IMG/VR virus record: IMGVR_UViG_3300045988_070924
Coordinates: 40,150-104,149 of that record
Length of the DNA: 64,000 nt
Direction: 5' to 3' (one strand)
Source: a virus
Part shown: piece by piece, positions 1 through 64,000 of the stretch
Numbering within the stretch: the first letter of the stretch is position 1
How the letters are laid out: each line of letters starts with the position of its first letter
Translations under genes and position numbers: made by a program
Notes under the pieces: generated by a model
The model's database searches: none
Told to the model about the DNA's origin: nothing
The model's input: only the letters and a program-made list of their open reading frames with translations

Positions 1-314
1 ATAGTCATATATTTTATGTATATGTATCTGTAGCTGGTACTCCTTCTATTGATACTCCTTGTGCAATGGACACTGAGTATACTTTAGGGGTAGTATTAAA
101 TTGGCAACCTATATATCAAAAAGGTATAAATCATATGAAGCAAGTAGTTAATGGCTGTTGTGAATTGCCTAAAGACTTCATAGATTATATACTTAGATTC
201 AAAGCATTTGAACTTGCTATTAGAACTGCTCAATATACTTTGGCAAATGATAAGTTCAAAGAGTGGTTTGCAGAAGAGAATGTGAAGTTTAACCCTCCTT
301 GTAGATGTAAATAA
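1..314 (+). CDS. hypothetical virion-module protein, C-terminal part (gene probably starts left of the window)
   Basis: The frame of ORF 66..314 has no stop codon back to base 3. Stop TAA is at 312-314 and the next ATG is at 316. Confidence 0.5.
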   Translation, partial: SHIFYVYVSVAGTPSIDTPCAMDTEYTLGVVLNWQPIYQKGINHMKQVVNGCCELPKDFIDYILRFKAFELAIRTAQYTLANDKFKEWFAEENVKFNPPCRCK

Positions 315-315
315 T

Positions 316-705
316 ATGTATGCAGGAAAAACAACTCAACAAGCTCTTGATGCCCTCAATGAATATTTCACTAATCTTAGTCAAACAGGCTATTTAAGAT
401 ATGATACAGTTGTAAAAATATTAGGATTATTATTAGTAGATTCTTTTCTTAATACTGACCTAAATACCTATGTAACTGAGGAAGACTACAACATAATGGC
501 AAAATTTTTATATTGTTTGTATGGAAGTAATTGCCTTATGCCTTATCTTCAATTCTATAAAGAAATACCTCAGTTAGGCACTATTCTTCCAAAGCCTGGA
601 GGAATGCAACCTTATAGAGGAACAGAGGAAGATATATTAAGATTTACTGAACAAGATTTTAGGGTGAGAGCTACTGAATATAAAACAGATTTTTGGGATA
701 ATTAA
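316..705 (+). CDS. hypothetical protein (129 aa), structural module
   Basis: Intact ORF packed 1 nt after the previous stop. No motif recognised. Confidence 0.55.
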   Translation: MYAGKTTQQALDALNEYFTNLSQTGYLRYDTVVKILGLLLVDSFLNTDLNTYVTEEDYNIMAKFLYCLYGSNCLMPYLQFYKEIPQLGTILPKPGGMQPYRGTEEDILRFTEQDFRVRATEYKTDFWDN

Positions 706-728
706 GTTTACATAATATAACAAAATTG

Positions 729-782
729 ATTAGACTATTGCATGAATGACTATTTTTTCTTACATTTGTGCAATAGTCTAAT
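729..782. repeat. perfect 14-bp inverted repeat with a 26-nt spacer in the intergenic region
   Basis: ATTAGACTATTGCA (729-742) is the exact reverse complement of TGCAATAGTCTAAT (769-782). The spacer contains a TAnnTTTG box. Confidence 0.9.
761..768 (+). promoter_or_regulatory. candidate Bacteroidota -7 promoter element (TACATTTG)
   Basis: Matches TAnnTTTG and lies 35 nt upstream of the ATG at 804, in the only sizeable intergenic gap of this block. Confidence 0.4.
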
Positions 783-803
783 TTAGTTAATATAAGTAGA
801 ATT

Positions 804-1532
804 ATGGCAACATATAGAGAAGTGGTATATATGGCTTTAGATGAGTTAAAACTTATCTCAAATGATGCCACTTATACACCAGAACATCTCATCTTTCTTG
901 CAGATAACTATAGGGCACTCCTTCTTGACAGGAGGTATAGGGATGCAAGAAAAGGAGAGGTTTCAAGAAGTAATTATCAAGAGATATGCTTTGACCTTAT
1001 AGAAGTTCCAGCTATTCCTGGAACAAGCTGCTATGGAGTATATCTCAGGAGTACTGAGAAAGTTCCATCATTAATGAGTGTTGGTATTAAACATATATAT
1101 CCAGTAGATTACTTTAGCTCAGAACATATATCCTATATACCTCTTGAGAGAATGCCTTATGTGGGAAACAACAAATGGCTTTCTAATATGATATATGTTA
1201 CTAAAGGACCTGATGATTACCTGTATTTGAAATCAGCTAATCCTCAATTCTTATATCTCAAGAAACTTAGAGTAGATGCAGTTTTTCAGGATTCTCAGAA
1301 AGCAGCTAGTATGTCTTGTAGTGCTGAATCTGGTGCTAATTGTGATATACTTGATTCTGAGTTTCCTCTTGAAGATACTCTCATATCACCTCTTGTACAG
1401 CTTATGGTACAGGAATTAAGTGGAGCTAGATATTTGCCTACAGATAAGCAAAATAATGCTTCAGATGATATGAGTGGAATGATGGGAGTTAATCCTAGAA
1501 CCACTAAATCTACTAAAACAGAGGAAGACTAA
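804..1532 (+). CDS. hypothetical virion structural protein (242 aa)
   Basis: Intact ORF. Its stop overlaps the next start (TAATG at 1530-1534). Function is inferred only from its position in the tail/connector block. Confidence 0.6.
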   Translation: MATYREVVYMALDELKLISNDATYTPEHLIFLADNYRALLLDRRYRDARKGEVSRSNYQEICFDLIEVPAIPGTSCYGVYLRSTEKVPSLMSVGIKHIYPVDYFSSEHISYIPLERMPYVGNNKWLSNMIYVTKGPDDYLYLKSANPQFLYLKKLRVDAVFQDSQKAASMSCSAESGANCDILDSEFPLEDTLISPLVQLMVQELSGARYLPTDKQNNASDDMSGMMGVNPRTTKSTKTEED

Positions 1533-2089
1533 TGGGAATAAGGGAGTTTATGTCTTCTGCTAAGAAGGCTAAAGGAAAAAGAGTACACAAAGCCAGGAAT
1601 TCCTGGGGAGTAAAAGATGCCTTCCACTACTATAGAAAGACAAGACCAAAGGAGTCTGAATATGTACTTACTGAATGTGAGTTCCTAAGTATCATAAGAA
1701 AGACCAATGATATCCTAAGGCAGCTTATTATACAGGGAGAAGAGATTGTATTGCCTGAGAAGATGGGAAAATTGGAGCTCAGGAAGAGACCAACTATAGT
1801 AGAATTTAAGGAAGGTAAACTTAGGACCAATCTTCCAGTAGATTGGGACTCTACTCTAAAACTGTGGTATGAGGATGAACAGTCTTATAAGGATAAGAGG
1901 CTTGTAAGACAGGAAACTAAAGAAGTATTCAAAGTCTTCTATAATAAATATAGAGCAGACTACCAAAATAAATCTTTCTATCAATTCCATATCAACAGGG
2001 AAATTAAGAAAGGACTTAAGCATAAAATAAAAAATGGGGAAATAGATTCCCTTATGTTATATAGAATTAGGCATGGAGAAGACAACTAA
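1532..2089 (+). CDS. HU/IHF-like DNA-binding protein
   Basis: The segment LRQLIIQGEEIVLPEKMGKLELRKRP resembles the HU/IHF core (G-x-x-V-x-L-P-x-x-G-x-F-x-V-x-x-R). An IHF-like gene is a known conserved member of crAss-like structural modules. Confidence 0.55.
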   Translation: MGIREFMSSAKKAKGKRVHKARNSWGVKDAFHYYRKTRPKESEYVLTECEFLSIIRKTNDILRQLIIQGEEIVLPEKMGKLELRKRPTIVEFKEGKLRTNLPVDWDSTLKLWYEDEQSYKDKRLVRQETKEVFKVFYNKYRADYQNKSFYQFHINREIKKGLKHKIKNGEIDSLMLYRIRHGEDN

Positions 2090-2798
2090 CATAAGAAGGG
2101 TTGCTGACAGAATAATGAGACATCCTCTTCTCAGAGATGTGCCCTTTGAAACTATTCTTGATTACACTGTAGATTTTTTACAGATAGTAGGAGTCCCTTC
2201 TCTCTTTGAAGAGAAGACTGCTTTACTTCATGTAGAGGATTACAGATGTATGCTGCCTTGTGATTATGTATCTATGATACAGGTAAGGACAGCCAAGAAA
2301 GTTGATGGCATAGAACCTAACCATAGGTCTCATATATCCTATAGGTATTCTACTGACTCATTTCATATGAGTACTGAGAAACCTGATGTAGGAAGATATG
2401 GGACTGACCTTACATATAAGATTCAAGGATGTGTTATATATACCTCAACCAAGGATACAGATATAGAGATAGCCTATAATGCCATAGCAACTGATGGTGA
2501 AGGTTATCCTTTATTACCTGACAATCCTTCCTTCCTCAGAGCTCTTGAAGCTTATATCAAGAAACAGCAGTTCACTATACTGTTTGATTTAGGGAAACTA
2601 CAGCCTGCCATTCTACAGAATGCCCAGCAGGAATATGCATTTTATGTTGGAGACTGTGAAACTGAATTTAACAGACTTTCTCTTGATAAGGCTGAGTCTC
2701 TGTTTAACTCTTGGAGAACTCTCCTTATAAGGGATAGTGAGCATAGGCATGGCTTTGTTAATAATGGAGCCAAAGAATATTTAACCATTCAGCCATAA
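2073..2798 (+). CDS. hypothetical virion structural protein (241 aa; connector/ring candidate by position only)
   Basis: Intact ORF that overlaps the previous gene by 17 nt and ends 1 nt before the next ATG. Confidence 0.55.
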   Translation: MEKTTNIRRVADRIMRHPLLRDVPFETILDYTVDFLQIVGVPSLFEEKTALLHVEDYRCMLPCDYVSMIQVRTAKKVDGIEPNHRSHISYRYSTDSFHMSTEKPDVGRYGTDLTYKIQGCVIYTSTKDTDIEIAYNAIATDGEGYPLLPDNPSFLRALEAYIKKQQFTILFDLGKLQPAILQNAQQEYAFYVGDCETEFNRLSLDKAESLFNSWRTLLIRDSEHRHGFVNNGAKEYLTIQP

Positions 2799-2799
2799 T

Positions 2800-5700
2800 A
2801 TGGAACAGAAGATTGCATCATTTCAAAATAAAGGAATGACAAGAGACCTCTCAATAAGTAAAGTAAATAATGAGTTTGCTTATGAGAACTTTAATGTCAG
2901 AATAATAGCTAGAGACCATGATACTCTTCTTTCTGTCACAAATGAAAGAGGGAATAAAGAGATAGAACTTAAGGGGCAGCCTTTTACTAAAGGCACTCCT
3001 TATGTAATAAAGTATTATGCTGATGGAGATTTTGAAGTTGATTCTAAAATTACAAGCTATACTAATTCATTAACCCTTCTTTGGAAACTTAAGTCAGGTG
3101 AAACTGGAAGTATGACTTATGCTTACAGCGCTAATAAATGGAAGTTCAAAGATGGGGATTCTATAATTAGTCCTATTTCAGAAGTAGAGTATTTAAAAGC
3201 AGAGCTGGGATATGTATTGGAAGATTATACTTATCACCCTATAAATATTATTTATCATGATAGTAATGATGATGAATTTTTATATGAAAGTGAAGATTTT
3301 CCAACAGCAGCTCCTCCAATAACTTTAAAGGGGATTCTAATAGGGCACAGTGTATTAAATAATTATATGGTTCTATTTACTCATGAAGAGGATACTAAGA
3401 TAGACCATATTTATAGAATAGAGTATGTTGATGAGGAGAATTGGAGAAGCTTATCACTGTTTGATGGAAATTTAGGATTTGATTCTAAACATCCAATAGA
3501 AACTCTTGCCAATTATGAAACAGAAGCTGTTCAAAAAGTTTATTGGGTAGATGGAATTAACCAGCCAAGATTTATCAATATAAAGAAACTTGACTATAAC
3601 AGTGATAATCCAAGTCAGTTTGATTTTGTAACAGAATTTAATCCTAGTCTTGGTGTTGAGATAACTAAAACATTTTTAGGAACTTCTTCATTCAGTAGTG
3701 GGACTATACAATACTTTTTCACTTATTCAAATAATTCTGGACAAGAAACTAATATAGTTGGTAAAAGCAATATCTATAATCTCAGTGACCAAGAGAGGGC
3801 AACTCCAGCTGATTCCACAGCTTCTTGTGCTTTTAAAATAGACTTGACAGGTTTAGACAAGAGGTTTGATAATGTAAACATTTATTCTATTATTACTACC
3901 TCTACTTTATCTTGTAATAAAGTAGCAACTTTACCTATTACAGATGAAGTTTCTTATGTAGATACAGGTTCTTATACTATATCAATAGACCCAACTACTC
4001 TCCTTTATATAGGAGGAACAGAGATTCATGCAGAGACTCTTGCTCAAAAAGACAATACTTTATTCTTAGGAAACATAGAACTTCAAACAGATGCAGTTGA
4101 TACTGAACTTAAAAATCTTATAGATGCTACTATAGGAAAAGATTCAGATGGGAATTTTACTGGTGAAAGTTCCATGATTGAATTTGAATATTCTGATAAA
4201 TATGTATTTCAGAATAACAGCTTAGGGACTGTATATTATGAAGACCAACAACTTAATTTAGGTTCTGATAAATATCTGTTCTTTAAGGGTGGAGAAAAAT
4301 ATAGATTTGGACTAGTTTTCTTAACAGGCACAGGAAGAAGAAGTTCAGTATACTGGATAGGAGATAAGGTTAATACTTTGTATCCAAAATCAAACTCTAT
4401 CAGAACATATAAGGCAGTAGCTAAATGCACAATACCTCAAGAAGTAGCTTCTTATATTTCTAAAAATACCCCTTATAAAAGGGCTATTTTAGTAAGAGCA
4501 CTTATGGCTGAATCTGATAGGTCTGTCATAGCTCAAGGTTTTGTTAATCCTACTGTATTCAATGCAACTCAAAGAGTATTGAATTCCCCTTATGCAATGT
4601 CTTCTTGGTTTTTTAGACCTAAGAACAGCAATGTTATTACAAATACTCATTTCTCACAAATACCAGCAAACAAAAGTATTTCAGCAGAAATACAGAATGT
4701 CAATGGAGAATATGATGAACAAGGTAAAGAAATAACTAAACCACCTTATTTTACTAAGGATGAAATAGCTTTAAAGAAAAGACAAGTTTGGATTAGGTGG
4801 ACTGTCAAGGCTTATTATAAAGACAATAAAGGAGGATTTTATGGAGTAACAGGTGCTGAAGCTAAAGCAGTGTTAGAGTTCTTCAATAATGAAGGAAAAC
4901 AAGAAATAGACAATAATGATGGATTAATTCCAGAAGCAACTATAAATATCAGTTCTAAATGGAGAGAAGCTTATGCAACAGGAGGTTTTGATAAAGTATG
5001 GCAGGAGTTCGAGAGGTCTTATAGGAAAGATTTATATCCAAGATTATTAGCTCATTATCCAAAATATGCAAAATTTTTCCCATCAGAAGCTTCAGAAGAA
5101 ATGAAGAATGCTCTTTATGCAGATTGGAAAAATGCAGGAAAGGCAGCTTATCATAAGAGAACCTCTGCTCCTCTACAAAGAAGAAAAATAAAGATAGGAG
5201 GAGTATTAGCAAATAATGGACTTTTATATAGTAAGACTTTAGGTAATAGATTTTATATAGATGAGTCTATAATAACTCTTAATTCTCCTGATATAGAGTT
5301 TGGAGAATATCAAACTCTTCCTGATAATTTTAAATTTAGAATTATAGGTTATTCCCCACTTACAGCAGGAGCTACTAATTTCTATATGAATCCTGAAAAG
5401 GATAATTCAAATAGTAGTTTCTTGCCAGATAATTTAAATAAAGAGAATATTTCTCAATATCCAGAACAGGCTCCTACTTTACCATTTTTTAGTGGAGATA
5501 CTATTATAGAAAAAGACAAAAGTTCTGTGGTAGCTCCTTATATAATATACCCTTGGCATAAAACAGGTGCCTTATATAAGAAAGATGATGTTGAGGAATA
5601 TGTAGTTAAAGATAAAATACTTGCTAATCTTAAATATAGTTTATTTACTAATTATTGCTGGCTCAATAAATATAGAACAGATTTAGATATAACTAAGACT

Positions 5701-8484
5701 GGAGATTATAATTATTATATGAAGATGGCTTGGGAGCCTAAAGGAGGAATCAGTAATATAAATATAGCTGATGAATCTATAGACAATGTATTCTTAAATA
5801 TTAGGGATGAAAGGCTTTACTATAATAATTATGATTTTGTTTTAAGTGTTAGTTCTGATGATACATCTTCAGAAAAATATAAAGAGTATACTACTGGAGA
5901 TAAGCAATATACAGAAGGATTAGACTTTTTATCAGATACTGCTAATTGGGAAGCTGTTGTTACAAACTCTACAGCACCAGTAAATGTAGCAGCAAAGAGT
6001 AAAAAGAACTGTATTCTGTCTTTTAATCCTGTAGGAGATGAAACAATTATATTACCTTCAGTAAATGCAGATACTCCTGATATTAATTTATCTAATTATT
6101 ATCTTCCTTGGGAAACTTATGTTGATGAATCACCAATAAATGACACTCTTATAACTGGGGATTATCCTTATTATATTCCAGATAGATTATTGAATTCTGA
6201 TTCTGTTTATATAATAGAGCTTGATAATACTTCTACGGTAGATGCTTATAATTCTTTTGATAAGGATTTTAAAAATGCTAAAAATGCTTATTCAAATAAA
6301 TTAGCTATTGCTTTTATTAAAGAAATATCAGGTAGTGCTGTTACTTATCTAGGAGAAGATGTAGAATATAAAAAGAATGTTTATCCTGGTTTCAAAATAA
6401 CAGTAGTACCAATCAAAGAATCTGGAATTACCAGTAAATATAATATTACTATAACTGAAGGAAATGAGACCGGAACTTATAAACTAATATACATAAATTC
6501 TGAAGGAGTAGAAGAAAAGAGTATAGAAATTATTAATTCCATAGTAGTTACAAAAGAAGAAGCTAATAATTATTCTTTCAAAGTAAAAGCTACCTACACT
6601 CCTTTATTTCCAGGATATTCCTCTACAAGGGAAAATATGCAAATATTTGACCTTAAAGCACCTATATTTGCTGGTTCTTCCGTAACTTTAATAGTTAATG
6701 ATATAAATAAAGGGGTATGTATAAAAACGGATACTGGATTAAATCCTGAACTTGAAGTTATATACTTAAAAGATTATAAAGGAACGTCTTATAAATATAC
6801 TAGAAAAATAAATACTTTGACTGAGGTAGTTTTAAATAATATTATAATAAAACCAGACAATTTATCCATTCCTCTAGATACTTATGAATCAGGTAAAATA
6901 GATACAGATACTTTTGATACTTCTTTGCTTTTTGTAGGAGAACTTTATAGAGATATTGAAGATTATTCAAAGAAGGATTATAGATATGGGGGAGTAGCAG
7001 AAGATGCTCTAAAAAAGAATACTTTTGTGGATTGTGGTGCTGTTACTGACATTACTAAGTCTAATATTCTTTATGGAGTAGAAGGTGACTCTTATTATCA
7101 GAGATATGATGTCCTCAAAACTATACCATATTCAAAAGGTAAAGACAACAGTATTATTGAAATCTTTTCTGGAATGATTGAAAGTAGAATCAATCTTAAT
7201 GGAAAGACTGATAAGAATATGTCTACTTCTGATTATACTCTTATAAACACAGAAACCTTTAATAGTATTAATAAAGCTTATACCAGACAGGATTCATTCA
7301 ATACATCTGTTGTACTTGGCAGCTCTGATACTACTACTTCTTATCCTACTCAGTTTACTTGGACTAAAGAAAAAACTCCAGGAGAAGATATAGATACTTG
7401 GACTAATATTACTTTATCTGAAATTGAAACTCTTGATGGTGATAAGGGACCACTTAGAGCTATAAGAAGGTTCCAGAACTCACTTATAGCATTCCAGGAT
7501 AAAGGTATTGCTGAGATACTCTTTAATTCAAGAACTCAGATTGGAACTCAGCAAGGAGTACCTATTGAGATTGCCAACTCAGGTAAGGTTGATGGAAAGA
7601 GATATATTACTGACAAGGCTGGATGTATCAACAAGTGGTCCATAGTTGAAACCAAGAATGGTATGTACTTCATAGATAATATCAACAGTTCACTCAGTCT
7701 GTTCACAGGAACTGTGAAATCTCTCTCTGATGAGAAGGGGTTCAAGGATTGGGTAGGAAGAAACAACTCTACTGATTTATGGAATCCTGTGGACTTTAAT
7801 AACTTTGTTGCTTACTGGGATAGGGTGAATGATGATGTCTACTTCCTTAGAGGGAATGAAGAGAAACAGCAGGATGTACTGTGCTATAATGAAATGCTTG
7901 GGCAATTTACATCATTCTTCAGCTATGGAGAAGTCCCAATGATGGTTAATGTTCAAGATAAATTTGTAGCATTCAGAGAGGATAACAAGGGAGTAAATAA
8001 ATTGTGGCTACAGGGTGAAGGAGAGTTCAATAATCTGTTTGGAAGTCTGCAAGGCTATCATATGTTATACAGAATTACTCCTGACCCTTATGGAGACAAA
8101 ACATTCAGTACTCTTGAATATAGAGCTGACATGTTTGATATGAGTGACCCAAATTATAATCCTTATATGCCTGGTGAGGGAAAACTTACAGGAGATACCT
8201 TTGATACTCTTGAAGTATGGAATGAATATCAGGGAAACAAGATTTCTGTAGGTGACTCTACTTCTCCTCTATATCCTTTTAGGGCAAGAGATAAATATCC
8301 TGATGTAAGAAGAAAGTTCAGAATATGGAGAATGGATATTCCAAGAGATAAGAAGGGTCCTGATAATCCTTATGGATTGAATAGAATAAGAAACCCTTGG
8401 ATATATCTTAAACTATCTAAGACTCCAACTCTTTCTAATGAAAGAATGGAGTTCCATGATTTGGCAGTAAGATATTTTGAATAG
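2800..8484 (+). CDS. giant tail protein (1894 aa; muzzle/tail-tube-type candidate)
   Basis: Uninterrupted 5.7-kb ORF followed by a strong terminator. Size and position match the large tail proteins of crAss-like phages. No catalytic motif recognised. Confidence 0.6.
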   Translation: MEQKIASFQNKGMTRDLSISKVNNEFAYENFNVRIIARDHDTLLSVTNERGNKEIELKGQPFTKGTPYVIKYYADGDFEVDSKITSYTNSLTLLWKLKSGETGSMTYAYSANKWKFKDGDSIISPISEVEYLKAELGYVLEDYTYHPINIIYHDSNDDEFLYESEDFPTAAPPITLKGILIGHSVLNNYMVLFTHEEDTKIDHIYRIEYVDEENWRSLSLFDGNLGFDSKHPIETLANYETEAVQKVYWVDGINQPRFINIKKLDYNSDNPSQFDFVTEFNPSLGVEITKTFLGTSSFSSGTIQYFFTYSNNSGQETNIVGKSNIYNLSDQERATPADSTASCAFKIDLTGLDKRFDNVNIYSIITTSTLSCNKVATLPITDEVSYVDTGSYTISIDPTTLLYIGGTEIHAETLAQKDNTLFLGNIELQTDAVDTELKNLIDATIGKDSDGNFTGESSMIEFEYSDKYVFQNNSLGTVYYEDQQLNLGSDKYLFFKGGEKYRFGLVFLTGTGRRSSVYWIGDKVNTLYPKSNSIRTYKAVAKCTIPQEVASYISKNTPYKRAILVRALMAESDRSVIAQGFVNPTVFNATQRVLNSPYAMSSWFFRPKNSNVITNTHFSQIPANKSISAEIQNVNGEYDEQGKEITKPPYFTKDEIALKKRQVWIRWTVKAYYKDNKGGFYGVTGAEAKAVLEFFNNEGKQEIDNNDGLIPEATINISSKWREAYATGGFDKVWQEFERSYRKDLYPRLLAHYPKYAKFFPSEASEEMKNALYADWKNAGKAAYHKRTSAPLQRRKIKIGGVLANNGLLYSKTLGNRFYIDESIITLNSPDIEFGEYQTLPDNFKFRIIGYSPLTAGATNFYMNPEKDNSNSSFLPDNLNKENISQYPEQAPTLPFFSGDTIIEKDKSSVVAPYIIYPWHKTGALYKKDDVEEYVVKDKILANLKYSLFTNYCWLNKYRTDLDITKTGDYNYYMKMAWEPKGGISNINIADESIDNVFLNIRDERLYYNNYDFVLSVSSDDTSSEKYKEYTTGDKQYTEGLDFLSDTANWEAVVTNSTAPVNVAAKSKKNCILSFNPVGDETIILPSVNADTPDINLSNYYLPWETYVDESPINDTLITGDYPYYIPDRLLNSDSVYIIELDNTSTVDAYNSFDKDFKNAKNAYSNKLAIAFIKEISGSAVTYLGEDVEYKKNVYPGFKITVVPIKESGITSKYNITITEGNETGTYKLIYINSEGVEEKSIEIINSIVVTKEEANNYSFKVKATYTPLFPGYSSTRENMQIFDLKAPIFAGSSVTLIVNDINKGVCIKTDTGLNPELEVIYLKDYKGTSYKYTRKINTLTEVVLNNIIIKPDNLSIPLDTYESGKIDTDTFDTSLLFVGELYRDIEDYSKKDYRYGGVAEDALKKNTFVDCGAVTDITKSNILYGVEGDSYYQRYDVLKTIPYSKGKDNSIIEIFSGMIESRINLNGKTDKNMSTSDYTLINTETFNSINKAYTRQDSFNTSVVLGSSDTTTSYPTQFTWTKEKTPGEDIDTWTNITLSEIETLDGDKGPLRAIRRFQNSLIAFQDKGIAEILFNSRTQIGTQQGVPIEIANSGKVDGKRYITDKAGCINKWSIVETKNGMYFIDNINSSLSLFTGTVKSLSDEKGFKDWVGRNNSTDLWNPVDFNNFVAYWDRVNDDVYFLRGNEEKQQDVLCYNEMLGQFTSFFSYGEVPMMVNVQDKFVAFREDNKGVNKLWLQGEGEFNNLFGSLQGYHMLYRITPDPYGDKTFSTLEYRADMFDMSDPNYNPYMPGEGKLTGDTFDTLEVWNEYQGNKISVGDSTSPLYPFRARDKYPDVRRKFRIWRMDIPRDKKGPDNPYGLNRIRNPWIYLKLSKTPTLSNERMEFHDLAVRYFE

Positions 8485-8486
8485 TT

Positions 8487-8530
8487 AAAAGAGTAGTAAG
8501 TAAATCACTTACTACTCTTTTATTATTTTA
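8487..8530 (+). terminator. rho-independent terminator
   Basis: AAAAGAGTAGTAAGT (8487-8501) pairs perfectly with ACTTACTACTCTTTT (8507-8521) across a 5-nt loop. T-rich sequence follows, and the hairpin starts 3 nt after the stop codon. Confidence 0.8.
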
Positions 8531-8562
8531 TATACCTTATTGTTTAAGTCAATTAATTTTAC

Positions 8563-8570
8563 TACCTTTG
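8563..8570 (+). promoter_or_regulatory. candidate Bacteroidota -7 promoter element (TACCTTTG)
   Basis: Matches TAnnTTTG and lies 17 nt upstream of the ATG at 8588, directly after the terminator. Confidence 0.4.
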
Positions 8571-8587
8571 CAACAAATAATTATGTT

Positions 8588-10720
8588 ATGGCTAAATGTA
8601 ATATTAAAAGAAGACATAGTAAAACACTTGACTTATCTCTACAAAGAAGAAATAAGCCAACTGTTGGTAACATATTTGATGGAGAACATAATTTTGGAGC
8701 TACCATTCAACCAATCAATAACTTTGTAAGTAACTTTGGAGATATAAGGAAACTTACTCCAAAACAAGCAAAGCAAGCTGGAATCACTCCTACTAGTACC
8801 CTTACTGCTCCTAGTTCACCTAGTTCAGGGTCTGGATTTGATGTCTCTAATTTTATGGGACAAGCAGGAAATGTAGTTGGAGGAATAACTTCAATTATAG
8901 ATTCTTCATTAAAGAATGCTCAAATTGCAGATACTACTGGAATAGAAAATAATATAAGAGATTTAAGAGATACTGATTTCTCAGAAGCTACTAACAGTGA
9001 TTCTCTTATAGATGCCTACAATAATCTTAATTTTCTTAAAGATGATTATTCTTGGAGAGATGTAAGAGGAGTATCTAATGGAGAATTAGTTGGAAATACT
9101 TTATCAGCTGTAGGTTCTGGAGCTATGGCTGGAGCTTCTGTTGGAGGTCCTTATGGAGCTATAGCAGGAGCTGCTATAGGATTAGGAGGAAGTCTTGCAG
9201 GAATATTTACAGGTAAAAAGAAGGCAAAGAAAAAAGCTAGATTCCTTAATCAAGCAGCAGAAGCTGCCAATGATTTAGCAATAGATAATTATGATTTCCA
9301 AGTGAATGATGTTATGCAGAATAATGCTAGAAATGCTATGCAATATGCTTATGCTGCTGAAGGAGGACCTATTAATATAAAAAAGAAGAATAGAGGAAAA
9401 TTCACAGAGTCTGCTAGTAGAGCAGGTATGGGAGTACAAGAATATGCAAGACATATATTAGCCAATAAAGATAAATATTCTTCTACTCTTGTAAAGAGAG
9501 CTAACTTTGCTAGAAATGCAGCTGGTTGGAAACATGCTTTAGGGGGATATATAAAAGATAGAGATAATATGTATGATAGTTTGTTAGAATCTCAAACACA
9601 TGGAGGAGACTTCAGTAATGGAGTTACCTTTATAAATAATGGGGGAACTCATGAACAAAATCCTTTTGAAGGTGTTCCTATGGGAGTAGCTCCAGATGGG
9701 CAACCTAATTTAGTAGAAGAAGGAGAAGTTTTATATAATGATTATGTATTTTCTAATAGACTTCATCCTACTGATAAAGAGCTAAAGGAATCTAATCTTC
9801 CTAAAAAATATAAAGGACATACCTTTGCTCTTATTGCAGAAGATATGAGTAAAGAATCAGCAGAAAGACCTAATGACCCTATAAGTAAAAGGGGACTTGA
9901 AGCTTCGTTAGGTAAGTTAGCTTCAATTCAAGAAGAACAAAGAATGAAGAAAGGAAAAATAGGTACTCAACAAATGATGGCATTTGGAGGTAGAAAGTTT
10001 GCAGGAACTAAAGATACTTATTCAAGATATGCTCCAGCAGCAGGTTCTGCAATAGGAGCAGTTCAAAGTGTATTCCAAAAACCTGATTATACTAATTCAG
10101 ATTTAATTCTTGATGTTGTTAATAATTTATCAAGAAATAAAGTTTCTCCAACATTGTTGGGCAATTATTTGAGGTATAATCCTATTAATAGAAATTATTA
10201 TTTAAATCAACTTCAAGGACAAGCAGGAGCTACAAGAAGAGCAGTTATGAATTCCGGGCTTAATTCTGGCCAAAGAATAGCTGGCTTACTTGCAGCAGAC
10301 TACAATGCTCAACAAGGAATTGCAGATACTTTACTTAAAGCTGATATGTATAATGAGCAACTTAGGCAAAATGCAGCACAGTTTAATAGAGGAACTGACC
10401 AATATAACTCTGGAGCACTTATGCAGGCTGCTGCACAAAATGCGCAATTAGCTCAAGCAAGAGATAATATGAGATTATCAGGAACAACTACAGCAGCTAA
10501 TATGAGAGAATTGGCAGATACTGCATTAGCTACTTCAAGAAGTGCCAATCTTACAAACTTCTTTGATAACTTAGGTTCAATAGGAAGAGAAAATAGAGAT
10601 GCTAATATGCTTCAAGCAATGATAGATTCTGATTTATTTGGAACTCTCAGTGAGCCTATGAAGAGAGGCTGGAATAAGAATGGAGGAATGCTAACTAAAA
10701 GAAGTAGGAGGAGAAAATAA
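8588..10720 (+). CDS. virion internal/ejection-type protein with a glycine-zipper segment
   Basis: The ORF track starts at a TTG (8540). The first ATG (MAKCNIKRRH) at 8588, downstream of the promoter box, is the more likely start. It contains GSGAMAGASVGGPYGAIAGAAIGLGGSLAGIFTG followed by KKKAKKKA (~9112-9240) and a Q/N/A-rich C-terminal half. Confidence 0.55.
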   Translation: MAKCNIKRRHSKTLDLSLQRRNKPTVGNIFDGEHNFGATIQPINNFVSNFGDIRKLTPKQAKQAGITPTSTLTAPSSPSSGSGFDVSNFMGQAGNVVGGITSIIDSSLKNAQIADTTGIENNIRDLRDTDFSEATNSDSLIDAYNNLNFLKDDYSWRDVRGVSNGELVGNTLSAVGSGAMAGASVGGPYGAIAGAAIGLGGSLAGIFTGKKKAKKKARFLNQAAEAANDLAIDNYDFQVNDVMQNNARNAMQYAYAAEGGPINIKKKNRGKFTESASRAGMGVQEYARHILANKDKYSSTLVKRANFARNAAGWKHALGGYIKDRDNMYDSLLESQTHGGDFSNGVTFINNGGTHEQNPFEGVPMGVAPDGQPNLVEEGEVLYNDYVFSNRLHPTDKELKESNLPKKYKGHTFALIAEDMSKESAERPNDPISKRGLEASLGKLASIQEEQRMKKGKIGTQQMMAFGGRKFAGTKDTYSRYAPAAGSAIGAVQSVFQKPDYTNSDLILDVVNNLSRNKVSPTLLGNYLRYNPINRNYYLNQLQGQAGATRRAVMNSGLNSGQRIAGLLAADYNAQQGIADTLLKADMYNEQLRQNAAQFNRGTDQYNSGALMQAAAQNAQLAQARDNMRLSGTTTAANMRELADTALATSRSANLTNFFDNLGSIGRENRDANMLQAMIDSDLFGTLSEPMKRGWNKNGGMLTKRSRRRK

Positions 10721-12552
10721 TGGCTACAGCATATACAACAATAGGAAGTAAATTTCAACCATATACTCTTGCTGAAATGCTTGTACCTTATCAAATGTAT
10801 AAGCAGGAATTTGATAAGAGAGAAGAACTTTATAATACATATGCAGAGAATGCAGGACTAATAGGCTCTCAACTAGATGACACTCTTGATAAAGATTTAA
10901 TGGACACTGTATATAATCCTTATATGCAGGAATTAAATTCAGCAGCTGCAACTCTTTCTTCTAAAGGATTGTCTTCTGAAAATAGGAAGACTCTACAGAA
11001 TCTTAGAAGAAGGTTCGGTTCTGATATAGCTCCAATTAAAGTAGCTACAGAAGCTAGAGCTGAAGCTAGGAAAAACTGGGATAAATTATCTAGTCAAGAT
11101 AGAACTCTCATGACTAATGCTAATCCTTATTATCAGGCAGTTTCAAACTATATGAATGGTAAATCTCCAGAGACTTATTATGTAAGTGGGAATGAGCTTT
11201 ATGGTAGAGGCAAAGCACTTGCAGAAGCTTTCTCTAGAACACTTAGAGATGTTCCAGAAGGAGAAGCTTTAGCTAGTACTTTAGGAGGACAGTATTATAG
11301 AATTACTAAACAATATGGTCCTGATTCTAAACAAATGCAGGACTTTATGAATGATGTGGCAGATAGTATTCCTGAATTAAGAAGTCAAATTGAAGATATT
11401 CTTAATAATACAGATATTGGTAAACAGGGATTTACACAAGAAGATAGAAATAAAGCAGAACAGTATATTATAGAAGGGATGAAAGCAGGTCTTTCGGGTA
11501 AAACTGATGTCCAATACTTAGAGAATAAAAATTTCATTGACCCTTATAAGAGATGGCAAATGAATAAAGGAAGTGACGATACTACTCCTGAATCTCCTTT
11601 ATTCTATGATTTTGTAGGGACAGAAATTACTCCAGATGAAGATGTTAATCTTAAACAGATGAATGCTGTTCTTAACAATCTTAGAGCATATAAAGAAGCA
11701 ACAGATAAGGGCGAAACAATTTCACCATATACTACTAGAATGGGTTATGCTAATAAAGTGTTAGATGACCAATCTAAAAAAATCGAAGAGTATATTCAAA
11801 ATAGACAGAAGGAAAATCCAAATTGGAATCCAGATACTGATTTAGGACTTATAAATCTTAATAGGGAACTTACTAGAACTCTGGATGCATATGCTAGAGT
11901 GGGAGCATCTGTTCCTCAAAGAAATAAAGAGTATAGAACTGAAAATCCAATTTATGCAGATTATTCTAAACTGTCAAAACAATTTGGCACAGATGATATC
12001 AATGCTCTTATAAAAAATCAGCAGACGGCAATATTACATGCTACCAATATAAATAAATATGCTAAATTTAAAAATACCCAATCTAGTCTTGCTATGAGAG
12101 ATTTAAGAACAAATCTCATGTCAGGAATTACAGATAGGTCTGATAGTAGACAGGTTAAAAAGATGATACATAAGTTAGGAAATCCAAAAGATGTTCCTAA
12201 TGAGGAAACTTTAAAGAAAATTTTTGAAGATTCTTCTGCAACTATACAATTTAATCCTTATACTGGAAAGGCTATTATAGAAGGTAAAGAAGGTAGCTAT
12301 GAAATTAATAAAGAGGCAGCTTTCCATAATATATATGTTCCAACTCCTTTTGGTATAATGAGTGGTGATGAAATACTGGATGAAATTACAACATTTGCAC
12401 AACAGCAGTATGACAGCAATAATAAAGATGCAAAGGCAGTTATGGATGTAATGTTGAACTCATTCTTTGGAGCATTAAATAATTCTTATAATGGTGGAGC
12501 ACCAGAAGCTTCTAAAACTAATAGTAAAGCTTCAACATTTCCTATAGAATAA
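10720..12552 (+). CDS. hypothetical virion protein (610 aa)
   Basis: Intact ORF whose start overlaps the previous stop (TAATG). No motif recognised. Confidence 0.6.
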   Translation: MATAYTTIGSKFQPYTLAEMLVPYQMYKQEFDKREELYNTYAENAGLIGSQLDDTLDKDLMDTVYNPYMQELNSAAATLSSKGLSSENRKTLQNLRRRFGSDIAPIKVATEARAEARKNWDKLSSQDRTLMTNANPYYQAVSNYMNGKSPETYYVSGNELYGRGKALAEAFSRTLRDVPEGEALASTLGGQYYRITKQYGPDSKQMQDFMNDVADSIPELRSQIEDILNNTDIGKQGFTQEDRNKAEQYIIEGMKAGLSGKTDVQYLENKNFIDPYKRWQMNKGSDDTTPESPLFYDFVGTEITPDEDVNLKQMNAVLNNLRAYKEATDKGETISPYTTRMGYANKVLDDQSKKIEEYIQNRQKENPNWNPDTDLGLINLNRELTRTLDAYARVGASVPQRNKEYRTENPIYADYSKLSKQFGTDDINALIKNQQTAILHATNINKYAKFKNTQSSLAMRDLRTNLMSGITDRSDSRQVKKMIHKLGNPKDVPNEETLKKIFEDSSATIQFNPYTGKAIIEGKEGSYEINKEAAFHNIYVPTPFGIMSGDEILDEITTFAQQQYDSNNKDAKAVMDVMLNSFFGALNNSYNGGAPEASKTNSKASTFPIE

Positions 12553-12563
12553 ATCAATGAATT

Positions 12564-15500
12564 ATGGGAGAGAATGAAATAAAAGACCCAAGAGAAATAG
12601 GAGTATCTGGACTTAGAGGATTAAATGCCAGAACTTCAAATGATAGAGACTATATAGCAGCATATAAAAATTTTACCCTACCTAATTGGAAGGATAATTC
12701 TACAAGAAGACAGGGCTTAATAGATAGCGGTCCTATAGAAAGTGTTGGAGTAGAAGGATTTGGAGAAAGTAGGTATGATAAAAAAATGAGTCAGCTAAGT
12801 GAGCTCAAAGATTTAAATGAATCAAGAGCTAATATACAACCTTGGTATGACCAAATAGGAGCAGGTATACTTAAAGGAGGAGTACTTGCTGCTACTACTT
12901 TTGCTGACGGTGTTGCTGGTACTATAATAGGAGCTATGAACGCTTTTTCTAATGCTGATAAAATTGCAGAAAGTGACAACCCTTGGAGGGAATTAGGCAA
13001 CCAATTTATTAATAATCCTTTCAGTACATATATGCAGGATATTAATGAAAAAGTAGAGTCAGTGCTCCCTAATTATTATACCAGGGCAGAACAAGAAGAC
13101 CCTTGGTGGGAACATATATTTTCTGCAAATTTCATTGGAGATAAGTTTTTAAAGAACCTTGGATTTACTGTGGGTGCTGCACTTTCTGGTAAAGTAAGTG
13201 CTGGTGCTATATCTAAAACTATGGGACTTAAAGGTGTAAGAGATGCCTTCAAAGGAGCTGTTACTACAGCTTCTGGAAGGACTCTTAATACAGCTTCTGA
13301 AATAGCAAAAGCCTATAAGACGGGAGATGCCTTTATGGATGGAGTAAAACTAACAGAAGATTTAGGCAAAGCAGCCAAACAACTAAAGAATGCAGAATGG
13401 ACTCTTAAAACTATTGGTGCAGTAAGTGCTGCAATGGGAGAGGGCAGAATAGAAGCTATAACTAATAGTAAAGAGTGGTCATCATATCATGAGCAGTTAT
13501 TAAAGGATAAACATCAACAAGATGTAGATAGTATTGAAGGACAGTTATTTGAAGAGCATCCTGAATGGTTTACAAATGGGCAAATTACAAATCTTGATGG
13601 TATAAAAGAATGGAATAAAAGGAAGGAAGGGATTGATGATAAATATAATGAATCTCTTGCAAAACTTGCTGAGTATAGAGCAGATATGGCTAATGCCGAC
13701 TTTGGGCTTAATGTAATCATGCTTTCTGCATCTAATCTGTGGCAATATGGAAGGTTCTTATCTGGAGGATATAATACAGGAAGGCTTGCTAATGGATTAA
13801 TTAAAGGAAGTCTTAAAGAAGGATTTAAGAAATCTAAGGGAGCAGTTGTAAAACAATATGCTAGAGCATTATCAAATCCACTTGCAGAGGCAAATGAAGA
13901 AATGATGCAATCTTGGTTTTCTGAAGGTACTGGATTACAGCAGGCTTCTAAACTTAATAGTTTTTATGGAGCTAAAGTAGACCCAGAGGCTGAGGAAGAG
14001 ACTGCTGGATTTCTTAATTCTATGCTTACTGGATTTTCTAATATTTATGGCAATGCAAAAAGTTGGGAAGAAGGTTTTATAGGAGGACTTACAGGACTTT
14101 TAGGAATTCCATCTATATCTAGAACAACTACAGAAGGAGGTAAAAAGAAGCTCAAATTATCCCTTAAAGGAGAGCTTTGGGAAGGATTGGCAGATGCTAA
14201 TAAAGATAAAAAAGAAGCATATTCTCTTGTAGATGCTCTTAATACCAGAGTAAAAGACCCAGAATTTATCAATTATTATCAAGGATTTATAAGGCATCAG
14301 AAGTATCAAAATGATATGGAAGCTGCTTTAAAAGAAGGTAAACCTTTTGACTATAAGAATGCAGAACATTCTCAATTTATCTCTGATGCTATAATGTTTG
14401 AAAAGGCTGGAAGATTGCAGGACTTATATGACATTATAGAGGAGGCAGGAAATGTAACTCAGGATGATATAAATGATATAAGAAACCTTACAGTTGATAA
14501 GAATACAGGGAAGTCAATCTTTGAAGGTAAATCAGACCAGGAAGTAATTAACCATGTTAATAAGCAGGTCAGGGATATAAAGACCAAACTTCAGAAGTAT
14601 TCTGAAATCTCTGCTAATCTTAAGACACTCTATGGAGAAGATATGGCTGATGACTATCTTGAGGAGATGACTTGGATGATGACTCAAATTGATGATTGGG
14701 AATCAAGATTCAAGTCTCTTTTTGAAGAAGTAAAGAAGGGGGCTTCTCAGGTTATCGGGGATAGAGATAAAAGGTTCTTTGGAAGAAATGCAAACAGGAA
14801 GATAGGAGAATTGACTGATATTACAGCTGAATCTTTGCTGAATACTCTTAATAGAAAGGAAGTCAGGGATATTCTATCTGATGAGAAAATTCTTGCTGAT
14901 AAAGATAAGGACAAATCACTAAGGAACATGAAACTTTTCAAGGACTTATCTGATATGCTTAAAATATATGAAGCAAGAAATAAGTTCATTGATAAGTATA
15001 CTGCACTTTCAAAGAATCCGGAGCTCTTCTCACAGCAGGTACAGGATTCTATAAAGGCTGTTAAGGAGGATAACGTAAAGAGGGTTCTTGATGAAGCCAA
15101 ACTTAAAGCAGACTCAGCAACTTCAGTTAATGACCTTAGGGAAATATTCTCTAATTATCCTGAGCAAAAGAAGGATATAATAGAGTCATTGAAGAATAGT
15201 GATAATGATACTCTCAAGAAGCTGGCAGAGGCTTATGAAGACCTTGATGAGTCTTCTGCTATATTCACAGATATTCTGTCTGCTACAGAGCCTTCTCCTG
15301 AAGTAATATCAGCTAAGAACATCATACAGGATGCTCTTAAAAATGCTGAATCACTTGATGATATACTTACTACTCTTGACCAAGCACAGGACTCTTCTAT
15401 ACCAGAAGAAGTAAAGACTACTCTTCAGGAGATAGTTGATAAGTTCATAGAGCAGAAGAAGTCAGGGAAAACTTCAAGAAAGGACACAAAGAAATCAAAG

Positions 15501-17864
15501 AATAAGCCTAAGAAAGCTGGAAAGAAAGGGTTCTTTGATATGTTGTCTGATTCTCCAGATGTTAAGGATGCTCTATCTGAGGAAGAAGCTGAAGGTGAGG
15601 AGGAAGATAAAGAAAAACCTTCTAAGGAAGAACCTCCTCATGTTCCTTCTGAACCTGTTGAGGGTAGGGTAGAACCAGAAAGCCTTGAAGAAAAGAGTCA
15701 GGATGAACTTGTAGATATAGCCAAGAAGGGTGATAATTCTCTTTCAAAGGAAGATGATACTGCTCTAAGAAGACTTGCTGCAAAGATACATAACAACAGA
15801 CTTCTTCCTGCTGCTGGTGAGGAGAGTAATGTGGAAGTTGAAGATAATGCATCTCCTGAAGATAATGGTATTACACAGGGACTTAGAAGCTGGGTTGAGA
15901 CTGAGTATGAATTTAATCCTCTTAAGAACAGAAAAGAGAGAAAGGCTGTATTAAGGAATAATCCAATAGTAAATGCCTTACAGGAATTAGGAGCTTTTCA
16001 GTATGTGGATGAAGGCTATCTTGCAGATAGAGTTGATGCAAATGAAGATTTGCCAATACATCTTATCATATCTTCAGATAGCAGACTTAACAGTCATATA
16101 CTGCTTGCTGTAGAAATAGGAGAAAAAGACAAATCTCTGAATCCAGTAGAAGGAAATGATGGAAAGAGGTATCAAGTAGTAGGAGTCCTTGGTTTCAATA
16201 AGAATAATAAGGAGTCCATAAAGAACTACAATGATATAGTGGATGCAGTAAATGATGAGTATTCTGATTCTGAAAGTAATAAAGGAAGTGTATTTGTTTC
16301 ATCCTATTATACTAAGGTAACCCACATATATAGTGGAAGAATGGTCAAGTCTACAGAAGACTCACCAGTTGAGAGTAAAGACCTCACAAAGGAATTTCTT
16401 AGGGGAAGACCTCTTAGGATTGGTATCTATTACAACAGTACAAGATTTGAAACTCCAGGTCTTGATAATGTTGAAATAGTCCCACTCAATACTAATAATC
16501 AGAATCCAAGGGCTGGTTCTATATGGCTCATGACCAAGGAAGCTGATGGAAGATGGTATCCTAAACATCTAAGGGCAAAGAGGTTCACAGAAACTGAATA
16601 TCCACTTGATACATGGGGGGACTCTCCAATAGTTGAAAGGATAGGAAGGGATGCCGCAGTCCTTGTAAGTCCAGAAAGCACTCAATATCAGAAGTCTCTT
16701 GCCAAGTATGACCTTAAGGAAGTTCTACATTTCCCAGAAGGGATTGATATAGCCTTCTCAAAGAAGGGAAATATTATATCTATACCAGGAATTATAGAGA
16801 ATATAACTGGGGGAGCAACCTCTTTGGATGAAGCAGTAGTACTTCTGGCTCAGGCACTCCAAAGTGATGAACTTGGATTAAGGTTCAATGTAGTTACTTC
16901 AGAACTTACTGACCCTCAGTATCAGGAGGATATACTCAAGTCTGGCATACTTACCACTGATTTATATCAGCCTGGTAATGTTAATGCAAGTTTTGATATT
17001 GCACCAGTTAATTCAGAAGGTAAGCCATCTGTTGAAGGAGGTGAGATTGCTCTTAAAGGTCATACTGGAAAGAGGGGAATACAGAATGTTCTTAATAGAA
17101 CCACATTGACTCTTAACAGCAAGAGTTATAGCATAGATTCAGAAGGTAATATCTATGATGATAAGGGGGAGGCAGTTTCAAATCAGAATAGTATAGATGA
17201 ACTCACCTTACTTTCCAAGATAAACCAAGGCTTGATAAATCCAGTTTCAGGTAGTAAGAGACTTTACTTAGGAGTTTATACCAATGATGGTACAGAGTTT
17301 GGTATAGTCAATGGAGTTGTCAAGACAGGAAACTCTCTGAAGGAACTTAAGAGTAAAGCAGAAAAGCTTCATAAGAAAGAACTTCAGAACAGGAAAGTAG
17401 GGGAAACTGCACTTGGAATGGAAGCTGCTGAAGGTGCTAATCTTTCATATCTTGAATCTCAGTATGGAGTTTCTGACAAAGTTCCAAAGCAGGAAACAGC
17501 AAAGGAAGAACCAGCAGATTCTGAAGATGGAATCTCAATGGAGACTATATCTGATGAACTTGCTATGGCTATCCTTGGAGGAGAAGAAGCTTCAAAGCCA
17601 GTAAAGAAAGCACCAGAAACCAAAGTATCAAAACCTACATTTACTCTTACTGAATCCTTCACTCCAATATCTGATGAAACCAAATTACAGATTTCATCTT
17701 ATATAAGAGGAAATAGGGGAGTTCTCAGAGAGCTTGGATTTAAGAATGTTGAAGAGTTTATGGACTTCATAAGAAATCCAGAGAATAATCTTCCAAGTCC
17801 TGAGACTATAACCTCAGTAGAAGCATTCAACAGTCTTATTGACACTATAAAGAATTGTAGATAG
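12564..17864 (+). CDS. giant virion (cargo/ejection-type) protein (1766 aa)
   Basis: Uninterrupted 5.3-kb ORF. It has an N-terminal hydrophobic Gly/Ala-rich stretch (GAGILKGGVLAATTFADGVAGTIIGAM), long coiled-coil-like K/E-rich regions, and a charged low-complexity linker (~15460-15720). Confidence 0.6.
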   Translation: MGENEIKDPREIGVSGLRGLNARTSNDRDYIAAYKNFTLPNWKDNSTRRQGLIDSGPIESVGVEGFGESRYDKKMSQLSELKDLNESRANIQPWYDQIGAGILKGGVLAATTFADGVAGTIIGAMNAFSNADKIAESDNPWRELGNQFINNPFSTYMQDINEKVESVLPNYYTRAEQEDPWWEHIFSANFIGDKFLKNLGFTVGAALSGKVSAGAISKTMGLKGVRDAFKGAVTTASGRTLNTASEIAKAYKTGDAFMDGVKLTEDLGKAAKQLKNAEWTLKTIGAVSAAMGEGRIEAITNSKEWSSYHEQLLKDKHQQDVDSIEGQLFEEHPEWFTNGQITNLDGIKEWNKRKEGIDDKYNESLAKLAEYRADMANADFGLNVIMLSASNLWQYGRFLSGGYNTGRLANGLIKGSLKEGFKKSKGAVVKQYARALSNPLAEANEEMMQSWFSEGTGLQQASKLNSFYGAKVDPEAEEETAGFLNSMLTGFSNIYGNAKSWEEGFIGGLTGLLGIPSISRTTTEGGKKKLKLSLKGELWEGLADANKDKKEAYSLVDALNTRVKDPEFINYYQGFIRHQKYQNDMEAALKEGKPFDYKNAEHSQFISDAIMFEKAGRLQDLYDIIEEAGNVTQDDINDIRNLTVDKNTGKSIFEGKSDQEVINHVNKQVRDIKTKLQKYSEISANLKTLYGEDMADDYLEEMTWMMTQIDDWESRFKSLFEEVKKGASQVIGDRDKRFFGRNANRKIGELTDITAESLLNTLNRKEVRDILSDEKILADKDKDKSLRNMKLFKDLSDMLKIYEARNKFIDKYTALSKNPELFSQQVQDSIKAVKEDNVKRVLDEAKLKADSATSVNDLREIFSNYPEQKKDIIESLKNSDNDTLKKLAEAYEDLDESSAIFTDILSATEPSPEVISAKNIIQDALKNAESLDDILTTLDQAQDSSIPEEVKTTLQEIVDKFIEQKKSGKTSRKDTKKSKNKPKKAGKKGFFDMLSDSPDVKDALSEEEAEGEEEDKEKPSKEEPPHVPSEPVEGRVEPESLEEKSQDELVDIAKKGDNSLSKEDDTALRRLAAKIHNNRLLPAAGEESNVEVEDNASPEDNGITQGLRSWVETEYEFNPLKNRKERKAVLRNNPIVNALQELGAFQYVDEGYLADRVDANEDLPIHLIISSDSRLNSHILLAVEIGEKDKSLNPVEGNDGKRYQVVGVLGFNKNNKESIKNYNDIVDAVNDEYSDSESNKGSVFVSSYYTKVTHIYSGRMVKSTEDSPVESKDLTKEFLRGRPLRIGIYYNSTRFETPGLDNVEIVPLNTNNQNPRAGSIWLMTKEADGRWYPKHLRAKRFTETEYPLDTWGDSPIVERIGRDAAVLVSPESTQYQKSLAKYDLKEVLHFPEGIDIAFSKKGNIISIPGIIENITGGATSLDEAVVLLAQALQSDELGLRFNVVTSELTDPQYQEDILKSGILTTDLYQPGNVNASFDIAPVNSEGKPSVEGGEIALKGHTGKRGIQNVLNRTTLTLNSKSYSIDSEGNIYDDKGEAVSNQNSIDELTLLSKINQGLINPVSGSKRLYLGVYTNDGTEFGIVNGVVKTGNSLKELKSKAEKLHKKELQNRKVGETALGMEAAEGANLSYLESQYGVSDKVPKQETAKEEPADSEDGISMETISDELAMAILGGEEASKPVKKAPETKVSKPTFTLTESFTPISDETKLQISSYIRGNRGVLRELGFKNVEEFMDFIRNPENNLPSPETITSVEAFNSLIDTIKNCR

Positions 17865-17878
17865 AGATACTACAAAAG

Positions 17879-17922
17879 AAAAAAAAAGAGGAAGTAGAAT
17901 AACTACTCCCTCTTTTTTTTTT
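17879..17922. terminator. bidirectional rho-independent terminator at the convergence of the + and - gene blocks
   Basis: AGAGGAAGTAG (17887-17897) pairs with CTACTCCCTCT (17903-17913) at 10 of 11 positions across a 5-nt loop. An A9 run lies upstream and a T10 run downstream, so both strands read stem plus U-tract. Confidence 0.8.
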
Positions 17923-20900
17923 ATCTATCAGCAAATATAGTGTACATATAATCTTCCTCAGAGAGGTCTGCTACCTTCCTGAGCTGACCAAAAATAGGAA
18001 TTGTCTGTGAAGCATCCCTCTCCCACTCACTCCATCCCTTGTATCTTCCAGATTCAAGTTCATTAAACATATTCCAGAACTTAACCAAATCAAGCAGTCC
18101 ATTGAAACTGTTTATGGCTGCTGCTGGACTTTGTAGTATAGTCCATGCATTCTCAATGGCTGAGAACCAAGGTATAGCAGCACCAGTCTCCAGTTGCATT
18201 CTTTTAAGCTGATATACAATCATTCTCTCGCCCCATCTGCCTTTTTTATCCTTCTCAGGTCCTATCATGGCAATAAGTGCTGCAAGTGTAGCAAAGGTTC
18301 CAAGCTCTGTTAAAGCCCTTCTTATGTTAGCCTTCTCATGAGTGCTAAGACTATTCCAGTTGGTTGCAAGGTCAAACTTTGCTCTTCCTATATCCTTCAT
18401 AAGGTTTAAAGCAAATCTTCCTATAGTTCTATAATAACCTTCTCTCCAATGGTCAAGTTTAGCATCATAACTGGCACTTGAGAACCTTCTTGAGTAATGG
18501 GCAGGCATCCACTGTCTAAACTGCATAGCAAGTCTTCCAAGAGAATATCTTTGGATAGCTCCTCTGTCAGTCTCATTGAATGCACCATTAAGAGATTGAT
18601 TGACTTTTCCAATCCTTAGTTTCTGGTTTGTAATAAAGTTTTCATATCTCTTCTCCACCTCTTCATACAATTCAGAGCTCCTGTCAAGCCCTTCTGTAGA
18701 AAGAAGATTACCATCAAGGTCTTTTATTCCCTCCTTAAGGACTATCTTTGATGCTCCTTCATGGTCAGTCTTTACTTCAAAAGCATCAAACAGGCTCATC
18801 TCTTTTCCACTTCTGTCCTTTACTTTGACATTATTGAGCATAGCCAACATATTCCTACTGTGAAGATAGTGCTCTCCCATGTTGTTAAGGAGGAATATAT
18901 TTGTTGAACCTATGATTCTTGACAAAGGTCCTTTGTAATACCCTTGTGATTTAAGGTTTCCATAGAACTCCTCAAGAGCATCAAACTTGTCTATAAGGAG
19001 ACCAAGCTTACTTGTTTTCTTTGTAGAGTTGAGTTCTGCCATATATTGTGGAAGAAGTGCATAGTAGTTCTTCTTACCTATGGCTGAGTCTTTCATATTA
19101 AAGTATTCTCCAGACATAGCCTCTATGAACAACTGCATTTTACCCATAGTGACATTGCTTATAGCAGAAAACACGTTAAGACCAAGTCCAAGTGCTCCTG
19201 TATAACTCTTCAAAGTATCCATAGTCTTGGCTTTATCTATCTCCTCACCAAAAACATTCCAGGTTCCTTCATCTTTCTTATGCTGACCATACAGAACAGA
19301 AGCATAATAATTATCTATTCTCTCTCCAATGTTGGTTCTTTCTCCAGGTTTGGTATAGGTCTTACTGAACTTCTTATGGACAACCTTGAAAACATCTATC
19401 AGTTTTGAGTCTCCAGACATCTGCTTGACTTGCCTCTCTTTGATAAGGTCTCTTGTAAGCTCAAGTGCATCAATCACTTTACTCATCTCATTATAGTTTA
19501 CAGCCATAGATGCATATGCCATAATAGATGAAGTGAAATCTGTACTCAGCCTCTCCATATCTTCAAGAGGAGTTGTATAGTACACTGGTAGTTTCTGTAT
19601 AGGATTTCCTGAGAAATCCAGACTTATCTTCTTTGACTTAGTAAAAGAGGATTCTCCATCACCAAGAACTGTTGTATCTCCCCAGTCAGTATCATCACTT
19701 CTTCTGAGGAAACTGTCCTTGAGGTTCTCTATAACCATTTTCCCAGCCTTCTTAGGATTAGTCACATTATCCATAATAGCTTCAGTAACATCATTCCTTA
19801 TCTGGACTGCATTGAAAGTATTTGCAAACCTTGCTGGTATCAGTGAGTCAAGAGTAGCCTTAAGGTTAATCATAGTATTGTAATACTCTCTCTGTGCAGG
19901 TGCAAGTTTACTTATTCTATCAACACCATAAAGACTCTTCTTAGGAAGTTCTTCCTTTCTACCTGAGTCTGCATCTATAAGAACAGTTTCAGTATGTCTT
20001 CTTTCCCATGCATCAAGTTTTGACTTGACTATGTAGTAAGGAAGTTTTTCATCCATAAGTCTCTTCTTTTCAGCATCATACTCCTCCTTAAACTTAACAA
20101 AGTCAATATCACTTATTATTCTTCCAGTAAGCTTTCCATCCTTGTCTCTCTCATACATAAAGTCTGTAGTATACCCAGCCTGTGAAAGTTTAGTATGAGC
20201 ACTTCTCACTCCTGCAAGAACCTCTTCAAGCACTGAATCCCTCTTAAACTGTGTAGATTTGACTACTTTATCTACAAGAGACAGCATTGGGTCTGATGCA
20301 TCACTCATTGAACTGATATAGCTGTCAAGGAAGTTAATATCCTTATCAGCCATCTTCATTATCATTTCAAGAGTAATTCTCTTGCCCTTATCTTTTCCAG
20401 AATCAATAATCTTATCCTCCCCCCAGTACATTTTAAGGAAGCTGTAAAGAGTATTGAACCTCATGCTTTTATACCCAGAGTTAATCTTGTTAATTATCCT
20501 GAATACAGAAGAAGCTTTGTCTGCAATAGTAGCAGCATCTTCAGTAGACAGTTCAACTTCTCCTCTCTCCTTCATAGCATCTATACTCATCATTTGTTTG
20601 ATGATAGGCTCATATGCATCTGAGAACTCTTTAATCTTCCTTAGAGTAGAACTAATCTTTCTGATTCTGTTTAAGTCTGATTCTTCATTGAGATTATTAG
20701 CATCAAGTTTGCTTAAGTTGGTATTCAGTTGTTCTAGCTGTTGAAGGCTATCTGAAAGAAAAGCAAGACAGCTCTTGGAGTATTTCTTCTTTTCAATCAG
20801 GTCCTGAAGGTTCTTTATTGACTCAAGGTCATCTTCACTATATCTACCACTTTTACTTCTTAACCTTAAAATCTCAAGTCTCTTACTTGCAATCTCAAGA

Positions 20901-21997
20901 GCTTTCTCAGCCAGTTCCTCCATTCCAGATACAGACTTCTCTGCATTGTACAAGGTCTTTGCATTAACTATAAGGTCTTTATCTACTAATGGAAGTATAG
21001 ACTCATCAAGGATAGAACTTGCTACCTGAGAAGCATCTCTATTGGCCTGTAGTATGATATTATCAACATCATCTTCAGACATACTGCCAAACTTGGATTT
21101 AACCCAATTCCAAAGTCTCTCAAGCAAAGAAGGTCTACTTACAGGAAGAGTTTCACCAGTGATATACTTCTGAAGCAATTGTCCAGCAGCTTCCTTCTGG
21201 AGAGATTCCATATCTCCTTTATAAAGCCTTACATAGGTATCAAAGTTTTCACCAAGAATTTCCTTTATGACTTCATAAGAACCTACAGAATTTACAAGCC
21301 TCTGAACCAAAGGCTGGTTCATAAGTCCTTCTATCATAAGATGGCTGAACTCTTCAGGAAAGGCATCTTCCCCTCTCTGACCTTTGGCTATTTGTATAAC
21401 TGTCTTCAGTCCTTCTGCATTTGTCCTTGCATTCTCAGGACTGAACATAGCATTGAATCTTGGGGTATTAAGTACTTCAACATCAAATCCAAGCCTTCTA
21501 AGGATACCCCTCAACTGATTGTTAAGAGAACTGTTAAATACAAGCTTCTCAGGAGAGGTTGCATTCTGAGGAGTCTTAGGCTCAACATTTATTACATACC
21601 CTCCATCTTTACTTCCAATATCAGCAACCATCCTTGGATGGTTCTTATTAAATTCAACTACTGAATTGATAATCTCATCAGCAGAAGAATGTATAACAGG
21701 TTCCCCTTTACTATTTATAGCACCAAGTTCTCTCTTAGCACCTTCTATTGATATACCTTCATCTAATAGACTATCTATATCAACAGCCTTAATGAGAGAG
21801 GAAAGAGTAGGTTCTCCATTCTTATCCTTCTCAATACCCTTAAGAGAACTCATGAACTCTGGAACCTGAGTAAGTCCCCAAATGTACTTTGCTGATTCTC
21901 TATTACCAGTGTAGGTAACCAGCTCCTTAAAGAGCTGGCTATCCACTTCCTGGTTTCCTACTTTTACTGTAGGAACATAAACACAAGATTTAGCCAT
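17921..21997 (-). CDS. giant virion-associated protein (1358 aa) coupled to the vRNAP gene
   Basis: Its start ATG (21997-21995) lies 1 nt from the upstream stop (TAA T ATG). A hydrophobic segment (LGTFATLAALIAMIGP) lies near the C-terminus. No catalytic motif recognised. Confidence 0.6.
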   Translation of the reverse strand: MAKSCVYVPTVKVGNQEVDSQLFKELVTYTGNRESAKYIWGLTQVPEFMSSLKGIEKDKNGEPTLSSLIKAVDIDSLLDEGISIEGAKRELGAINSKGEPVIHSSADEIINSVVEFNKNHPRMVADIGSKDGGYVINVEPKTPQNATSPEKLVFNSSLNNQLRGILRRLGFDVEVLNTPRFNAMFSPENARTNAEGLKTVIQIAKGQRGEDAFPEEFSHLMIEGLMNQPLVQRLVNSVGSYEVIKEILGENFDTYVRLYKGDMESLQKEAAGQLLQKYITGETLPVSRPSLLERLWNWVKSKFGSMSEDDVDNIILQANRDASQVASSILDESILPLVDKDLIVNAKTLYNAEKSVSGMEELAEKALEIASKRLEILRLRSKSGRYSEDDLESIKNLQDLIEKKKYSKSCLAFLSDSLQQLEQLNTNLSKLDANNLNEESDLNRIRKISSTLRKIKEFSDAYEPIIKQMMSIDAMKERGEVELSTEDAATIADKASSVFRIINKINSGYKSMRFNTLYSFLKMYWGEDKIIDSGKDKGKRITLEMIMKMADKDINFLDSYISSMSDASDPMLSLVDKVVKSTQFKRDSVLEEVLAGVRSAHTKLSQAGYTTDFMYERDKDGKLTGRIISDIDFVKFKEEYDAEKKRLMDEKLPYYIVKSKLDAWERRHTETVLIDADSGRKEELPKKSLYGVDRISKLAPAQREYYNTMINLKATLDSLIPARFANTFNAVQIRNDVTEAIMDNVTNPKKAGKMVIENLKDSFLRRSDDTDWGDTTVLGDGESSFTKSKKISLDFSGNPIQKLPVYYTTPLEDMERLSTDFTSSIMAYASMAVNYNEMSKVIDALELTRDLIKERQVKQMSGDSKLIDVFKVVHKKFSKTYTKPGERTNIGERIDNYYASVLYGQHKKDEGTWNVFGEEIDKAKTMDTLKSYTGALGLGLNVFSAISNVTMGKMQLFIEAMSGEYFNMKDSAIGKKNYYALLPQYMAELNSTKKTSKLGLLIDKFDALEEFYGNLKSQGYYKGPLSRIIGSTNIFLLNNMGEHYLHSRNMLAMLNNVKVKDRSGKEMSLFDAFEVKTDHEGASKIVLKEGIKDLDGNLLSTEGLDRSSELYEEVEKRYENFITNQKLRIGKVNQSLNGAFNETDRGAIQRYSLGRLAMQFRQWMPAHYSRRFSSASYDAKLDHWREGYYRTIGRFALNLMKDIGRAKFDLATNWNSLSTHEKANIRRALTELGTFATLAALIAMIGPEKDKKGRWGERMIVYQLKRMQLETGAAIPWFSAIENAWTILQSPAAAINSFNGLLDLVKFWNMFNELESGRYKGWSEWERDASQTIPIFGQLRKVADLSEEDYMYTIFADR

Positions 21998-21998
21998 A

Positions 21999-24900
21999 TT
22001 AGCAAATTCCCTTTACAATATCTATCATTTTCTTCATAACCTTAGAAGCAGTCTCAGAGTCTATATGCTCTTCAATCATGCTCTTATACTTATCTACCTT
22101 CTTTGACTGTCCTTTGACAAGAGATGTCATAAGATTGTTCAGTTCATCCTCATCAAATACCTCGCTGAGTATATTCTCAACATCAGTCTCTGAGAGTTCT
22201 ACTACTTCAGCCTCTCCATCATCCTCAGGAACTTCTCTTGCTGGAGAATCCTGAACCTCCTTCTCATGTACATCTTCCTCAGAAGTTCTCTGGATAGAAG
22301 TTCTTATCTCACTTCCAGATTCATTCATATCATATTCAAGGAAGTTGTTGGTATTACCAAGAGTTGTTGTCTCAGTATAGGTAATAGAACCATCTGAGTT
22401 GATTTCAGGATTGAAATACACCTTATCATTATAGAGGATAACAGGGACAGCTACTGTCTCTTTAGTAGATACTTTTCCACTTCCCCTTTTCACCTTTTTG
22501 ACAATGAACTGTGAAGAAGCACTGTCTGAAGCAAATGTGAAGGTTATCTTCCTGTTACCAGCTCCATCTTCAGTGATAGAAGATGCAATTCCCTTTCTCT
22601 GTGTTATATGAGGAACAACCCTGAAGTTGTCTGTATGATTCCTTCTATACTGAAGAAGGAAGTCATTCACATCAAAGGAGTCATTATAATTGACATCCCT
22701 GATACTTTCAACATATCCTGGAATTGCAAGTTTCACATCAGTTGAAGCAAGATGGAGGAAAGTCTTAGGACTAAATGAAAGTCCTGTTCTGTACATATTG
22801 TAGAAGAACAGTTTGACTCCAAGGTCTCTTGTACTTTCATTTGTTATAAGATTTGTCCAAGCATCTCTCACTCTCTCTTGAACATCCTGAGTATATCCAC
22901 CAGTCTTTGCTTCCAAAGTTGGAACAGGGCATTTTCCAGTAGAAGGTTTGATAGTTATAATCTTGATAAGTTCATTATCTACTATTCCAGCAGCCTTCTC
23001 CTTGAACTCTACTATGAAGTCATGTATGAACTCCTCTCTTACTTTTCCATCTGAATTAAGGACAGGGTTTGGTCCTCCAGTAAGTTTGTAAAGAACAAAG
23101 TCACTGACAAGGGAATTGATAGTCTTGCTATCTACATTTGCCTTTGTAGTTTCTCTGAACTTTCCAAGAACCTGATTGAATTTATCAGAGTACTGAGGAA
23201 AATATCCCTGGAATATCAACTGAGAAGCTCCAGTATCAGATACTGTGGTTGTATAGAAGGCATCAAGAATAGGAGAGTTCTGAATGACATCCTTTGCATT
23301 ATCTGAGAAGATTGCATTGCTATCCTCAAACTTGTCAAGGAACTTCTTATATCTCTGCTTCATTACAAGGGTATCTGCAATGGTTGGACCAACAGCATTA
23401 GTTACTGAGTTGAACTTAGTAAGGAATGTAAGTGTGCCAAGGTCCTGTGATATTTTTGACAATCTCTTGAACAGAATAAGAGCTCTTGTCTGAAAGTCTC
23501 CTTTATCACTATTAAGTGATATACCCTGAGCAAGTTCTTCTTTAGAGAAGTTAGTCAGAGTAAGAGTCTTTTCATAACCCTTTGCATTCTTGTCTTGTTC
23601 AAGGAACTTATCAATCAGGTCCTCAGCTGAGATGTAACCCTCATTGTTCCTCCTGAAGTATTCATTAGTCACCCTTCTTATAATAGGCTGGGAGAGGAGC
23701 AGACCTATACTGTCAGAATCAAAACCAAGTCTTGCCAGAACCATTGCTGGTCCAGAGGTAAATGTATTAAGATTCATAAAGTTAAGTACTGGGTCCTTCA
23801 CAGCATCCACAGAGGCTGCAAGAAAACCTGCAATAGTCTTGCTTATGAGACTTCCATTCTTGCCTTTAAGGTCATCAAGTTTGTTGTTTTGAACAGCATC
23901 TACTTTATACCCATCAAAGGTAAACTTAAGGTCATCCCCAAGATTAAGATGTATATCCTGCATAGAAATAAATGCGTGACTCGTGTTATTATTGGCAAAT
24001 ACACCAATCAACTTGCCAGCAGTCATATTCTGCTTATGGAAGTACACCTGAGAAGTTGAGTAGATGATATTCCTGTCAGTTGAAGAGTCAAGTATTTCAT
24101 CAAGCTGGTCAAGATTAAGCTTGCTTAACTCCTGATAGGTATGACCCTTTGTTTCTTGAAGTATCCTTACAATCCTTGCAGTCCTCTTCTGTACATCAAA
24201 TGAACCAGGATTAAACATCTTGCTCATTGTGTCAGGGTTAGTGAGAACAGCCCATTGAAGGTCAAATATCCTGTTGTTCCTTCTATCAGTACCCCCATTA
24301 GACAGTTCAAAAGAAGTTCTGCTATACCTATCTCTATGGTCATAATAATAGTCATATACTTCCATTTCAAAGGAGCCTTCACTAAATTCTTGTCCAAATT
24401 GAATTTGCTGAGCAGTCATATCCAGATTATCTTTAAGCTTCTTCCTTTCTTCACCTTTAACTTTCTTAGTAGCAAGAAAATCTCTTTTAAGTTGCCCCCA
24501 ATCAGTTCTCTTCTTGAGAGTGAAAGTCTTAAGCATCACATACAGCTTGTCAATATCAAAGTCAGAACCTGAAAGAAGAGTAATCTCTTTAGGGAGCATC
24601 ACTGCTTCTCCAGCTGCTTTAGGAAGAAATCCTTTTATATAGAGAGGAGCCATAGAATACTTGTCCTCTGTAGGAATTCTATATCCAATAGCCTTTCTCA
24701 TTTCTTCAGGAATTATACCTTCCTTAACTGCTTCTTCCATTGATATTATGTATGAGTGTCCATCCTTGTCATGTCTTGTAAGAGCCTCTTCAAGTTCAGA
24801 AGAAGGAATAGGCATATAGCACTCAAAGTGTGCCACGGAAGCCTGCTTATCATCAATGAACTTCTTATATTCAGCTGCTGAAGATTCATCCTTTGAAAGA

Positions 24901-27900
24901 CCTCTCTTCTCTACAAACTCACTATAGGTTTCAATAAGATTTCCATCTTTGTCCTTGAACCTTATTGAAAGGTCATCTGACATACCAAATACTGAGGCCT
25001 GAACTACTGGACCACCAGTTACCTTCTGCTTGTTTATCCTGCTCTTTATAATAGAATTAAGAAGCTGCTGTATTCTAATAGACTGTATAGGGTCACTAAG
25101 TGGGATTATAAATTCTCCATTCTTATCAAGAGAACAAGCCCTCTGTATGTCAGCACCATACCTCTGGTCTTTTTCAATAGCTTCCTGAAGTATTTTCTCA
25201 AGTGCCCTATTCCTTTCAAGCCTTGTTCCTCTGACCTTGAAATCCTTACACAATTTTTCAAAACTCTGCTCAATGTTCTCCTTTATAAGATTCTGGTACT
25301 CACTGATAAGTTCATCACTCTTAAGATTTTCATCTCCTATCTGGAACTCAGTACCTGGGGTAATGTCACTTATACTAAGTATTCTCATCTGAGAACCCAT
25401 GAGCTGCTCATGGTCTACCAAGTGGGCAGGAACCTCCTGCTGAATGCCATAGTCTTCAAAAGGAATTGTATGAATGTAATTGACATTATATCTGTCATTG
25501 TTATTATCAGAAGAAGCAGTTCTATCAGAATTGATATATGTAGCCTCATTAAGGATACTCTTAATTTCCTCATATGATTCTACCTTATTTATATTCACAA
25601 CTCCAGACTTTCCTGACTTCACAGATGATTCAAATTGGACAGTATCAATACCCTTTCCATTGTATGTACCTTCCTTTATAACCTCATAGGTGTTGGTCTT
25701 TGGATTGAATTTGGTTTCTCTGCCATCATATGCAGATTCCTCCATGAAATCAAAGATAGCAGCAAGTTTGCTCTGCTTCTTTCCACCTCTCATAAGTGCA
25801 TCTGCAAGGAGAAGAAGATATTCAGAGTTCTTGTTCTGAACAGGAACCTTAAGTTCAGAAAGAGCATCTGAACCTCCTGGTTTCCTAATCTGGGAATAGA
25901 CAAAAGGTTTTAATGGCTGCCAGACAATACCAAGGTCATTGACATTGAAGTCTCCTCTCTTGATTCTGTTATAAGCCTCTTCCATTTCATCAGACCATTT
26001 GCCCATCATACCCATCTTCTTTCTGTATGAGGTAGGTGATGAATACCCCTGAGCATCTGCTACGTTAATCTTCCTGAAAGAATCAATTATGAGGTCTTTC
26101 ATCATCCTCATATTAGCCTTTTCAAAAGGGTCAGAGATTGAAGAAATCTTCTGGTCAAATATCTCCTCAACATTAGGAATTATGTCAGACTCTGCCTCAT
26201 AATCTGTAATGTACATAGTTCTTTCCATTCCATCGGCAGAATAGAGTCTACCCTTTGAATCCCTTGCAGTTATATTCAATCTCATTGCAGGAGAATGGAC
26301 CTGAGCATACCTCTTCTGGAAGTCTTCTACATTCTTGTAATAAGCAAGGTCTGTAGCAGTAAGTTGGATTATGTTTATAGTTGCAAACATATCATTCCAT
26401 ACATACTCTTCAAGATTAGCCTTAGCCTCAGACTCCATAACCTGCATTATCTCAGACTTCTGTTCCTTGGAGAGTCTTCTCTCCTTTCCAAACAGTTCCT
26501 TCTTTATAGTTGAGTATGACCTTGTAAGGTTAGGTATGTACTTATATCTTGTTTCAACATCTTCACCCCTTCTGACTTCCTCTGTATCAAATAGACCAAT
26601 CTTCTCCCACTGTGAAATCTCCTTGCTCACTATAATGTCCATGTAAGAATCAAGGTTCTGATTGACTAACTTGTCAAAAGAATCCTCATTTACACTGACA
26701 CCATTTATCTTGTCTATAAGCATCATTCCAAGTTCATCACCTTCAACTATATTCTGGTTGAAAGCATCAAGAAACTTAAAGGAGGCTCCACTTGAGTAGG
26801 TGACAAGTTTTCCATTCTTCACAAGGTCATCATGAGTAAGAGGTTCTCCAGCTCTCATCTTAGCCTCAATCTGAGGATTCTTCTTCAGAACTTTAGAACT
26901 TATATCAAAGTTTGAGATAGGTTCAATGTTTGCATTCACACTTCTTTCAAGTACAGCTCTGAACCTAAGAACTTCCTGATTGAGAACCATTTTGAGTCCT
27001 CTCTTGATTCTTCTCTTATATTCAGAACCTGAGTATCTCTTGAACCTTATAAATTCAGAAGAAGGTTTATTTGAAAGCATAGGAACTCTGTACCATGCCC
27101 ACTGAGGACCTTTTCCTCTACTTCCCTTATCATAGAAGTACTCACTCATAAGAGATAGAGTATATCCCAACTCACTCAAATCAGTGTAAGGAGTTCCATC
27201 AAATGACAACTGGACTTTATGTTCCAAGCCTTGTCTTGCATCCTTACTTTCAGAAATCAGCTCAAGCCATGCATTATTCCAAGTTCCATCTTCCTCCCTG
27301 AACCATCTGTATGACCCATAGTTCTCTTCCATAAATGAATTGAACTTGCTTGGATTACCAATGGCATCTTTCAGATTGAGAATAAGTTTTCCCATATAAG
27401 AAGGAGTTACAAAAGAGTAATGCATCTTGCCATTCTCATAGGATGATGACTCAATACTGTCCTGAATATACCTGCTCATAAGTCCAACTATAGATTTATA
27501 ATTTCCATAGATGTTCTTCTCCTCCCCCTTAAGAAGAGGATTATATGAGATAGAGTCCTTCTTTGATAGCAAGGTATCAAACATATAGGACATTTCACTC
27601 AGAAGTTTCATTACTGGAGAATTATTAATGTCCTTAGGTCTTCCTTTATCAACTATAGTATTAGAGACTGTCTTGGTATCTACTCTTATTCCTAACTCAT
27701 TTAGGAGTTTTGTAATCTTAGGTACAGAGTTCTTGAGAGTATTATTATATACTTCCTTTCTTACAGCAGTGAATGCACCCTTAAGGTCAGATACTATTTT
27801 GTCCTTCTCAGCCTTAAGAGCCTCAACATTCTTGACATTAACCCTACCCTTACCTTCAATACCATCAGCAGTGATTATAATGTTCTGCATAAGTCCTGAA

Positions 27901-30197
27901 TTATAATAGGTGGTAATTTCATCAAGTACAGACTGTGCTGCTCCCTTAGTGTTAATGATTTGAGTCTGATATACCTTATTTCCTTTCTCATCCCTTTCCA
28001 CAGTTACAATACTATACTGCGTAAAGTCCTTTCTGAAATTCTGAAAGAATTGAGACCTGAAAGGTTCTTCCTTTATCTTATTGAGGATAGAGTTAAGCCA
28101 AGGATAAGAGTCCTTCATTCCATCAAGTATCTCCTCCATCTCCTCTATAGTTGTAGCAGTTCTGGTCCATTTAAGGATACTGTTTACAGCAACACCAGAG
28201 TCTACAAAAGTATCAAAGTTGAAACCAAACTTGTCCTTTATAGGATTTCCATTGGAGTCTATGGCAAAGAGTCTTTCAAATGACCTTCTTATATCACCAC
28301 TAAGACTTGACCTTGCTGATATGTTTCTTATACCAAGCTGCCAATACTCCCTTTCCTTCTCTTCAAGTTCACCAGCATCTATCTGTTCTTGAAAAGAGGT
28401 CTCAATATCCTCTCTACTTATTTCATCAGGTCTTGCAGCAACTACTGTAACACCTTCAAGAGTTATAAGTTTTGCATAGGCAGACTTCACAAGGGCTACC
28501 CAGTTGTCATAGGCTATCTGTAACTTGTCAAGAATATCAAAATCATCAATGTCAGTCCTATTGTCAGGATTATACCATCTTTCCTTTATATACTCAAATA
28601 TCCTTGTCACTCCAACAGTACTTATGATGTCTTCTCTTGACATCTTAGTAAAGTTGAACCTACTGAATTGGTCTCCAAAATAGAACTGATTAGCCTCAGG
28701 ATTTGTCTGTAAGTGAGTAACAATAAATGAAGTAAGACTCATTACATTGTTGGCAAGGAATGTTCTCTCAGTAGCTGAAAGCAGAGGGTTTCCATAGAGG
28801 TTACCTCTCTGGCTATCTACTTCATTCTGTGAGAACTCAGTATTTTCTGGCTCTCTGGTTTCCTCTCTCATTGATTCTACCTCATTTTCAGTCATACCTT
28901 CAAAGAGGATATTCATACTTACAGGCTCTACTGGAACAAGCACCTGATTATCAAGACTGTTTCCAGTAAAATCCAAATGAGGTGCATAGTAGTCTTCAGT
29001 CTCCTGAATAGGAACATTATTAAGATATAACTGACCATCAGTTGCTGAATAGATGGAGTCAGCATTAGGTTGTGGATAACCTACCCTAAACTGAATAAGT
29101 TTGAGCTCCTTTATCTTGCCTCTCAGTTCTGGATAATTAGCCTCAAGAATAGCCTTATAGAGGGTTAGCTGTTTTGCATATCCAGCAACCCTGTCCTCAT
29201 TGAAACCACTTCTTGAAGTCTTCATATCATAGATATAGAAGTTACCTTCATTATCATAGATAAGCATATCCATAGTTCCCGCCATTACACCTTCCTTAAG
29301 TTTTCCATCTTTGTCAGTGTATGTGTACTTTGAGGCTATTGGGAACTCTTCAGTCACTACTGTATATTTGTCCTTTCCAAACTTCTTGTCAAAGAAATTC
29401 CTAAGACTCTTCAAGTCATGCTTGAGAAAAGAAAGGTCCTTATCTGACAAGTTTGGATATTCATCTTTCAGTTCACCTTTGAAGAAGTCTCTTGTGACAC
29501 TGTCTGCTGTTATACCTATGGCAGAGGCTGCTACCCCCCATTGACCAAGGTCTTCCTTACCATGTATGAACTGTGTCACACTGGTATCAGCCTTCTTCCC
29601 ATCTACTGTATAGGAATGGTCTTCTGGGTTGAACTTGATATGCTCTCTTGAATCTGCTATCATCCTATCTACAAGTTCTTTAGCAGATTGCATATTATTA
29701 TTTTCTTCTTCAAACACAGGAGCTTCTTCTACAGCTTCTGACTTAGTATTAGTAGAATTAAGAATATCAGCAGTAGTTTCTATGGTAGTTTTATTCTCAG
29801 AAGAATTGTCCCTATTAAATATAGGTTCAGCTGCCCTCACTGTATACTCTCCAGTAGGGGTTTCATATATAATGACATTCTCTTCTCCAAACCTCTCTAC
29901 AAGTTTAGAGTAGATGTCCTTCATCTTCCCTTCATCAGAGGAACTATAAGCTGGGTTCAGAGCTTCCCAGACTTTATGGGCTCTGTTGTATTCACTTTTA
30001 GAAGTGAATACATTATTACTTCTAAGCTTGAAGTAAGAATCCATATGATTAATGAAGTCCTGAGATGTAGAGTCATAGGTCTCAAGACCATTTTTATCCA
30101 TATAGATTTTGATAGCATTTTCTACAGTTCCTGATGTAGCATTATACTTAGAGGTCAACTTCTTGAAGTTGCCATCTTTCGTGTTTACACAAGCCAT
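21999..30197 (-). CDS. virion-packaged RNA polymerase-type giant protein (2732 aa) with an N-terminal PD-(D/E)XK nuclease-like domain
   Basis: SGSDFDIDK (DFDID encoded at 24549-24563) matches the DxDxD metal-binding signature described for crAss-like virion RNAPs. Residues ~190-350 (nt ~29148-29630) read H-x-Y...SVT, GTMDMLIYD, YIYDMKTS and YAKQLTLY, a RecB/Cas4-type motif set. Confidence 0.75.
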   Translation of the reverse strand: MACVNTKDGNFKKLTSKYNATSGTVENAIKIYMDKNGLETYDSTSQDFINHMDSYFKLRSNNVFTSKSEYNRAHKVWEALNPAYSSSDEGKMKDIYSKLVERFGEENVIIYETPTGEYTVRAAEPIFNRDNSSENKTTIETTADILNSTNTKSEAVEEAPVFEEENNNMQSAKELVDRMIADSREHIKFNPEDHSYTVDGKKADTSVTQFIHGKEDLGQWGVAASAIGITADSVTRDFFKGELKDEYPNLSDKDLSFLKHDLKSLRNFFDKKFGKDKYTVVTEEFPIASKYTYTDKDGKLKEGVMAGTMDMLIYDNEGNFYIYDMKTSRSGFNEDRVAGYAKQLTLYKAILEANYPELRGKIKELKLIQFRVGYPQPNADSIYSATDGQLYLNNVPIQETEDYYAPHLDFTGNSLDNQVLVPVEPVSMNILFEGMTENEVESMREETREPENTEFSQNEVDSQRGNLYGNPLLSATERTFLANNVMSLTSFIVTHLQTNPEANQFYFGDQFSRFNFTKMSREDIISTVGVTRIFEYIKERWYNPDNRTDIDDFDILDKLQIAYDNWVALVKSAYAKLITLEGVTVVAARPDEISREDIETSFQEQIDAGELEEKEREYWQLGIRNISARSSLSGDIRRSFERLFAIDSNGNPIKDKFGFNFDTFVDSGVAVNSILKWTRTATTIEEMEEILDGMKDSYPWLNSILNKIKEEPFRSQFFQNFRKDFTQYSIVTVERDEKGNKVYQTQIINTKGAAQSVLDEITTYYNSGLMQNIIITADGIEGKGRVNVKNVEALKAEKDKIVSDLKGAFTAVRKEVYNNTLKNSVPKITKLLNELGIRVDTKTVSNTIVDKGRPKDINNSPVMKLLSEMSYMFDTLLSKKDSISYNPLLKGEEKNIYGNYKSIVGLMSRYIQDSIESSSYENGKMHYSFVTPSYMGKLILNLKDAIGNPSKFNSFMEENYGSYRWFREEDGTWNNAWLELISESKDARQGLEHKVQLSFDGTPYTDLSELGYTLSLMSEYFYDKGSRGKGPQWAWYRVPMLSNKPSSEFIRFKRYSGSEYKRRIKRGLKMVLNQEVLRFRAVLERSVNANIEPISNFDISSKVLKKNPQIEAKMRAGEPLTHDDLVKNGKLVTYSSGASFKFLDAFNQNIVEGDELGMMLIDKINGVSVNEDSFDKLVNQNLDSYMDIIVSKEISQWEKIGLFDTEEVRRGEDVETRYKYIPNLTRSYSTIKKELFGKERRLSKEQKSEIMQVMESEAKANLEEYVWNDMFATINIIQLTATDLAYYKNVEDFQKRYAQVHSPAMRLNITARDSKGRLYSADGMERTMYITDYEAESDIIPNVEEIFDQKISSISDPFEKANMRMMKDLIIDSFRKINVADAQGYSSPTSYRKKMGMMGKWSDEMEEAYNRIKRGDFNVNDLGIVWQPLKPFVYSQIRKPGGSDALSELKVPVQNKNSEYLLLLADALMRGGKKQSKLAAIFDFMEESAYDGRETKFNPKTNTYEVIKEGTYNGKGIDTVQFESSVKSGKSGVVNINKVESYEEIKSILNEATYINSDRTASSDNNNDRYNVNYIHTIPFEDYGIQQEVPAHLVDHEQLMGSQMRILSISDITPGTEFQIGDENLKSDELISEYQNLIKENIEQSFEKLCKDFKVRGTRLERNRALEKILQEAIEKDQRYGADIQRACSLDKNGEFIIPLSDPIQSIRIQQLLNSIIKSRINKQKVTGGPVVQASVFGMSDDLSIRFKDKDGNLIETYSEFVEKRGLSKDESSAAEYKKFIDDKQASVAHFECYMPIPSSELEEALTRHDKDGHSYIISMEEAVKEGIIPEEMRKAIGYRIPTEDKYSMAPLYIKGFLPKAAGEAVMLPKEITLLSGSDFDIDKLYVMLKTFTLKKRTDWGQLKRDFLATKKVKGEERKKLKDNLDMTAQQIQFGQEFSEGSFEMEVYDYYYDHRDRYSRTSFELSNGGTDRRNNRIFDLQWAVLTNPDTMSKMFNPGSFDVQKRTARIVRILQETKGHTYQELSKLNLDQLDEILDSSTDRNIIYSTSQVYFHKQNMTAGKLIGVFANNNTSHAFISMQDIHLNLGDDLKFTFDGYKVDAVQNNKLDDLKGKNGSLISKTIAGFLAASVDAVKDPVLNFMNLNTFTSGPAMVLARLGFDSDSIGLLLSQPIIRRVTNEYFRRNNEGYISAEDLIDKFLEQDKNAKGYEKTLTLTNFSKEELAQGISLNSDKGDFQTRALILFKRLSKISQDLGTLTFLTKFNSVTNAVGPTIADTLVMKQRYKKFLDKFEDSNAIFSDNAKDVIQNSPILDAFYTTTVSDTGASQLIFQGYFPQYSDKFNQVLGKFRETTKANVDSKTINSLVSDFVLYKLTGGPNPVLNSDGKVREEFIHDFIVEFKEKAAGIVDNELIKIITIKPSTGKCPVPTLEAKTGGYTQDVQERVRDAWTNLITNESTRDLGVKLFFYNMYRTGLSFSPKTFLHLASTDVKLAIPGYVESIRDVNYNDSFDVNDFLLQYRRNHTDNFRVVPHITQRKGIASSITEDGAGNRKITFTFASDSASSQFIVKKVKRGSGKVSTKETVAVPVILYNDKVYFNPEINSDGSITYTETTTLGNTNNFLEYDMNESGSEIRTSIQRTSEEDVHEKEVQDSPAREVPEDDGEAEVVELSETDVENILSEVFDEDELNNLMTSLVKGQSKKVDKYKSMIEEHIDSETASKVMKKMIDIVKGIC

Positions 30198-30224
30198 ATA
30201 TTTGTACTAATTTAGATTTAAGGA

Positions 30225-30232
30225 CAAAGATA
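30225..30232 (-). promoter_or_regulatory. candidate Bacteroidota -7 promoter element (TATCTTTG on the minus strand)
   Basis: The forward strand reads CAAAGATA, 27 nt upstream of the vRNAP ATG (30197) and directly downstream of a terminator. Confidence 0.4.
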
Positions 30233-30305
30233 AGTATTTAATTTCAATTAACCAAGTTATTAAGTATTAATCTGTATACTCTCTAATTTGATTACTAATT
30301 ATGGT

Positions 30306-30340
30306 ATAAAAAAATAAGGGAGATATTGCTATCTCCCTTA
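30306..30340 (-). terminator. rho-independent terminator (minus strand)
   Basis: TAAGGGAGATA (30315-30325) pairs with TATCTCCCTTA (30330-30340) across a 4-nt loop. A U7 tract follows on the minus strand (forward A-run 30308-30314). Confidence 0.8.
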
Positions 30341-30384
30341 GAAAATCTCTTAATATTTCAAAAAGAGATAGTAATAGCAGAGAT

Positions 30385-31011
30385 TTACTCTACAACATAC
30401 TTCACTCCATTGTAGATAAGCTGAGAGATTGTATTGATGTTCACCAATCTTTCACCTGTTTCTTTCTCAGTTCTCTCAATATCCATGTCCATACATTTGT
30501 ATTTACCATCTCTTGAGACAAACTGCATCTTATAGCCTCTCAGTACTCTATCCTCACCTTCAATATAGTCCTTTACAGGATTATCCTGAATGAGTTCAAG
30601 AGCTTCTTTATAGGCTACAGCCATAGATTTCTTCTGCTTCTTAGCCTTATCAATCAGGGCAATAGCTTCAGCTCTCTGAGCCTCTCTTTCAGCTTCAAAC
30701 TGTTTCTTAGTCTTGGCTTTATCCTGTTTCTTGAAGACTACAGTGAATACCTCAGAAGACTTGATACCCTCAAAGATAGTTCTTATGCCCGGAGTACCAT
30801 CTTTCTTATCTTCCTTAGTAACCTTTACTTCTTTTTCATACTGGTCAGAAGTATTGAGCATATTATGAACATACTCATTGCTAAGACTAACAGTCTTACC
30901 ACTCTCAAGATGTTCAAATACAACACTATCTTTCTTTACTTCTTTTACAATGTAATGGGACTCTTCTGAGAAGATGTCACCAACTTCAATTTCTGTAAGA
31001 TTTACTTTCAT
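30385..31011 (-). CDS. hypothetical protein (208 aa) with a central K/E/A-rich helix
   Basis: Intact ORF followed by a terminator. No motif recognised. Confidence 0.55.
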   Translation of the reverse strand: MKVNLTEIEVGDIFSEESHYIVKEVKKDSVVFEHLESGKTVSLSNEYVHNMLNTSDQYEKEVKVTKEDKKDGTPGIRTIFEGIKSSEVFTVVFKKQDKAKTKKQFEAEREAQRAEAIALIDKAKKQKKSMAVAYKEALELIQDNPVKDYIEGEDRVLRGYKMQFVSRDGKYKCMDMDIERTEKETGERLVNINTISQLIYNGVKYVVE

Positions 31012-31020
31012 GTTCTTTTA

Positions 31021-31782
31021 TTATTTAGATATTACTTCTTTTGAATAAGCTTCATAAACAGCAGTCATCTCAGCATCTCCACTTGCTTCAAAGCTATCCA
31101 TAGTAGCTTTATAAATACCTATTGTCTTTTCTCCTCCTCTTGCCAATGCAGCAGCCTCAACAAGCTGTGAAGTCTTTGAGCTTGTACTAAATGGAGCACT
31201 TACACCATTAGTAATGCTTGAAAGTGTTTTATACCACCTAGTTCCATTTATAGTCAATGTATCAAATTTAATTCCTTTCTCAGCAGCTTTCTGAGCTTCC
31301 TTTCTCCAATCAATTTGATTATTAACTACTCTATCCCTGTAGCTATATCCTACCTTATGTGGTTCTGCATCTGCAATGAGAAGAACTGCTTTGGTAGAAC
31401 CCTCTCTCCAATTAGTCTCTTCAACTATCTTCTTGATAACAAGTTCATAGAACTCATCACTGTCACCTCCACTTGTATCCTGTGCATTAGTGATAAACTC
31501 TATAAGTTTATTTTCATCATCAGTAAGTTCACATACTTGATATGCCCAACCAAATTTATCTTTGCTTGACATATCACAATAGTCACCAAAAGCCACTATT
31601 CCTATCCTCAAATCAGGATTCTGTTTGAAGAGTTTAGGAATCAGTTCCTTCACATGTTCCTTGACTGCATCAATGTAACTTGCCATTGAGCCAGTAGTAT
31701 CAAATGCAATCACCATGTCAAGCCTGCCATCTGATGTAGTAGTGCTTTCCTTTACCTTGGGTTTAACTAATCCTGTTCTCAT
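31021..31782 (-). CDS. von Willebrand factor A (vWA) domain protein
   Basis: MIDAS-type motif in VIAFDTTGSM. Downstream segments IGIVAFGDYCD, GGDSDE and LLIADAEPH fit a vWA fold. It is a paralogue of 59254..60114. Confidence 0.7.
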   Translation of the reverse strand: MRTGLVKPKVKESTTTSDGRLDMVIAFDTTGSMASYIDAVKEHVKELIPKLFKQNPDLRIGIVAFGDYCDMSSKDKFGWAYQVCELTDDENKLIEFITNAQDTSGGDSDEFYELVIKKIVEETNWREGSTKAVLLIADAEPHKVGYSYRDRVVNNQIDWRKEAQKAAEKGIKFDTLTINGTRWYKTLSSITNGVSAPFSTSSKTSQLVEAAALARGGEKTIGIYKATMDSFEASGDAEMTAVYEAYSKEVISK

Positions 31783-32009
31783 TTAATAAACTTTTCTAAG
31801 TTGGACATAAATCTCTTAGTCTCTTCTTGAGTAATACTAATCTCCTTTATTTGAGCATTAATAGACTCAATCTGAGACTGCTTTGTTTCAATTTCTTTCT
31901 GCATCTCCTCATTCAATGCAGATGCCTGGTTGTGTGCAGTCTGAAACATAGCTTTTACATTGCTGAGTCTCTCTGCAAATGTAGCCTTACCATTACTAAA
32001 AATTGCCAT
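31779..32009 (-). CDS. small coiled-coil protein (76 aa)
   Basis: Intact ORF that overlaps the next gene by 4 nt. It has heptad-like Q/E/K-rich sequence. Confidence 0.5.
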   Translation of the reverse strand: MAIFSNGKATFAERLSNVKAMFQTAHNQASALNEEMQKEIETKQSQIESINAQIKEISITQEETKRFMSNLEKFIK

Positions 32010-32033
32010 ATTCTTTTTTTTAATTGTTTATCA

Positions 32034-32058
32034 CAAAAAAAGCAGGAATTACTCCTGC
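32034..32058 (-). terminator. terminator-like hairpin overlapping the stop of the ThyX-like gene
   Basis: AGCAGGA (32040-32046) pairs with TCCTGCT (32052-32058) across a 5-nt loop, followed by U7 on the minus strand. Confidence 0.55.
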
Positions 32059-32627
32059 TCATAATCTGTGTTTCTGTATTTCTGCAAATCCTCTTCAAAT
32101 TTCTTAGTTTTAGAATACCCACAAGGGTTCATAAACTCAGGACAGAATCCTCTATACAGACATTCAGGAACACATTTGTCAGCTAATACTGGGTCTACCT
32201 CTCTGATAGCCTCTACTACTTGTTTCCATGCCTCTCTGGTTTCTTTAGAAGCACAAGAACACAGTCTCTTTCTTGATATATTTATAATAGCTTGAGCATT
32301 AGCTGTCATATCCATATCATTAAGAGCACCTTGAGGTAATTCATTTCTTGGAACAGGTAGTACTCTCCTATCTCCTCTTTGGCTATGGACAAACTTCTCA
32401 CAGCCTTCATGGTGTCTTACAAGGTGAGTAGTAACCCACTGCATGATGTCCTTCCATGTCCAATCAAATTCTACTAGCCTAATTGGACTATGCTCAGCAA
32501 GGAGCATCTTTGCTTCCCAAGACTTTGAAGGCTCTTTGGCTAATGGTGCTTTACCAATAGTCCTTCTTGCAGCATTCAAAGCTCTCTTCCAACTTGTTAC
32601 TTGGTCTAATCTAACAATTTCACTCAT
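32049..32627 (-). CDS. divergent ThyX-like (flavin-dependent thymidylate synthase fold) protein with a Cys-rich C-terminus
   Basis: AEHSPIRLVEFDWTWKDIMQWVTTHLVRHHEGCEKFVHSQRGD parallels the ThyX core (HGSPLEH..F.F...SR...HQLVRHR........SQRY). The canonical RHR and SQRY read RHH and SQRG here. Confidence 0.5.
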   Translation of the reverse strand: MSEIVRLDQVTSWKRALNAARRTIGKAPLAKEPSKSWEAKMLLAEHSPIRLVEFDWTWKDIMQWVTTHLVRHHEGCEKFVHSQRGDRRVLPVPRNELPQGALNDMDMTANAQAIINISRKRLCSCASKETREAWKQVVEAIREVDPVLADKCVPECLYRGFCPEFMNPCGYSKTKKFEEDLQKYRNTDYEQE

Positions 32628-32689
32628 ATATAAACTTTGTTAAATCTGTTCATTTGCCTCATTGAAGTAGAACATAGACTTAATTAATT

Positions 32690-32697
32690 CAAAGTTA
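32690..32697 (-). promoter_or_regulatory. candidate -7 promoter element (TAACTTTG on the minus strand)
   Basis: The forward strand reads CAAAGTTA in the 80-nt gap upstream of the ThyX-like ATG (32627). Confidence 0.3.
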
Positions 32698-32707
32698 TCA
32701 ATCATAA

Positions 32708-32983
32708 TTACACTTTTTCTAATGTGTATGAAAACCTTTCAGCATAGGTTTCTCCTGTATTCTCATGAATCCAAGTCTTGCCTGTAGAATATCCACAATA
32801 GCTCTTTTCATTGCCTTTATGGTAGTCTCTCCAAATATCTTTTTTACCTCTTAACTTATTTTCAATATAGTTTTTAGCTTCTTTTCTTGTTTTGAAAGTG
32901 GTAGCATTAATTACTACCTCTTCAGCCTCTAAGTCTCCTTTTCTATAAGTAGGTCTACAATGCCACTCTTTAACTGTATACAT
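32708..32983 (-). CDS. hypothetical protein (91 aa)
   Basis: Intact ORF on the dominant strand. No motif recognised. Confidence 0.5.
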   Translation of the reverse strand: MYTVKEWHCRPTYRKGDLEAEEVVINATTFKTRKEAKNYIENKLRGKKDIWRDYHKGNEKSYCGYSTGKTWIHENTGETYAERFSYTLEKV

Positions 32984-33006
32984 AATTTTATCTTTCCATT
33001 AATTAC

Positions 33007-33690
33007 TTAAACTTCCGGTTTATTCTCCTTAAACTCTATGTTACCATCTTCAACAATGATATAATACTTAGGCATCATATCATTGAACCATACCTTATCC
33101 CTATTCACAGGAACTTTCATCTGAGTATGTCCTACTACCTGCCTGTATCCATCAATAGGATATTTCAGAAGGGATACAGGTCTAATCCAGATAGGACTCT
33201 GTGAAGGTGTATCTCCAAATGGATTGTACCCAGTAAGTTCATTGAAGTTGAACTTATCAAGAGGAACATTCTCCCAAGTAATATCCTGAGGATGTGCTAA
33301 TTGGGCTACCTCTTTGAGCCAATATGAAGACACTCCTGCATGAGAGAAGATAATGTCATCATGAATATACACAGGTTTAAGCCAACCTTTATCCTTAGCT
33401 TCCTTAAGTACTTCTTCATAAATAAGTTGATTTTGCCATTTATAACCACTGCATCTTTCCTTGTTAAGATAGGAATGGTCATGATTTCCATAGAGAAGTT
33501 CTACCTTATCAGGGTGAGTAGCCTTCATTGCAAGTATCTTCTTGAAGTTAGCAACTTGCTCTGTTCCAGGAGTATTCTTATAATTGTCAAAGTAATCTCC
33601 AAGGAAGACTACTTTATCCCAATCCTCCTTGAGGACTACTTTCTCCCAGCCATTGTGACCATGTATGTCACCTATAACCAATATTCTCAT
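33007..33690 (-). CDS. calcineurin-like metallophosphoesterase (Ser/Thr phosphatase / ApaH-like)
   Basis: The motifs GDIHGH, GDYFDN, GNHD and a later GH (VVGHT) appear in the canonical order. Confidence 0.85.
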   Translation of the reverse strand: MRILVIGDIHGHNGWEKVVLKEDWDKVVFLGDYFDNYKNTPGTEQVANFKKILAMKATHPDKVELLYGNHDHSYLNKERCSGYKWQNQLIYEEVLKEAKDKGWLKPVYIHDDIIFSHAGVSSYWLKEVAQLAHPQDITWENVPLDKFNFNELTGYNPFGDTPSQSPIWIRPVSLLKYPIDGYRQVVGHTQMKVPVNRDKVWFNDMMPKYYIIVEDGNIEFKENKPEV

Positions 33691-33764
33691 TTCTTCTTAA
33701 AAACTTTGTTAAACAAAGAGGCAACATACATAGTGAGCATCTGATATGAAATAAACTGTTGCCA

Positions 33765-34028
33765 TTACTCTTCTACCACTTCAAATTCATCCTCATACCA
33801 GCCATTGTCAGAAAGTGCCTTTACATCATCATAGACCTCATCCTGTGCAGCATTGTAGAGGTCAGGAGTGTCATAATGCTCATTAAGTTTGACCCTTATA
33901 GTCTTATGATATGTGATGCTTACTGTAACATCTACAAAGACGTCCTTTTCTTTCCAGGGAGCTCTTGGGTCCTGGTCAGCTCCCAATGGGTATCCCCCAT
34001 CACTTCTTATGCCATAAATTCTACTCAT
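33765..34028 (-). CDS. hypothetical acidic protein (87 aa)
   Basis: Intact ORF that overlaps the HNH gene end by 8 nt. Confidence 0.5.
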   Translation of the reverse strand: MSRIYGIRSDGGYPLGADQDPRAPWKEKDVFVDVTVSITYHKTIRVKLNEHYDTPDLYNAAQDEVYDDVKALSDNGWYEDEFEVVEE

Positions 34029-34596
34029 ATTTATATCTCCAAATAAATCCTCCAGCTTGCTTTGTCTGTACCCATTTATTCCTACTTTTCATAAAGAATC
34101 CCCCACAACAGCATCTTAATATATTCACATTGGGAATTTTTAATTGTCTTTCAGCTTCTCTTGCTGAAGACCATTCTTTTATGATATGTCCATTTAAATC
34201 ATATTGAACAATGGGGATAGATTGAGACTCTGCAATTCTTTTTGGATGGTTTCCATAATTAGTGTTGTATTTATTATCACACCATTCTAAGTTATTTACA
34301 CTATTATTTCTAGGATTTTCATCTATATGATTAATCTGAGGATAATTATTAGGGTTACTTAAAAAAGCTTTAGCAACAATCCTATGCAAGAGGTGTATTT
34401 TTATCCTACCCTCTTTAGAAAGAGTAATCCTTATGTATCCCTTCTTATCAGGGAAAGTTTTTAATATTTTTTCATTCTGGATTCTATATGTAGATAGACC
34501 TGGATTATACACTCTCCTACATACACTTTTAACCCTTCCTAAAGAGGATACTTGATACAATCCTTCATAACCAATAACATCTTTCCAAATTTCCAT
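34021..34596 (-). CDS. free-standing HNH homing endonuclease (NUMOD4 N-terminus, HNH core, C-terminal helix-turn-helix)
   Basis: Contains WKDVIGYEGLYQVSSLGRVKS and NHIDENPRNNSVNNLEWC. The start was moved to the ATG at 34596 (MEIWKD), which sits behind an A-rich leader and a promoter box. Confidence 0.85.
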   Translation of the reverse strand: MEIWKDVIGYEGLYQVSSLGRVKSVCRRVYNPGLSTYRIQNEKILKTFPDKKGYIRITLSKEGRIKIHLLHRIVAKAFLSNPNNYPQINHIDENPRNNSVNNLEWCDNKYNTNYGNHPKRIAESQSIPIVQYDLNGHIIKEWSSAREAERQLKIPNVNILRCCCGGFFMKSRNKWVQTKQAGGFIWRYKYE

Positions 34597-34605
34597 TTTT
34601 TTTTG

Positions 34606-34613
34606 CAAATATA
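34606..34613 (-). promoter_or_regulatory. candidate -7 promoter element (TATATTTG) for the HNH gene
   Basis: The forward strand reads CAAATATA, 9 nt upstream of the ATG at 34596. Confidence 0.4.
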
Positions 34614-34654
34614 ATAACAATATTTCACTTATGCAAATGCTATAACAGAAAAAG

Positions 34655-34843
34655 TTACAAAGTTATATCTAAATTGTATTCACGGATGAGTCTTCTTGCA
34701 ATGACACACTCAAGTTTCTGAGGTACAGATATATGCCTCCCTCCCTCACTTACATAGATATGATGGTCCCCATTATGTCTACTGTAAGTATATCCATTCT
34801 TTCTAAGCATCCTTAGAAACTCTCTTGATGTCCACTGTTTCAT
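34655..34843 (-). CDS. hicA: HicA-like (YcfA family) small RNA-binding / mRNA interferase-type protein
   Basis: REFLRMLRKNGYTYSRHNGDHHIYVSEGGRHISVPQKLE..ARRLIRE follows the HicA pattern (G-W...GSH-h....g..h.hP.H....l....l). Its start overlaps the RNA ligase stop by 4 nt. Confidence 0.7.
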   Translation of the reverse strand: MKQWTSREFLRMLRKNGYTYSRHNGDHHIYVSEGGRHISVPQKLECVIARRLIREYNLDITL

Positions 34844-35529
34844 GATTTCATCACTTGACTATCTCTGTATTTTCTGAAATCAACTGTCTTGATTTTGGTT
34901 ATAAGCCTTTCTCCATTCCTTCTCAGAAGTCCTGTAGTAGTCTTAAGAACAAGACCTTCAGCATCATAATCCTTATTCTCTGCAATAGTAGACTTGAAGC
35001 CTTTCTTGACATACTCAACTGCCTCAGGGATAGTCATATATCCTATAAGAGGGACTATTTTGATGTTGAGTTTATTTGCAATATCTTCAACAGCATCCCT
35101 TTGCAGCCACCATTTATCAACTTTAACATCAAAGAGGATAAAATCTACACCAGAGCTTATGTAGTTACCTCCTTTCTGAATCTTAGTTCCATATCCTTCA
35201 CCATAGAGGGTAATAGATGTAGTACCTGTGATGTTAAATATCTCAAACCAATTAACATTGTCAAATAGTTCTTCAAGCCTTCTGTATAAATGTTCAGGTA
35301 TATTAGCCTCATCAGTTCTTCCTTTGAAATTAACATTTACCTCTCTTGTTCCATCATCATGGACATAGAAGTCAAGTTCTATTCTGATGTTGGTTCCATC
35401 AATCTTCTCAGTACACTCCCATTTATTGTCTTTTAGATACTCAAACTCTGGATAAGTGAACTGGTCAAGAATGATAATGTTCTTATCATCTCTGAGAAAT
35501 AGTGTCTGTATTTTCTGATATTTAGCCAT
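34840..35529 (-). CDS. ATP-dependent RNA ligase (nucleotidyltransferase superfamily)
   Basis: Motif I is EKIDGTNIRI (KxDGxN), followed by LYGEGYG and AEGLVLK. The start was set to the ATG at 35529 (MAKYQKIQTLF), behind an A-rich leader. Confidence 0.8.
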   Translation of the reverse strand: MAKYQKIQTLFLRDDKNIIILDQFTYPEFEYLKDNKWECTEKIDGTNIRIELDFYVHDDGTREVNVNFKGRTDEANIPEHLYRRLEELFDNVNWFEIFNITGTTSITLYGEGYGTKIQKGGNYISSGVDFILFDVKVDKWWLQRDAVEDIANKLNIKIVPLIGYMTIPEAVEYVKKGFKSTIAENKDYDAEGLVLKTTTGLLRRNGERLITKIKTVDFRKYRDSQVMKS

Positions 35530-35803
35530 TGTTTTTTCCCTCCATCTTCTCAAGAAGTTCTGCTGCCTTAGTATTATACCATGCAGCTTTTCTTAAATCT
35601 TCCTGAGCTTTGCCTTTATTATTAAACCTAAACTGATATTTGAAAGCATTAAGCACACAGAAATGATATGTCCAGTCTATACCAAACAGTTTTTCCATAA
35701 CATCAATACATTCCATGCCATGGACATTATAATGGTCTGGATGATTCACCATATCTTTCTCTACCTTTTCTTCCTGATTCAATAGATATTTTCTAGTTTC
35801 CAT
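35522..35803 (-). CDS. DUF3310-family small protein
   Basis: The pattern HPDHYN..ECIDV...NAFKYQFR...KG...DLRKAAWY is characteristic of this phage family. Confidence 0.65.
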   Translation of the reverse strand: METRKYLLNQEEKVEKDMVNHPDHYNVHGMECIDVMEKLFGIDWTYHFCVLNAFKYQFRFNNKGKAQEDLRKAAWYNTKAAELLEKMEGKNNG

Positions 35804-35804
35804 A

Positions 35805-36113
35805 TTAAATCTGTCTTATTTCCATTCTGTCTTTTAAGGCTTCCTTAAATCGTGCCCAATACATTGAAGAGTTCCTCCAATAGTAGTCATTGCCTTCAGC
35901 TCTCCCCATAGTACTTATTACTCTCCACCTCATCTCATTATAAAAAGCAGTAACTGCCTGTTTCCTTGAGTTAAATATAAAACTTTTTGTATTTGAAGGA
36001 GATTTCCATACCTGACCATCTATGAGAATAATCCAACCATGAAGAACTTCTTCTATTGGCTTTGTATACTGGCAGATTATATTATTGATTATAGCATTAC
36101 TTGTTTCACTCAT
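35805..36113 (-). CDS. hypothetical protein (102 aa)
   Basis: Intact ORF packed 1 nt from the neighbouring gene, with an A10 leader upstream of its ATG. Confidence 0.5.
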   Translation of the reverse strand: MSETSNAIINNIICQYTKPIEEVLHGWIILIDGQVWKSPSNTKSFIFNSRKQAVTAFYNEMRWRVISTMGRAEGNDYYWRNSSMYWARFKEALKDRMEIRQI

Positions 36114-36129
36114 TTTTTTTTTATTAAAA

Positions 36130-36223
36130 AAGCCTTACTACTGCACTCCTATGGAATTACCCAATGGTCTGTCACCTGAAAGGTTCAGGGGCTCAGGTAA
36201 GGCTTAAAGGTACTACAGCCCCT
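36130..36223 (-). other. GC-enriched structured intergenic element with interleaved inverted repeats (includes a terminator-like helix)
   Basis: AAGCCTTAC (36130-36138) pairs with GTAAGGCTT (36197-36205). AGGGGCT (36186-36192) pairs with AGCCCCT (36217-36223). An internal hairpin CCTGAA/TTCAGG lies at ~36175-36189. A U-run follows the outer helix on the minus strand. Confidence 0.5.
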
Positions 36224-36237
36224 TTTTCCCAAACATT

Positions 36238-36987
36238 TTAATGTATCCAATATGTGTTTACCTCTGCATCTGCCGGAAGTTCAAGCTTTCTACAGAAGTA
36301 TCCCCCTGCTTTAGCCATACAATCCTGCAATACTTTGGTCATTTCATCAGCAAGTTCCTCTGGAACTTCTATATTCCATTCATCATGTGCTGGAATACAG
36401 AGTTTGACTTTGAATACTAAGTCATGTTTAACAAGATAATCCCACAAGAAACATGAGGCTGTCTTAAACATGACAGCTCCTGTACCTTGGCAGGGATAAT
36501 TGATTGCCTGCTTTTCAGAAGCAGCTTTTCTTTTGAAGAAGTATTTGACAGGATGTACATAGGCATCTTCCAGAGTGACTACTGCTGTATAATGCTCTTC
36601 CTTCTGTCCTACCTTCTTTGTATAAGGATATTGCCCTGTAACCTGCTTTATATCAGTACATTCAGCAAACCTCTTGTAGAGTTCCTGCTTCACTACTTTT
36701 GGCAGATTCTTGGTTTCTTTACCCTTACACAGTCTATAATCAGACCAAAAGTCTGATGTAAACTTGGATTTAAGTTTCATCAAAAGGTCATAGTCATAGA
36801 TATATGCCTTATGTTGGCTTATTGGGTTAAGGATGATAAAACCATTTTCCATGACAAACTTTCTCTGTCTGTCCTGATATGCCTTCATACCCTTGAAACC
36901 TTTCATATAGCTGTCATATATCTTCTGAGCCTCTTGTATAGGCAGACCTTTATTTGACCTGATAGTGTTGGCATCTCCACCATAATT
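36238..36987 (-). CDS. DNA polymerase I family (PolA), exon 2
   Basis: The reading frame is open upstream of the annotated Met back to 36987. It reads NYGGDANTIRSNKGLP..., which completes motif B begun in exon 1. QGTGA and motif C (PAHDE) are present. Confidence 0.85.
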   Translation of the reverse strand, partial: NYGGDANTIRSNKGLPIQEAQKIYDSYMKGFKGMKAYQDRQRKFVMENGFIILNPISQHKAYIYDYDLLMKLKSKFTSDFWSDYRLCKGKETKNLPKVVKQELYKRFAECTDIKQVTGQYPYTKKVGQKEEHYTAVVTLEDAYVHPVKYFFKRKAASEKQAINYPCQGTGAVMFKTASCFLWDYLVKHDLVFKVKLCIPAHDEWNIEVPEELADEMTKVLQDCMAKAGGYFCRKLELPADAEVNTYWIH

Positions 36988-37213
36988 TCACTTTATTAAC
37001 TTACAAGCTCTTTATCTTGTAATTCTTACATTTCTTTTTTTTTATGTAAGGTTGGACTATATCATCATCCTTTTAGGATGTTGGGCACTCGTGTTAGTAT
37101 TATATTCTCTTTTAGAGTTTCAACTATTAGTCTCTGAACTTTCCAACTTTGTTAAAGGTTGGCTTAGCTGCTGATTAACATCTCAGTCTTCCAGCAATTC
37201 ACCCAATTTTTAA

Positions 37214-37828
37214 CTATTTGTTACCAAATAGTGCCACAAATCTTTGATATTTATATTCTAATCTACTTGTATTTGTTGTATATAAATGAGCAAAAAGGAT
37301 AGCTACAGAACTTTTCTTATAAATATTAACATCAAATGCTTTACCTTTAGGAGTTATAACACTTTCTATTTCATATTTTTCGAGAAAATTCTTTAGCCTA
37401 TTTGCCCATATTTCTGAACCAGTTGTAAATTTAGCTTCATAATGAGTTCCATTAAGTCTAACACTTCCATCTCCATCAAAATACCCATGTACTATATCCC
37501 AATCTAATTCTATATTTGGGTTGAGTGTGAGTGCTTTGACTTGAGGAATGTTAAAAGTTTCCATGAACCATTTAGTGACTGGTTTTGAATTATATATCAC
37601 TTGATATATACCACTTGGTCTTTTATACATCTTAGCTTTGTCTCCTATAAAGTTTTTAAATCTAAGCATAATATTCTCATCCTTAGAAAATAAACTTATG
37701 GAGTAAGCTCTGTTATTATAAACTAAATGACCGTCAGCAAAGATATATCCTATCCAATATTTTGCTTCAGGACTCATGCACTCAAATGGGTTTTCTTTGT
37801 TTTTAATGTAATTTTCAGTATTTCTCAT
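37214..37828 (-). CDS. LAGLIDADG homing endonuclease (double-motif)
   Basis: Two LAGLIDADG-type motifs are present: IGYIFADGHL and HGYFDGDGSV. The gene lies inside the PolA intron. Confidence 0.85.
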   Translation of the reverse strand: MRNTENYIKNKENPFECMSPEAKYWIGYIFADGHLVYNNRAYSISLFSKDENIMLRFKNFIGDKAKMYKRPSGIYQVIYNSKPVTKWFMETFNIPQVKALTLNPNIELDWDIVHGYFDGDGSVRLNGTHYEAKFTTGSEIWANRLKNFLEKYEIESVITPKGKAFDVNIYKKSSVAILFAHLYTTNTSRLEYKYQRFVALFGNK

Positions 37829-37844
37829 AACATTTAATTTATTG

Positions 37845-37852
37845 CAAAGTTA
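37845..37852 (-). promoter_or_regulatory. candidate -7 promoter element (TAACTTTG) inside the intron, upstream of the endonuclease ORF
   Basis: The forward strand reads CAAAGTTA, 16 nt upstream of the ATG at 37828. Confidence 0.35.
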
Positions 37853-37915
37853 TAAAGATATACTGATGTATGCAACATATAAAGTAAATTAGTTATAAAT
37901 ATTGAACTTTTTGTT

Positions 37916-39484
37916 TATGGCAAACTCAACACCCTTTGCCTCACTTCTCCAATGCTTGAACTTGTGTTTGATTTCCTCAATAGGGCAATCTCCAATAATT
38001 TCTGGATATGCCATCTTTGCTACCAGAGAGTGAATGTCTCCACAACCATTGTTAAACAGGTTAAGCATAGCAGCATCATTGGTTATGTCTGCTATAATCC
38101 TTGACTCCTGTCCACTATAGTCACAGCTAATCCACTTCATTCCAGGACCAGATATAAAACAAGCTCTGGTCTCAGGGTCAGCAGGGAAGTTCTGAAAGTT
38201 CAGATACTCAAGTCCTGCCTTCTTATCTTTTCCTCCAGAACTCAATCTTCCTGTATCAGTTCCTAACTGATTGAAGTTGGTATGAAGCCTTCCACTAGTC
38301 TCATTAATCTGCCTGAGTACATTCTCTCCATAGGTAGAAGTGACCTTTGTGGCAGCCTTATACTGAAGATACAGATAAGCCAAAGTAGACCTCTCTTTCT
38401 GAGGCTCTATCACTTTTGACTCAATACTATCCTTCATTTCACCAGTCTCAGGGTCTTGAACTAGTAGATTGAATCCAAGGAACTTGAAAAGTCTTATTAC
38501 CTGCATAGGACTATTCCAGTTTATATTGCACTGAATAGCATTGTCCCAACCAGAGAACAGGTCTCCTTGAGGGTCATCAATGACAAAATCCTCAGGAACC
38601 TTAACTCCTATAGGAACTTTATATGCTTCATAATAGCCTCTCTTTACTCCTTTTATATCAGCCTCTGGTGCTCTTTCCCCTTCCATTTTAGACCTCATCT
38701 TATTAAGGTCATCTTCTGGGACACCTTCTATCTGAAGATAGTGATAGGAGTACTCTTCCCCTTTATAAGAACTTATCACCCACTTATTGAGAGCATCTTC
38801 AAACACTTGGACATTCATTCTGTCCAAGTCCATCTTTCTCCTCCATCTTTCTCTACTAAGAAGCACTCCACAATACTCAGTATAGGCAAGCCAGATAACA
38901 GACTTATTCTCATAGATAAGAGCATTTGCCAGACCTTGTTTCTCAAGTTCTATAGCCTGCTTCTCCATAATCATAGGCAGCCACTTTACATCATTTGCAG
39001 CATAGTCAATGACTGCATCTGAAAGTCCTGCCCACATAATCTGGCCTCTGACTGTCTTGTCAAGTTCAACTCCACAATATCTCTTTCCTGCTGCCTTAAG
39101 ACCCATAGAATGAATACCAGCAGGATAACCCAACCACATGAGTTTCTCTGCAAGGAATCCATCATAGACATTCTTAAGTACTATTCTCTGATGGAACAAG
39201 AACTTCAAGTCAAACTTTATATTCCATCCAATGAATAGCCTATCAGATTCAAGATAACTTTTATAGAGTCCAGGACTTACTGTGGTACAGTCTATGACTA
39301 CTTGAAAATCATAACAGCCCAACTGAAGCATAAGGAGTTGTTTTGTATATGGGTCAAAGCCCATAGTCTCAGTATCAAGACCTACAACAGAGATAGTTTC
39401 AAGCAACTGTAGAGATTCCTCAACACTTATCCTTTTGTAAGTATCTGAGGGAGGTAATATCTGCTGTGATACAAGATATATCAT
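37916..39484 (-). CDS. DNA polymerase I family (PolA), exon 1 (3-prime to 5-prime exonuclease plus N-terminal part of the polymerase domain)
   Basis: Exonuclease motifs: GLDTET, NIKFDLKF and YAANDVKW. Polymerase motif A: SCDYSGQESRI. Start of motif B: RSEAKGVEFAI. The ORF then runs into 12 intron-encoded codons and a stop at 37889. Confidence 0.85.
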
Positions 39485-39975
39485 TTTGTATATGCAACTA
39501 AATCATCATAATCAAGTACATATCTGTACTTTCTAAGGAAGGTACCACCAAGAATACCATGCAATTGTATTCCTGTATCTTCCTTTAGGACCTCAAAGGA
39601 ATCATGCAAGTCCAAAGGCATGAAATCCTCAGTAAAGCTCTGTTTCTTATAGTTCAGGGGAACTCTAATCCAACTGTTGTTACCTTCAATTGAACCATTT
39701 GCAGTAGTAACAGCAAGATTATCACCTTTAATTTCCTCTGTATCAGATAGAAAATCCTTAATATTAGAGTCTATATGAGATATATTACTTCCAGTATCAA
39801 GAAGGAAGTTAAATTCTTTCTCTCCATTCTTCAGGGTAACTATGGGAATACCTACATCAGTCATAGTCTCCTTAAGAGGAAACCCTACCTTTTTAGATAG
39901 CCATAGGTTAAGTGCATCTCTACTGAATGCTGCTATTACTGCAACTAAGAAACAAATTATTAAAGTCAATACCAT
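39481..39975 (-). CDS. membrane-anchored retropepsin-like aspartic protease
   Basis: N-terminal hydrophobic helix MVLTLIICFLVAVIAAF. Active-site-type FLLDTGSNIS. Second family motif HGILGGTFLRKY. The gene overlaps the PolA start by 4 nt. Confidence 0.65.
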   Translation of the reverse strand: MVLTLIICFLVAVIAAFSRDALNLWLSKKVGFPLKETMTDVGIPIVTLKNGEKEFNFLLDTGSNISHIDSNIKDFLSDTEEIKGDNLAVTTANGSIEGNNSWIRVPLNYKKQSFTEDFMPLDLHDSFEVLKEDTGIQLHGILGGTFLRKYRYVLDYDDLVAYTK

Positions 39976-40011
39976 TTTTTTTTTTCATTTTCTGTCCAAC
40001 AATAGCACAGG

Positions 40012-40479
40012 TTATTTCCTTCCTGTGCTTCCAATCCCACCTCTGTTAATGGTATTCAATTTTTCTACGTTTATTATTTTTATTTTGTTGTTTAAAAACC
40101 ATTTAATCTTCTGCCAAAAAGTTGCTCTCTGAGATAATTGAATTCTAAATTGACAAATTCTATCTCCTTTATGAATAGGCTTCTCTACTAAACAATATGC
40201 AGGAAATCTCCACTCATCATCATCTCCATTATAGCTACCATCTATCATTCCTACAGAATTGGCAAGAAGAACCCCATAACTTTTAAAAGTAGAACTTCTT
40301 GGAATTACAAGAGCCTCAAAACCTTTAGGAAGTTCCATTGCTACTCCCAATTTAAGTAGTTTGTATTCTCCTGGTTTTAAGTTATATTCTTCTGCTGCTC
40401 TGAGGTCTATCCAATCTCCTTTACTAATAATTTCTGGCAGAATTTGGTCTTTAAATGTTTTTATCTTTATTTTGAGCAT
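40012..40479 (-). CDS. dut: dUTPase (trimeric type)
   Basis: All five motifs are present: IDLRAAE, IPRSS, GMIDGSYNGD, DRICQFRI and RGGIGSTGRK. The start was set to the internal ATG (MLKIKIK) because the longer ORF overlaps the upstream gene. Confidence 0.9.
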   Translation of the reverse strand: MLKIKIKTFKDQILPEIISKGDWIDLRAAEEYNLKPGEYKLLKLGVAMELPKGFEALVIPRSSTFKSYGVLLANSVGMIDGSYNGDDDEWRFPAYCLVEKPIHKGDRICQFRIQLSQRATFWQKIKWFLNNKIKIINVEKLNTINRGGIGSTGRK

Positions 40480-40522
40480 ACCTCTATATATAATAAAAGC
40501 CCTCATTTCTGAGGGCTTACTT

Positions 40523-40738
40523 CTACTCTTCTCTTTTGTGAAATCCAATATGCCATTTACCACATACAGGACACCTGTAAGCCTCATAATTCTCTAACTT
40601 TCTCTCTTCAATAAAGAGTTTAGCTGCTTGCATAGAGACATAAGGAACTTTAGGCTTCCATCTGTGTTTCTTTCTTGTATAATGACATCTTGGGAATGTC
40701 TTCTCCCCAATTACTTTTCTGAGGAATCTTTTTTCCAA
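40523..40738 (-). CDS. small basic protein with a possible zinc ribbon (71 aa)
   Basis: CH..(37 aa)..CPVCGKWH. The gene overlaps the NrdG end by 28 nt. Confidence 0.4.
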   Translation of the reverse strand: MEKRFLRKVIGEKTFPRCHYTRKKHRWKPKVPYVSMQAAKLFIEERKLENYEAYRCPVCGKWHIGFHKREE

Positions 40739-41199
40739 AATTTGTACGTAATATCAATTAACAATGTTGAGGCTATTGGAGTATGAAGAACTTGATAAAA
40801 TACCTGATTAGTATGTGGATTATCCAAAGGACCCATACTTTCTTTATAAGAACCAAGTTTAAGATAGTTTAAATATTTGGTTATCTCCTTGTCTTTAAGA
40901 TAATCTAAACCAGAATACCAAGCAGTTTTTATCTTTGGATAGTTTTCTTTAGTCCATTTAATTAGTTGTTTAAGAGATTTAATATCTCTATCTCCTCCCA
41001 TAAAACAGATGCAGGTTATCCCTTCATTCTTCTCCAAAAGGTCACGTATAGACACCTCAGTTAAAGGGTCTCCTACATCTTCTCTTAACCAGGGGGAGTG
41101 ACAACCTTTACAAGTTCCTGGACAATTAGATATGCTTATAGCAAGAGTTATCTCATCAGGAACTTCTGAAAATACTACTTTAGCATCTACATACTTCAT
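40711..41199 (-). CDS. nrdG: anaerobic ribonucleotide reductase activating protein (radical SAM)
   Basis: CPGTCKGC (CxxxCxxC) lies near the N-terminus. The gene is coupled by a 4-nt overlap to nrdD. Confidence 0.8.
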   Translation of the reverse strand: MKYVDAKVVFSEVPDEITLAISISNCPGTCKGCHSPWLREDVGDPLTEVSIRDLLEKNEGITCICFMGGDRDIKSLKQLIKWTKENYPKIKTAWYSGLDYLKDKEITKYLNYLKLGSYKESMGPLDNPHTNQVFYQVLHTPIASTLLIDITYKFWKKDSSEK

Positions 41200-43370
41200 A
41201 TCTCAACCTTTTCACTATAAGTCCTTTTAGCTGCTTCAATCTGCCTGTCTTTACCAAAAGACTTGATAGGTCTAAGATACCCAATTACCCTTGTATATTG
41301 AGTAATGTTATGACTATGACACTTAGGACACTCAGTAATAGGATGCTTAGTAATATACCCACAATCATCACATTTACTATTAGGAATATTAAATGTGAAG
41401 TAGTTAGTACCATTGGCTATTGCAAAGTCTATCAACTTGAGATACTGCTCTTTACTCAGATGGTCTTCAAGATTGATATGAGCTGCTGAACCACCATCAG
41501 TGAATTGATAAGTCTGCCTTCCATGAAGAATAAACTTGTCAAGTACTGAAGTATCATCATGGGCATCATAGAAATATGAATTATACAGGTTCTCATCATC
41601 AGGCACTACATATCCATCTTGTAAATCCCATTGATAATTCTTCCCTCCCAATCCTTCAGCAGGTACTACCTCAGAATTAAACAAGAAAGGTCTCTTCTTA
41701 TCATGAATAGAATGCTTCTTATTTTCCTCTTTGATAGTTCCAAGTATGAGTTGCAAGAACTCAATGTACTCAGGATTATTACCTACTTCAAGACCCAAGA
41801 ACCTTGCAGCCTCATTCAAGCCATTAATACCAATAGTGCTGTACAACTTGCTAATGTGAATATACCCACCATTTGAAGCTGCAAACATTCCCTTATCTTC
41901 AAGGTCATACAACATTGTTTTGTAAGCAATATGATATTTATAGACTCTACTGAGAATATCTGTTAAGTAATTTCTAAGAAATGAAGTGTTTTCTTTCCAG
42001 CCACCATTCCTTTTCAACCCATAAGCTTTATCACAATCCTGCACAATCCTATTGATATTCAAGGTAATCACATTGCAAGAACCAGTCATAACACCTGTAA
42101 GACCTGATGTAGGATTGAAAGTATTCTCTGCAAGTTCATTTCTCAACCTACAGCATGAAGCCAAGCTATCAGCACTATCTGATATATAGGTAAAGAAACT
42201 ATGGCCTTCTGCATACATTTCAGCAGTAAAGTCTTTGTAATCCTTATCTATAATATCATTAGTCTTTGGGTCATACACCATAGCCATTGTTTCTACAGGG
42301 AATGTAAGAATCTGTTTGGTTCTCAGTTTATTGAAGAACTTCATAAACAGCTTCTGAAGACAATCTATAGCTTCCCATTGAGGTTTAGTACCATCAGGAT
42401 AGCTAAACTCTCCAAACAGTGAATTGAAATATGTGTGGTCATAATAAGATACATTAGTAAATGGACTCTGATATGACCTATTACCAGCAGGCTGATTTAC
42501 ACCATAAATAAACTGCTTGAATGCCTTATATACAGCATCTCTAATAGTTCTTTGCTTATTACAAGCAGGAGAAGTAGTTATCTCATCTAATCTATTATAC
42601 CAATCTTCTCCAAACTCTTTCACAATATAATAATTCAGTGCAATAAAATATTCACCTACTGCAACTGCTCCCTTACATTGAGAAGAAAGAAGGAATATAA
42701 GATTGGTAATTTGTCCACTGAATGACTGTAAATCATTAGGTGCTGAAGGTGTGATACCATCAATATTACCTACTCCCTCCATCATAAGAGGATATAGGCT
42801 TACTGCCATACAGTATTGCTTCAATACAGGAGTAGTAGCCTCATCATGGGCATAAATGATATGATGATTCAAATCCTCCTCATACTTCTTAGCCACCTCA
42901 GGAAACATCTCATTTAGTTTATCCTTCATCCTCTGTCTTTGAATGACTCTATTAGTGGTTTTATACACCTCTCCTTCAAGATTAGCCACATTCTTCATAG
43001 TTACATTTGCATTAGCATCTGTCTCTGATGAAGTAGCTGCATTATCATTAGACTGACTATACTTATTCATATAATCAATCCTCTCCCTAATGAATCTTGC
43101 CTGCTTATGCTTCTCTCTATATAGAATGAAAGATTTTGCTGCCTGAAAATATTTATTGTCCATAAGGTATTTTTCAACCCTATTCTGTATCTCCTCTACT
43201 CCTACAGGATTAGGGAGATTGACTTCAATTGTCTTAATAAAAGACTCTATAAGTCCTGGTGGCAGAGTCTGTCCTACTGATTCAAATGCAGCAGCAACTG
43301 CATTGACAATCTTTTCTTCATCAAATTCTGCAAGAGTGCCATTCCTCTTAACTACTTTATACTCATTCAT
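41196..43370 (-). CDS. nrdD: anaerobic (class III) ribonucleoside-triphosphate reductase
   Basis: N-terminal ATP-cone (VVKRNGTLAEFDEEKI), C-terminal zinc site CDDCGY..CPKCHS, and glycyl-radical motif TRVIGYLRP. Confidence 0.9.
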   Translation of the reverse strand: MNEYKVVKRNGTLAEFDEEKIVNAVAAAFESVGQTLPPGLIESFIKTIEVNLPNPVGVEEIQNRVEKYLMDNKYFQAAKSFILYREKHKQARFIRERIDYMNKYSQSNDNAATSSETDANANVTMKNVANLEGEVYKTTNRVIQRQRMKDKLNEMFPEVAKKYEEDLNHHIIYAHDEATTPVLKQYCMAVSLYPLMMEGVGNIDGITPSAPNDLQSFSGQITNLIFLLSSQCKGAVAVGEYFIALNYYIVKEFGEDWYNRLDEITTSPACNKQRTIRDAVYKAFKQFIYGVNQPAGNRSYQSPFTNVSYYDHTYFNSLFGEFSYPDGTKPQWEAIDCLQKLFMKFFNKLRTKQILTFPVETMAMVYDPKTNDIIDKDYKDFTAEMYAEGHSFFTYISDSADSLASCCRLRNELAENTFNPTSGLTGVMTGSCNVITLNINRIVQDCDKAYGLKRNGGWKENTSFLRNYLTDILSRVYKYHIAYKTMLYDLEDKGMFAASNGGYIHISKLYSTIGINGLNEAARFLGLEVGNNPEYIEFLQLILGTIKEENKKHSIHDKKRPFLFNSEVVPAEGLGGKNYQWDLQDGYVVPDDENLYNSYFYDAHDDTSVLDKFILHGRQTYQFTDGGSAAHINLEDHLSKEQYLKLIDFAIANGTNYFTFNIPNSKCDDCGYITKHPITECPKCHSHNITQYTRVIGYLRPIKSFGKDRQIEAAKRTYSEKVEI

Positions 43371-44409
43371 TCTCCAACCACTTGCTTATATTGTTGATTA
43401 AATTCATGTTAATATCTATTGGAACTTCATAGTCCTTGGTAAGGTAAGTATTAAGTTCTTTTGCTATACCTCTCCAGTTCCTGAGTTTATGCTCCCCAAG
43501 TTTAAGGTCAGTAATAGTCTGAGTCTGCGGAAATTCCCACACAAGAGGTTTTCTTGTCCTGTTACTTATGACAATAAACCTGTAATCTGCCAGTTTGAAG
43601 TCCTTGAAGTACTCATCTTCATCCATAGCCTGCCTGATAAGATACCAGTACAGTTGAGCTTGAATCCAATATCCCCATTCCATGAAAGACTTGTAGAATC
43701 TCCATTCAGGTTTGAAAGAAGTCTTAAGGTCACAAGGGTATACTATCTTCTTCTCATGGTCTACTATAATAAGGTCAGCCATACATCTAAGGTTTATACC
43801 CTCATAACTCCCTTTGAACTTCAACTGATATAGTCTTTCAATATTCTTGTTAAAAGGATTGTCTGCTTCAAAATACCACTTGGTGCTTTCAGACTTTCTC
43901 AATGTCTCCACACAGTCCAAAGCATCCTGATACAATTTCTGTGATATTACTGTCTTTCCATCAGCAAGTGTAAGTAAGTCATAATATTCCCTACCAGCTT
44001 CTCTTATTACTTTAATTCTGGTTTCTGTTCTCCAATTAGGCTGATAATTATTGGCCAATAGATACTCTAAAATAACAGCATCCATTATCTTATCCCAAGA
44101 CTCCCCAGGTTTAGCAGCATGGAATATGCCTTCAACAATTTCCTTTTGTTTATCTGGAAGCTCAGGAAAATCTGCTACAAAGAATCTTTCTTCAAATTCC
44201 TCCTTGGTTCCTGTAAGTAGAGTATCAACTACACTACCAAAAAGAAGTGAAGGACTTTCTGTCTTATCAAACAGATGAGCAAGATTGTCAAAACCCTCTC
44301 TATTGAATCTTGAGAGGGTTGAATAAGACAATGCTGGGTCAGCTCTATATTGGTCTTCTGTTACATCCCATGATATATCTCTCAATGATTTCATTATTCT
44401 CCTTCCCAA
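43363..44409 (-). CDS. PD-(D/E)XK nuclease (RecB/Cas4-like exonuclease)
   Basis: MADLIIVD ... VYPCDLKTS ... QAQLYWY gives the D, D-x-K and Q-x-x-x-Y motif series. Confidence 0.7.
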   Translation of the reverse strand: MGRRIMKSLRDISWDVTEDQYRADPALSYSTLSRFNREGFDNLAHLFDKTESPSLLFGSVVDTLLTGTKEEFEERFFVADFPELPDKQKEIVEGIFHAAKPGESWDKIMDAVILEYLLANNYQPNWRTETRIKVIREAGREYYDLLTLADGKTVISQKLYQDALDCVETLRKSESTKWYFEADNPFNKNIERLYQLKFKGSYEGINLRCMADLIIVDHEKKIVYPCDLKTSFKPEWRFYKSFMEWGYWIQAQLYWYLIRQAMDEDEYFKDFKLADYRFIVISNRTRKPLVWEFPQTQTITDLKLGEHKLRNWRGIAKELNTYLTKDYEVPIDINMNLINNISKWLENE

Positions 44410-44666
44410 AAATCTGTTTCAACTTCATCATCTTCAAGACCTAACAAAAGCAGATAGGCGTCTATCTCAGTTTTAAGAAGTCTCAGATTGTCTATCTGCT
44501 CCTCAAGGGATTCATCCTTCTTCTTAAGAAGTATCCTTATATCAGACTTGACTAAATCTCTGAGGGCTTCAAAATCCCTTTCCTTAATGAACTTATTTGC
44601 ATAAGGAATGTCTTTCTCTGGTACACAGGAAAGCAACTGTTTGATTCTTTGGACTGGTGTACTCAT
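44394..44666 (-). CDS. hypothetical protein (90 aa)
   Basis: Intact ORF that overlaps both neighbours. Confidence 0.5.
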   Translation of the reverse strand: MSTPVQRIKQLLSCVPEKDIPYANKFIKERDFEALRDLVKSDIRILLKKKDESLEEQIDNLRLLKTEIDAYLLLLGLEDDEVETDFWEGE

Positions 44667-45082
44667 CTTGAAAACTTCTTTATTTCTGCTATTATAAATT
44701 CCATATCTCTTTTGGTATGAACCTCTGCAAACACATAGTGATTCTCTGAACTATCTATATGATTGATAAGCATTTTCCTTTTGAGAGGGTATCTGTCAGT
44801 AATAAAACCTTTTACTTCTACTATAAAGAACCAGTTTTTATCTGGAACCTTCACAACAAAGTCAGGTGTATAGGTAATAGCTCTAATCTTGTCTTCCCTA
44901 TACTTTGTACCTTCATACCATCCCATAGGATAGAAGCCCTCTTGAAGGACTATAGGGTCTGGTTCATATTCAAACCAGAGCCCTGACTCCTTCAATAGTT
45001 CATACATCTTAGCTTCAGCCTTACTTCTGAACTTTATATTGTCCCTAAGTACAGCTGTAGCATTGACTACTTTCTTATTCAT
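44663..45082 (-). CDS. T7 endonuclease I-like Holliday junction resolvase
   Basis: FRSKAEAKMYELLKESGLWFEYE ... YTPDFVV ... FIVEVKG ... LKRKML parallels T7 gp3 (FRSGLE..L..G..FEYE...YTPDF...FVETKG...RKK.LL). Confidence 0.8.
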   Translation of the reverse strand: MNKKVVNATAVLRDNIKFRSKAEAKMYELLKESGLWFEYEPDPIVLQEGFYPMGWYEGTKYREDKIRAITYTPDFVVKVPDKNWFFIVEVKGFITDRYPLKRKMLINHIDSSENHYVFAEVHTKRDMEFIIAEIKKFSR

Positions 45083-45632
45083 TAGGCCACAGTTCCTTAA
45101 TGAAAGGTCTCAGAATCTTAGTGGCAATCTTGATGTCATCAATACTTCTGAATGCAGCAAAGTTTCTAAAGTTCTTGATTCTACCTTTAGGAACTTCACA
45201 TACTCTTCCATTAGTCATGTCAATAGTGAAATACTTGTCAACATCAGCATTGTTGATGTGGTCAGGGTATTTCCTGTCTATCAGAACTGCAAGAGCTCTA
45301 AGCACAACTGAGAACCCTGCATAGCCAGGCATTGCAGTAAGAAACTCTTTTGCTGTATCCTTTGCATGAGGAGTACCCATAAGCCATGTACTTATAAGAG
45401 CAATTATCTCATCAGGGGTAGGAACCACAGGTATTGTCTCCTCTCTGTCAGGAAATTTCTCTTCCTTGAGCATTCCTTTCATTACAAGTATTCTTGCCTG
45501 TGAGGAAGTAAGCTTGTCACTCCTGAATATATAGGTTGTCTTCACTCCCTTCTTCTTGAGAGTATCAGTAATACTAAGAGGCTCTCCAAGAGAAACCTTC
45601 TTTCCTTCTTTAGTTATAAATTTATCTCCCAT
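45075..45632 (-). CDS. hypothetical protein (185 aa)
   Basis: Intact ORF on the dominant strand. No motif recognised. Confidence 0.5.
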   Translation of the reverse strand: MGDKFITKEGKKVSLGEPLSITDTLKKKGVKTTYIFRSDKLTSSQARILVMKGMLKEEKFPDREETIPVVPTPDEIIALISTWLMGTPHAKDTAKEFLTAMPGYAGFSVVLRALAVLIDRKYPDHINNADVDKYFTIDMTNGRVCEVPKGRIKNFRNFAAFRSIDDIKIATKILRPFIKELWPNE

Positions 45633-45647
45633 AATATAAATAAAATG

Positions 45648-46292
45648 TTAAATCCAACGTATCTTCTTCTTACCTTTCTTTGCAAGAATTTCATTTATTG
45701 CATTGAAAATAAGAGGAAATTTTTCTCCAGTTCTTGCACTATATGCAGGGTGAGGTATCTCAAGAACAGTACTCTCCTTGTTGATATAAGGTCTGAATGT
45801 GCTTGCTTGTGAACCAAACAGAACAAATATTATATCTGGATTGTACAGAGACAGGTTCCTCAGAAGTTTTGATATGAAAGGTCTCCATATCATAACATGA
45901 GAACCTATCTTGTTCATCTCTACAGTAAGTGCAGAGTTAATCATAAGTATCCCCTGTTCTGCCCAGGATATTAATGAAGGGTCAAAGTTAGAATCTTTTT
46001 CTGAAATATGCAAGTCTTCAAACAAAGAATTTTTGATAACCTTCAATGAAGGGGATAGTTGTTCAGGCAAAGTTTCTGACTTATTTGCAAACAGTATACC
46101 AGTTGCAACACCTTTCTGAGGATATGGGTCTTGTCCAAGAAATACTACCCTACAGTTATCAGGACTACAGTATGAGAATGCCTTGAAAATGTCATTCTTA
46201 TCAGGACAAAAAGGTCTTCCAGATTTCATGACCTTAGACCAAGGAACAGCCATACTATCTGCTGATATTATATTATCCCAAGTCATAGGCAT
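45648..46292 (-). CDS. ung: uracil-DNA glycosylase (family 1-like)
   Basis: VVFLGQDPYP (GQDPY water-activating loop) and a C-terminal HPAYSA (HPSPLS-type Leu-intercalation loop). Confidence 0.85.
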   Translation of the reverse strand: MPMTWDNIISADSMAVPWSKVMKSGRPFCPDKNDIFKAFSYCSPDNCRVVFLGQDPYPQKGVATGILFANKSETLPEQLSPSLKVIKNSLFEDLHISEKDSNFDPSLISWAEQGILMINSALTVEMNKIGSHVMIWRPFISKLLRNLSLYNPDIIFVLFGSQASTFRPYINKESTVLEIPHPAYSARTGEKFPLIFNAINEILAKKGKKKIRWI

Positions 46293-47050
46293 CCTATTAT
46301 ATCCTGAACAATATCCTCTCTTGACAAGAACTTTTGCATATCTTCCTTGAAGGTCTGAGGACTGCCTACTTTTGCAGGTCTTTTAATCCACTCTGAAAGG
46401 TCCTCAATGATAACTTTAGGAGTTGTAGGCTTACCTAATACTCTGCTCCCTATAAATTTAAAACTCTTTGATACAAGTGAAGGTATAGCCTTGGAGATTA
46501 TACTCTTCTTGAGCATATCATCCTTAAGAAACACCTGAGGGGACACTCTCACATTAAGGGCAGAAATGGTTGCCTTCATTTTTGTTGGTCTGTAAGGAAT
46601 AGTTACAGGGGTCATGCCTGTAACAGTAACAGTATACAGGACAAGAGGTTTCATATGTTTGTCAAATATCATCCCATTTCCTCCATAATAAACCTCTTCT
46701 TTATCTGTCATAACCTTAGAGAGTCTTGCACCATATGCTGGAGTTTCTCTGAAGAAATATTTTATGATAGCATAAGAAGTGTTCCTCATGATAATATTAT
46801 CATAATATAGAGGCATAGCAATCTGCTCCCACTTTATCTTTGGCTGTGCCAAGATAGTCTCAAGATAAGGAAGCATAGCCATAGGTACTTCAAATGAACC
46901 AGTATGATTCACATCTGTACATATGTATCCATTCAGTATATCATGCTTTTCAAGACAGGAATAATTTGTAACAAATGCACCTGTATCTGCATATATAGTA
47001 TTGAAAGGATAAGTGATGGTGTCATTGTAAGATGTTGAAGTCATAATCAA
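46283..47050 (-). CDS. hypothetical protein (255 aa), translationally coupled to the E1-like gene
   Basis: Overlaps of 4 nt upstream and 10 nt downstream. No motif recognised. Confidence 0.55.
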   Translation of the reverse strand: MIMTSTSYNDTITYPFNTIYADTGAFVTNYSCLEKHDILNGYICTDVNHTGSFEVPMAMLPYLETILAQPKIKWEQIAMPLYYDNIIMRNTSYAIIKYFFRETPAYGARLSKVMTDKEEVYYGGNGMIFDKHMKPLVLYTVTVTGMTPVTIPYRPTKMKATISALNVRVSPQVFLKDDMLKKSIISKAIPSLVSKSFKFIGSRVLGKPTTPKVIIEDLSEWIKRPAKVGSPQTFKEDMQKFLSREDIVQDIIGCL

Positions 47051-47994
47051 GCCTCCGTAGTAAACATCATCAAAGAAGCATCATATGATGTAAGGAATGG
47101 AAGACTCCTATCTATCATAGGCTTTTCATCACCCTCAAGGTCATTGGCACAGAAATTTACAAAGAGGTTAGTCATGATAGAACCAATCATATTAGCCATG
47201 AAAGTTGTCTGCTTATAACTACAGAGTGTGGCATCAGCCTCATCATCTGAGAACAGCCAGTCTCTCTCATACCTCTCCATATCATAACTGGCATCACCCT
47301 GTATACACAGAACCTGGAACTCCTCTGCTGCAAGCCTTCCATCTATGAATAGGCAGTGCTTTCTTAGTCCTTCAGGTATGCTCATTACATGGTGTTTCCA
47401 TACATTGTAGAATATCCTTCTGGCAGTCATATTGTCAAATCCACAAATCATGATGTCAGTAGGAGGGGAATCTTCTGTGAATCTTTCATTGACAGAGGTT
47501 ATGGAATAATAATTACTGTAATCATGCATCATGTTAGTCACGGCTTGAGCCTTAGTCTTGTTGAGGTCAAGAACACTGTAGAACTGCCCCGACATATTTG
47601 CCATTTCTACAGTATCATCATCATATATTCTTATGTGACTAGGCTTCATTCTTGAAAGAAGGAAAGCCACATAAGAACCTATACCCCCTAAACCTGCAAG
47701 AGTGATTATCTTCTCCTGCACTTTATTGTACCACACTGCACTACTGAACCTTGAAGTACTCGTGTCAATGGTAATAGTCCCAGAGTTGGTAGAAATCCTA
47801 TCATTAGGCAGCTCAGGAACAGTAATTTCACTGCTTATACTTGGGTACTCTGGGTATACAGCCTGTTCTTCTATCTCTTCAGAAGTATTCTCTTCAGGAA
47901 CAGCGGTCTCAATATGCCCCTCATTGAGCTGGTTTATAAAATCACTAACTGCTTCAGCCAGTCTAACTGACGTACTTTGTGTATCCTGTGTCAT
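47047..47994 (-). CDS. ThiF/MoeB/E1-like adenylyltransferase-fold protein
   Basis: LAGLGGIGSYVAFLLSRMKPSHIRIYDDDTVEMANMSGQFY (nt ~47584-47694) fits the E1/ThiF GxGxxG...D.D.V...N..RQ signature. CGFDNMTARRIF follows downstream. Confidence 0.7.
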   Translation of the reverse strand: MTQDTQSTSVRLAEAVSDFINQLNEGHIETAVPEENTSEEIEEQAVYPEYPSISSEITVPELPNDRISTNSGTITIDTSTSRFSSAVWYNKVQEKIITLAGLGGIGSYVAFLLSRMKPSHIRIYDDDTVEMANMSGQFYSVLDLNKTKAQAVTNMMHDYSNYYSITSVNERFTEDSPPTDIMICGFDNMTARRIFYNVWKHHVMSIPEGLRKHCLFIDGRLAAEEFQVLCIQGDASYDMERYERDWLFSDDEADATLCSYKQTTFMANMIGSIMTNLFVNFCANDLEGDEKPMIDRSLPFLTSYDASLMMFTTEA

Positions 47995-49127
47995 GCTATT
48001 TCCTCCTCAAGTCTAAACTTGATAGCATCAAGTATCTTGTTATCAGGCAATTGCTCACACATACTAAGCAATCTAGCTGCCACTGCCTTGGCTATCATAT
48101 CAGAATCCTCATTTTCAACTTCCTTCCAGTTAGTATACCATGTAAGGAACTCTATATAGTGGTCAAGCCAGTTCTCAAGGTCCTGAGGGTCAGGGAACCT
48201 TCTGAGGAAAGCCCTCTCCATTACAGATGAACACCACTTCTCCATATCAAACTTGTCACTAAAACCAGCTGTGATAGAACCAGTTACTAACTGTACAAGC
48301 AGTCTTTGAGCCAACTCTTGAGGAACTTCAATATTGACCCAACTCCCATCTGTTTCTGAAGGAGATGTTTCTTCAGCAGGGAACAATGTTGGCTGTATTG
48401 ATATTCTCTGTGAGGGAAACTTTCCAGTAAATGATACTCCCTCTTCTCTCTCAGAGGATACGTCTTCCTCCTTGGTAGAAGGGAAGTTAGTTCTTCTTAC
48501 AGTAGTTTTCTCTGCTTCTATTTCTTTGATTCTCTGAGTAACTTCATCCCTGATAGATGTATCTTCCTGTACATCTATCTCAAGAGGAAATGCTTCAAGG
48601 TATTCATTGATAGTAGATTCCACTTCCTCAGACTTACTTTCTCCACCAAAGGTAGGATAGGTTATCTTAGAGGTCTGAAGACTCACTCTTCTGGTAATCT
48701 TGGCAGTATATACACCTACATTATTCACTATAAGAGAGAGGAAATGAGGCATATCCATACCTTCCTCTATAAGAGTGTTTCTGTCTGTTCCACTGAAGAA
48801 TGTTGCCATTTGGTTATGTGAGTGGATAAGTCCCGTATAGCAGTCAAGCAAGTCATTCATTGCCTGATAGGTAACAATATCAGCACTATGGTCAAACTCT
48901 GTATAGGTAGCAGAACCTATATCAGATACATAAATGTCCTTACAAGTAATAACCAAAGAATTATCCTCAAAAGAACCTTCTACTGTGTAGAACAGTGTTC
49001 CAGACCATTCTTTGGTAGGGAAATGATAACACCATTCCCTTATCTTTCTCTGAACTAAATCAGGTATTATGAGTTTATACGTAGAACGTCTGTCTATCAA
49101 GCTCAGACTCTTCTTCTTTTCTTCCAT
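47991..49127 (-). CDS. JAB/MPN (JAMM) metallopeptidase domain protein with an uncharacterised ~230-aa C-terminal region
   Basis: Exact JAMM spacing H102-S-H104-x7-S112-x2-D115 in GLIHSHNQMATFFSGTD (nt 48783-48824), with an upstream Glu in TKEWSG. Confidence 0.7.
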   Translation of the reverse strand: MEEKKKSLSLIDRRSTYKLIIPDLVQRKIREWCYHFPTKEWSGTLFYTVEGSFEDNSLVITCKDIYVSDIGSATYTEFDHSADIVTYQAMNDLLDCYTGLIHSHNQMATFFSGTDRNTLIEEGMDMPHFLSLIVNNVGVYTAKITRRVSLQTSKITYPTFGGESKSEEVESTINEYLEAFPLEIDVQEDTSIRDEVTQRIKEIEAEKTTVRRTNFPSTKEEDVSSEREEGVSFTGKFPSQRISIQPTLFPAEETSPSETDGSWVNIEVPQELAQRLLVQLVTGSITAGFSDKFDMEKWCSSVMERAFLRRFPDPQDLENWLDHYIEFLTWYTNWKEVENEDSDMIAKAVAARLLSMCEQLPDNKILDAIKFRLEEEIA

Positions 49128-50244
49128 ATCTTAAATTTACAACTTTACAAATAGCTGATACTATATCTCTTATAACACTTTCTTGCAGTAAGGTAGCTGG
49201 ATGCTGTTCAGAGGAAGGAGTATCATCTATGTGTAATTTAATCTCTCTTCCTTTGAAGTTACATACAAGTTTACCCTCATAGTTCCTATAATTACTGATA
49301 CTTTCATTAGCCCTGATAGTATAGATTTTACCATCAACTATCATATACTCTCCAAGGATGTTCATATCCTTCAAATACCGAAAATCATACAACCTCCTGT
49401 ATGGATTGTCTTCAAGATTGAACCATTCTATGAACTTATTACTAATCAAGATGGCAGCATCATAATAAGACATTCCAAGACAGTATGTTCCATTTGAGTA
49501 TTCCATAGGAAGAGAGACATTCTTAAGTAAGTATCTTGTGAAATCTGGTATGATTCCAAGGTCTACACCCCTAAATTCATATGTAGGTCTTGCTACCTTT
49601 CCATAAAATCCTCTGGCTACATAAAGGAACTTCTGTGTCACACCAGAAGTTGTGTTGGCACCTATAGCTTCAAGTTTCCTATAAGGCACTCCTTCAACTG
49701 ACTCTACTTGAGTAAAGTCTTCAAGTTCACTACAGAATAACTGCCACATATCTTCATCAAACTCCCTGTTAAGACCTCCAATAGTAACATTGATAGGTCC
49801 ACTTCCAGTACAAGGTGTAAGAAAGTTTAAGAAGTTAGAGGTATTTATTCCAGGAATATGGGAATGCATATAGTTAGCCCTCATATGACTTAATGGGTAA
49901 GTAGCTCTATTGAGATAGAACTTTCCTATAAGTTGCCCCTCTGTATCAATCTTTACTTTAGCATAAAGGTCTTGTATATCTACAGACTTGTTATACTCAT
50001 TAGTGACTCTCACTTGAGGAAACCATACAAGTATAAATATACCACTTGGGAATGATATAGCATCTGTATTATTCTTCCCTAATGATTTATTTTCACAGAA
50101 CTTCTCCTTAGTACAGAACCCTCGCATATCCACTTTATCTTCTCCAAAGTAATCACTGAATATTTCAAGGATTCTTTTTGGTTTCTCCATCAGGCTGTCA
50201 TACAGATTTTCCCATTCTTTTTTCTGTTCATCTGTCATATTCAT
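49075..50244 (-). CDS. hypothetical protein (389 aa); weak E2-like candidate
   Basis: Intact ORF whose end overlaps the JAB gene by 53 nt. FILVWFPQVRV..VDIQDLYAKVKID..LIGKFYLNRATYP...YMHSHIPG-x11-PCTG loosely recalls a UBC beta-meander plus HPN..C flap. This was not verified. Confidence 0.5.
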   Translation of the reverse strand: MNMTDEQKKEWENLYDSLMEKPKRILEIFSDYFGEDKVDMRGFCTKEKFCENKSLGKNNTDAISFPSGIFILVWFPQVRVTNEYNKSVDIQDLYAKVKIDTEGQLIGKFYLNRATYPLSHMRANYMHSHIPGINTSNFLNFLTPCTGSGPINVTIGGLNREFDEDMWQLFCSELEDFTQVESVEGVPYRKLEAIGANTTSGVTQKFLYVARGFYGKVARPTYEFRGVDLGIIPDFTRYLLKNVSLPMEYSNGTYCLGMSYYDAAILISNKFIEWFNLEDNPYRRLYDFRYLKDMNILGEYMIVDGKIYTIRANESISNYRNYEGKLVCNFKGREIKLHIDDTPSSEQHPATLLQESVIRDIVSAICKVVNLRYGRKEEESELDRQTFYV

Positions 50245-50250
50245 CCCTAT

Positions 50251-50296
50251 AAAAAAGGGGGATAAGGGAGAGGAAATTCATCCTAACCCTTATCCC
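50251..50296 (-). terminator. rho-independent terminator/attenuator between the 223-aa gene and the 389-aa gene
   Basis: GGGATAAGGG (50259-50268) pairs with CCCTTATCCC (50287-50296). The loop can extend the stem through AGGA/TCCT pairing. CC plus U6 follows on the minus strand. Confidence 0.7.
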
Positions 50297-50302
50297 TCAT
50301 TA

Positions 50303-50974
50303 TTAGAAGTTAAACTGTTCAGCAAGTTCATCATAGGACTGCTCCCTTTCTACAGGAAGAGCAGGCTCACCATTGACAACACCCCAGATGTTATCAGCAT
50401 CATGCTGCATGAAAACTCCCTTAGATACCATCTCATCAAGAAGGTTTCTAAGATTAGACATCATTTCTTTTCCTGATGCTGGCATAGTATAGGCATCTGC
50501 CTTAACTACTTTCTCCTTTGCTATAGGAGCAGGAGTATGTTTAGGAGTCTTCTTGGCTACATTTTCACCAGCTTTCTCCTTCTTCTCTATATAGGAGATA
50601 AGGATAGCAGTTGAACACTGGGTGAAGTTCTTTCCCTCATGTTCCTGAATTTTTCCTTGAAGACCAAGCTCCTTAACTCTTGCATAAGCTTCTTTCCTGT
50701 CCATAGCACCAGACTTAATTTTCTTCTGAGGTGCAGTGACCATGAACACAAGGTCATTAGTTACCTGACCCTTCCAAGGAATGTTAGAAGGGAGGATAGA
50801 CTCATCAGATGTAAGGATAGTCTTTGAAGCAGCCTCCTTAAATACACAATCTGAATCATACTTTACCTGTTTTTCTCTCAGTTCATTCTTAAGCTCACCA
50901 AGAGTGGTAGCATTTGACTCAAACACAACTTTGCTCTGTGTGCTCTCTACAAGCACAGTAACTTTTCTACTCAT
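50303..50974 (-). CDS. hypothetical protein: N-terminal ubiquitin-like (beta-grasp) candidate plus HeH/SAP-like motif
   Basis: Residues 4-89 alternate strand/helix as in a beta-grasp and end in KIKSG. AMDRKEAYARVKELGLQGKIQEHEGKNFTQCSTAILISYIE resembles a HeH/SAP helix pair. The fold assignment is unverified. Confidence 0.5.
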   Translation of the reverse strand: MSRKVTVLVESTQSKVVFESNATTLGELKNELREKQVKYDSDCVFKEAASKTILTSDESILPSNIPWKGQVTNDLVFMVTAPQKKIKSGAMDRKEAYARVKELGLQGKIQEHEGKNFTQCSTAILISYIEKKEKAGENVAKKTPKHTPAPIAKEKVVKADAYTMPASGKEMMSNLRNLLDEMVSKGVFMQHDADNIWGVVNGEPALPVEREQSYDELAEQFNF

Positions 50975-50986
50975 TTTTGTTTTTTT

Positions 50987-51964
50987 TTAGTTTACTAATT
51001 CATATATAACCCCTCTCAGAACCTCTCTTCCATGATTTTTTACTAAATCCGAAGGGTCCTTGCTCTCCCACTTCTCAGGTATTTCAATCTGAGTAACATT
51101 AAATTTCTCAGCAATCATCTCACCATACATCCTTCCATGGTTCTCTTCACTTTGAAAGTCATTATCATAAAGTACATAAACCTTATTATATCTGTCTTTC
51201 AACTGTTGAACTACATGCTCCTTTGGTATATAACCTTCCCCCTGCAAGCTAAGGGCAGGAATACCTGTATTGGACCATATAGCAAGGGCATCTTTTCTTG
51301 ATGAAGTGATAATCAGTTTATCACCTTTCTCTGGAATCTTAGTCCATAAATCCCATACAGAAGAGTCATGTTTAGACATCCACTTATACTCTTTTGAGTA
51401 GGGCTGGTAAATCTTGAATGAGACTATACCATCTTTCCTTTCTACATATACATAAGCATACTTCTCTGCTGGAATAGGATAAGAGTGTCCATTTTTAGTA
51501 AAGATAATATGAGATATGGGATATATTTCTCCAAATTTAAGCCAAGGCAGTGATATTCCATAGGAATCCCAATAGGCAATATCATAGTCCCTCCATTCCC
51601 TAACTCTAACTTCAACTTTGCCTGCTGACTTCCTGTACACCTTTACTCCATGCTTTCTCATAGGGGCGGGAGCAGGCATATCTTCAAGGATTCTTTTATA
51701 CACCTTATCTTTGGAGACATTCCACATTTTGGCAAGAAGGTCATACAGACTTCCTCCTTCTCCACTTCCAAAATCTTTGAACCACAGACTATTGGTCTTG
51801 CTGTTTATGAACAATCCCAATGAAGGGTTATTGTCCTGTCTGAGTGGAGAATTAATTACTTCAGGAACACAAGTAATACCTAAATACTTGTGTGCAATAT
51901 CAAAGTCTGAATATAGGTCATTGACCTTCTCAATAGAAGTACTGTCTGAACCTCTTGCTACCAT
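50987..51964 (-). CDS. DnaG-type (Toprim) DNA primase with a degenerate zinc-finger region
   Basis: Toprim elements: IITSSRKDALAIW ... LQGEG ... VYVLYDNDF. The N-terminal SPLRQDNNPSLGLF...FKDFGSGEGGSLYD aligns by pattern to the CPFH..TPSF...CFGCG..GD zinc ribbon, but all Cys/His positions are replaced. Confidence 0.7.
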   Translation of the reverse strand: MVARGSDSTSIEKVNDLYSDFDIAHKYLGITCVPEVINSPLRQDNNPSLGLFINSKTNSLWFKDFGSGEGGSLYDLLAKMWNVSKDKVYKRILEDMPAPAPMRKHGVKVYRKSAGKVEVRVREWRDYDIAYWDSYGISLPWLKFGEIYPISHIIFTKNGHSYPIPAEKYAYVYVERKDGIVSFKIYQPYSKEYKWMSKHDSSVWDLWTKIPEKGDKLIITSSRKDALAIWSNTGIPALSLQGEGYIPKEHVVQQLKDRYNKVYVLYDNDFQSEENHGRMYGEMIAEKFNVTQIEIPEKWESKDPSDLVKNHGREVLRGVIYELVN

Positions 51965-51991
51965 ATGGATATATTATTTATAGTTTGTTCT

Positions 51992-52936
51992 TTATTTGCT
52001 TCCCCAAGGATTGGCTGGAGCATCTGTGAAATCAGGCATGTCACCAGGAACTGCTGCATTGCTCAGGTCAGTTGCACCTACCTGATAAACCTTAAGGTCA
52101 CATACCTCAAACTCAGTTGTAGGATATGCACCTGCATTCTTCCTCTCCTGTACATCCTTGTCAAGTCTTGAATAGTCAGTCACACCATTCTTGAGGAACA
52201 TCTCAGTATACACAGCCTGGAACTGCTTGTTGTCATCAGTTGTCCTTACTCCAAAGAGGAGTTTAACCTTATTCTGAGGCTGATAAGTAAGGATTTCATT
52301 CAACTCTGAATAGTTACCCTTGAAATAGTTGGAAATCTCATCCAATCTTACTTCTGCCTCCTCTGGCTTGTCAATGAGAACCCACTGCTTATTGACATAC
52401 TTCATTACATTAGGAATGTTGAGATATGCCCTTATGAAGTTAGTGAGCTGCTCCTCTCCCCAGAAGCATGGTCTATAGTCCTTATCAAGGTTTGCAGGAC
52501 CATTGGAATATACAGGAATCTCCTTCTTCTCAAACTGCTCTTTGGTTACCCATGCAGTTCTACCATACTTGTCAATCACCTGAATCTTATCTCCAGCATT
52601 GTTGGTTCTATACTGGTTTCTGAGGAAGAATGACACTCTAGTAAGAGCATCAATAGGATTTCCCTGAGAGTCTTTGCACTTGGTACCATCTATCTTTAGG
52701 ATAAAGTCAAGCCTTACCTGTGCTACTTTCTTCTTGTCTTCTCCAACCTCAGCCTCACCTACATATACTGGGTCATTCTCAAGGGTATTACCATAGAGCT
52801 CCTCTAGTTTCTTCTTGTCTGGATTCACTGCAAGTACAAATACTGGTGCTACACCAATGTACCTCTTGACTTCTCCTCCCTCAGAGGATATTTTACCCTT
52901 TGCTACTGCAAAAAACAGTTTATTCGTTCTACTCAT
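51992..52936 (-). CDS. possible single-stranded DNA-binding protein (314 aa)
   Basis: Its position between primase and ATPase and its acidic/aromatic C-terminal tail (PGDMPDFTDAP) are suggestive only. Confidence 0.35.
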   Translation of the reverse strand: MSRTNKLFFAVAKGKISSEGGEVKRYIGVAPVFVLAVNPDKKKLEELYGNTLENDPVYVGEAEVGEDKKKVAQVRLDFILKIDGTKCKDSQGNPIDALTRVSFFLRNQYRTNNAGDKIQVIDKYGRTAWVTKEQFEKKEIPVYSNGPANLDKDYRPCFWGEEQLTNFIRAYLNIPNVMKYVNKQWVLIDKPEEAEVRLDEISNYFKGNYSELNEILTYQPQNKVKLLFGVRTTDDNKQFQAVYTEMFLKNGVTDYSRLDKDVQERKNAGAYPTTEFEVCDLKVYQVGATDLSNAAVPGDMPDFTDAPANPWGSK

Positions 52937-52965
52937 TTGTTTTGTTTGTTTTAGTTGATTTACTA

Positions 52966-53307
52966 TTAAAGTTCTGGGTTCTCATCTACAGATGCTGATG
53001 TATGTCCAGCCTGCATATCAGCAGCTTCTCCCTCCTCTGTATCATCAACAGTTCCTACAGGAACTTCTGGCATATTCTCAGTCTGTGAAGCTATCTCATC
53101 AGCCTCTCCTGAAAGAATCTGCTCAGAAGAATAACCATGTTTGGTTATGATAGGAGCCTCCCAGAGGTCAATCTCACTCTGAAGAGCATCTATCTGCATA
53201 TTAATCTCTTTTCTCTTTGCAAGAAGCTTGCAAATTTTAGCCCTCTTAGGCTTAATAATCTGTGCTGTCTTTTTAACAGCAGCCAATTCATACCTACTTA
53301 ATTCCAT
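52966..53307 (-). CDS. hypothetical acidic protein (113 aa)
   Basis: Intact ORF with a coiled-coil-like N-terminus and an acidic C-terminus. Confidence 0.5.
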   Translation of the reverse strand: MELSRYELAAVKKTAQIIKPKRAKICKLLAKRKEINMQIDALQSEIDLWEAPIITKHGYSSEQILSGEADEIASQTENMPEVPVGTVDDTEEGEAADMQAGHTSASVDENPEL

Positions 53308-53321
53308 TTTGTATCTATTTT

Positions 53322-53714
53322 TTAGTTGTTACTTCCAAAGTAATACTCCTTCATAGTATCCACAACATACCCAAGGTCATTAGGTATATACAGTGGAAAC
53401 ATTCCCACAGGAGATTTTGCTGGATACTGTCCATCATCATTGGTTACAAACTCTCTGATGGACTTCTTTTCTTTCTCATCATATGAGGCTTTTCCATAAA
53501 GGACTACTTCAAACTTACCCTCAGGAGTGATATACTGGTCAACCATGTTTCCAGTACTCTTATATCTGTAAGACAGACTGTCCCCATTCTTATCCTTGTA
53601 CTCCTCATAATGAGCAAGACAAATCATGTTCTTATCTTCAGGAACCTTGTTGATTGCATCAAAGATAAGTCCCATACCATAGCCAATCTGCTTTGGTGTC
53701 AAGTTGTTATCCAC
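53322..53714 (-). CDS. P-loop ATPase, C-terminal exon
   Basis: This ORF lies downstream of the endonuclease insertion. The track start is a GTG. It continues the ATPase gene begun at 55045. Confidence 0.6.
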   Translation of the reverse strand: MDNNLTPKQIGYGMGLIFDAINKVPEDKNMICLAHYEEYKDKNGDSLSYRYKSTGNMVDQYITPEGKFEVVLYGKASYDEKEKKSIREFVTNDDGQYPAKSPVGMFPLYIPNDLGYVVDTMKEYYFGSNN

Positions 53715-53849
53715 AGGGCTTTTTATCCCTATGTTCTACATCTTCTTGCATAGTTGATGTAGTTCAGCATATATTTTCATCCTATTTAATATAGGAGTTG
53801 GATACTCTTGGATACATTATATTCTCTATAAATTATAGAGGTTCAGTAT

Positions 53850-54572
53850 CTATGCGTTACACTGTGCAGTTCTTTTATCTACTGCATTTAGCACGGTATT
53901 AAGTGCTTTATCCCTTTTTCTTTTTAAGAACACTGTAGCATTTTTATATAAATAGTCAAATATTGGTCTTCTGACTTTTATACTATAACTAAAATGTAGA
54001 CTCCAATAAGGAGTAGTTTTTCTAACCTCTCTGTATATAACCCATTTTAGTTCAGGAATAGCCTTGATAAATCTATCCTTAATCTGTTCTGCAAATTTAG
54101 GAGAGTTACAAATCATACTGAAATGTCTATCTCCTATAGACCCATCTCCATCTATAAATCCTCTGATAAAATCTCTTTCAAATTCTTCAGGAATATTAGG
54201 AAATTCAAAATCAGCATCATAGGTCTTTCTTGGCTGTATATTGTATAAAGTCCTTAAGTCATTTATAAGTTCCTTATCACATATCTGAAGAATAGTAGTT
54301 TGTTTTCTGTTACCTTCAGGTTGATAAAATCTAAGATTATTATTAGGAGCTATCTCTTTTTGTATTAACCTTATAATTTCATCATCCTCTGATACACAAC
54401 CAAATCTAAGTCTTACTAATTTGCTAGGTCTGTCTTTTCTTATTGACTCCTCTATAGAGCCGTCTGCTACTAAATAACCTAAAATATAGGCTTTAACTTC
54501 AGAATCTATATTTCTGAAGTAATCACTTTTGTGTTCTTTCTTTCCAGGAATAAAACTTCTCATAATTATCAT
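53850..54572 (-). CDS. LAGLIDADG homing endonuclease (double-motif)
   Basis: Contains LGYLVADGSI and FIRGFIDGDGSI. The start was set to the ATG at 54572 (MIIMRSF), downstream of a promoter box. Confidence 0.8.
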   Translation of the reverse strand: MIIMRSFIPGKKEHKSDYFRNIDSEVKAYILGYLVADGSIEESIRKDRPSKLVRLRFGCVSEDDEIIRLIQKEIAPNNNLRFYQPEGNRKQTTILQICDKELINDLRTLYNIQPRKTYDADFEFPNIPEEFERDFIRGFIDGDGSIGDRHFSMICNSPKFAEQIKDRFIKAIPELKWVIYREVRKTTPYWSLHFSYSIKVRRPIFDYLYKNATVFLKRKRDKALNTVLNAVDKRTAQCNA

Positions 54573-54584
54573 ATATTTGGTTGG

Positions 54585-54592
54585 CAAATATA
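54585..54592 (-). promoter_or_regulatory. candidate -7 promoter element (TATATTTG) for the intron-encoded endonuclease
   Basis: The forward strand reads CAAATATA, 12 nt upstream of the ATG at 54572. Confidence 0.35.
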
Positions 54593-54658
54593 CAAATAAA
54601 TAATGAGAAATGCAATACCCTTCACCGTTTTTACCCAATTATTTTCACATAGATTACT

Positions 54659-55045
54659 CTATGCAGGGACACACATTCTATCCCATCCTCCCTTGAGAGC
54701 ATTCTTCATATAGAAGTCCTGAGATATGTAGTTCATATCATCAAGAACTATGTTCTCATAAGGGGAATTAGCAAGCAATTCAATTACTGCTGCAATGGTC
54801 TTTGCATCATTAGAGATAAGTCTGTTCCCAGATGCTATCTCAGCAGGGAAAGTCTTGTCTGTTGGCTGACTCTTAACCTTGGCAATCTTATACTGAGAAG
54901 CAGCACCTCTAAAAGGAAGAGGTTTATTCACACAGCTAATCAGATAAGTCTTGGCTGGGTCAAGCCCTTTAAGTCCCAATTCAGGAATAGCACCAATTGA
55001 GGTACTCTTCCCAAATCCACTTTTTGCAAGCACTAATGCTTTCAT
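54659..55045 (-). CDS. P-loop ATPase (AAA_24/Sak4-like candidate), N-terminal exon
   Basis: Walker A is LAKSGFGKSTS and Walker B is IVLDDMNYI. The last few codons before the stop are probably intronic. Confidence 0.65.
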   Translation of the reverse strand: MKALVLAKSGFGKSTSIGAIPELGLKGLDPAKTYLISCVNKPLPFRGAASQYKIAKVKSQPTDKTFPAEIASGNRLISNDAKTIAAVIELLANSPYENIVLDDMNYISQDFYMKNALKGGWDRMCVPA

Positions 55046-55051
55046 CTACAC

Positions 55052-56224
55052 TTATTTCTTAAAAATTTTTCTCAAATACATAAAGAAAGACTTAGCCTTT
55101 CTTTTCATCTTCTGTTTGTTAAGATTATCTATGTAGCCATAGACACTCTCAAGTCCAGCACTGTCTGTTGGTAAAGGAAGTTCATTGAATGTACTTACTG
55201 CACCATTGAAGAACAATGGACATATGTTTCCTGCTGAACCATAATCCCTATCTTCAATAACTTCCATAAACCTTATATAGTTCCTAAACTTCTTGATGTC
55301 ATACCCTTCAAAATCAGGTATTCCATACTTGAATGGTGAGTATAGACCAATCACAAGATTTGCATCTCTGGTGGTAGTCTTACAGTCAGCCAATCCATCT
55401 GATGATGGTTTAAGCCTGTTCAGTTTTTGATTCTCAATACCTTCTTGGGCTTGAGCCTGATGCTGAATAAGCACAAATATGAACTGCATCTGATTTCTTA
55501 AAGTAATACCATGCTTTGAAAGTTTGTCAATGGATTCCCTCTTGTCCAGACCTTTTTCCAAAGATATATTAGAAGCATTATCCACTATGACAATCTTGTA
55601 CTCTTCTGGGTCATCAGGAGTATAAGGTTCAGTAGGGTCAAGTATCCTTACTTCCTCTTCCTCACCAGTCAGTTTGTTCTTGTTCTTGACTGTCTTATAA
55701 TTGTAATGACCATGCTCTTCTGCATAAGCTCTGCACTTTTTGTTTATTCCAGTAGGATTTCTGTCAGTATCTATATATTCCACCATTTCCTCAAACTTCC
55801 TTATATAGGCTTGATACCTTTCACTTTTAAGAAGTTCAAAGATATGAGGGTCAACTGGCTTGTCCTTATCAGTGCTCTTGAGTTCTGTAGGAGATATGAC
55901 TATACCATCAAGTCTGAACAGAAGATGACATAAGAACTCATTATACTTCTCTTTAGGACTCATCTCAAGAGTAAAGTAGAGAATCTTTGCCTTGAACTCT
56001 GGATGTTCCATAGCAAAGAATATGATAGAATAGACTAACAGGTAATCACATAGTTTTGACTTACCAACCTTCTGATTGGCAGTAACCACTATGTACTTCC
56101 CCTGTTCAAATCCAGGAAGTAACTGTTTAAATCTTGGAAATGGCAGTGGAATACAGTTCCACAGTCCATTCATCACTCTGTCTCTCCTCTTTTGAAGGTC
56201 TTGCAACACTTCTGAAAACTTCAT
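55052..56224 (-). CDS. DnaB-like replicative helicase (RecA-type C-terminal domain)
   Basis: PGFEQGKYIVVTANQKVGKSKL (Walker A), KIVIVDNASNI (Walker B) and FVLIQHQAQAQ. Confidence 0.7.
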   Translation of the reverse strand: MKFSEVLQDLQKRRDRVMNGLWNCIPLPFPRFKQLLPGFEQGKYIVVTANQKVGKSKLCDYLLVYSIIFFAMEHPEFKAKILYFTLEMSPKEKYNEFLCHLLFRLDGIVISPTELKSTDKDKPVDPHIFELLKSERYQAYIRKFEEMVEYIDTDRNPTGINKKCRAYAEEHGHYNYKTVKNKNKLTGEEEEVRILDPTEPYTPDDPEEYKIVIVDNASNISLEKGLDKRESIDKLSKHGITLRNQMQFIFVLIQHQAQAQEGIENQKLNRLKPSSDGLADCKTTTRDANLVIGLYSPFKYGIPDFEGYDIKKFRNYIRFMEVIEDRDYGSAGNICPLFFNGAVSTFNELPLPTDSAGLESVYGYIDNLNKQKMKRKAKSFFMYLRKIFKK

Positions 56225-56225
56225 A

Positions 56226-56831
56226 TCAATTCAAGTTAGATGTCCAATCATTTCTGATAGGGTCAAGGTCTTCTGCATTCTCAATGAATGTTGCCAAGTC
56301 AGAGACTTGCTGCACTATCAGTTTACCTTCCTCATCAGATTTTCTTTCATCCTTTAGAATGAAGTACTTGAGTACTCTCATATAGGAATAATTTCCATTA
56401 AAGGAACTCACATAGTCTTGTGTTGCCTTCAGGATTTGTTCATCAGTGTATTTGTTTCCATAGAGTTTGAAGAACTTCTGCAACCTCTCTCTTATCTCCT
56501 TCCTATTACCCCTCCAATATGAAGTGGTTCCTTCCTTCTTTCCTTTCGGAAATACCTCCATAAGTTGAGAAGCAAGAGTGTCCAACTTGTCTTCTTCAGG
56601 GACATCTGGGTCTTTAGAAAGAAGGGCTGCCTGAACTTTATTGAGAAAGGTCTCATTTATTTCAAAGCCTTGCCCAAAGATTCCTTCAGTCCTTCTTATA
56701 TATCCCTTCTTGATAAGTCTTTCAAACAGTTCAGAGATGTTGTCACAAGCAGTCAGAAGAAGTACAGCAAGAGCCTCTTCTTCCTTGATTCCTCTATCCC
56801 TTAGTGCTTTTGTACTAATTACATATTTCAT
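56226..56831 (-). CDS. hypothetical replication-module protein (201 aa), possible winged-helix N-terminus
   Basis: Intact ORF packed between two helicase genes. The wHTH guess rests on ELFERLIKKGYIRRTEG only. Confidence 0.45.
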   Translation of the reverse strand: MKYVISTKALRDRGIKEEEALAVLLLTACDNISELFERLIKKGYIRRTEGIFGQGFEINETFLNKVQAALLSKDPDVPEEDKLDTLASQLMEVFPKGKKEGTTSYWRGNRKEIRERLQKFFKLYGNKYTDEQILKATQDYVSSFNGNYSYMRVLKYFILKDERKSDEEGKLIVQQVSDLATFIENAEDLDPIRNDWTSNLN

Positions 56832-58129
56832 TCCTCCACTATATATTCTTTATCTATGCCTTCAAGTGCTTTCTGGAGATACTCTTCATCTCTTGTCCCT
56901 CTATAATAAAGGATATACTGAACTGGGTCATTAGCTCTAAGGCTACGCCCAAACTTCTGTATAAATCCTCTCTCTTCTCCATCAAGCTGCACAATGATAC
57001 CTGCCTGTATATTGGTCAAGTTCTGACCTTCCTGAAGCATTCCTACTGCAAAGATTGAGTTGGTCTTTCCTGAGTTGAATGTAGAGATAATCTCCCTTAC
57101 ACCCTTCTTCTTTGAGTGAATACAGTTTTCTCCTCCAAGGAACTCAGCCTGTGTAATAGAAGAACAGAAACAGATGAACCTCTTACCTTCCTCATTGAGT
57201 TTGATACAAAGTTCTTCTGCTTCTCTTGTCTTGAGTTCACCGAGGAATCTCTTTCTCCTGGTTCCCCATTGAAGCCACATATTCTTAAGCCTTATGTTGC
57301 CCTGATTCCTGAAGTATTGCCTTTTCCAGTAATCAAACTGCTCATTTATATACTCATACTTTTCTTTCTGAGTACATGAAAACCTAAGAACATATCCCAA
57401 GTACGCCTTTCTGTTCTTCATATACTTCCACCTGTTGCTCCAAAGGTCATCTATAATCCCCTTATCTCCAGACTTGACAGTTCTCAAGTCCATTTCAATA
57501 GTCTCAGTTCTGTCAAATCTTTTGAGTTCAAGAGGAATACAGACTATCTTTGGTTCAGGAAGAAAGCCTTTATCAATAGCATCCTGCAAAGTTATCTTGC
57601 TCACTTTGAATCTTCCAAAACATCTGGTAAGAGCCTCAAGGACATCTTCCTTGAGAGTTGCAGATAGGGCAAGTACTCTTGGTGAGTTAAGACTTTGCAG
57701 AATGTCCTTCCTTATATCAGACTGAAGGTGATGAGCCTCATCAAACACAATGATGTCCCACTTTGTATCTCTCCAGTTCTTGAGAGAAGCATAACAGATA
57801 ATCTGAACATGAGGCATTATCTGGTCATATACCAGAGGGTTAAGTCCTTTTCTGAACTCTTCTTTCCAGTTATCCTTATGAGCATCTTCTGCCACTACAA
57901 TGAGGACCCTGAACTCTTCCCCATACTGGTTAAACAAATCCATTACAGCATTTACTGCCACTCTGGACTTGCCTACTCCAGTAGCCCATTGTAAAGCCAG
58001 ATTACCCCTTTCATTGAGGTAATCTGACATTTCATTCTGCAATCTACTTTTCTGTTCAGTTAATTCTTGTGTCATACAATTCAAAGTTTGAGTCAGGATT
58101 GTCTGAGGTATAGATGTTCTGTAGAACAA
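56828..58129 (-). CDS. superfamily 2 (DEAH/SNF2-like) helicase
   Basis: Motif I ATGVGKS, motif II VFDEAHH, motif III LSAT, motif VI QKFGRSLR. The real start may be the ATG at 58075 or 58030, because the longest ORF overlaps the upstream gene by 74 nt. Confidence 0.85.
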   Translation of the reverse strand: MFYRTSIPQTILTQTLNCMTQELTEQKSRLQNEMSDYLNERGNLALQWATGVGKSRVAVNAVMDLFNQYGEEFRVLIVVAEDAHKDNWKEEFRKGLNPLVYDQIMPHVQIICYASLKNWRDTKWDIIVFDEAHHLQSDIRKDILQSLNSPRVLALSATLKEDVLEALTRCFGRFKVSKITLQDAIDKGFLPEPKIVCIPLELKRFDRTETIEMDLRTVKSGDKGIIDDLWSNRWKYMKNRKAYLGYVLRFSCTQKEKYEYINEQFDYWKRQYFRNQGNIRLKNMWLQWGTRRKRFLGELKTREAEELCIKLNEEGKRFICFCSSITQAEFLGGENCIHSKKKGVREIISTFNSGKTNSIFAVGMLQEGQNLTNIQAGIIVQLDGEERGFIQKFGRSLRANDPVQYILYYRGTRDEEYLQKALEGIDKEYIVEE

Positions 58130-59213
58130 GAAACTCTTTAAGAACTCTTGATATACTATTTATAAAGAAAGAGCAGTCTCCTTTAGGGAAACATAAACCA
58201 GTTTCAGAATAGTCTACATCAGTATGAGTAACTACAAGATTCATCTTGAGGTTATACCTCTTCTGCATATTGTCAAGGCAGTGCCTTTGCATAGCATATT
58301 TGTAAGGTTCTGGATAATATCTTGCAGTAAGGAACTCTCCCTGATGTTCATTGAAGACATTAGTCTCCAACTTATCAGCGGGTACTTCTTTCTCTCTTCC
58401 CTTAAACCACTGTCTCTCAAGTAGTCCCATCTCTCCATGTCTTGTAAGATAAGTCCTTGTTATAAGATATACTTCAGCACCTTTAAGATATTCTTCAGGG
58501 ATACCATTGAGCCCTACCTTAGTTGAAGTTACATAAGGATAGAATCCATGTTCAGAATCTAGCAGAAGTCCTTGAGTTCCCTCAAAGATAAGAACATCAA
58601 AATCATCTATATTGTACTTGAAGAAGTCCTTATATAGACTCAACCCTGCCTTTGTCCAGTCTTTGATAACCTTTTGGTCAGCAGTTATTCCTTTTTCAGC
58701 ATAGAATTTCCTTATATGCCCCAACTTAGACTCAATAGAAGACTTTGAATAAAAGTCTGCTGCCTCTATATATCTATCTCTCAGAAGGGTTTCCTGTCTC
58801 AAGACAGCAGACATTACTCCCTTTCCACAAGTTCTGTTAGGATGGTCTTTAGCCCACTCAAGTTGGTCTGCAACATCATAAGGAGTTATCAGGGGAATCT
58901 CTCCACACATATAGATAGGAGGTACTTCCACTCCTTTCTCCTCTAATGATTTCTTCTCATTCCATATACATAGAGGGTCAATAAGACCTCCCATATACAT
59001 TGTAGGAACTCCAAGAAGAACACCAGAGCCATAGGAAGAACATACATGTGTAATGCCATTATGTCTTACAGTATGTCCTGCCTGAGGACCTCCTGAAAAA
59101 CGTACTACACAAGGTCTTTTACCTTCTTCCAAGGCTTTCTTGCAGAGCCACTGAACTGTGTTACCCTTACCTTCATCTCCAAAGAGGAGACCCAATACAA
59201 TCTTTACTTCCAT
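58056..59213 (-). CDS. adenylosuccinate synthetase homologue (short PurA/PurZ-like, 385 aa)
   Basis: P-loop FGDEGKGN (nt 59160-59180), GGPQAGHT, and FEGTQGLLLDSEHGFYPYVTST (compare GAQGxxLDxDxGTYPxVTSS). The cellular GTTTGRxRRxGW segment is not recognisable. Confidence 0.75.
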   Translation of the reverse strand: MEVKIVLGLLFGDEGKGNTVQWLCKKALEEGKRPCVVRFSGGPQAGHTVRHNGITHVCSSYGSGVLLGVPTMYMGGLIDPLCIWNEKKSLEEKGVEVPPIYMCGEIPLITPYDVADQLEWAKDHPNRTCGKGVMSAVLRQETLLRDRYIEAADFYSKSSIESKLGHIRKFYAEKGITADQKVIKDWTKAGLSLYKDFFKYNIDDFDVLIFEGTQGLLLDSEHGFYPYVTSTKVGLNGIPEEYLKGAEVYLITRTYLTRHGEMGLLERQWFKGREKEVPADKLETNVFNEHQGEFLTARYYPEPYKYAMQRHCLDNMQKRYNLKMNLVVTHTDVDYSETGLCFPKGDCSFFINSISRVLKEFLVLQNIYTSDNPDSNFELYDTRIN

Positions 59214-59240
59214 AGTTTTAATTCATTATGAAATTCATTA

Positions 59241-59268
59241 AAAGAGCACCCTCTTAAAGAAGGTGCTC
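59241..59268 (-). terminator. weak terminator-like hairpin overlapping the vWA gene stop
   Basis: GAGCACC (59244-59250) pairs with GGTGCTC (59262-59268) across an 11-nt loop, followed by U4 on the minus strand. Confidence 0.35.
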
Positions 59269-60114
59269 ATTATGCTCTGTTTCTACTGTTTTTGCTGTTT
59301 CTCCAGAAGATTTCTGTCTGTTGTAGGACTCAAGAATCATTCCTGAGATTATCTTAGGTATGTCATCACCCTTTCCACCCTCAGTAACAGTGTGATGGTC
59401 TCCAAGGAGGTCATTCCACTGCTTTTGAAGGTTCTTGTCTTTCCCATTATAGTCATTGAGAGTGATATGGTATACATCCCAACATGACTGGATATTACTG
59501 AGAAGACCAGAAGTGGTTACAGATTGTAACTTTTTGCCAAAGAGTCTTTTAATCTCTTCAGAAGAGATGCTCTTATGTACTGCATCATCTCCTATTGAGA
59601 TAATAACTCCCTTCTTTCCTCTTATGTTTATCCAGTCACAGTCAGTATGATGGTCTGCAAACTGCCATACCAACTGATAGGACTCACCACCATTTCCTCC
59701 TCCATGACCTTCAAGCCATACAGTCTTGAGCCATTTGTCAAGAAGTTCATCAGAAGATTCAAACTGACCTACCTGAATAGGAGCACTGTCAGTGTACTGG
59801 TCTCCTATTGCAACAAAGCATACCTGAGGGTCTTTTACTCCAGACTCAAGTATCTTCTTCATTATATCTGGGAGTCCAGTTCTAATAAGTTTATCTGGGA
59901 CATGTCCCATACTTCCAGTAACATCAAGGGCTATTATAATAGGGAAAGCATCAGGATGCTCCTCAGAGAACCTGCACTCTCTTATTTTTCCTTTGATATC
60001 CATGTCTTCATGCATCTTACTCTGCTTGAAGACTTCCTCTCTGCTTACAGAAGGTTTGTACTGCTGAGAGTTGATATACATCCTCTCAGCATATCCATAT
60101 GAACCACCACCCAT
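59254..60114 (-). CDS. von Willebrand factor A (vWA) domain protein, paralogue of 31021..31782
   Basis: IIALDVTGSM (MIDAS), CFVAIGDQYTD, GGNGGESY and IISIGDDAVH correspond motif by motif to the other vWA ORF. Confidence 0.7.
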   Translation of the reverse strand: MGGGSYGYAERMYINSQQYKPSVSREEVFKQSKMHEDMDIKGKIRECRFSEEHPDAFPIIIALDVTGSMGHVPDKLIRTGLPDIMKKILESGVKDPQVCFVAIGDQYTDSAPIQVGQFESSDELLDKWLKTVWLEGHGGGNGGESYQLVWQFADHHTDCDWINIRGKKGVIISIGDDAVHKSISSEEIKRLFGKKLQSVTTSGLLSNIQSCWDVYHITLNDYNGKDKNLQKQWNDLLGDHHTVTEGGKGDDIPKIISGMILESYNRQKSSGETAKTVETEHNEHLL

Positions 60115-60117
60115 GAT

Positions 60118-60192
60118 TTATTCCTCTGCTGGTTCTGTAGGCAAATTTTCACCCTCTCTCTTAGGGTCATAACCATAACCTGGGTATCCCAT
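60118..60192 (-). CDS. candidate 24-codon micro-ORF (MGYPGYGYDPKREGENLPTEPAEE)
   Basis: Its ATG lies 3 nt after the upstream stop (TAG ATT ATG) and its stop lies 3 nt before the vWA ATG (TAA ATC ATG). It is below the ORF-track length cutoff. Confidence 0.3.
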   Translation of the reverse strand: MGYPGYGYDPKREGENLPTEPAEE

Positions 60193-60195
60193 AAT

Positions 60196-60597
60196 CTATT
60201 CCTCCTTACTGTTTATAGTTGATTTATAGTCTGGCAGATACTTGAGTACTGCTGACATATTGTCATATTCTCCAAAGAGATATTCATACCTCTGTACTGC
60301 TATCTCAAGTTTGATGAGAGTATCTCTCTTGTTAAGACCTATCTTAAGGTCCTGCTCAAGGAAATCATCTGCCTTGAAATCTGAAGGCACTACACTGAGT
60401 GAAGTGATGTTTGATGGGGCAAGATTGATGAGAATATCTTCTCTGTCCCTGTCACACTGCCTTGCACTTCTACAGAGGTCTTCAATCTTTCTTCTATATG
60501 AAAGTTCTACATCTTCTGTTATGGCAGCAGCCTTTGTTTCCTTAATGCCCTTGAAACTCTGAGTAAGAGCACTCTTAAATGTTCCTTTACTATCCAT
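60196..60597 (-). CDS. hypothetical protein (133 aa)
   Basis: The start was set to the ATG at 60597 (MDSKGTF), behind an A9 leader. The longer ORF overlaps the upstream membrane-protein gene. Confidence 0.5.
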   Translation of the reverse strand: MDSKGTFKSALTQSFKGIKETKAAAITEDVELSYRRKIEDLCRSARQCDRDREDILINLAPSNITSLSVVPSDFKADDFLEQDLKIGLNKRDTLIKLEIAVQRYEYLFGEYDNMSAVLKYLPDYKSTINSKEE

Positions 60598-60605
60598 GTT
60601 TTTTT

Positions 60606-60911
60606 TTAGATTTCTTTCTGTAAAAACTCTACTACACTGCAAACCCAATTCTTCTTCCCCTCTATGAGGTGCCATCCGTCATAAGTATATTTAGTTCCTA
60701 GAGACACTGCTATAAAAATCAGGACTATACATACAATAAATACAAGGATGTTAAGAATAGGAATGAGTAGAGAAATGATTAGCAACAGTAATCCCCAAAT
60801 AGGGAATTTGACTGGTATATAGCCTTTGCCCTTACCACCGTATCCTGCAAGATTTCTCGTGCTTATATACAGTATAAGAGCAAAAACTATAGATATAAAT
60901 ATCCACCACAT
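60606..60911 (-). CDS. small integral membrane protein (about 3 TM segments)
   Basis: Hydrophobic stretches are MWWIFISIVFALILYI, IWGLLLLIISLLIPILNILVFIVCIVLIFIAV. Confidence 0.6.
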   Translation of the reverse strand: MWWIFISIVFALILYISTRNLAGYGGKGKGYIPVKFPIWGLLLLIISLLIPILNILVFIVCIVLIFIAVSLGTKYTYDGWHLIEGKKNWVCSVVEFLQKEI

Positions 60912-60912
60912 A

Positions 60913-64000: not shown

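Follow-up and report, generated by a model that had tools for sequence, protein, structure and literature searches.

A string of five genes on the minus strand of a 64,000-nucleotide stretch of viral DNA (the window; positions 40,150 to 104,149 of IMG/VR record IMGVR_UViG_3300045988_070924) probably encodes a phage-borne module that matures and activates a ubiquitin-like protein (Ubl), with gene A specifying the precursor, gene C a JAMM peptidase and gene D an E1 enzyme. The analysis showed the families or folds of C, D and the N-terminal part of A, the intact catalytic motifs of C and D, an invariant Ser-Gly where the beta-grasp domain of A ends, natural alleles split at that point, and the co-inheritance of the five genes. 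Ubl machinery has been described in bacterial defence against phages; for these crAss-like gut phages, none was found in searchable papers.

The five ORFs lie where the original prediction had placed them, and all the motifs and 4-nt overlaps that it quoted (47047-47050 between E and D, 47991-47994 between D and C) were found in place. The features of the locus are as follows.

50303..50974, minus strand: gene A, predicted Ubl precursor, 223 aa (AF2 model, Foldseek Ubl matches, homologue alignment)
50726..50974, minus strand: residues 1-83 of A, modelled beta-grasp (ubiquitin-like) domain (AF2 and Foldseek)
50708..50725, minus strand: residues 84-89 of A, flexible tail KKIKSG, predicted processing/activation site after Gly89
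50561..50704, minus strand: residues 91-138 of A, helical segment past the predicted cleavage site (AF2)
50306..50479, minus strand: residues 166-223 of A, C-terminal helices and acidic/aromatic tail ending in SYDELAEQFNF (AF2, alignment)
49075..50244, minus strand: gene B, conserved enzyme-like protein, 389 aa, candidate transfer enzyme or effector
49675..50142, minus strand: residues 35-190 of B, conserved core (sequence conservation)
49858-49866 and 49810-49812, minus strand: core residues H127-S128-H129 and C145 of B, respectively; E181-S182 also belong to the core residues
47991..49127, minus strand: gene C, 378 aa, JAB/JAMM metallopeptidase whose C-terminal domain has no known function
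49008-49010, minus strand: putative catalytic Glu40 of C, in an EWSG context upstream of the JAMM motif
48783..48824, minus strand: JAMM motif H102-S-H104-x7-S112-x2-D115 of C, HSHNQMATFFSGTD
47047..47994, minus strand: gene D, minimal E1-like (ThiF-family) adenylating enzyme, 315 aa (Pfam ThiF)
47050..47757, minus strand: residues 80-315 of D, E1 adenylation core (invariant residues)
47221-47223, minus strand: candidate catalytic Cys258 of D, invariant
46283..47050, minus strand: gene E, poorly conserved, 255 aa, after the E1 gene in all loci scanned

Synteny of the five genes in related phages, which had been predicted, was borne out. Among 89 loci scanned, each of the 86 related ones that no contig end interrupts has the order A-B-C-D-E on a single strand. 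This order recurred in Flavobacterium phage FpV4 and in L091 and L093, two divergent lineages from metagenomes. Co-inheritance is strict for the beta-grasp, JAMM and E1 genes as well as for all five genes. The set is located within the DNA-replication operon in every relative, not in a variable accessory island, and it is found in phages of hosts as distant as Bacteroides and Flavobacterium. A primase gene adjoins gene A, and the nucleotide-metabolism neighbours of the module encode ribonucleotide reductase and uracil-DNA glycosylase. The homologues of genes A, B, C, D and E in crAss001 are gp79, gp78, gp77, gp76 and gp75, respectively.

Sequence comparisons support the assignment of gene D to the E1/ThiF-type adenylating enzymes, as its signature (GLGGIGS-x13-IRIYDDDTVE-M-AN-M-SGQ, followed by CGFDNMTARR) had suggested. 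Its Pfam ThiF match had an E value of 4e-17 and scored 62.6 bits, where the gathering score is 28.1, and a PDB profile search retrieved UBA5 (8e-13), MccB (9e-12), PaaA (3e-11), TcdA (2.5e-9), ThiF and MoeB (2e-8 to 6e-8), Cap2 and BubCD, the non-Ubl E1-like enzymes MccB, PaaA and TcdA matching almost as well as UBA5. The best NCBIfam matches were ThiF models, and PADLOC returned CBASS E1-E2 (2e-12, the best) and BilD (7e-6). The possibility that the protein lacks E1 adenylation residues was checked: all those of the nucleotide-binding motif are invariant among aligned homologues, the invariant positions being R82, G101-x-G103-G104, D125, D127, N133, Q137, K148, D187, R192, D218, R220 and C258. 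Cys258 is kept in 89/89 homologues, within CSYKQT in 88 and CTMKQT in one, and its position suggests that it lies in the crossover loop; the C-terminal half of D gave no sequence alignment to any solved structure. The core of about 230 aa forms one domain, preceded by a variable extension (residues 1-79) that FpV4, Dulem virus 41 and cr111_1 lack.

For gene C, the evidence supports a JAMM peptidase with a complete motif, and the predicted exact motif and upstream Glu were both confirmed. In 10 divergent homologues H102, S103, H104, S112 and D115 show no variation and E40 almost none, and the 89 JAB homologues scanned, which comprise 83 distinct sequences, all carry HxH-x7-S-x2-D. The Pfam Prok-JAB match (8.9e-5, 22.8 bits) falls slightly below the gathering score of 25, PADLOC JAB (CBASS) matched at 0.0068, and CSN5 (0.0052) and archaeal JAMM1 (0.037) were aligned on the JAMM motif by PDB profile search. 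The profile matches were Prok-JAB, CSN5 and JAMM1, not RadC. Judging by the ThiF score and the JAMM conservation, the motifs and family matches are beyond chance.

The N-terminal 83 residues of A model as a ubiquitin-like beta-grasp, in agreement with the original prediction. AlphaFold2 (AF2) gave them a pLDDT of 81-93 and a strand-strand-helix-strand...strand order, in one model built on a shallow alignment of 35 sequences from about six lineages. Nearly all top Foldseek PDB matches were ubiquitin-like domains, the first being the Bil-system Ubl 8tyx_A and the next ubiquitin variants, SUMO1 and DIX, with a probability of 1.00 and a target-normalised TM of about 0.6 but E values of only about 1e-3; hhalign against ubiquitin, NEDD8, SUMO, ThiS and MoaD found no match. 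The KKIKSG tail has a pLDDT below 50. K84, S88 and G89 are invariant across 10 divergent homologues of 24-40% overall identity, and from Steigviridae to FpV4 no homologue departs from Ser88-Gly89; of 86 homologues scanned, 85 were read at the tail position, and all of these have SG there. Most members end the tail in Ser-Gly, not Gly-Gly. In distant lineages the domain ends in KSGG or NSGG and is followed by unrelated C-terminal regions, and the sequence downstream of the Ser-Gly is freely variable. Past the tail, helices were modelled at 93-102, 106-113 and 122-138, with a conserved R-x-E-x-Y...GL...KN-x-T pattern. The proposed HeH/SAP-like character of this segment is one of pattern only; no Pfam SAP, HeH or Rho_N match was found in gene A. 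The C-terminal part has helices at 168-184, 190-200 and 214-220, an invariant E216 and a conserved S-x-x-E-[IL]-x-x-[ML]-F tail.

Four phages (L042, L061, L023 and cr106_1) carry an HNH/NUMOD homing-endonuclease gene between Gly89 and Met91 of A, replacing codon 90 only. This leaves a 91-92-aa Ubl ORF ending in SG-KF or SG-IC, with the remainder in an ORF of its own, and both pieces remain intact in split lineages only 59% identical. The insertions could in principle be spliced introns; an Rfam search on the split alleles was negative. Together with the invariant Ser-Gly, the splits support the predicted importance of Gly89 as a functionally special residue.

The cleavage, adenylation and thioester steps, any role of B and E, the targets, and a possible protein conjugate as the end product are inferred. 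The module would be transcribed together with the replication genes of a crAss-like phage of Steigviridae type, and gene A would yield a precursor made of the beta-grasp, the floppy KKIKSG89 tail and the variable C-terminal extension. Peptidase C would cut it after Gly89 into a free helical protein and an 89-residue Ubl that ends in glycine, and would probably also undo any conjugates. The minimal E1 D would bind ATP, adenylate Gly89 and probably load the Ubl onto the invariant Cys258 as a thioester. Transfer to a target protein might proceed via Cys145 and the His-Ser-His of B, which would then represent a new kind of transfer enzyme. We count as a precedent for processing of A by C the type I Bub operons, in which a Ubl-E2 fusion is cleaved by the operon's JAMM domain just past a conserved Gly (PMC11601596).

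The module has no recognisable E2 or E3 by HMM libraries, PDB profile search, Foldseek or hhalign. Gene B, proposed to be loosely E2-like, does contain YMHSHIPG-x11-PC, but the E2-like reading was not supported: the HMM libraries and PDB profile search gave no match in Pfam, NCBIfam, PADLOC or PDB sequences, the best Foldseek match had an E value of 0.15 and a probability of 0.06, and hhalign against canonical UBC sequences gave a probability of 0.2%. This negative is weak because the AF2 model is poor (mean pLDDT 58), its N-terminal half being moderately confident. The orphan family to which B belongs is very large, counting 3,162 representative clusters at E <= 0.001, and has no match to a known family, solved structure or fold. 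Across 140-149 diverse sequences, S128, H129, C145, E181, S182 and P187 are invariant, and conservation reaches at least 95% at N82, R113, Y125, H127, G147 and G185.

The same enzymes might instead serve a sulphur-carrier pathway, in which adenylation gives the matured Ubl a C-terminal thiocarboxylate, as for ThiS, MoaD, CysO, TtuB and SAMP, and the Ubl donates sulphur to a phage-specific product (for example a thiolated nucleotide, tRNA base or cofactor) with B as the sulphur-using enzyme. A Ubl, E1 and JAMM set without E2 is typical of such pathways (Iyer et al. 2006, PMC1779556), and JAMM enzymes are reported to cleave MoaD-MoaE fusions (DRJAMM; PMC8832034). The ThiF and MoeB profile matches of D, its best NCBIfam models, the nucleotide-metabolism neighbours, and a B protein that is not recognisable as an E2 yet has an invariant enzyme-like Cys/His/Ser/Glu set also fit this reading. 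We nevertheless consider it unlikely, as neither rhodanese, cysteine desulfurase nor PP-loop ATPase was found among the five module, four flanking and six more distant proteins, most members have a Ser-Gly tail instead of the usual Gly-Gly of sulphur carriers, and the closest Ubl structure and E1 are the conjugating Bil Ubl and UBA5. We know of no thiolated product in these phages.

It is also improbable that no Ubl pathway exists, with D acting on a non-Ubl substrate by peptide adenylation (as MccB, PaaA) or nucleotide cyclodehydration (as TcdA), C being a general peptidase or scaffold, and the beta-grasp of A an uncleaved interaction domain of a replisome accessory protein. An invariant Ser-Gly in a disordered tail right at the domain end with variable sequence downstream, alleles split exactly at that junction, and strict co-inheritance of the beta-grasp, JAMM and E1 genes argue against it, and the locus has neither an MccB-type peptide-clamp domain nor a small precursor-peptide gene. 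On the other hand, MccB, PaaA and TcdA score near UBA5 as matches of D, Ubl domains frequently act as non-covalent interaction modules, and A has a DNA-binding-like helical segment and a single-strand-binding-protein-like acidic tail beside a primase gene. A third proposal, counter-defence mimicry, concerns purpose and is compatible with maturation and activation of a phage Ubl: the JAMM protein, perhaps with the E1, would act on host Ubl-type defences, stripping CD-NTase conjugates like Cap3 or removing Bil Ubl from phage proteins, with the phage Ubl as a decoy. Bacterial Ubl systems are anti-phage (PMC11601596), and the top structural match of the phage Ubl is the Bil-system Ubl, but the PADLOC matches of D (CBASS E1-E2, BilD) and C (CBASS JAB) reflect resemblance at superfamily level only. 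A deconjugase alone needs no E1, Ubl precursor and two more conserved proteins of its own, and location in the replication operon of every relative and retention across distant hosts make this purpose quite doubtful.

Compared with known systems, the proposed Ubl module resembles type I Bub (6E.1/DUF6527; Ye et al. 2024, PMC11601596) in the N-terminal Ubl of a fusion, the JAMM release after Gly proposed here, and a minimal single-adenylation-domain E1 of UBA5/ThiF type, BubCD being among the PDB matches of D. However, Bub has Ubl-E2 and JAMM-E1 fusions where the phage has four separate genes and a Ubl followed in the same protein by a helical extension that is not an E2; in Bub, E1 and E2 have no catalytic Cys and form oxyester intermediates, in contrast to the invariant C258 (D) and C145 (B); and Bub lies in bacterial defence islands, whereas this module is phage-borne. 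No BubE/DUF6527 homologue was found. TAPI/TAPK of lambdoid and T1 tail assembly is also phage-encoded, with a Ubl (TAPI) that has a conserved C-terminal Gly, is joined by a linker to a C-terminal domain and was predicted to be set free by the neighbouring JAB, and a JAB + NlpC/P60 partner (TAPK) (Iyer et al. 2006, PMC1779556). It is, however, a tail-assembly rather than a replication module, has no detectable sequence relationship to ours and lacks an E1, and hence an activation step.

The original prediction had likened the locus to CBASS Cap2/Cap3, Bil and PRTRC cassettes; membership was not supported for any of the three, the locus lacking their defining features. CBASS type II shares an E1-type adenylation domain and a JAMM peptidase in a small cassette, but Cap2 is an E2-E1 fusion whose substrate is the CD-NTase C-terminus rather than a Ubl; the phage module has neither a CD-NTase nor an effector nor an E2 domain by Pfam and PADLOC, and the NCBIfam/PADLOC similarity is limited to the Rossmann part of the phage E1. 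Bil (bacterial ISG15-like, BilA-D) shares a Ubl, JAMM peptidase and E1, with 8tyx_A as the best structural match and BilD as a weak match of D; it differs in having a recognisable E2, BilB, in a Ubl for which no long C-terminal precursor extension is described, and in its E1, that of the phage having a single-domain core of about 230 aa. PRTRC elements (plasmids, ICEs) likewise place a ThiF-family protein beside DNA-maintenance genes on a mobile element, but PRTRC_ThiF of NCBIfam matched D at 1e-8 (34.8 bits against a cut-off of 144.75), below generic ThiF models, and no PRTRC A, B, C, E or ParB model matched any neighbour at E <= 1.

The E2-independent Ubl systems of archaea and bacteria, SAMP/UbaA/HvJAMM1 and TtuB/TtuC, combine a Ubl, a single-domain E1 with a catalytic Cys and a JAMM protein without recognisable E2 or E3. 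The phage set has the same composition, with a candidate Cys, and the phage JAMM profile has few PDB sequence matches, one of them archaeal JAMM1. SAMP and TtuB Ubls are small stand-alone proteins with a Gly-Gly end that also serve as sulphur carriers (tRNA thiolation, molybdopterin), and both systems are cellular housekeeping genes without B-like or E-like companions.

The original prediction knew of no description of the module in crAss-like replication modules. The genes themselves are not new, since GenBank labels crAss001 gp76 'thiamine biosynthesis protein, ThiF' and gp77 'metalloprotease domain containing protein', and one relative carries the annotation 'E1 enzyme family protein'; the ubiquitin-like reading of these crAss-like phage genes is the part that was found in no paper of the searchable literature.

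Gene E, predicted to be coupled to the string, follows the E1 gene in 89/89 loci scanned. It had no Pfam, NCBIfam, PHROG or PDB match, and its sole invariant residues are G126 and D130. The ORF as listed begins with TTG, and an ATG occurs two codons downstream at 47042-47044.

The window covers much of the genome of a crAss-like phage, and within it one long minus-strand block extends from about 17.9 kb to 64 kb. The five open reading frames (ORFs) that the original prediction had grouped into a ubiquitin-like module were all found at precisely the coordinates stated, and each motif quoted for them was recovered at its position. The module and its immediate neighbors are arranged as follows.

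50987-51964, DnaG-type primase gene, upstream of the module
50303-50974, minus strand, A, putative precursor of a ubiquitin-like protein (Ubl), 223 aa
49075-50244, minus strand, B, orphan protein, 389 aa
47991-49127, minus strand, C, JAMM peptidase, 378 aa
47047-47994, minus strand, D, E1-like enzyme, 315 aa
46283-47050, minus strand, E, orphan protein, 255 aa
45648-46292, uracil-DNA glycosylase (UDG) gene, downstream of the module

Genes E and D overlap by 4 nt, as do D and C, and the overlap of C and B reaches 53 nt; B is separated from A by 58 nt and A from the primase gene by 12 nt. The setting is a replication and nucleotide-metabolism operon, with genes for a DnaB-like helicase, an SF2 helicase and a Sak4-like ATPase further upstream, and for a DUF1064 endonuclease, a PD-(D/E)XK exonuclease and an anaerobic-type ribonucleotide reductase among the other downstream genes. 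No RNA family was found by Rfam between positions 45500 and 52000. The overlap between the 3' end of B and the 5' end of the JAMM gene (window 49075-49127) is unusually long for simple translational coupling. Eight of nine GenBank relatives (L001-L004, L006-L009) also have an annotated overlap at this junction, of about 50-125 nt; in DAC15, the relative that has no annotated overlap, the JAB N-terminus looks truncated in the alignment.

Protein D is firmly assigned as an E1-like adenylating enzyme. Its residues 89-201 match Pfam ThiF (PF00899) with 62.6 bits (gathering score, 28.1; E = 4e-17) and its nucleotide-binding residues are invariant, which bears out the E1 signature claimed for this ORF. 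A profile built from ten divergent homologues retrieved UBA5 from the PDB (8e-13), as well as MccB, PaaA, TcdA, ThiF, MoeB, eukaryotic E1s, Cap2 and BubCD, and the best PADLOC matches were CBASS E1-E2 proteins (2e-12) and BilD (7e-6). The residues invariant among those ten homologues are G101-x-G103-G104, D125, D127, N133, Q137, K148, D187 (within GFDNM), R192 and Cys258. The nucleotide-binding motifs align to the same motifs of UBA5, and from this alignment we infer that their residues are functionally equivalent to those of UBA5. In E1 enzymes, the catalytic cysteine of the crossover loop is required for thioester or persulfide formation and not for adenylation. Cys258 lies 71 residues after the Mg-binding aspartate of D and is present in 89 of 89 homologues; a sequence search of the PDB with the C-terminal half of the E1 by itself gave no match. 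The core of D comprises only about 230 residues with one adenylation domain, and the 80-residue N-terminal extension found in the window is variable, being missing from FpV4, Dulem virus 41 and cr111_1.

The assignment of a JAB/JAMM domain to protein C is also firm. The match to Prok-JAB is a near miss below the cut-off (22.8 bits against a gathering score of 25; E = 8.9e-5), though the E...H-x-H-x7-S-x2-D motif is complete, with E40 nearly invariant and H102, S103, H104, S112 and D115 invariant. The H-x-H-x7-S-x2-D part occurs in all 89 homologous JAB genes scanned, which represent 83 distinct sequences. Weak matches aligned on the motif were obtained in the PDB with CSN5 (0.0052) and archaeal JAMM1 (0.037), and PADLOC yielded a JAB match (0.0068). 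The predicted JAMM motif is thus complete and kept across homologues. Clustering with RadC-type proteins, which would have spoken against a peptidase, was not found, as no RadC model of Pfam or NCBIfam appeared at E ≤ 1.

The fold of protein A was predicted with AlphaFold2 (AF2) from a shallow alignment of 35 homologues (A4). Residues 1-83 were modeled with pLDDT values of 81-93 in the order strand-strand-helix-strand...strand; residues 84-89 (KKIKSG) fell below 50 and are predicted to be disordered, and the remainder comprises three helices, a disordered stretch and further helices. In Foldseek searches of the PDB, almost all of the top 50 matches were Ubl domains, with probabilities of about 1.0, target-normalized TM scores of about 0.6 and E-values of only about 1e-3. 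The best was the Ubl of a bacterial Bil system (8tyx_A), followed by ubiquitin variants, SUMO1, DIX domains and kindlin F1. The beta-grasp was not detected by sequence profiles, nor did hhalign match the Ubl domain to ubiquitin, NEDD8, SUMO1, ThiS or MoaD sequences. Because sequence profiles miss the fold, the beta-grasp predicted at the N-terminus of this ORF, with which the model and its Ubl matches agree, is an assignment drawn from one AF2 model.

Conservation singles out the end of this domain, where Gly89 is the predicted processing and activation site. K84, S88 and G89 are invariant in ten homologues at 24-40% identity, and the beta-grasp ends with ...KQTKSGG in FpV4-like phages and L093 and with ...SKNSGG in L091, both distant lineages. 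The sequence past the glycine differs wholly by lineage: Steigviridae have a HeH-like segment and an acidic tail, the metagenomic locus L091 has a coiled-coil-like stretch, and FpV4 has a long charged region. The C-terminal tail of A (window 50306-50340) is acidic and aromatic, and alignment A1 revealed that its pattern, S-x-x-E-[IL]-x-x-[ML]-F (SYDELAEQFNF in this phage), is conserved; it resembles the tails through which single-strand-binding proteins (SSBs) bind their partners.

The KKIKSG89 tail is internal in the window's A, but four relatives have an ORF that ends two residues past the glycine. In these genomes, GenBank cr106_1 and three from IMG/VR, the A gene is in two pieces at the following loci.

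L090 (cr106_1), 2995-4198, split A with homing-endonuclease gene
L042, 3485-4441, split A with decayed remnant of the homing-endonuclease gene
L061, 3156-4372, split A with homing-endonuclease gene
L023, 3144-4460, split A with homing-endonuclease gene

The first piece is a stand-alone Ubl ORF of 91-92 aa ending with ...KKIKSG-KF* or ...KKIRSG-IC*, the intervening gene is of the HNH/NUMOD type, and the second piece has its own ATG, followed by ...MTR-x-EAY. Nucleotide comparison with an unsplit relative placed the insertion exactly between the Gly89 and Met91 codons, such that only codon 90 is replaced. The Ubl parts of the split lineages are only 59% identical, yet both halves are intact. We read these alleles as genes in pieces, the halves of which would function as separate polypeptides; they correspond to what proteolysis after Gly89 would yield in unsplit phages. 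Restoration of the split alleles by RNA splicing is conceivable. A group I intron was considered as the cause of the split, but Rfam found none at E ≤ 1 in L042 or L061.

The remaining proteins, B and E, are orphans. For B, the alignment used in AF2 modeling (A7) comprised 31 sequences that share about 20% identity with B, and the model was poor (mean pLDDT, 58); its N-terminal half is moderately confident and contains a long helix, six strands, a loop with H127-S128-H129 and C145, and two helices. B had been proposed to be loosely E2-like. No match was found in Pfam, prokaryotic E2 families included, NCBIfam, PADLOC or PHROGs, nor among PDB sequences by hmmsearch with 10- and 140-sequence profiles. 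The best Foldseek match in the PDB had an E-value of 0.15 and a probability of 0.06, BFVD returned uncharacterized crAss-like homologues only, and hhalign against UBE2D2/N/I/L3 sequences gave a probability of 0.2%. As neither profiles, folds nor hhalign provided an E2 match, we rejected the E2/UBC reading of B as unsupported; the low quality of the AF2 model makes this negative a weak one. Across 140-149 sequences, Y125-x-H127-S128-H129 and C145 show complete or nearly complete conservation. The histidine motif and the cysteine are 16 residues apart, compared with about 8 in UBC domains, which amounts to a resemblance.

B is clearly more than a spacer. Its family comprises 3,162 representative clusters at E ≤ 0.001 in an exhaustive HMMER search, with one representative for each 50%-identity cluster. 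Among 140-149 diverse members, S128, H129, C145, E181, S182 and P187 are invariant and N82, R113, Y125, H127, G147 and G185 are kept at 95% or more; the alignments contain no conserved stretch of 7-10 residues. Judged by sequence, this pattern is a putative active-site signature. An invariant cysteine downstream of a histidine motif is compatible with a thioester-forming transfer enzyme and with other chemistries as well. E is weakly conserved, G126 and D130 alone being invariant, and searches of Pfam, NCBIfam, PHROG and PDB gave no match.

The distribution of the module was determined at the protein level, because no DNA match to the 4.7-kb region was obtained by megablast in a collection of 50,697 phage records. 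The first of the homologue searches returned only matches of at least 89% identity, the second mostly one clade, and the third 32 proteins. By tblastn, D was found in 78 of the 50,697 records, B in 74, C in 52 and A in 45. The records belong to Steigviridae (Asinivirinae) crAss-like phages, among them the cultured crAss001, DAC15/17, the PhiCrAssBcn phages and Kolpuevirus/Kehishuvirus isolates, to two unclassified relatives, and to Flavobacterium psychrophilum Fipvunavirus phages. FpV4 and Fpv3 have been placed just outside the crAss groups (PMC7886860). The order primase-A-B-C-D-E was found in all nine GenBank loci inspected; the UDG gene comes next after the module in eight of them and lies between primase and A in FpV4. 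Scanning 89 loci (9 GenBank, 80 IMG/VR) with HMMs of the five families revealed A-B-C-D-E on one strand in 86, the other three being interrupted by a contig end, so that the five-gene synteny whose conservation had been in question holds in 86 of 86 uncut loci. Two divergent metagenomic lineages retain the module, one in a minimal form. In this form (L091 6480-10121, and L092), the precursor has 154 aa with the ...SKNSGG beta-grasp end and a coiled-coil-like tail, the JAMM protein has 224 aa and lacks the C-terminal domain, and the E1 has 232 aa; the E-family HMM did not detect the gene after E1. The closest relatives of the window are the IMG/VR loci L010-L012 and L066, on contigs of about 103 kb, with 85-86% E1 protein identity. 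The window phage is probably a species or genus of Steigviridae new to the 50,697-record collection.

This type of E1 appears to be phage-restricted, because a scan for its signature in one genome of each of 185,579 prokaryotic species gave only seven loci, all on contigs of metagenome-assembled genomes (MAGs). Six of these contain portions of the module described here, and the seventh is a fragment of 30 residues. The module-bearing GTDB MAG contigs (L094-L099) are labeled Bacilli, Acholeplasmatales, Spirochaetia, Clostridium and Tissierellales, which are unrelated taxa, and most likely represent crAss-like phage contigs contaminating bacterial bins. ThiF matches in Moraxella phages (27-28% identity) and in Acinetobacter phages were rejected as instances of the module, the other module proteins being unmatched there.

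The original prediction had likened the E1-JAB pair to PRTRC, CBASS Cap2/Cap3 and Bil cassettes; the defining features of these systems are absent from the module. PRTRC_ThiF scored 34.8 bits on D, against a cut-off of 144.75, and no other PRTRC (A/B/C/E) or ParB model matched at E ≤ 1 among nine proteins scanned. Type II CBASS has an E2-E1 fusion, whereas the phage E1 has just one domain, preceded by a variable N-terminal extension that is not an E2. Scans of the module, its four flanking ORFs and six ORFs farther away recovered neither a CD-NTase nor an effector family. The short E1 core with its single adenylation domain departs from Bil, BilB had no match in PADLOC, and the BilD match is weak and local. 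Type I Bub has Ubl-E2 and JAMM-E1 fusions and no catalytic cysteine; in contrast, each of the phage proteins has its own gene, A continues in the AF2 model with helices that are not UBC-like, and invariant cysteines are present. The BubE (DUF6527) serine protease had no match among the module proteins, and the likeness to type I Bub is confined to the principle of a JAMM-cleaved precursor. The module also shares principles with E2-less archaeal and bacterial systems.

The best-supported model is a three-step scheme, in which the JAMM peptidase C would mature precursor A after Gly89, the E1 D would adenylate Gly89 and probably load the Ubl onto Cys258, and the activated Ubl would then be passed on. 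The type I Bub pathway is the closest characterized precedent for the maturation step (PMC11601596). A second is JAMM cleavage of MoaD-MoaE fusions (PMC8832034), and Iyer et al. predicted the same JAB release for the lambda tail-assembly protein TAPI (PMC1779556).

Two fates of the activated Ubl may be envisaged. One possibility is protein conjugation, either E2-independent, as in SAMP/TtuB systems, or through B; the other is formation of a thiocarboxylate for sulfur transfer. The ThiF/MoeB affinities of D and the absence of a recognizable E2 keep the sulfur carrier alive, and we lean towards conjugation because the E1 resembles UBA5 and has an invariant cysteine and because the Ubl resembles that of Bil. 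The operon position, together with the DNA-binding-like extension of A and its SSB-like acidic tail, suggests a replication-linked role. Beyond this, we put forward only tentatively that crAss-like phages of the Steigviridae/FpV4 lineage run their own Ubl conjugation during genome replication, in which JAMM cuts, E1 activates, and B, as an unrecognized class of transfer enzyme, attaches the Ubl to replisome or defense proteins of phage or host.

To our knowledge, bacterial Ubl conjugation has so far been linked to anti-phage defense (CBASS, Bil and probably Bub) or to sulfur metabolism. If a complete and strictly conserved trio of Ubl precursor, JAMM protease and E1 is indeed encoded by phages, then bacterial viruses, too, would use Ubl chemistry, in parallel with the exploitation of ubiquitin by eukaryotic viruses. 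The claim that the module is undescribed held in part: its genes are already in GenBank, labeled 'thiamine biosynthesis protein (ThiF)', 'metalloprotease domain containing protein', 'E1 enzyme family protein' or 'hypothetical', but the non-subscription literature searched yielded no paper describing a Ubl system in crAss/Crassvirales phages, and the genes go unmentioned in both the crAss001 paper and the 2021 crAss-virome paper. The present assignments correct the misleading thiamine label spread through Crassvirales records and offer an initial clue to the function of two large orphan families, crAss001 gp78-like (B; at least 3,162 representative clusters) and gp75-like (E). The module is of interest because of its location in the replication operon, its carriers, one family of the most abundant human-gut phage group, and the direct test offered by cultured crAss001; as crAss001 and DAC15 are both cultured and carry the same five genes, it is experimentally tractable.

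Two further insertions were observed. In Kolpuevirus, a ribosomal L7/L12 C-terminal domain (PF00542) is inserted in the variable region of A after the Ser-Gly site; such versions occur in L007 3987-4913 (cr126_1) and about 90 metagenomic homologues (P0125-P0240), named 'large subunit ribosomal protein L7/L12' by JGI. The Sak4-like ATPase gene is split in the window (53322-55045, minus strand), where Rfam found no group I intron at E ≤ 1. An N-terminal piece with Walker A, GFGKST (54659-55045), and a C-terminal piece (53322-53714) flank a LAGLIDADG_3 homing-endonuclease ORF at 53850-54638.
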